Position numbers and translations under genes: made by a program | Notes under the pieces: model-generated | Databases searched by the model: none | Told to the model about the DNA's origin: nothing | What the model saw: the letters and a program-made list of their open reading frames with translations, nothing else | Origin: Alphaproteobacteria bacterium | GTDB taxonomy: Bacteria > Pseudomonadota > Alphaproteobacteria > UBA6615 | Direction: 5' to 3' | NCBI GenBank assembly: GCA_965261975.1 | Contig: CBDHEC010000028.1 | Coordinates: 1-22,247 of the forward strand | Length of the DNA: 22,247 nucleotides | Shown here: piece by piece, positions 1 to 22,247 of the stretch | How positions within the stretch are numbered: the first letter of the stretch is position 1 | How the letters are laid out: every line of letters begins with the position of its first letter

Positions 1-9
1 GCGCCCACA

Positions 10-2385
10 ATGCCACCATCAGGCTCATATGAGGGAAGTGATGCGTCTGTCCAGGCCGAAGGTTTACGCCGCATCGGCGAGGCCGTTCAGCGGATGGAAG
101 ACACGCGCTTCATCCAGGGACAGGGGCAGTATTCCGACGACATTAACCGCCCGGGCCAATGCTACTGCGCTTTCGTCCGCTCGCCAGTCGCGCACGGCGT
201 CGTCCGCGCCATCGATGTCGCGGGTGCGCTCTCGACGGATGGTGTCATCGCGGCACTGACCGGCCGCGATTATGCCGATGACGGGTGTGGACCTATTCTG
301 CATCGCGCGATTGAGGGTGACCCAGCCAACTGGCAGCAGCCCGCATTCGGTGACGAGGATCCGGTGGCCATCGAAATTCCCCAATGGCCAATGCCTTTCG
401 ACAAGGTTCGCCATGTCGGCGAACCCGTCGCCATGGTGATCGCCGAAAGCGTTGCCGCCGCAATTGAGGGTGCCGAGCGCGTCATCCCGGATATCGAGGA
501 GCTGCCCCCGGTCGTGGACGTTCACCAGGCCGCCGCAGGGAACGCAACGCAGGTTCACGAATCCGCACCGCAGAACCTGTGCGTCCACGCCTTGCGCGGC
601 GACGCCGAGGCAACCGACACCGCATTGACCGGCGCCGACACCGTAGTGCGCGGCACCTTCAATGTGCCGCGCGTCGCCGGCGGCCAGATGGAGCCGCGCT
701 CGGGGATTGGCGAATACGATGCCGCGAACGACCGGTTTACCGTCACCGCGGGCAACCAGGGCGTTCACCGCTATCGCGATATGATCGCCAGCGCGCTCAA
801 GGTGGAGAATGAAAAAGTCCAGGTCGTCTGTCCCGATGTCGGCGGCGGCTTTGGGCCTCGCGGCCACGCCAATCCCGAGTACCCCGCACTCGCCTGGGCC
901 GCGAAGCGGCTCGGTCGGCCGGTCAAATGGACGAGTGCCCGCACCGAGGCCTTCGTGAGCGACTGGCAGGGCCGCGACATGGTCCTCGAAGGCGAACTCG
1001 GTATCATGCGCGATGGCACGATCTGCGCTTACCGGCTGCGAATCCTGGCCAATATTGGCGCACACACGATCTGCTACGCCCCGGTTGCGAATGCGTCGCG
1101 CCTTGCGACCACCGTCTATGACATCGGCGCCGTCAGCCTTGATGCCCGCATCTATCTAACGAACACGCTACCGGTTCTGCCCTACCGCGCTGCCGGTCGA
1201 CCCGAGATCACCTACGCGCTTGAACGGCTGATCGACCTGGCCGCAACCGAAATCGGCATGGACCCCCGGGCACTGCGCCGACGCAACCTGATCGCGCGCG
1301 AGACAATGCCCTGCACCTCGCCGCTCGGCCTTGCTTACGAGGATTGCGCATTCGAGGAAGCCTTCGACAAGGCCGCCGAGCTGGCCGACTGGGACAATTT
1401 CACGTCGCGCCGCGCCGAAGCAAAGGCGCGCGGAAAGCTGCGCGGCATCGCGCTTGTGCCGTTCGTCGAATCTCCCGTCGGCGCGCCATTCGAATCTGCG
1501 ACGCTGGAGATCGCGCCCGACGGCAAGACGGTCATCCAGGCCGGCACCCAGAATCACGGACAAGGCCATGAGACCACGTATGCGCAAGTTGTCAGCGACC
1601 TGCTTGGCATTCCCATCGAGACGATCACCCTGGCGCCGGGAGACAGCGACGCGCTAGCGGTTGGCGGCGGCACGCACTCCGACCGTTCGATGCGCATGGT
1701 GGGTTCGCTGCTGCACCGGCTGGCGCAAGACATCGTCGCGCAGGCAAGGCCCGTCGCGGCAAAGCTGCTGCAGACGGACGAGACCGAACTGGCGTTTGCC
1801 CGCGGCACCTTTGGTGTCGACGGCACCGAACGCACGGTCGATATTCTCGAGGTTGCTGCGGCCTTTCCCGAGTTCCACGGGGACGGACGTTCGCTTGGCG
1901 GCGACGCCCAACAGAAAGGCCGCATTCCCGCATTCCCCTATGGCGCGGCAGCGGCCGAAATCGAAATCGATCCCGATACCGGCGCGCTCGCCCTTTGCAC
2001 GCTATCCGTCGCACATGATTGCGGCGTGCCGGTCAACCCGGCCATCGTGCACGGCCAGGTTCATGGCGGCCTCGTTCAGGGCGTCGGCCAGGCGATTGGC
2101 GAGCACCTGTATTACGATACCGGCTCGGGCCAACTGCTCTCCGGCTCATTCATGGACTACATGATGGCGCGGGCCGATCAGTTCACGGGTTTTCGCGTTG
2201 GCTTTGTCGCGGCGCCGACCATTGGAAACCCGCTCGGTATTCGCGCCGGCGGCGAAGGCGGCACCGTGCCGGCGCTCGCCGTCATCGGCAATGCGGTGAT
2301 GGATGCGTTAAAGGACCACGGTATCCGTCATATCGAGCTGCCGCTCACATCCGCCGCGATCTGGCAGGCGCTGCACGACGCATAA
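10..2385 (+). CDS. Xanthine dehydrogenase / CoxL-like (form II-type) molybdopterin-binding large subunit
   Basis: 791-aa ORF with family motifs IGEAVQRMED..GQGQYSDD, FVRSPVAHG, MEPR, PDVGGGFG, GQGHETTYAQ, VNPAIVHGQVHGGLVQGVGQA, GSFMDY, GEGG. Active-site loop is PYRAAGRPE, not the form I CODH AYRCSFR. Start is near the window edge and uncertain. Confidence 0.9.
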   Translation: MPPSGSYEGSDASVQAEGLRRIGEAVQRMEDTRFIQGQGQYSDDINRPGQCYCAFVRSPVAHGVVRAIDVAGALSTDGVIAALTGRDYADDGCGPILHRAIEGDPANWQQPAFGDEDPVAIEIPQWPMPFDKVRHVGEPVAMVIAESVAAAIEGAERVIPDIEELPPVVDVHQAAAGNATQVHESAPQNLCVHALRGDAEATDTALTGADTVVRGTFNVPRVAGGQMEPRSGIGEYDAANDRFTVTAGNQGVHRYRDMIASALKVENEKVQVVCPDVGGGFGPRGHANPEYPALAWAAKRLGRPVKWTSARTEAFVSDWQGRDMVLEGELGIMRDGTICAYRLRILANIGAHTICYAPVANASRLATTVYDIGAVSLDARIYLTNTLPVLPYRAAGRPEITYALERLIDLAATEIGMDPRALRRRNLIARETMPCTSPLGLAYEDCAFEEAFDKAAELADWDNFTSRRAEAKARGKLRGIALVPFVESPVGAPFESATLEIAPDGKTVIQAGTQNHGQGHETTYAQVVSDLLGIPIETITLAPGDSDALAVGGGTHSDRSMRMVGSLLHRLAQDIVAQARPVAAKLLQTDETELAFARGTFGVDGTERTVDILEVAAAFPEFHGDGRSLGGDAQQKGRIPAFPYGAAAAEIEIDPDTGALALCTLSVAHDCGVPVNPAIVHGQVHGGLVQGVGQAIGEHLYYDTGSGQLLSGSFMDYMMARADQFTGFRVGFVAAPTIGNPLGIRAGGEGGTVPALAVIGNAVMDALKDHGIRHIELPLTSAAIWQALHDA

Positions 2386-2402
2386 AACGTACTGCCACGC
2401 GA

Positions 2403-3128
2403 TTACCGCGAGGCCATCACCGCCGACATCAGGTTTGCGCCGAAGCGAGACGCGGCGGCCCGGTCCATGTCGAGCGCGTTGTTCAGATATTCCTTGATCA
2501 TGCGCAACGCTTCCATCGAATTGCCCGACAGCGTGTCCGTCAGTGCATCGACCTCGGCGTCGAGTGCGTCCGCGGGGACGATCTTGCTGACGATGCCGAA
2601 TTCACGCGCCGTTGCCGCGTCGACCTCGTCGCGTGACCAGATCAGGTATCCGATCGCCTTGCGTGGCACACGGTCGCGGAACGCGGTCATGACCAGTGCA
2701 GGCGGGATATCGCGATTCATCTCGGGCACGCGAAAACGCGCCGTATCGGCCGCGATGGTGATATCGCACAACGCCGCGAGCGCGCAGCCCATACCATCGG
2801 CAAGGCCCTGTATGGCGCCGATGATCGGGATCGGCGTGCGCAGGAAACTGTCATAGAAGTCGAGCGCCGGTTCGGCGTTGGTCGCGCGCACGTCGAGTGC
2901 TGTTTCCGCATCGCGGCCCACGGCAATGCCCGCCGAATCACGGCCGAGACAAAAATCGCTGCCGTTGGCACGCAGAACAATGGCCTTGGTGCCATCCTCC
3001 GATGCGGCGGCGAACAGGCGCGAAATCTCGCCACCCATTTCGGTCGAGACGATGTTGCCTTCATCGGGACGGTTCAACGTCACGGTTGTCACGTCTGCAA
3101 TACGAGATACGAGGACTTTGTCTGTCAT
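2403..3128 (-). CDS. Enoyl-CoA hydratase/isomerase (crotonase) family protein
   Basis: Motifs VTLNRPD, DFCLGRD, PIPIIGAIQGLADGMGCALAALCDITIAADTARFRVPE, DAATAREFGIVSKIVP. Confidence 0.9.
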   Translation of the reverse strand: MTDKVLVSRIADVTTVTLNRPDEGNIVSTEMGGEISRLFAAASEDGTKAIVLRANGSDFCLGRDSAGIAVGRDAETALDVRATNAEPALDFYDSFLRTPIPIIGAIQGLADGMGCALAALCDITIAADTARFRVPEMNRDIPPALVMTAFRDRVPRKAIGYLIWSRDEVDAATAREFGIVSKIVPADALDAEVDALTDTLSGNSMEALRMIKEYLNNALDMDRAAASRFGANLMSAVMASR

Positions 3129-3154
3129 TGTCGTTCAACGATCTTTTGCGAGTT

Positions 3155-3173
3155 TGGCGGAAGGAGAGAGATT
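3155..3173 (+). repeat. Degenerate direct repeat of the tRNA-Ser 3' end (putative att-site remnant)
   Basis: tggcggaaggagagagatt (3155-3173) versus tggcggagggagagggatt (6791-6809): 17/19 identical, same orientation, and starting exactly at the CCA end of the tRNA. Confidence 0.65.
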
Positions 3174-3315
3174 TACCCGTTACCCGATTTTTGCACGGCG
3201 ACTATCAAAGTCCACCTTTGAATATTGTCGAAGGCCGAGATCGAGGCCGTCGTGGACTCAAAATGATGCGCTACATACACTCCATGCAGATTGGGTTCAG
3301 GGGTGTATTTTCCAA

Positions 3316-5106
3316 ATGTCCAAAGGTCGTACTCAACGCAGGTTGGCCGCGATTCTCCCCGCTGATGTGGTCGACTACAGTCGTCTCATGGGCGCCGACG
3401 AGACCGGCACGCTTACGGCGCTCAAACGCGTTCGCAAGGACCTGATAGACCCCGCTGTCGCCAACCACCATGGTCGCATCGTCAAGTTGATGGGCGACGG
3501 CATTCTCGCCGAGTTCGCCAGTGTTGTTGACGCGGTCGAATGCGCCAGCGTGATTCAGAAAACCATCGGAGACGAAAACCCGGATGAATCCAACGCCAGC
3601 AGGATCGTGTTCCGCATCGGAATCAATCTGGGCGATGTCATCATCGACGGTGACGACATTTATGGTGACGGGGTAAATATTGCTGCGCGCCTGGAGGCCC
3701 TCGCTGCCCCGGGGGGCATCTGTGTATCCGAGAACGCCTATGAACAAGTCCGCGACAAGCTCGACCTCCACTTTGAGGATCTCGGCCCGCAAGCGCTCAA
3801 GAACATCAGCCGGCCTGTCCAGACCTACAGCGTCAGAACCCGAAAGGACGTCGCGGATGTCGGCGATGTCCAGCCTGTCCTGACGCAGCCAACACTGCCG
3901 ACTTTGCCCGACAAACCGTCCATCGCGGTCCTGCCGTTCGACAACATGTCCGGAGATCCGGAACAGGAGTATTTTTCTGACGGCCTGAGCGAAGACATCA
4001 TCACAGCATTGTCTCAGCTCGATCAGCTGTTCGTCATCTCACGGAATTCCAGCTTCACGTATAAGAACGAGGCCGTGGATGTCCGCAAAGTGGCAACCGA
4101 ACTCGGCGTCCGGTACGTGTTGGAGGGAAGCGTCCGAAAGTCGGGAGACCGCCTGCGGATCACAGGCCAGCTGATCGACGGCGCAAATGGCGCGCATCTG
4201 TGGGCCAATCGCTTCGACGGGCTCACTGAGGATATCTTTGATCTGCAAGACCAGATTACGGAACGGGTGATCGGCGCCATCGAGCCGACACTGCGGAAGG
4301 CAGAGATCGAGCGATCAAGGCGGACCCGACCGGAGAACCTCGTCGCTTACGACTACTTCCTGCGGGCACTGCCCCATCTCTATGCCATGCAGCCGGATGA
4401 CAATGTCGAGGCCCTGGCCTTCCTGCACAAGGCGATCGATCTCGAACCCAACTTTGCCCCCGCGCTCGCCTATGCCGCCTGGTGTTACGAGCAGCGCCTG
4501 ACGCGAGAGTGGCCGACCGCCGAGGCCACCGATGCAAGCTCCTGTATCTCCCTGGCCCGTCGGGCGATCGCTACCGGCAGTGACGATGCACATACAATCG
4601 CGGCCGCCGGGTTCGTACTAATGATGGTCGGACGGGACCATGATGCCGGCCTGAGCGCCGCGGAGCGAGCGGGCGCCCTGAACCCCAATACGGCAACAAT
4701 CTCCCTGTTCGCCGGAATGGTGTTCAACTTCTCGGGCCGGCCCGAGGCCGCACGTCCATGCTTCGAACGGGCGCTGCGTCTGAGCCCGGAAGACCCTACT
4801 GCATTCATGCATCTGCTCGGCCTGGCGATTGCCGATCTGCTGTCGGGAAATGCCGAAGGAGCGGCCGAGTTTGCGCGCAAATCGGTCGCACAGAACCCGC
4901 AGTGGGATTTCAACCTGTTCATCCTGGCCACAGCACTCGCCGAGCTGGATCTTGCCGCAGAGTCACGCGCAGCCGTCGAGACCCTTCGTTCATTCACCCC
5001 CAACGCAACGGTCGCACTGTATCGCAAGCACCTGCCGTTCAAGGAACGCGCCAGTATCGAGCGCATCCTCAGCGCATTAAGTGCGGGCGGGCTGCCCGAA
5101 GCGTGA
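3316..5106 (+). CDS. Class III adenylate/guanylate cyclase with TolB-like and TPR domains
   Basis: From ATG 3316: RRLAAILPADVVDYSRLM, GRIVKLMGDG, FRIGINLGDV, DIYGDGVNIAARLE (metal-binding Asp pair, Lys, Asn and Arg present); then LPDKPSIAVLPFDNMSGDPEQEYFSDGLSEDIIT (TolB-like) and TPR-like helices. The ORF-track start at 2878 overlaps the crotonase and is rejected. Confidence 0.9.
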   Translation: MSKGRTQRRLAAILPADVVDYSRLMGADETGTLTALKRVRKDLIDPAVANHHGRIVKLMGDGILAEFASVVDAVECASVIQKTIGDENPDESNASRIVFRIGINLGDVIIDGDDIYGDGVNIAARLEALAAPGGICVSENAYEQVRDKLDLHFEDLGPQALKNISRPVQTYSVRTRKDVADVGDVQPVLTQPTLPTLPDKPSIAVLPFDNMSGDPEQEYFSDGLSEDIITALSQLDQLFVISRNSSFTYKNEAVDVRKVATELGVRYVLEGSVRKSGDRLRITGQLIDGANGAHLWANRFDGLTEDIFDLQDQITERVIGAIEPTLRKAEIERSRRTRPENLVAYDYFLRALPHLYAMQPDDNVEALAFLHKAIDLEPNFAPALAYAAWCYEQRLTREWPTAEATDASSCISLARRAIATGSDDAHTIAAAGFVLMMVGRDHDAGLSAAERAGALNPNTATISLFAGMVFNFSGRPEAARPCFERALRLSPEDPTAFMHLLGLAIADLLSGNAEGAAEFARKSVAQNPQWDFNLFILATALAELDLAAESRAAVETLRSFTPNATVALYRKHLPFKERASIERILSALSAGGLPEA

Positions 5107-5237
5107 TCGCCCGACGGGACCGCAGACACATCGTGCACCCAATCGAGCGAACCATGTTCTGCACGGGTGTCGGCTAACATGGACATTTTCGACAAAAACC
5201 CCATCTACTTGAGGTTAGGTCACCGGTATCCCAAATC

Positions 5238-6728
5238 ATGAACAATCTGAGCCCCAGCCTTCCCAAGTTCGCATTCGACAACAGCTTCTCGCGCAGTCTC
5301 GAAGGCTGTTATGTGGAATGCAACGCGGCACCGGCCCAAGCACCAAAACTTCTGCAACTGAACCACGCGCTGGCAGAAGATCTCGGGCTGGATCCTGCTG
5401 TCCTGAACACCGACGCGGGGACGAGTATTTTCTCCGGAAATGTCGCCCCGGATGGCGCAGCACCACTGGCACAGGCCTATGCCGGCCACCAGTTCGGTGG
5501 GTTCAGCCCGCAGCTGGGTGATGGTCGCGCGCTTTTGCTCGGCGAAGTTATCGACGTCCACGGGAAGCGGCGCGACATCCAGCTCAAGGGCTCAGGCCGC
5601 ACGCCCTTCTCGCGCAGCGGGGACGGGAAATCGGCGCTCGGCCCCGTCTTGCGTGAATATCTGATCGGTGAAGCGATGCACGCGCTTGGTGTGCCCACCA
5701 CCCGGGCGCTGGCCGCCGTCAGCACCGGCGAGACGGTACAGCGCGAAACGCCCCTGCCTGGCGGGATTCTGACACGCGTGGCCGCAAGTCATATCCGCGT
5801 GGGCAGCTTGCAGTTTTTCGCCGCACGCGGTGATGAAGAGAAGGTGCGCCAGCTCGCCGATTACGCCATCGCCCGCCATCATCCAGATGCCGCAGACGCG
5901 GAGAACCGTTATCTGGCTTTCCTTGAAGCCGTCATCGAGGCACAAGCCGCTTTGGTCGCCAAATGGATGAGCATCGGCTTCATCCACGGTGTGATGAACA
6001 CCGACAACACAACCATTTCGGGCGAAACCATAGATTACGGCCCATGCGCCTTCATGGACAGCTACGCACCGGAGACGGTCTTCAGTTCCATTGATACCCA
6101 AGGCCGCTACGCCTATGGCAACCAGCCTGACATTCTGGGCTGGAACCTTGCGCGCCTGGCAGAAACCCTGATTCCGCTGATCGATCCCGACAAGGACCGC
6201 GCGATCAAGATTTTGACCGACGTGATCAACACCATTCCCGCGCGCTATGACGCGTACTGGACGGCGGCAATGCGCCGGAAAATTGGCCTGACCACGGCGC
6301 AGGCTGCGGATGGAGAACTGATCGGTGGCCTTTTGACAGCGATGCATCAAGGCAGTGCCGACTTCACTTTGGTTTTTCGTCACTTGGCAACAGCATTACG
6401 TGGCAATGCGATCCCTCTGCAGGGCCAGTTCACCGAGCTTTCCTCGATCAACGCTTGGCTGGAAAACTGGCGTGCGCGGCTGTCGGAAGAAGATGTCGAA
6501 GCAGCGGCACGCGCAGATGCGATGGACCGGATCAATCCAATCTATATCCCGCGCAATCACAAGGTCGAAGAGGCCCTAAGCGCTGCCGTCGAGCGCGAGG
6601 ACATGTCCCCCTTCGAAGCGCTTCTCGCTGCCGTGATCCATCCCTTCGATGTGATTGAAGGTCAAGAGAACTACGCCGAACCCGGTGCGCAAACGACCAC
6701 GCCCTACCAGACTTTCTGTGGCACCTGA
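5238..6728 (+). CDS. selO: Protein adenylyltransferase SelO (YdiU/UPF0061 family)
   Basis: AQAYAGHQFGGFSPQLGDGRA, DIQLKGSGRTPFSRSGDG, REYLIGEAMHALGVPTTRAL, GFIHGVMNTDN, IDYGP, NPIYIPRNH, C-terminal TFCGT. Confidence 0.95.
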   Translation: MNNLSPSLPKFAFDNSFSRSLEGCYVECNAAPAQAPKLLQLNHALAEDLGLDPAVLNTDAGTSIFSGNVAPDGAAPLAQAYAGHQFGGFSPQLGDGRALLLGEVIDVHGKRRDIQLKGSGRTPFSRSGDGKSALGPVLREYLIGEAMHALGVPTTRALAAVSTGETVQRETPLPGGILTRVAASHIRVGSLQFFAARGDEEKVRQLADYAIARHHPDAADAENRYLAFLEAVIEAQAALVAKWMSIGFIHGVMNTDNTTISGETIDYGPCAFMDSYAPETVFSSIDTQGRYAYGNQPDILGWNLARLAETLIPLIDPDKDRAIKILTDVINTIPARYDAYWTAAMRRKIGLTTAQAADGELIGGLLTAMHQGSADFTLVFRHLATALRGNAIPLQGQFTELSSINAWLENWRARLSEEDVEAAARADAMDRINPIYIPRNHKVEEALSAAVEREDMSPFEALLAAVIHPFDVIEGQENYAEPGAQTTTPYQTFCGT

Positions 6729-6790
6729 CCTGGCGTCCAGACCGCAAGAGCGGCTGGTCGAAGGTTCGAACTTCGAATGTTGGAGATTAG

Positions 6791-6882
6791 TGGCGGAGGG
6801 AGAGGGATTCGAACCCTCGATACGGGGTTACCCGTATAACGATTTAGCAAACCGTCGCCTTCAGCCACTCGGCCACCCCTCC
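6791..6882 (-). tRNA. tRNA-Ser (anticodon GCT), long variable arm, CCA encoded
   Basis: Minus strand GGAGGGGTGGCCGAGTGGCTGAAGGCGACGGTTTGCTAAATCGTTATACGGGTAACCCCGTATCGAGGGTTCGAATCCCTCTCCCTCCGCCA. Acceptor stem GGAGGGG/TCCCTCC, anticodon loop TT-GCT-AA, T-loop GGTTCGAATCC; 92 nt. Confidence 0.97.
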
Positions 6883-6918
6883 GCACGAGAGTGGGTCTTC
6901 ACGACGTATGCGGGTTGG

Positions 6919-6947
6919 GTTGTGCCAAGCCCGTCCGCGCCTGTCAA
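6919..6947 (-). promoter_or_regulatory. Likely housekeeping sigma70 promoter of tRNA-Ser
   Basis: Minus strand TTGACA (6947-6942), 17-bp spacer, then CACAAC (weak -10), ending about 36 nt upstream of the tRNA 5' end. Confidence 0.5.
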
Positions 6948-6994
6948 TCCGGCTGCGACGGGGCGGGATGCGAACGGTCGGGCCGCGAGGCGGT

Positions 6995-7390
6995 CTAGAC
7001 GGCGCTCCAGCGCTGGTAGGCGTCTTTCATCGCCTCGAGCGATGTCTCCATGGCCGCGGATTCCGTGCCTGGCTTGTCGCAGGCGGTGCGATAATCATTG
7101 CGCGCCTCGACGAACTCGATCCACAGATCGGCCTGACAGAGTGCGATGGCGCCGTCACGACGCTGCCCCTTGCCGTCCGGCACCGTGTCGTCGAGCCGCG
7201 CGAGGACTTCGCGAATACCCGAGGCGATCTCGATCTCGCCCATGGCATAGGCGTGATTGAAAGCCGCGAGAATCTTGTCGCTCAGACGTCGGTTGTAGCG
7301 GGGGATACCCGTGTCCGATGCGATCGCGGCGACATTGCCGGCGGTACTGGCAGTTTCGCGTTCGACATCCAGTTCGGTGGAGGTGGCCAT
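6995..7390 (-). CDS. Hypothetical helical protein (RRLSDKILAAFNHA motif)
   Basis: GGGAG RBS upstream of ATG 7390; coding-like composition. The RRLSDKIL..F..A motif resembles uncharacterised Rhodospirillales proteins (from memory, unverified). Confidence 0.7.
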   Translation of the reverse strand: MATSTELDVERETASTAGNVAAIASDTGIPRYNRRLSDKILAAFNHAYAMGEIEIASGIREVLARLDDTVPDGKGQRRDGAIALCQADLWIEFVEARNDYRTACDKPGTESAAMETSLEAMKDAYQRWSAV

Positions 7391-7471
7391 AGTCGGCACT
7401 CCCGGGTTGTACAACATGGTGGTGTCACAACGGTGACGGATCGGGAAAGCCTATGCAGACAGCGTTGCCGA

Positions 7472-7490
7472 ATGGTTAATGCCCGATGAA
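7472..7490 (-). promoter_or_regulatory. CtrA-like binding site
   Basis: Minus strand TTCA-N7-TTAACCAT: one mismatch to TTAA-N7-TTAAC, and it contains the TTAACCAT 8-mer. It lies in an AT-rich divergent intergenic region. Confidence 0.45.
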
Positions 7491-7573
7491 ATACGCCAGC
7501 GCCCAACTTCACCAAATTTAAATCAAATGCGCCCTATCGTATTCACCGTAACCGCAAACCAAGGAGTTGGGTT

Positions 7574-7780
7574 ATGGCAAGTCTGACCAAAAGATCCGTC
7601 GAAACGCTGATCGATCTCGTGGAAATCAAATTGTCCTGCATTCAGGTATTCGACCGGGATGATGCCAAGGAGCTGGCAGCGCTCGAACAGGCGCGGCGCG
7701 AACTCGTGGCGCTGGTACCGGGCCGCGCGGGCACGGTCGTTCCGTTCCCGGAAGCCGAAGCGCAGCGCGTCGCCGGCTAA
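7574..7780 (+). CDS. Small hypothetical protein (68 aa)
   Basis: Strong AAGGAG RBS at 7561-7566. Sequence MASLTKRSVETLIDLVEIKLSCIQVFDRDDAKELAALEQARREL looks like a helical hairpin. Confidence 0.75.
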   Translation: MASLTKRSVETLIDLVEIKLSCIQVFDRDDAKELAALEQARRELVALVPGRAGTVVPFPEAEAQRVAG

Positions 7781-7799
7781 CGGATTTTCCTAGTGCCGA

Positions 7800-8957
7800 T
7801 CAGGCAGGTGCGGCCAGCGCCTGCTCGAGGTCGGCGATCAGATCGTCGGCATCCTCGATGCCGATCGACAGGCGCAGCAGATCGTCGGGAATCGGGCTTT
7901 CGTCGCCCTCCACGGTCGCACGATGTTCGATCAAGCTCTCGACGCCACCCAGCGACGTGGCGCGCACGAAGAGCTTCACGCGCCGCGCGACATTCAGTGC
8001 CGCGTCGGCACCACCCTTCACACGTATGGACATCATCCCGCCAAAGCCGCCATCCATCTGGCGGGTTGCCACTTCATGACCGGGATGGGTCGGCAATCCC
8101 GGATACAAGACTTCGATTATCCCCGCATGCTGCGAGAAATGTTCCGCGATCCGTTGTGCTGAGGCGGCGGCGCGCTCAACCCGCAGATACAATGTCCGCA
8201 GGCCGCGCATGAGCAGCCAGGCCTCGAACGGGCCGAGCATGCCGCCATTCTCGAAACGCAGATAATTCATCCGTTCCCAGTGCTCATCCTCGCGCGCCGT
8301 GACCAGCACGCCCGCCAGCACATCGCCATGGCCGTTCAGATATTTGGTACCCGAATGCATGACGATATCCGCGCCGTGGGTCAGAGGGCGTGACAGCACC
8401 GGCGTCGCGACGGTTGAATCGACCGCCAGCCTGGCCCCGGCGTCATGGGCAATGCGTGCGGCCTCCTCGATGTCGGTGACATCCCAGGTCGGGTTACACG
8501 GCGTTTCGACCCAGACGAGCTTGGTCTTGCCCGGGCGGATCGCCGCAGCGATCGCGGCGGTGTCGCCCGGCGTCACGAAATCGACGTCCAGCCCCCAGTG
8601 TCGACCGACATGCACCAGCCAGTTCCGCAATCCGAAGTACATGATCGATGGGGCGATCACATGATCCCCCGGCGACATGGACAGCATCACCGTCGTGGCC
8701 GCGGCCATGCCGGAGCCGAAGACCATGGCGTCCGCCCCCTCTTCCAGGGCGGCAAGCAACGCCTCGACCTGTTCATAGGTGGGGTTCTCGTCGCGGGTAT
8801 ATCCGCGATCGCCGACCTTGTCGTAATTCTCGTCCCGGGCATAGTTGGTGGACGTGTGGATCGGAGGCGCCACGCCATTCGTCGACGGGTCGAGCCAGCC
8901 GAGCGCCTGCGCGGCCAGGGTGGACGGTTTCCGGGATTTATCGTCGTTTTTTGCCAT
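7800..8957 (-). CDS. PLP-dependent transsulfuration enzyme (cystathionine gamma-synthase/lyase family)
   Basis: YTRDENPT, FGSGMAA, VWVETPCNPT, HSGTKYLNGHGD (PLP lysine), RGLRTLYLR, ATSLGGVESLIEH, LLRLSIGIED. Confidence 0.93.
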   Translation of the reverse strand: MAKNDDKSRKPSTLAAQALGWLDPSTNGVAPPIHTSTNYARDENYDKVGDRGYTRDENPTYEQVEALLAALEEGADAMVFGSGMAAATTVMLSMSPGDHVIAPSIMYFGLRNWLVHVGRHWGLDVDFVTPGDTAAIAAAIRPGKTKLVWVETPCNPTWDVTDIEEAARIAHDAGARLAVDSTVATPVLSRPLTHGADIVMHSGTKYLNGHGDVLAGVLVTAREDEHWERMNYLRFENGGMLGPFEAWLLMRGLRTLYLRVERAAASAQRIAEHFSQHAGIIEVLYPGLPTHPGHEVATRQMDGGFGGMMSIRVKGGADAALNVARRVKLFVRATSLGGVESLIEHRATVEGDESPIPDDLLRLSIGIEDADDLIADLEQALAAPA

Positions 8958-9027
8958 GGGGGCCGGGTTTTACGCCAATCCCCCGTGTTTTGAAACAATC
9001 ATCCGAACTTGAACGTGGAATAAGACC

Positions 9028-10119
9028 TTAGAGAGCCTCGACGCCAAGTTCGTCCGCGACCTTCTTGAGGTTCTCGAGCAGCGGCGCGGTAATCGGAATG
9101 CCGTTGGCCACCCGATCCTGATAGATCCGCCAGCTGTTGGTGCCGGGCATGCGGATTTCCGACACGCCGGGCAGCTTTGCAGACCCGGTCATCTCGCGCG
9201 AGATGCGGTCGACATTGCCCTTGAATACGCCCGCGTCCAGGAAATGGCCGACATCGATCGCCATGATGAACTGGCCCGTGTTGGTGACGCTGTGGGGGTC
9301 CTCTCCGATATGCACGACGTCCGACCCGAATGCCGCGCCGTTCAACGTGCCGGCCAGGAAACCGATCACCATCGACAAACCGAAACCCTTGGCGCCGCCG
9401 ATATGGGTCAGGATGCCGTCATCGGCCTTCGCCGAATCCGTCATCGCCTCGCCCAGCGCGTCGATCACCCAGCCTTCGGGCATCGGCTCGCCATGCATCG
9501 CCTTGACCATGATCTTGCCCAGCGACGAATTCGTCGTCGCCATGTCGATAACGACCGGCGGTTCCTCCTGCGCCGGGATCGCGACGGCGATCGGGTTCGT
9601 GCCCACCAGGATATCGGTCCCGCCATAGGGGGCGGCGTGATTTGCGCTACCGACGCAGGCGATGAGACCGATCTGGTCACGCTCCAGCGCCATCGAGGCA
9701 TATACGGCTGCGGCACCGGCATGGTTGGAATTCTGCAGGCCAATCCACGCAATGCCGCTCTTGGCGGCCATGTCCATCGCCAGTTCCATCGAATAGCGGG
9801 CCACAAGATGGCCCATGCCATTGTCGCCGTTGACCAGCGCCATCGCCGGAGTCTGTTTGACGGTTCGGATATCCGGCGTGAGGTTGATGGCGCCGCCCTT
9901 GATGCGTTTGACGTACAGCGGGACACGAATGCAGCCATGACTGTCCTTGCCGAGGAGATCTCCGTCTGCCATCGCCGTGGCAACGCCTTCGGCATCCGCG
10001 TCCGGCAGGCCGACCGCCTGGAACACCGACGTCATGTAGGACTTCAGGCGATCATACGTGACGCGGACGGCGTTCTCGTCGACGGGAAACTCGGGTGAAA
10101 TCTCGTAGCCATCGGCCAT
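9028..10119 (-). CDS. Ldh_2 family oxidoreductase (malate/L-lactate/L-sulfolactate dehydrogenase type)
   Basis: DLLGKDSHG, VNGDNGMGH, NSNHAGAA, GTNPIAVAIP, IDMATT, GGAKGFGL, IRMPG; AAGGAG RBS. Confidence 0.92.
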   Translation of the reverse strand: MADGYEISPEFPVDENAVRVTYDRLKSYMTSVFQAVGLPDADAEGVATAMADGDLLGKDSHGCIRVPLYVKRIKGGAINLTPDIRTVKQTPAMALVNGDNGMGHLVARYSMELAMDMAAKSGIAWIGLQNSNHAGAAAVYASMALERDQIGLIACVGSANHAAPYGGTDILVGTNPIAVAIPAQEEPPVVIDMATTNSSLGKIMVKAMHGEPMPEGWVIDALGEAMTDSAKADDGILTHIGGAKGFGLSMVIGFLAGTLNGAAFGSDVVHIGEDPHSVTNTGQFIMAIDVGHFLDAGVFKGNVDRISREMTGSAKLPGVSEIRMPGTNSWRIYQDRVANGIPITAPLLENLKKVADELGVEAL

Positions 10120-10214
10120 GGTCGATCTCCTTGGTTTGATACTTGCTGTTACGTTGACGACGACGCGCTAGCATAACGCAAGCTGACAACCCGCCGAATC
10201 ATGGATACCACGCA

Positions 10215-10811
10215 ATGAACGCATACCTGTTCGCCACTGTCGAGTTGCACGACGCAGAGGGCTACGAGGCATATAAAGCAACCGCACCCGCGCTAATCGA
10301 AAAACATGGCGGACGCTATATCGTGCGCGGCGGCGACAATGAAGTTGTCGAAGGCACCTGGCCTGCAGGGCGGGTCGTCGTCCTGGAGTTTCCCGATCTA
10401 GCCAGCGCTAACGCTTTCGTCGACGACCCGGACTATGCGCCGATCGCCGCGATCCGTCATGCCACCGCCACGTCCCATATCTGGATTGTCGAGGGCCCCG
10501 AGGGCGGTGCCAACGCCGACGGCAAGCACGCCTACATCCTCGGGAACATCCGGATGACCGATCCAGACGGCTACAAGCCTTATGCCGACCAGGTGCCGGC
10601 TGTTATGGAAGCCGCACAGGGCGTGTATCTCGCACGTGGCGGCGCGTCGCGATCCGTCGAAGGCGGGATGGAACTCGACCGGCTCGTGATCGTCGCGTTC
10701 GAAGACATGGCGGCTGCCCGTGCGTTCTACGACGGCGACGCTTACAGCGCGATCAAGCCCATCCGCATCGCCGCGTCGGATTCGAACATCGTGATCGTCG
10801 AAGGACTCTAG
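10215..10811 (+). CDS. Tandem DUF1330 domain protein
   Basis: Two roughly 95-aa repeats: GGRYIVRGG..VEG..RVVVLEFPD..A..F..PDY..I..IR and QGVYLARGG..VEG..RLVIVAFED..A..FYDGDAY..IK.IR. Confidence 0.85.
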   Translation: MNAYLFATVELHDAEGYEAYKATAPALIEKHGGRYIVRGGDNEVVEGTWPAGRVVVLEFPDLASANAFVDDPDYAPIAAIRHATATSHIWIVEGPEGGANADGKHAYILGNIRMTDPDGYKPYADQVPAVMEAAQGVYLARGGASRSVEGGMELDRLVIVAFEDMAAARAFYDGDAYSAIKPIRIAASDSNIVIVEGL

Positions 10812-10819
10812 CGGACCGC

Positions 10820-11524
10820 CTACCAGGGACTGGGCGGCTTGTGCCAGAGCGGGACACGCGGGTTGCGCATAATCACCACCAGCACCGCGCCGGCGATAAA
10901 CCCGCCGATATGGGCCCATACCGCCGTGCCCAAAGCCGCCGGGGCGTCGGTCAGGCCCCAGAGCAGATCCTGCGCAAAGAAAGTGCCGATCACCAGCAAC
11001 GCCGGCAGGCGGATCGGGATCATCAGGAACGCCAGCACCAGCAGCCGCGCGCGCGGGTACAGTAACAGATAGCCGCCGAGCACGCCGGAGATCGCGCCGC
11101 TGGCACCGATGACCGGGGTGACGGAATCCGGCTCCACGATGCTTTGCGCCAAGCCGCCGGCGACACCACACATCAGGAAAAAAGCGACAAACCGCACATG
11201 CCCCAGCGCATCCTCGACATTGTCGCCGAACACCCAGAGAAACAGCATGTTGAACGCGAGGTGCGCCCAGTCGGCGTGCAGAAACTGATAGGTCACGAGG
11301 GTCAGCGGGGACGAGACCCCCGCGACACCGGCCGGCACATCCAGTCCATCGAAAAACCGCGCCGGGATCACGGCGTAGCCCGCCACCGCATCGAACCGCT
11401 GTCCGTCACCGACCCCCAGCTGGCTGACGAATATCAATGCGTTGATGACGATCAGGGCGATCGTGACGTAATGCGCCCGGATATAGAGACGCGGGTTGGC
11501 ATCATGCAGGGGGATTAGCGGCAT
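10820..11524 (-). CDS. Rhomboid family intramembrane serine protease
   Basis: MPLIPLHDANP start, TYQFLHADWAHLAFNMLFLWVFGDNVED, IGASGAISG (catalytic Ser), WAHIGGF (catalytic His). Confidence 0.93.
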   Translation of the reverse strand: MPLIPLHDANPRLYIRAHYVTIALIVINALIFVSQLGVGDGQRFDAVAGYAVIPARFFDGLDVPAGVAGVSSPLTLVTYQFLHADWAHLAFNMLFLWVFGDNVEDALGHVRFVAFFLMCGVAGGLAQSIVEPDSVTPVIGASGAISGVLGGYLLLYPRARLLVLAFLMIPIRLPALLVIGTFFAQDLLWGLTDAPAALGTAVWAHIGGFIAGAVLVVIMRNPRVPLWHKPPSPW

Positions 11525-11546
11525 AGCATTCGCCGCATCAGCTCCA

Positions 11547-12167
11547 TCAACCGGCAGAAGACCGGCTGAACAACCAGACACCCTCACTGTCGACCCCATA
11601 AAGGGGCTGCATGTCCATGTCTTCGGCGGGAATCACATCGGGCAATAGATTATCCATCGCCCAGAACGTGCCGTCGCTCTGTTCCGCCACGAGGACCGCG
11701 TGCGGTTCCGATTTGCCCCCACGACGGAGCAACCCGATGACAAGATGATTTCGGCTTTCGGGCCATCCGTGAAACGCCAGGGTCGTGGCCTTGGCCAGCG
11801 CGTAATCCTCGCAATCCCCACCGATGATGAGGGTGTCGCTAATGCCCGCCCAGAAATCGCTGGTCCCATGGACCGCGTAGTCTGTCCGGTAGCGCACTTG
11901 CTCGTTGATCAGCTTGTTGACCCCTGCAAGCAAGGTCGATTCCGGCTTGTTGGGAATCTTGCCGCTCCACTCGCGCCAGCGGGCGATATGGTTCTCGCGC
12001 GATTTCAGCAAATAATCATGCTGGGCCTCGACATGTTCACGCCACACCTTGAGCCGCCCCTCGATCTTCGCGGCGTGTGAATGAACCGGATGTTCAAACT
12101 TTCCGATGGCCGGAGTCGCAACGAACCCCAGCGCACCGGCGAGTAGAAATTGGCGTCGTGTCGGCAT
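11547..12167 (-). CDS. Transglutaminase-like cysteine peptidase (BTLCP/C93, LapG-like) with twin-arginine signal
   Basis: GAGGAGG RBS before ATG 12167; N-terminus MPTRRQFLLAGALG; VNKLIN..Y.TD..GTSDFWA; GDCEDYALAK (Cys), HAVL (His), MDN (Asp). Confidence 0.88.
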   Translation of the reverse strand: MPTRRQFLLAGALGFVATPAIGKFEHPVHSHAAKIEGRLKVWREHVEAQHDYLLKSRENHIARWREWSGKIPNKPESTLLAGVNKLINEQVRYRTDYAVHGTSDFWAGISDTLIIGGDCEDYALAKATTLAFHGWPESRNHLVIGLLRRGGKSEPHAVLVAEQSDGTFWAMDNLLPDVIPAEDMDMQPLYGVDSEGVWLFSRSSAG

Positions 12168-12192
12168 TTCAATCCTCCTCTGCTGTCCCGGC

Positions 12193-12897
12193 CTAGCGTC
12201 GCTTGAACTGCTCGGCACCGAACATCACGTCCCACGCCTTGCCCTTCGGAGGGCTGGAGCTGCGGTGCTCGATGAGGACCTCGAGGCCAGACTTCACCGC
12301 CGGGCGCGCGCCGACCTCCTCGAGCCAGCGCTTGGTGTTCGGATACTCGTCGAGCGGCACTTCCTGGCCCTTCCAGTTACGCATCCACGGGAAGGCCGCG
12401 ATGTCGGCGATCGTGTAATCGTCGCCGGCCAGATAGCGCGTCTTGCCAAGGCGCGTGTCGGCGACGCCGAACAGGCGCTTCGTCTCGTTGGCATAGCGGT
12501 TGGTCGCATACTCGATCCGGTCGGGCGCGTAGCGGCGGAAATGGTTCGCCTGGCCCATCATCGGGCCAATACCGCCCATCTGCCACATGAGCCATTCCAT
12601 CACCGCGTAATGCCCCGCCGGGTCAGCTGCCAGGTCCGGCATGAACCGGCCCGTTTTCTGAGCCAGGTAATACAGGATCGCGCCGGTCTCGAAGATGGAG
12701 ATTTCCTCGCCGCCGGGACCGTCGGTATCGATGATCGCGGGGATCCGGTTGTTCGGACTGATGGCCAGAAACTCTGGTTTGAACTGGTCGCCGTCGCCGA
12801 TATTCACCGGGATGACCTCGTGGTCGAGAGCACATTCGTGCAACATGATGTGGACCTTGTGCCCGTTCGGGGTCGGCCAGGAATATGCGCGAATCAT
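12193..12897 (-). CDS. Glutathione S-transferase, YfcG/Nu-class type
   Basis: CAGGAG RBS; YSWPTPNGHKV, FLAISPNNRIPAI, IFETGAILYYLAQKTG, EWLMWQMGGIGPMMGQ, YTIADIA, RPAV. Confidence 0.93.
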   Translation of the reverse strand: MIRAYSWPTPNGHKVHIMLHECALDHEVIPVNIGDGDQFKPEFLAISPNNRIPAIIDTDGPGGEEISIFETGAILYYLAQKTGRFMPDLAADPAGHYAVMEWLMWQMGGIGPMMGQANHFRRYAPDRIEYATNRYANETKRLFGVADTRLGKTRYLAGDDYTIADIAAFPWMRNWKGQEVPLDEYPNTKRWLEEVGARPAVKSGLEVLIEHRSSSPPKGKAWDVMFGAEQFKRR

Positions 12898-12916
12898 ATT
12901 CGTCTCCTGCAGTTCT

Positions 12917-14005
12917 TCAGTCGAACACGGCCACGCCGCGTTGCACGGCCGGGCGGGCCTCAATCTCGCCGAGCCAGCGTTTCACATTGTCCAGCCCGTC
13001 GAGACTCTGCCCCTGACGCTCATGGGTACGCAACCATCCGAAGGTCGCGATATCGGCAATCGAATACTCGTCGCCGGCGAGGAACTTCGTTTCGCCGAGG
13101 CGTCGGTCCGCCACGTTGAACAGACGGTCCATTTCTTCCGCGTAACGCTTCAGCGCGTAGGGGACCTTCTCCTTGGCGAACATATGGAAGTGGCCGTTCT
13201 GGCCAAGCATGGGGCCAACCCCGCCCATCTGCCACATCAGCCATTCCAGCACCGCCAGTCGGCCGCGTGAATCGCTCGTCCCATCGGGCAGGAACCGGCC
13301 GGTTTTCTCCGCCAGGTAGATCAGGAGCGCATGCAAACGGTCGGACATCGCTCCGTAGGCTGCCCCGGGACCGTAAACCATGAGGTCGTCGAACGGTCGC
13401 AGCACAAACTCAGGATCCGGCAAACTCTCGTAGCTCCCGTCGATGCGACGGATGCCCAGCACCCGAATGCCGGGGCCGAGAATTTCCGCCAGCCGCACGC
13501 CGTCATTCTTGAACTCTGTCCTGACGCGCATCTCGGAAACGTTGTGCCCCGCCGGCATCTGCAACAGCAGATGCGGAGCGTCACCCGAAAAGGCAGAGTG
13601 GCGGCTCAGCAACCAGCTGACCCCGGCGCACATCATCCGGTCGGCAAGCGGGTTGAGCGCGACGACCCAGAGCAGCACGAGCATACCCAAGATCCAGCCC
13701 AATTGTTCGACCATGCTCTTGTCGGTTTCGACCGTGTCGACAAGCGACACAATGACCGTCGCAAGGACGGTGACCAGACCAAGATTTCCGATCAGCATCA
13801 GCAAGCTCATGATCCGGCGACGCAACGGATGGTTCACCACCGTTTCCGATTCCGACGTCGTAAAACCCGCCCCCGTGAAAGCCGAGCGGGCCTGGAACCG
13901 GGCGACATCCTCCGGCAATCCGGTCAACCGGAGCGCCATCGCGGCAAAACGAATGAACATCACCGAAATCGTCAGAACTGCAAAAAGCGTTATCGCGGCG
14001 ACCAT
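12917..14005 (-). CDS. Fusion: membrane/pore-like + TrkA-C (RCK_C) protein joined in frame to a YfcG-type GST C-terminal domain
   Basis: Residues about 1-220: hydrophobic helices, ARFQARSAFTGAGFTTSESETVVNHPLRRRIMSLLM, and TrkA-C-like IRVLGIRR..P.P...L...DDLMVYG. Residues about 225-362: ALLIYLAEKTGRF..EWLMWQMGGVGPMLGQ..YSIADIA..RPAVQRG. There is no GST N-terminal TPNG/PNxRIP domain. GGGAGGGG RBS. Confidence 0.8.
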   Translation of the reverse strand: MVAAITLFAVLTISVMFIRFAAMALRLTGLPEDVARFQARSAFTGAGFTTSESETVVNHPLRRRIMSLLMLIGNLGLVTVLATVIVSLVDTVETDKSMVEQLGWILGMLVLLWVVALNPLADRMMCAGVSWLLSRHSAFSGDAPHLLLQMPAGHNVSEMRVRTEFKNDGVRLAEILGPGIRVLGIRRIDGSYESLPDPEFVLRPFDDLMVYGPGAAYGAMSDRLHALLIYLAEKTGRFLPDGTSDSRGRLAVLEWLMWQMGGVGPMLGQNGHFHMFAKEKVPYALKRYAEEMDRLFNVADRRLGETKFLAGDEYSIADIATFGWLRTHERQGQSLDGLDNVKRWLGEIEARPAVQRGVAVFD

Positions 14006-14095
14006 GGCGCCCCTCCCACGTTACAGGTGCGAACACGGCCAGTTTAATTCATGCGCAGCGCGTCGGCCGGTAACATTTCGGGGTCCACGATCAAC

Positions 14096-14452
14096 CTACC
14101 CGTCGGTGACGGGCGCCATATGGACCGCCAACCATACGGTCGGCCCCTCGGAATCTGTCCATTCGACGCGATGCCGGCAATGCGCGGGCAAAAACGCATA
14201 GCCGCCCGGCGCGAGCGTTCGGACATCGCTTTCACCCTCGATCCGCAATCCGGCCTGCCCCGCCACGACGACGACCCATTCATCATCGTCCTGGTCGAAC
14301 CACTCACCGGCTGGTGTAGCCTGACCGTCGGAGACGATCCGCACGATCCGAAGCCCCGAGCGTTCCAGCAGAGTGTCGAATTGTTCCTCCCGGGACGCAT
14401 CGGGCAAGGCGTCCAGCAGATCGCCGAAATTCGGTTTCGGTTCTTCTGCCAC
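14096..14452 (-). CDS. Cupin domain protein
   Basis: GTG start 4 nt after the upstream stop; RIVRIVSDGQATPAGEWFDQDDDEWVVVVAG..LAPGGYAFLPAHCRHRVEWT..TVWLAVH. Confidence 0.85.
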   Translation of the reverse strand: MAEEPKPNFGDLLDALPDASREEQFDTLLERSGLRIVRIVSDGQATPAGEWFDQDDDEWVVVVAGQAGLRIEGESDVRTLAPGGYAFLPAHCRHRVEWTDSEGPTVWLAVHMAPVTDG

Positions 14453-14456
14453 GGGC

Positions 14457-15455
14457 CTAGCGGACCACGACCTCGTCGCCGCTCTCGGCCGAGCGGACAA
14501 TCGCCTGCAGGATTTCGACATTGTGCAGCAGATGGTCGCGCGTGAAGCGGTACGTCCCCTTGCCCTGGGCCGCATCGGCCCACTGGTCGAGGTTTGCCCG
14601 GACCACATTCTGGGTCTGGTGGGTCTGGACCGTGAGCTCCTCATCGAGCCAGCGGGTGGTAAGCGTGGCGGGTTCGGGGATGTCCACGTTCGAGTTCTCC
14701 CGCGCCTCGCCCCAGCCCTTGTCGCCGAACACCTTGATGGCACTGTGAAACGGCGTCGTGGCGATGTTGCACATATAGCCTGTCACGCCGCTCTCGAAGG
14801 TAAACTGGACCGCGACCATGTCGTTCCCCGGGAAAAGCGGCGAACGGTCGGCCGTCGTCGCGCGCAACCTGGCGACCGGCCCGGCCATCGACTGGAAATA
14901 ATCGGTGATGTGCACGCCCAGCGCCGTCAGCGTGCCCAGTGGGGCCTGCTTCGCATCCTTTCGCCACCCCGAGGCCACAGCCTTGGTGAAGTTATTGTGG
15001 GACCAGTTGCACTCGATATGGATGAGCGTACCGAAGTCGCCCGCATCCAGATGGTCCTTCATGGCCTCGAGCGCGGGCTCAAACCGGCGCTCGTGACCGA
15101 TGCCGATGGCCTTCAGGCCGGCCTTGTCACAGGCCTCGAGCATCCGCTCGGCCGATTCCGCCGATAGCGAGAAAGGTTTCTCGCAGAAAATCTGCTTGCC
15201 GGCCGACGCCGCTGCCAGCACCTGCTCTTCATGCAGCGCGTGCGGCGTGACCAGGATCACCGCGTCGACCGCGTCGTCGGCGAGGACGTCCTCGTAGCTG
15301 TCGCCGACCGTGAGCCCGTGCAGCGCCGCGAAATCACGAACCCCGTCGAGGTTCACATCGACCCCGCGGGTCACGGTGATCTTCTCGCTATCGGCGAGGC
15401 TGGTGACGATCTGCTTGCCCCACCAGCCCAGCCCGACCACGGCCGCATTCAACAT
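14457..15455 (-). CDS. Gfo/Idh/MocA family oxidoreductase
   Basis: VVGLGWWG Rossmann motif, DAVILVTPHALH, GKQIFCEKPF, IGHERRF, LGVHITD. Confidence 0.92.
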   Translation of the reverse strand: MLNAAVVGLGWWGKQIVTSLADSEKITVTRGVDVNLDGVRDFAALHGLTVGDSYEDVLADDAVDAVILVTPHALHEEQVLAAASAGKQIFCEKPFSLSAESAERMLEACDKAGLKAIGIGHERRFEPALEAMKDHLDAGDFGTLIHIECNWSHNNFTKAVASGWRKDAKQAPLGTLTALGVHITDYFQSMAGPVARLRATTADRSPLFPGNDMVAVQFTFESGVTGYMCNIATTPFHSAIKVFGDKGWGEARENSNVDIPEPATLTTRWLDEELTVQTHQTQNVVRANLDQWADAAQGKGTYRFTRDHLLHNVEILQAIVRSAESGDEVVVR

Positions 15456-15549
15456 CACACTTCCCCCCCGACATCGCTCGTTGTTCTTCGGCAAGATTGA
15501 AGCAGGGTTGGGGACGCGACACCAGCCGCGTCACATGTGCACCCGGCTT

Positions 15550-16083
15550 TCAGTCGGCGTCGCGATACTCGCCGTCAATCAACAGCTTGTGCTGGACCGG
15601 GATCGGGTCGGCCAGCGTTGCCTCGACGAAGCAGCCCTTCTGGGCCGCGTCGAGCAAACGCTTCTGATCTTCGAAGGGCGCGTCGCTGTCGAGATCGATA
15701 TCAAGCCGGAAGGCCACCGGGCGACTGGTATAGGGATCGCGACCCTCGACCCGAGCCTCCCATTCGATATGCGCCTTCACGCCGACGTCGCCGATCTCGA
15801 CCCGCAGGCGTTTGGCGAAGGCGCGGATCTGGGTCATCAGGCAGGCCACGAAGCCGGTGCAGAAATAGGCCAGCGGCGGCGGTGCCGTCATATCGCCGCC
15901 ATGGGCGGCGCCCTCATCCGTCGCCATCTCGAAGACCTCATCAACCACGGGGCTGACCATCTGCCCCTTGATCTCGTTGCGCATCTTGCCGACGGCCTTG
16001 CCCTCGACGTTGAAAACAACATTGAAGGTTTTGACCTTGCCGTCATCGGCCATGGTTTCGGTTTTCTTCAGTTCTTCAGCCAT
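15550..16083 (-). CDS. OsmC/Ohr family protein
   Basis: DEGAAHGGDMTAPPPLAYFCTGFVACLMTQ and AAQKGCFVEATL (the two family cysteines); AAGGAG RBS. Confidence 0.85.
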   Translation of the reverse strand: MAEELKKTETMADDGKVKTFNVVFNVEGKAVGKMRNEIKGQMVSPVVDEVFEMATDEGAAHGGDMTAPPPLAYFCTGFVACLMTQIRAFAKRLRVEIGDVGVKAHIEWEARVEGRDPYTSRPVAFRLDIDLDSDAPFEDQKRLLDAAQKGCFVEATLADPIPVQHKLLIDGEYRDAD

Positions 16084-16105
16084 GAAATTCTCCTTATTGG
16101 CAGGC

Positions 16106-16624
16106 CTAGTCGGCGTCGCGTCCTTCGTTCGGCCAGTTGCCGAACGTCTGTTCGTATGAATGGGAAAAGATCTCGATCACGTTCCCAAACGGGTCCTCGC
16201 AGTAACAGAGCTTGCGGTCGGTCACGGGAATGAACGCCCAGACATCGGTGCGTTGCTTGCCACCCTCGGCAACGATCTTCGCCACGAGCCCCTCGATATC
16301 GGGATCCGTGAAGCAGATATGCCAGTAGCCGTGCTTCCAGTATTCGAGATTGTCGTCCGGCGCTTCGGTTTCGGGATCGGTGAACTGGAACAGTTCAAGT
16401 CCGATGCCGTTGCCAGTGACCAGATGTGCCTGGAGCGCTGCGCGAAACCGCGGCCCGAGAATATGTCCCGATTCCGCCGTGTCCGACAGCTTCGCCTCAA
16501 GGCGACGTGGGCCCATGATCCGGCGGAAACCGAATACCCGCCCATACCAGTCGATTGCGGCGTGAATGTCGGGCACGGTGAGCCCGATGTGGTTGAGCGC
16601 CCGCGGGGTCGCCAGGTCCGTCAT
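16106..16624 (-). CDS. VOC (glyoxalase/bleomycin resistance) family protein
   Basis: LNHIGLTVPDIHAAIDWY, GIGLELFQF, GYWHICFTDPDI, YCEDPFGNVIEI: metal ligands H/E/H/E present. Confidence 0.9.
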   Translation of the reverse strand: MTDLATPRALNHIGLTVPDIHAAIDWYGRVFGFRRIMGPRRLEAKLSDTAESGHILGPRFRAALQAHLVTGNGIGLELFQFTDPETEAPDDNLEYWKHGYWHICFTDPDIEGLVAKIVAEGGKQRTDVWAFIPVTDRKLCYCEDPFGNVIEIFSHSYEQTFGNWPNEGRDAD

Positions 16625-16665
16625 GTTTGCATCTCCCGGAAAACAAAATCGTTTAAGAACCTCCG

Positions 16666-16700
16666 CTCATCAATAGGATTGTGATCATTATATTGATGAG
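16666..16700. promoter_or_regulatory. Inverted repeat in the LysR/VOC divergent promoter (putative LysR operator)
   Basis: CTCATCAATA-N15-TATTGATGAG: perfect 10-bp arms in an AT-rich 91-bp intergenic region. Confidence 0.6.
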
Positions 16701-16715
16701 ATATTTTCAGCACTC

Positions 16716-17618
16716 ATGAGCCACCCCTCGACCCGGTCACTGGAGATGTTCGACGCGGTCGCGGACACCGGAAGTTTCCGGGCCGCCGCCGAACGGCTTG
16801 CCGTGTCGCCATCGGCCGTGAGCAAGGCCATATCCGAGCTGGAAACCAGGCTCGGCGCCCGTCTGATTGCACGCACGACCCGCAGCCTCGCCCTCACCGA
16901 AGCCGGCACGGCCTACCACGCAAGTGTTTCGTCTGCGCTGGCCACGCTTGATGAAGGCGCGGAAACAGTGAATGCCGTCACCGCCGCACCGCGCGGCGTG
17001 CTGCGCCTGGCGATGCCGGTGACGTTCGGCCACATGTATATCGCGCCGTTACTGCCGAAGTTCGCGGCGAAGTACCCGGAAGTCCGCCTCGACGTGACCG
17101 CGACGGACGCGTTCGTTGACGTCGTCGGCGAAGGCTTCGACGTGGTGATCCGTGGTGCGGGCACGTTGCCGGATTCGGCGCTCATCGCCCGCAAGATCAT
17201 GGAGACCCCCACGGTCGTGTGCGCCAGCCCCGCCTATATCGAGAAACACGGCGCGCCCGCCCATCCCGATGAACTGGACGATCACGCCTGCCTGGTCGCC
17301 ACCGCGACCCAGAGCATTTCCGAATGGGTGTTCGACCGGGACGGTGCCGCCTATTCCGTGCCGGTCACGGGGCCGCTGCGCAGCACCAGCCTGATTGTCG
17401 CGCGCGAGGGCGCGCTGGCCGGGCTGGGGATTGCCCGGGTGCCCTATCATTTCGCCGCACCGGAACTGGACTCCGGCCGGCTTGTCCGTTTGTTGCGCGA
17501 CTATGAGCGCCAGGAAGCCGCGGTCTATGCGATCTTCCCCGCCCAGCGCGAGATGGCATTGAAAACCCGCGCCTTCATCGATTTCCTGGTCGCCGAGGTC
17601 GGGAGCGTGCGGCTCTAG
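16716..17618 (+). CDS. LysR family transcriptional regulator (CrgA-like)
   Basis: HTH FDAVADTGSFRAAAERLAVSPSAVSKAISELETRLGARLIARTTRSLALTEAG; PRGVLRL; VDVVGEGFDVVIR; ASPAYI..HG.P.HP; KTRAFIDFL. Confidence 0.95.
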   Translation: MSHPSTRSLEMFDAVADTGSFRAAAERLAVSPSAVSKAISELETRLGARLIARTTRSLALTEAGTAYHASVSSALATLDEGAETVNAVTAAPRGVLRLAMPVTFGHMYIAPLLPKFAAKYPEVRLDVTATDAFVDVVGEGFDVVIRGAGTLPDSALIARKIMETPTVVCASPAYIEKHGAPAHPDELDDHACLVATATQSISEWVFDRDGAAYSVPVTGPLRSTSLIVAREGALAGLGIARVPYHFAAPELDSGRLVRLLRDYERQEAAVYAIFPAQREMALKTRAFIDFLVAEVGSVRL

Positions 17619-17639
17619 CCACCCGCCCCCGAGATATCC

Positions 17640-19082
17640 CTACAGTCCGGCCTGGGTGATGAACTTGGTGTTCAGATAGGCGTCGATCGCCTCCGAGCCA
17701 CCTTCCGAGCCGTAGCCCGAATCCTTCACGCCACCGAAGTGGGTCTCGATCAGACCGATGCCGTGATGGTTGATCGACACCATGCCGCTCTCGAAAGCCT
17801 CACCGATCTCCTGGGCCGTCTTGGCCGACTTGGTGTAGGCGTAGGCGGCGAGCCCGTAATCGAGGCGGTTGGCCTCGGCGACGACCTCGTCGAAGTCGTT
17901 GAAGGGCATGATCGGCGCGACGGGACCGAACGGCTCCTCGTTCATGATGCGCGCATCCATCGGCACATCGGTCAGCACCGTCGGCTCGAAGAAGTAGCCC
18001 TCATTGCCCTTGCGGCCGCCGCCCGTGTGCACCGTGGCACCCTTGCCGACCGCGTCGGAGACGAACCCGTCGATCGCATCGACACGCCGGTCATGGGCCA
18101 GCGGGCCCATTTTCGTATCCGGGTCCAGGCCATCGCCGACCGGCAGGGTGGATGCGAACTCGGTGAAGCCCTCGACGAAACGGCCATAGTGCTTCTCATG
18201 CACCAGGAAACGGGTCGGCGACACGCAGACCTGGCCTGCGTTGCGGAACTTGTTGGCCGTCAGCACCTTGAGGGCGACTTCCACATCGGCGTCCTCGAAG
18301 ACGATCGCCGGGGAATGCCCGCCCAGCTCCATGGTCACGCGCTTCATGTGCGCGCCGGCCATGGCAGCCAGGTGCTTGCCCACCGCCGTCGAACCGGTGA
18401 AGGTCACCTTGCGGATCGTGCGATGGGGAATGAGATATTCGGAGATCTCGGCAGGAATGCCGTAGACGAGATTGACGACACCGTCCGGGAGGCCGGCATC
18501 CACGAAGCAACGCACCAGCTCCGCACAACTCGCCGGGGTTTCCTCCGGGCCCTTCAGGATGATCGAACAGCCCGCACCAACCGCACCGGAGAGCTTGCGC
18601 ACCGCCTGGTTGATCGGGAAGTTCCACGGCGTGAAGGCCGCCACGGGGCCCACCGGCTCCTTGACGATCGATTGGGTCACACCGCCCATGCGCGCGGGGA
18701 TCACGCTGCCATAGGTTCGCCGCGCTTCTTCTGCGAACCAGTCGATGATGTCGGCGCCGAACAGCGTCTCGATCTTCGCCTCGCCGATGGGCTTGCCCTG
18801 CTCCTGGGTCATCATTGTCGCAATCGCATCTGCGCGCTCACGCACCAGGTCGGCGGCCTTGCGCATCAGTTTGTAGCGATCGAATGCAGAGACTTCCTTC
18901 CACGCACGGAAACCCTTCTCGGCGGCCTCGAGCGCCACTTCGAGGTCGGCGACGCGTGCGTGGGCCACATTACCGATCGGCGCACCGGTGGCGGGGTTGA
19001 TCACATCAATCGTCTCTCCGCCCGCGGCCGGCATCCACTTGCCGTCGATATGGAGTTCAATGTTCGGATAAGCATCGGTCAT
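17640..19082 (-). CDS. NAD-dependent aldehyde dehydrogenase (succinate-semialdehyde / 2-oxoglutarate-semialdehyde type)
   Basis: Probable start MTDAYPNIELHIDG; PWNFP, KVTFTGST, MELGGHSP (Glu), NAGQVCVS (Cys), EEPFGP, FGGVKDSGYGSEG. Confidence 0.93.
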   Translation of the reverse strand: MTDAYPNIELHIDGKWMPAAGGETIDVINPATGAPIGNVAHARVADLEVALEAAEKGFRAWKEVSAFDRYKLMRKAADLVRERADAIATMMTQEQGKPIGEAKIETLFGADIIDWFAEEARRTYGSVIPARMGGVTQSIVKEPVGPVAAFTPWNFPINQAVRKLSGAVGAGCSIILKGPEETPASCAELVRCFVDAGLPDGVVNLVYGIPAEISEYLIPHRTIRKVTFTGSTAVGKHLAAMAGAHMKRVTMELGGHSPAIVFEDADVEVALKVLTANKFRNAGQVCVSPTRFLVHEKHYGRFVEGFTEFASTLPVGDGLDPDTKMGPLAHDRRVDAIDGFVSDAVGKGATVHTGGGRKGNEGYFFEPTVLTDVPMDARIMNEEPFGPVAPIMPFNDFDEVVAEANRLDYGLAAYAYTKSAKTAQEIGEAFESGMVSINHHGIGLIETHFGGVKDSGYGSEGGSEAIDAYLNTKFITQAGL

Positions 19083-19278
19083 CGCAATGGTTCCCACATG
19101 GTCTGGTTGGTTCGAAAGCTCGGAGCCGCGTGCGGCCAAAAAATGTCGAGAGGTTCGTAGCAGCGTTTCGACGGCAAGAAAACTCAACCCTTCGCCATGG
19201 ACTCCGCAATACGAACACGCAAACGCGGCGCGGTGCCTCCAACGGCTGCACCAGCGGAGCAGAAGATAGCGAACGTCA

Positions 19279-20256
19279 TCAGGCCGCGAGGAAGTTCTCG
19301 AGGCGCTCGCGGATCAGCACCTCGGCTTCGGCCATGATCCGGTCGACCAGCTCCTGGCAGGTCGGGATATCGTCGATCAGACCTGCGACCATGCCGCAGG
19401 ACCACGCCCCGGCATCCATGTCGCCGTCGAGCATCACCTTGGGATACACACCCGCCACCTCCGCCGCGATGTCGTCGAACGCGATGTCGGTGCCGAGCTC
19501 GCGTTCCTTCTCCAGCACACGCTCGACGGCGGCGTTGGTCAGCACCCGCTCCGTGTTGCGCAGGGGCCGCATCACCAGCCGCGTATCCAACTCGCTTGCG
19601 GCCACGATCGCGGCCTTCACATTGTCATGCACCGGCGCTTCCTTGGTGACGATGAAGCGCGTGCCCATATTCATGCCGTCCGCACCCATGGCCAGCGCGG
19701 CGACGAGGGAACGCGCGTCCGCCATGCCGCCCGAGGCGACGAACGGGATCTCCAGTTCGTCGGCCGCACGCGGCAGCAGGATCATGTTGGGGATATCGTC
19801 TTCGCCCGGATGGCCGCCGCACTCGAAGCCGTCGACCGAGACCGCATCGCAACCGATCTCCTGGGCCTTGAGCGAGTGGCGCACGGTGGTGCATTTGTGG
19901 ATCACCGTGATGCCGTTGTCCTTCAACATCGGCAGCCACTTGGCCGGGTTGTTACCGGCCGTCTCGACGATCTTCACCCCGCCATCAATGATCGCCTGCA
20001 CATAGCCGGGATAGTCCGGCGCGTTGACGATGGGCAGGAAGGTCAGGTTCACGCCGATCGGCCTGTCGGTCATATCGCGGCAGCGCGCGATCTCGTTGGC
20101 CAGGTCGGCGGGGCTCTTCTGGGTGAGCCCGGTGATGATGCCCAGCCCGCCCGCATTCGAGACCGCGGCGGCGAGCTCGGCGAAGCCCACATAATGCATG
20201 CCGCCCTGGATGATCGGGTGCTGGATACCGAACAGCTCGGTGATGCGTGTCTTCAT
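19279..20256 (-). CDS. Nitronate monooxygenase / FabK-like flavin oxidoreductase
   Basis: MKTRITELFGIQHPIIQGGM, AVSNAGGLG, GFECGGHPG, ASGGMAD, MGTRF. Start overlaps the HxlR stop (ATGA). Confidence 0.92.
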   Translation of the reverse strand: MKTRITELFGIQHPIIQGGMHYVGFAELAAAVSNAGGLGIITGLTQKSPADLANEIARCRDMTDRPIGVNLTFLPIVNAPDYPGYVQAIIDGGVKIVETAGNNPAKWLPMLKDNGITVIHKCTTVRHSLKAQEIGCDAVSVDGFECGGHPGEDDIPNMILLPRAADELEIPFVASGGMADARSLVAALAMGADGMNMGTRFIVTKEAPVHDNVKAAIVAASELDTRLVMRPLRNTERVLTNAAVERVLEKERELGTDIAFDDIAAEVAGVYPKVMLDGDMDAGAWSCGMVAGLIDDIPTCQELVDRIMAEAEVLIRERLENFLAA

Positions 20257-20732
20257 GATTGGCTCCTGGCGATTTCGCGTGCGCGTTCGAATTCGGGGGA
20301 AAGACGCGGCTCTGCGTCATGGGCGGCCATCGGCTCGCCGCAGTCGGGACAGGTCATCTGCGGCACGACCGTGGCACCGCAACTCTTGTGGCGGATCTCG
20401 ACCGGGGTTCCGCCCTCCTCGAACCAGCTGTCCCCCCAGTTCTTCATGGCGATGATCACGGGCCAGAGGTCGCGCCCCTTGGCGGTCAGGCGATACTCGT
20501 GGCGTGGCGGGCGGGTGCTGTAACTTTCGCGGCGCAGGATGCCCTCGCGCTCGAGCCGTTTCAGGCGCTGGCTCAACGTGTGCGGCGACGCCCCGGTCTG
20601 GGCCTGCAGCTCGTCGAAACGACGGCTGCCCAGGAACAGCTCACGCAGGATCATCAGGGTCCACTCATTGCCGAGCAGCTCGATGGTGCGTGCGTAGGTG
20701 CAGATCTGGGTGGCGAGATCGGACCGGCTCAT
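20253..20732 (-). CDS. HxlR/DUF24 family winged-helix transcriptional regulator
   Basis: C..ARTIELLGNEWTLMILRE..RRFDEL..LSQRLKRL..EYRLTAKGRDL..WGD; C-terminal HKSCG..CPDCG. ATG 20732 is preferred; the alternative is GTG 20741. Confidence 0.92.
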   Translation of the reverse strand: MSRSDLATQICTYARTIELLGNEWTLMILRELFLGSRRFDELQAQTGASPHTLSQRLKRLEREGILRRESYSTRPPRHEYRLTAKGRDLWPVIIAMKNWGDSWFEEGGTPVEIRHKSCGATVVPQMTCPDCGEPMAAHDAEPRLSPEFERAREIARSQS

Positions 20733-20765
20733 ATCACTCACTTCAATTATTGAAGTAAGTGATAT
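20731..20765. promoter_or_regulatory. Long palindrome (17-1-17) at the HxlR start: putative autoregulatory operator
   Basis: atatcactcacttcaat-t-attgaagtaagtgatat; the arms are complementary except for one mismatch. Confidence 0.75.
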
Positions 20766-20833
20766 TGAACCTGCCGTCTCAGGTCAACGAGGGACCCGGT
20801 GCTGTGCCTCACGAGATGAGACAGTTTCTGCCG

Positions 20834-21754
20834 TCAGACGAGGATCTTGTCCGGCATCCGCTTGGGGTGGTCTTCCATGAAGGTGATCCCCGAGGCATTC
20901 ACGCCCAGGTCGATCATCAGCTTGGCCAGCGCGATGGACGAGGAATAACCCTCCAGCACCGGCACCTCCCAGCCCCGTTCGGCGAGCCCCTTCTCGATGA
21001 AGGGCTTGAGCCAGAACACGCCCGAGCAGCCGAGCGTGATCACTTCCGCACCGTCTTCCATGAGGGCCAGCTCGGCCTGCTCGACGGCGTTGTCGACGGC
21101 CAGCGACTTCTCTCCGGCCAGCGCCTTCTCGCGTTCGGCGCGCAGCTGCGGGCCGTCCTCGGCGCCGGGGCGCGGCAGGCGCATGCCGATGTTGCGGATC
21201 GACGCACAGCGGTCCTGCAGCTGATGCTGATAGATCAGGTCCCGGTAGTAGACATTGTGGACGCCGGCGATATCGACCACGGAGTATTTGTTGCCGAGCA
21301 TCGTCGCCAGATACATCTGGGAGTGGGCGTTGGCGGTGCAGACCACGCCGGCCTTGCGGCACATCTCGCGGGCCTCCAGGAAGCCCGGCTCACCGCCGCC
21401 GAGCAGCACGACGCCATTATACTTGCCCGTCTCGAGTGCGATGCGGATGTTCTTCAGCCGCGCGTCGGAGGCGTAGACGAACTCCTCGCGGGTCTCCACC
21501 GGCCAGTCGCCATAGGTCGCCTCGGCGCCCGGATGCAGGTCCCAGTCGATGCCGTCGAGATAGGGCATAACCATCTCACCGTTCATCAGCCGCTCCTTCT
21601 TGGGCAGTTCCCCGTCGAGATGGAGCGTCTGGTAGCCCCACTTGGTCTCGGTCGGCAGCCGGAACGGCGGGATCAGCAGGAACTGATATTTGGATGGCTG
21701 CGCATCGTTCGCGGGCTTGTCTTCGGGTCCATCGAGGGGTTCAACGGCGCTCAT
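20834..21754 (-). CDS. Asp/Glu/hydantoin racemase superfamily protein (single catalytic Cys)
   Basis: NGVVLLGGGEPGFLEARE, LATMLGNKYSVV, RCASIR, DGAEVITLGCSG, VPVLEG. GGAGG RBS supports a start at MSAVEP (21754). Confidence 0.8.
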   Translation of the reverse strand: MSAVEPLDGPEDKPANDAQPSKYQFLLIPPFRLPTETKWGYQTLHLDGELPKKERLMNGEMVMPYLDGIDWDLHPGAEATYGDWPVETREEFVYASDARLKNIRIALETGKYNGVVLLGGGEPGFLEAREMCRKAGVVCTANAHSQMYLATMLGNKYSVVDIAGVHNVYYRDLIYQHQLQDRCASIRNIGMRLPRPGAEDGPQLRAEREKALAGEKSLAVDNAVEQAELALMEDGAEVITLGCSGVFWLKPFIEKGLAERGWEVPVLEGYSSSIALAKLMIDLGVNASGITFMEDHPKRMPDKILV

Positions 21755-21850
21755 GGCGGCCTCCATCATCTTCATCGTTATGTTTCGCTGCAGGTCTTAT
21801 ATAAGAATTTGGGGCATCCTGCACAGCCCCCAGAATAGCAAACCGGCAGC

Positions 21851-21878
21851 AAAAAGGGCGGGTCATGGACCCGCCCTT
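21851..21878 (-). terminator. Rho-independent terminator downstream of the NmrA-like gene
   Basis: Minus strand AAGGGCGGGTC-CAT-GACCCGCCC-TTTTT, 26 nt after the stop at 21905. Confidence 0.8.
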
Positions 21879-21904
21879 CGCACTTTCACTTTCGAACGAA
21901 CCGA

Positions 21905-22247
21905 TCAGCCGCTGAATGCGCCCGCATGATCCCGCGCGAAATCCGCCGGCGTGCGCGGTGCATGCCCCGCCAGCTGCTCGATCAGGTCGTTGCCGTAGCT
22001 GGCCATATTACCCTCGGCAGCCATGCCCATGAGTGTCGACTGATGGTCGATCAGCCAGTCAGGCATGCCGCGCTCCTTCATCGCGCCGATCGCACCCTCC
22101 ATGGGCACCTGCACAAATGCGACCTCCTTGCCGATGGCCGCGCCGATGGCCGCGATGGCCTCCGCCGGGCTGACATTCGGGCCGGACAGCTCATAGGTCT
22201 GTCCCCCATGGCCGTCGGTCGTCAGGACACCCGCCGCCACGTCGGCG
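21905..22247 (-). CDS. C-terminal part of an NmrA/atypical SDR NAD(P)H-binding protein (5' end outside window)
   Basis: ADVAAGVLTTDGHGGQTYELSGP..AIGKEVAFVQVP..GMPDW..LAGHAPRT..DFARDHAGAF. Confidence 0.8.
   Translation of the reverse strand, partial: ADVAAGVLTTDGHGGQTYELSGPNVSPAEAIAAIGAAIGKEVAFVQVPMEGAIGAMKERGMPDWLIDHQSTLMGMAAEGNMASYGNDLIEQLAGHAPRTPADFARDHAGAFSG

Follow-up and report, generated by a model that had tools for sequence, protein, structure and literature searches.

Organization of the locus and its relatives

The window, as we call the whole 22,247-nucleotide stretch of alphaproteobacterial DNA analyzed here, carries on its minus strand a chimeric ORF (12917..14005, 362 codons plus stop) in which a channel/RCK_C protein is joined to the remnant of a GST C-domain. 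The frame begins with ATG and remains open throughout its 362 codons, as the initial annotation had described. In the encoded protein, residues 1-229 form a pore-loop channel subunit that includes a TrkA-C/RCK_C domain, and residues 226-362 derive from a YfcG-like (Nu-class) GST, of which they represent the C-terminal half. Downstream lies GST2 (12193..12897, minus strand), an intact paralogous Nu-class GST of 234 residues that is 96% identical to the GST2 of G010, a genome of the same genus. Upstream, and outside the fusion, are a Cupin_2 gene (14096..14440, minus strand), which is syntenic in G010, G002, and G008, and a Gfo/Idh/MocA oxidoreductase gene (14457..15494, minus strand) that serves as a synteny anchor. 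With GST2, OsmC, and glyoxalase, the neighborhood has a detoxification flavor.

In the two genomes of the same genus, G010 (locus L002) and G002 (locus L003), the order is oxidoreductase, cupin, a 231-residue channel ending in its own stop codon, a 75-nt spacer, a 209-residue GST1, and the 234-residue GST2. The window has the same gene order except for its single fused ORF, whose start codon and N-terminus (MVAAITLF...) are identical to those of the separate 231-aa genes of both relatives. GST1 homologues with a full N-domain are present in G010, G002, G008, G003, G022, and G019; in the last two, which belong to other genera, a tandem GST1-GST2 pair occurs without any channel. Two further relatives have lost parts of the locus: in G008 an independent in-frame internal deletion has reduced the channel gene to a 34-codon remnant, and in G003 both cupin and channel are missing. 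With these losses, the channel-GST locus is deletion-prone.

The GST-derived half of the fused protein

The GST1-derived remnant (12917..13326, minus strand) comprises the second half of helix α3, the all-helical C-domain (GST1 residues 73/77-209), and the stop codon, and shares 92-93% amino acid identity with the GST1 of G010; the stretch at the junction is taken by us to be helix α3 from the general GST topology. Pfam places GST_C at residues 286-352 (E 2.3e-10, above the cut-off) and does not match GST_N in the fused protein, while in GST2 both GST_N (residues 4-80, E 9e-13) and GST_C are matched. The paralogy with the next gene proposed in the initial annotation is borne out by a gapless alignment of residues 226-361 with GST2 residues 73-208, at 57% identity (E = 7e-56), a likeness that, at the level of sequence, far exceeds chance. 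Together with the GST_C match, this alignment identifies an all-helical GST C-domain in the fused ORF.

The NCBIfam model for YfcG-type enzymes (NF010579) is matched at profile positions 73-201 only (E 2.1e-35), and the score of 122.1 bits stays below the curated whole-protein cut-off of 332. Because this match begins only at position 73, the thioredoxin-like N-domain is absent from the fused ORF, which agrees with what had been read from the window; relative to its relatives, the ORF has neither GST_N nor GST1 codons 1-76. The thioredoxin-like N-domain is the carrier of the glutathione site in GSTs, and the motifs deleted with it are TPNGHK (9-14), ISPNNKIP (46-53), and FESG (69-72, all in GST1 numbering). 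Since this whole domain is lost, the remnant should be a passenger tail that neither binds glutathione nor catalyzes. Compared with YfcG and YghU, Nu-class GSTs that act as GSH-dependent disulfide-bond oxidoreductases, the C-terminal 137 residues of the fused ORF correspond to a fragment of a YfcG-like orthologue from which the entire thioredoxin-like domain has been deleted.

The predicted pore module of the channel parent

The channel-derived part (13319..14005, minus strand) retains residues 1-229 of the ancestral 231-aa protein and has lost only the last two codons and the stop. It is 94% identical in amino acids and 89% in nucleotides to the channel gene of G010, and 96% identical to P0003, a free-standing 231-aa protein. 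The AlphaFold model of P0003 (pLDDT 73) is the basis for all structural statements made here on the channel half.

In this model, the pore module (M1 - pore helix/loop - M2, residues 1-93; 13727..14005, minus strand) has a pLDDT of 58-77. In a wide VIA-align search, residues 1-90 superpose on NaK (Z 10.5, rmsd 2.1 Å over 86 aa) and KcsA (Z 9.0), which bears out the pore-loop-like segment seen in the initial annotation; comparison with the MthK pore gives Z 7.7 and with GsuK Z 8.0. The channel half is accordingly modeled with an M1 - pore helix - loop - M2 fold. The module was visible through the VIA-align search and not through Foldseek, where full-length MthK was among the PDB matches (E 1.5e-4 to 1e-3, TM ~0.28); the top rows (2bko/1vct, MthK) have TM ~0.28 with a whole-chain rmsd of 17-30 Å and are informative for RCK_C only. 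The filter-like motif S-A-F-T-G-A-G-F-T-T (residues 41-50; 13856..13885, minus strand) is conserved in the family, with S41, A42, F43, G45, G47, F48, and T50 invariant in 45 aligned members. It reads T-G-A-G-F and not T-V-G-Y-G, the signature of canonical K+ channels, and profile similarity to their pores is nil (hhalign P 0.15). Pfam Ion_trans_2 gave no match at E ≤ 1 for the ORF or its aligned relatives, and a PF07885 search across the source genome matched only another locus, on contig C18.

Profile comparisons lean, weakly, toward a different group of transporters. The P-loop aligns in register with the TrkH repeats in hhalign (P 0.0012 for the second, 0.014 for the third, 0.041 for the first, and 0.34 for the fourth; P 0.0082 in a single-sequence comparison), with a best probability of 19%, which is below significance. 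NCBIfam TrkH matches residues 35-85 faintly (E 0.074), and Pfam TrkH matches neither the ORF nor the aligned relatives. The RCK_C part also matches KtrA; all of these sequence similarities are below significance. The membrane half, for which no Pfam family was matched, may weakly resemble a single TrkH/KtrB repeat more than a canonical K+ channel. TrkH and KtrB (SKT proteins) have four M1-P-M2 repeats per chain and use separate TrkA/KtrA rings, whereas the channel family has one repeat, in about 93 residues, and a covalently attached RCK_C domain. With RCK channels of the MthK/GsuK type it shares an M1-P-M2 pore module and a cytoplasmic RCK_C-fold domain on the same chain, but it has RCK_C only, without the RCK_N (Rossmann) half, and has an additional third hydrophobic helix (H95-116 in the P0003 model). 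A homotetramer prediction for the 231-aa channel (four copies, alignment A2) scored 0.21 against a mark of 0.42, which amounts to no answer, and is evidence for neither side.

The RCK_C domain and the channel family

The RCK_C/TrkA-C domain with its terminal helix occupies approximately residues 141-229 (13319..13585, minus strand). On the window protein, Pfam TrkA_C (PF02080) falls below threshold (residues 170-223, E 1.1e-3, 19.3 bits against a cut-off of 27). At the family level the assignment is nevertheless solid: TrkA_C is found at E ≤ 1 in 39 of 45 aligned relatives (best 3.1e-11), and distant or longer members score 41-94 bits, up to 93.8. The part matches KtrA residues 117-219 in a profile comparison (E 0.0035), and residues 136-231 of the P0003 model superpose on TM1088 (Z 10.1, rmsd 2.1 Å over 81 aa), TrkA (Z 10.0), KhtT (Z 9.9), and KtrC (Z 9.8), within an overall RCK_C range of Z 9.4-10.1. 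The relatives and the superpositions at Z ~10 support the TrkA-C-like domain that had been proposed, and the channel half is modeled with an RCK_C fold. The predicted terminal helix of this domain (H214-229) abuts the junction.

At 50% identity the channel family forms 452 clusters (E ≤ 1e-30), and species-representative genomes contain at least 534 stretches of it; the records are labeled as coming from numerous bacterial phyla and from several groups of archaea. No characterized member was found in the literature listings on the family, and the clusters retrieved from the ESM Atlas, which contain TrkA_C, were all labeled "hypothetical protein" and gave no name. Among ORFs within 2.5 kb of 80 loci, no neighbor cluster occurred in more than 12 loci and no operon partner emerged. 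The largest neighbor clusters were heterogeneous or consisted of long spurious frames of high-GC DNA, and one cluster (6 loci) was an Na_H_Exchanger gene.

The deletion and its junction

Compared with either G010 or G002, the window lacks exactly 312 nt, in frame. The best split point lies at ORF nucleotides 679-681, with 89% nucleotide identity to G010 on both sides; breakpoints were set by a two-sided match scan, because a three-way DNA alignment in MAFFT, faced with the large gap, put the left flank in the wrong place. The junction (13319..13326, minus strand), where the initial annotation had placed a switch at about nt 13330, is an 8-nt microhomology, TCCTGATC, common to the 3′ end of the channel gene and GST1 codons 74-76. 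The 12-mers flanking the deletion, GCG[C/A]TCCTGATC, match at 11 of 12 positions around the exact 8-nt core. The channel remnant of G008 ends in ...GCGCTCCTGATC-GAT-GGC-TGA, the GST1 of G002 reads GCGATCCTGATC-TAC at the matching site, and the junction peptide of the fused protein is ...DRLHALLIYLAEKTG....

In the reconstructed ancestor, four elements lay on one strand: a gene for a 231-aa pore-loop channel that ended in an RCK_C domain, the spacer of 75 nt, a complete 209-aa YfcG-like GST1, and the paralogous GST2. A single 312-nt deletion then removed 9 nt at the end of the channel gene (its last two codons and stop), all 75 nt of the spacer, and 228 nt of GST1, corresponding to its first 76 codons. 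The event was probably a slipped-strand or microhomology-mediated deletion between the near-identical 12-mers. Because 312 is divisible by 3, the channel frame runs straight into helix α3 of GST1. The truncated form of GST1 is the derived one, since homologues with a full N-domain are found in all six relatives named above. The deletion, its exact size and ends, and its derived state are established by these comparisons. Deletions between short repeats in bacterial genes are a textbook phenomenon, and the event at this locus, in frame, between repeats of 8-12 nt, and removing a stop, a spacer, and the 5′ end of a gene, differs in no way in kind from other gene fusions by short-direct-repeat deletion; it is one more natural example.

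The opposite polarity, in which the fused form is ancestral and was split by relatives into two genes, deserves hardly any credence. No point in its support was found. The GST1 of the relatives has the complete Nu-class N-domain that the fusion lacks (the intact G010 copy matches E. coli YfcG, 3gx0, with E 9.8e-67 over residues 1-205), tandem GST1-GST2 pairs without a channel exist in other genera (G022 and G019), and the channel is free-standing in 80 of 80 family loci across many phyla.

Distribution of the fusion

The initial annotation had proposed a search for the same architecture in other genomes, and none was found. In a search of 5.8 billion proteins, none of the best 120 of 7964 matches covered more than 66% of the query, an absence that is telling because a fused relative would rank first. 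The fusion occurred in 0 of 80 species-representative channel loci, where the stop comes no more than 82 residues after the match, and 0 of 80 metagenome loci spanned both halves of the ORF. Among 46 genomes of the taxonomic family, five have the channel and only the source genome (G000) has it fused. Ten channel-family members of 310-382 aa, picked from the best 150 matches, contain no GST domain according to Pfam. Among the titles listed by full-text literature searches, none described either the fusion or the channel family. Only one of 80 family loci has a GST gene at a distance of 4 kb or less from the channel, and channel-GST adjacency is not conserved. The fusion is a one-off in this genome and does not represent a new conserved protein type.

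Assembly support for the junction

A Logan contig of run X1 (15,847 bases) covers positions 12000-14600 with 0 differences and 0 gaps, and no contig of the undeleted form was found in X1 at ≥90% likeness. X1, a DNA run, is the only one listed with the stretch, as contigs at a depth of about 4; it may be the source sample of the genome itself, and is thus not independent. No RNA run was found to contain the stretch. The junction does not depend on a single assembler, and the fused gene is real in this assembly.

An artefactual junction, or a minority allele that became the consensus, is improbable, whether through a chimeric molecule, a low-coverage misassembly, or strain mixture in a metagenome-assembled genome. 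Such an origin would fit the fragmented source genome (59 contigs, 94.6% complete, 2.8% contamination), the low depth in the only run, and the fact that chimeric molecules, too, often join at microhomologies. It is opposed by the agreement, base for base over 2.6 kb at the junction, of two assemblies without an undeleted contig, by a deletion that is cleanly in frame, and by flanks that diverge from relatives as evenly as the neighboring genes do (89% on both sides). A repeat of 8-12 nt would moreover be too short to collapse the k-mer graph of an assembler.

Selection, age, and function of the chimera

Between the window and G010, the GST remnant has a dN/dS of 0.058, within the range of 0.045-0.072 found among intact GST1 copies. 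The remnant has acquired one private amino acid change and two private synonymous changes in 393 nt, and neither the pairwise dN/dS nor these counts revealed any decay. These values fit a very recent event and continued constraint equally well, because three private changes are too few to separate the two, and the age of the deletion is only loosely bounded since the nearest relative available as DNA is only 89% identical in nucleotides. The initial annotation had coupled a fusion unique to this genome, with relatives carrying a separate TrkA-C gene and two intact GST genes, to relaxed selection; the first part is what the relatives display, while relaxed selection is not observed, the remnant being as conserved as intact copies.

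Of the two readings offered at the outset, that of a recent in-frame chimera is upheld by the three separate genes kept in G010 and G002 and the 312 nt missing in frame, and the ORF is very probably a young, lineage-specific chimera born from this one deletion. The other reading, a glutathione- or redox-coupled membrane protein, found no support in the distribution of the fusion, the single GST-adjacent locus among 80, or the missing glutathione elements. The analogy with Kef that accompanied it did not hold either. KefB and KefC pair a membrane domain of the CPA2 antiporter fold with a KTN/RCK_N domain to which glutathione adducts bind, and what they share with the fused ORF is only the general idea that a glutathione-related ligand and an RCK-type domain control a K+ pathway; the fused ORF has neither Na_H_Exchanger nor TrkA_N (Pfam, E ≤ 1), no CPA2 or KTN domain appears in its Pfam listing, and its glutathione site is gone.

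It is accordingly very unlikely that the fusion was kept because it is functional, with the GST tail on the RCK_C ring pairing with GST2 or binding glutathione conjugates in a Kef-like redox or electrophile gating. The strong purifying-selection statistics of the GST half with its intact frame could be cited for such a role, as could the detoxification neighborhood, and the predicted meeting of the RCK_C terminal helix (H214-229) with what we take to be GST helix α3 would make it sterically plausible. The low dN/dS is, however, equally explained by recency, every element of the glutathione site was in the deleted N-domain, the fusion was found only in this genome, channel and GST are neighbors in only one of 80 loci, and relatives delete the channel outright, hence the pair is no obligate unit. 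Likewise very unlikely is a newborn functional gene, with an active channel whose GST tail recruits GST2 or binds glutathione conjugates; if true, this one lineage would possess a cation channel that responds to electrophiles or redox state in the manner of Kef, seen very shortly after a single microhomology deletion gave rise to it.

For the young chimera, which is the reading we prefer, the consequences appear modest. The junction lies in the variable C-terminal tail of the channel family, whose natural members carry 1-82 extra residues, and the channel half is essentially intact; it probably still assembles and conducts like its parent. The function of GST1 would be lost, with GST2 and other Nu-class paralogues of this genome plausibly taking its place.

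As the claim of a glutathione-coupled channel architecture fails, the weight of the fusion itself is small. It nonetheless provides a clean natural case, open to dating, in which a single in-frame deletion at a microhomology gave rise to a new combination of domains while both parents are kept in sister genomes, and the second, independent deletion at the same locus in G008 adds to its value as an illustration of gene birth and decay. It also serves as a warning for annotation pipelines, in which the ORF would be named a GST. Of greater promise is the parent family, compact proteins of about 230 aa in which an RCK_C domain is tethered to a membrane part with a single pore-loop module and a third helix.

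Domain composition of the fused reading frame

The fused ORF (12917-14005, reverse strand) runs uninterrupted through 362 codons from an ATG start, and the next gene downstream (12193-12897) encodes GST2, a complete GST of 234 residues. Residues 226-361 of the ORF align without gaps to residues 73-208 of GST2 with 57% identity (E 7e-56). In Pfam, GST2 comprises GST_N and GST_C, whereas the ORF contains GST_C at 286-352 (E 2.3e-10) and no GST_N; the NCBIfam YfcG-type model likewise matched the ORF only from profile position 73. TrkA_C was detected on residues 170-223 at 19.3 bits, below the 27-bit threshold, while it was recovered at E ≤ 1 in 39 of 45 aligned channel-family relatives (best 3.1e-11) and at 41-94 bits in more distant members. 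The switch from channel to GST was placed at 13319-13326; in this, as in its other sequence observations, the initial annotation was correct. A deletion produced this ORF, which is a chimera of a known kind and not a new conserved architecture.

Origin of the fusion by a 312-nt deletion

Relatives were compared by a six-frame search of 41 related genomes, ORF listings and tblastn of the syntenic gene set. Two genomes of the same genus, G010 and G002, share the order Gfo/Idh/MocA oxidoreductase, cupin, 231-aa channel/TrkA-C gene with its stop, 75-nt spacer, complete 209-aa GST1 and 234-aa GST2; the window keeps this order with the channel gene and GST1 in one frame. In the genes compared, locus L013, taken from a public MAG record labelled Rhodospirillaceae, does not differ in sequence from the G002 locus, and the two are treated as a single case. 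In two genomes of other genera (G022, G019), the GST1-GST2 tandem occurs without the channel gene.

A two-sided match scan showed that the window is shorter than G010 and G002 by exactly 312 nt, with 89% nucleotide identity to G010 on each side of the break. Of the missing segment, 9 nt are the channel gene's last two codons and stop, 75 nt the spacer and 228 nt GST1 codons 1-76. The window reads ...CATGCGCTCCTGATC up to the junction and TACCTGG... after it; G002 GST1 reads GCGATCCTGATC-TAC at the break, and the channel remnant of a third same-genus genome, G008, ends in ...GCGCTCCTGATC-GAT-GGC-TGA. The two 12-mers between which the deletion lies differ at one of their 12 positions and share an exact 8-nt core, TCCTGATC. 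Slipped-strand and microhomology-mediated deletion are established mechanisms, of which such near-identical repeats would be the signature, and an event of this type between the 12-mers would have fused the channel gene to GST1. The relatives keep full-length GST1 orthologues, and their N-domain is homologous to that of E. coli YfcG (E 9.8e-67 over residues 1-205); the window's truncated and fused form is therefore derived. Of the two origins proposed in the initial annotation, a recent in-frame TrkA-C/GST chimera is thus the right one, given the in-frame loss of 312 nt relative to separate genes in G010 and G002.

Alternatives to an accidental fusion

The junction could instead be an assembly artefact or a minor allele. 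One public sequencing run, X1, kept as contigs, contains the stretch and is possibly the genome's own source, so that it is not independent evidence; its 15,847-base contig covers 12000-14600 at a depth of ~4 without differences or gaps, and the undeleted form was not found among its contigs at ≥90% likeness. The two assemblies agree across the junction, and an 8-12-nt repeat should not be long enough to collapse a k-mer assembly graph, so we consider this explanation quite improbable.

The other proposal of the initial annotation was an undescribed glutathione- or redox-coupled membrane protein, which is unsupported, as the GST N-domain is gone and the fusion was seen in no other genome or protein searched. 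In a collection of 5.8 billion proteins, the best 120 of 7964 matches cover at most 66% of the query and are either channel proteins of 201-243 aa or GSTs of 204-234 aa; a fused relative would have out-scored every match listed. The closest channel protein among the matches listed, P0003, is free-standing, 231 aa long and 96% identical, ending in ...HALLIDD. A pattern scan of species-representative genomes returned 534 stretches encoding the channel family; the best 80 loci show no fusion, with at most 82 residues between match and stop, and a Nu-class GST lies within 4 kb of the channel gene in one of them (L013). None of the best 80 metagenome loci spans both halves: in 79 the match begins at residue 144 or later (nearly all cover 226-360), and L093 matches residues 1-198 before its contig ends. 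An exhaustive HMMER search of 1.84 billion cluster representatives yielded 452 proteins at E ≤ 1e-30; among ten members of 310-382 aa chosen from the best 150 matches, Pfam found a GST domain in none and two tandem TrkA_C domains in four (P0130, P0134, P0151 and P0242; 322-382 aa). Kef systems combine CPA2 and KTN domains, whereas the Pfam listing for the ORF has neither, and it is therefore not Kef-like.

The initial annotation had also reasoned that a fusion unique to this genome and under relaxed selection, with separate genes in relatives, would speak against such a protein. Within these searches, the uniqueness and the separate genes were borne out, but the GST remnant has a dN/dS of 0.058 against G010, compared with 0.064 for the channel half, 0.045 for GST2 and 0.045-0.072 for the corresponding GST1 segment between intact copies. 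The window's private changes in the 393-nt remnant are one amino-acid and two synonymous, and neither these counts nor dN/dS point to decay. Given a dS of ~0.5 to the nearest genome, so few private changes imply either a deletion much younger than that divergence or continuing constraint on the remnant, and the data fit both alike. That the fusion is a newborn functional glutathione-linked channel is, in our estimation, exceedingly improbable.

Instability of the locus in the genus

Using the ORF as query, the channel was found in five of 46 same-family genomes: fused in the window's genome, intact in G010 and G002, a remnant in G008 and a 37%-identical copy in G018; it was not found in eight of 11 other genomes of the genus, which are 79-100% complete. 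In G008, the order is oxidoreductase, cupin, channel remnant, GST1 and GST2, both GSTs being intact, and an independent in-frame internal deletion has left 34 codons (L004 2203-2307, reverse strand), with MVAAITLFAVLTISVMFIRFAAM joined at a GCGATG microhomology to FDRLHALLIDG and the stop. In G003, a further same-genus genome with neither cupin nor channel, the oxidoreductase is followed by GST1 and GST2 after ~93 nt (L005 1194-1288), either the ancestral state or a larger deletion. The G008 remnant and the G003 absence mark the channel as an accessory gene undergoing loss or rearrangement, a setting in keeping with an accidental origin of the fusion in the window. The 86-87%-identical channel gene of L093 (1114-1699) is matched over residues 1-29 in one frame and over the overlapping residues 28-198 in another, which suggests a frameshift or sequencing error near codon 28.

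Likely behaviour of the fused product

The GST half is orthologous to GST1 residues 73/77-209, which make up the last part of helix α3 and the helical C-domain. The thioredoxin-like domain, where the glutathione site of GSTs sits, is wholly gone, including TPNGHK (9-14), ISPNNKIP (46-53) and FESG (69-72; G010 GST1 numbering). Since the GST family in its functional sense requires the N-domain, the ORF stands outside it. The remnant would thus be unable to bind glutathione as GSTs do and is most simply read as a passenger, possibly poorly folded, with GST1 activity presumably lost. Conservation in the channel-family alignment ends at about residue 213, and natural members carry 1-82 additional residues in their tails; because the junction falls in this variable C-terminal tail, the channel part is probably unharmed.

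GST2 and at least two further Nu-class paralogues, on contigs C3 and C56, are left in the genome. The GSTs and their neighbours form a loose detoxification theme: an Ldh_2 dehydrogenase (9028-10119), a tandem-DUF1330 protein (10215-10811), a rhomboid protease (10820-11599), a BTLCP transglutaminase-like cysteine peptidase (11547-12218, overlapping the GST2 stop by 26 nt), an OsmC-like protein (15550-16083) and a glyoxalase-fold protein (16106-16624).

The parent channel family

In an AlphaFold model of P0003 based on 45 relatives (mean pLDDT 73), helices occupy 2-27, 32-44 and 50-58; a long one (60-91) and a third hydrophobic one (95-116) follow, then a linker helix and a beta-rich domain whose terminal helix lies at 214-229. 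Against 48,161 PDB representatives, model residues 1-90 match the NaK pore module (Z 10.5, rmsd 2.1 Å over 86 aa), KcsA (Z 9.0) and many Kv, Kir, CNG, MthK and GsuK pores, and residues 136-231 match the RCK_C domains of TM1088, TrkA, KhtT and KtrC (Z 9.8-10.1); the family profile also matches KtrA 117-219 (E 0.0035). By its predicted fold, the family is a pore-loop channel. Canonical K+ channels carry a TVGYG signature, whereas this family has SAFTGAGFTT, located in the loop between short helices and with seven of ten residues invariant in 45 sequences. Pfam gave no match of Ion_trans_2 or TrkH to the channel half or aligned relatives. In profile-profile comparison with TrkH (27 alphaproteobacterial sequences), the P-loops are in register (P 0.0012 for the second repeat, 0.014 for the third, 0.041 for the first and 0.34 for the fourth; best probability 19%), compared with P 0.15 for 23 canonical K+ channel pores. 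These values weakly place the family nearer a single TrkH/KtrB repeat than canonical K+ channels, a relationship that is not significant; its members may be free-standing, one-repeat relatives of the SKT transporters.

Members of ~230 aa are predicted to combine one pore-loop module, a third helix and a tethered RCK_C domain (window 13319-14005, reverse strand; proteins P0003-P0011 and P0020-P0102; loci L013-L092). No source gives the family a functional name, and no Pfam family matches its membrane half. In six of 80 family loci, a clustered ORF occurs upstream of the channel gene at a distance of at most 2.5 kb, and the sole scanned example (L049 1032-2315, forward strand) is a Na_H_Exchanger (CPA) gene; no neighbour is kept in more than 12 of the 80. 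The family comprises at least 534 stretches in species-representative genomes and 452 clusters at 50% identity (E ≤ 1e-30), in bacterial records labelled Alpha- and Gammaproteobacteria, Planctomycetota, Desulfobacterota, cyanobacterial genera and Chloroflexia, and archaeal records labelled Thermococci, Thermoplasmata and Pyrodictiaceae. This parent channel family is the lead worth keeping.
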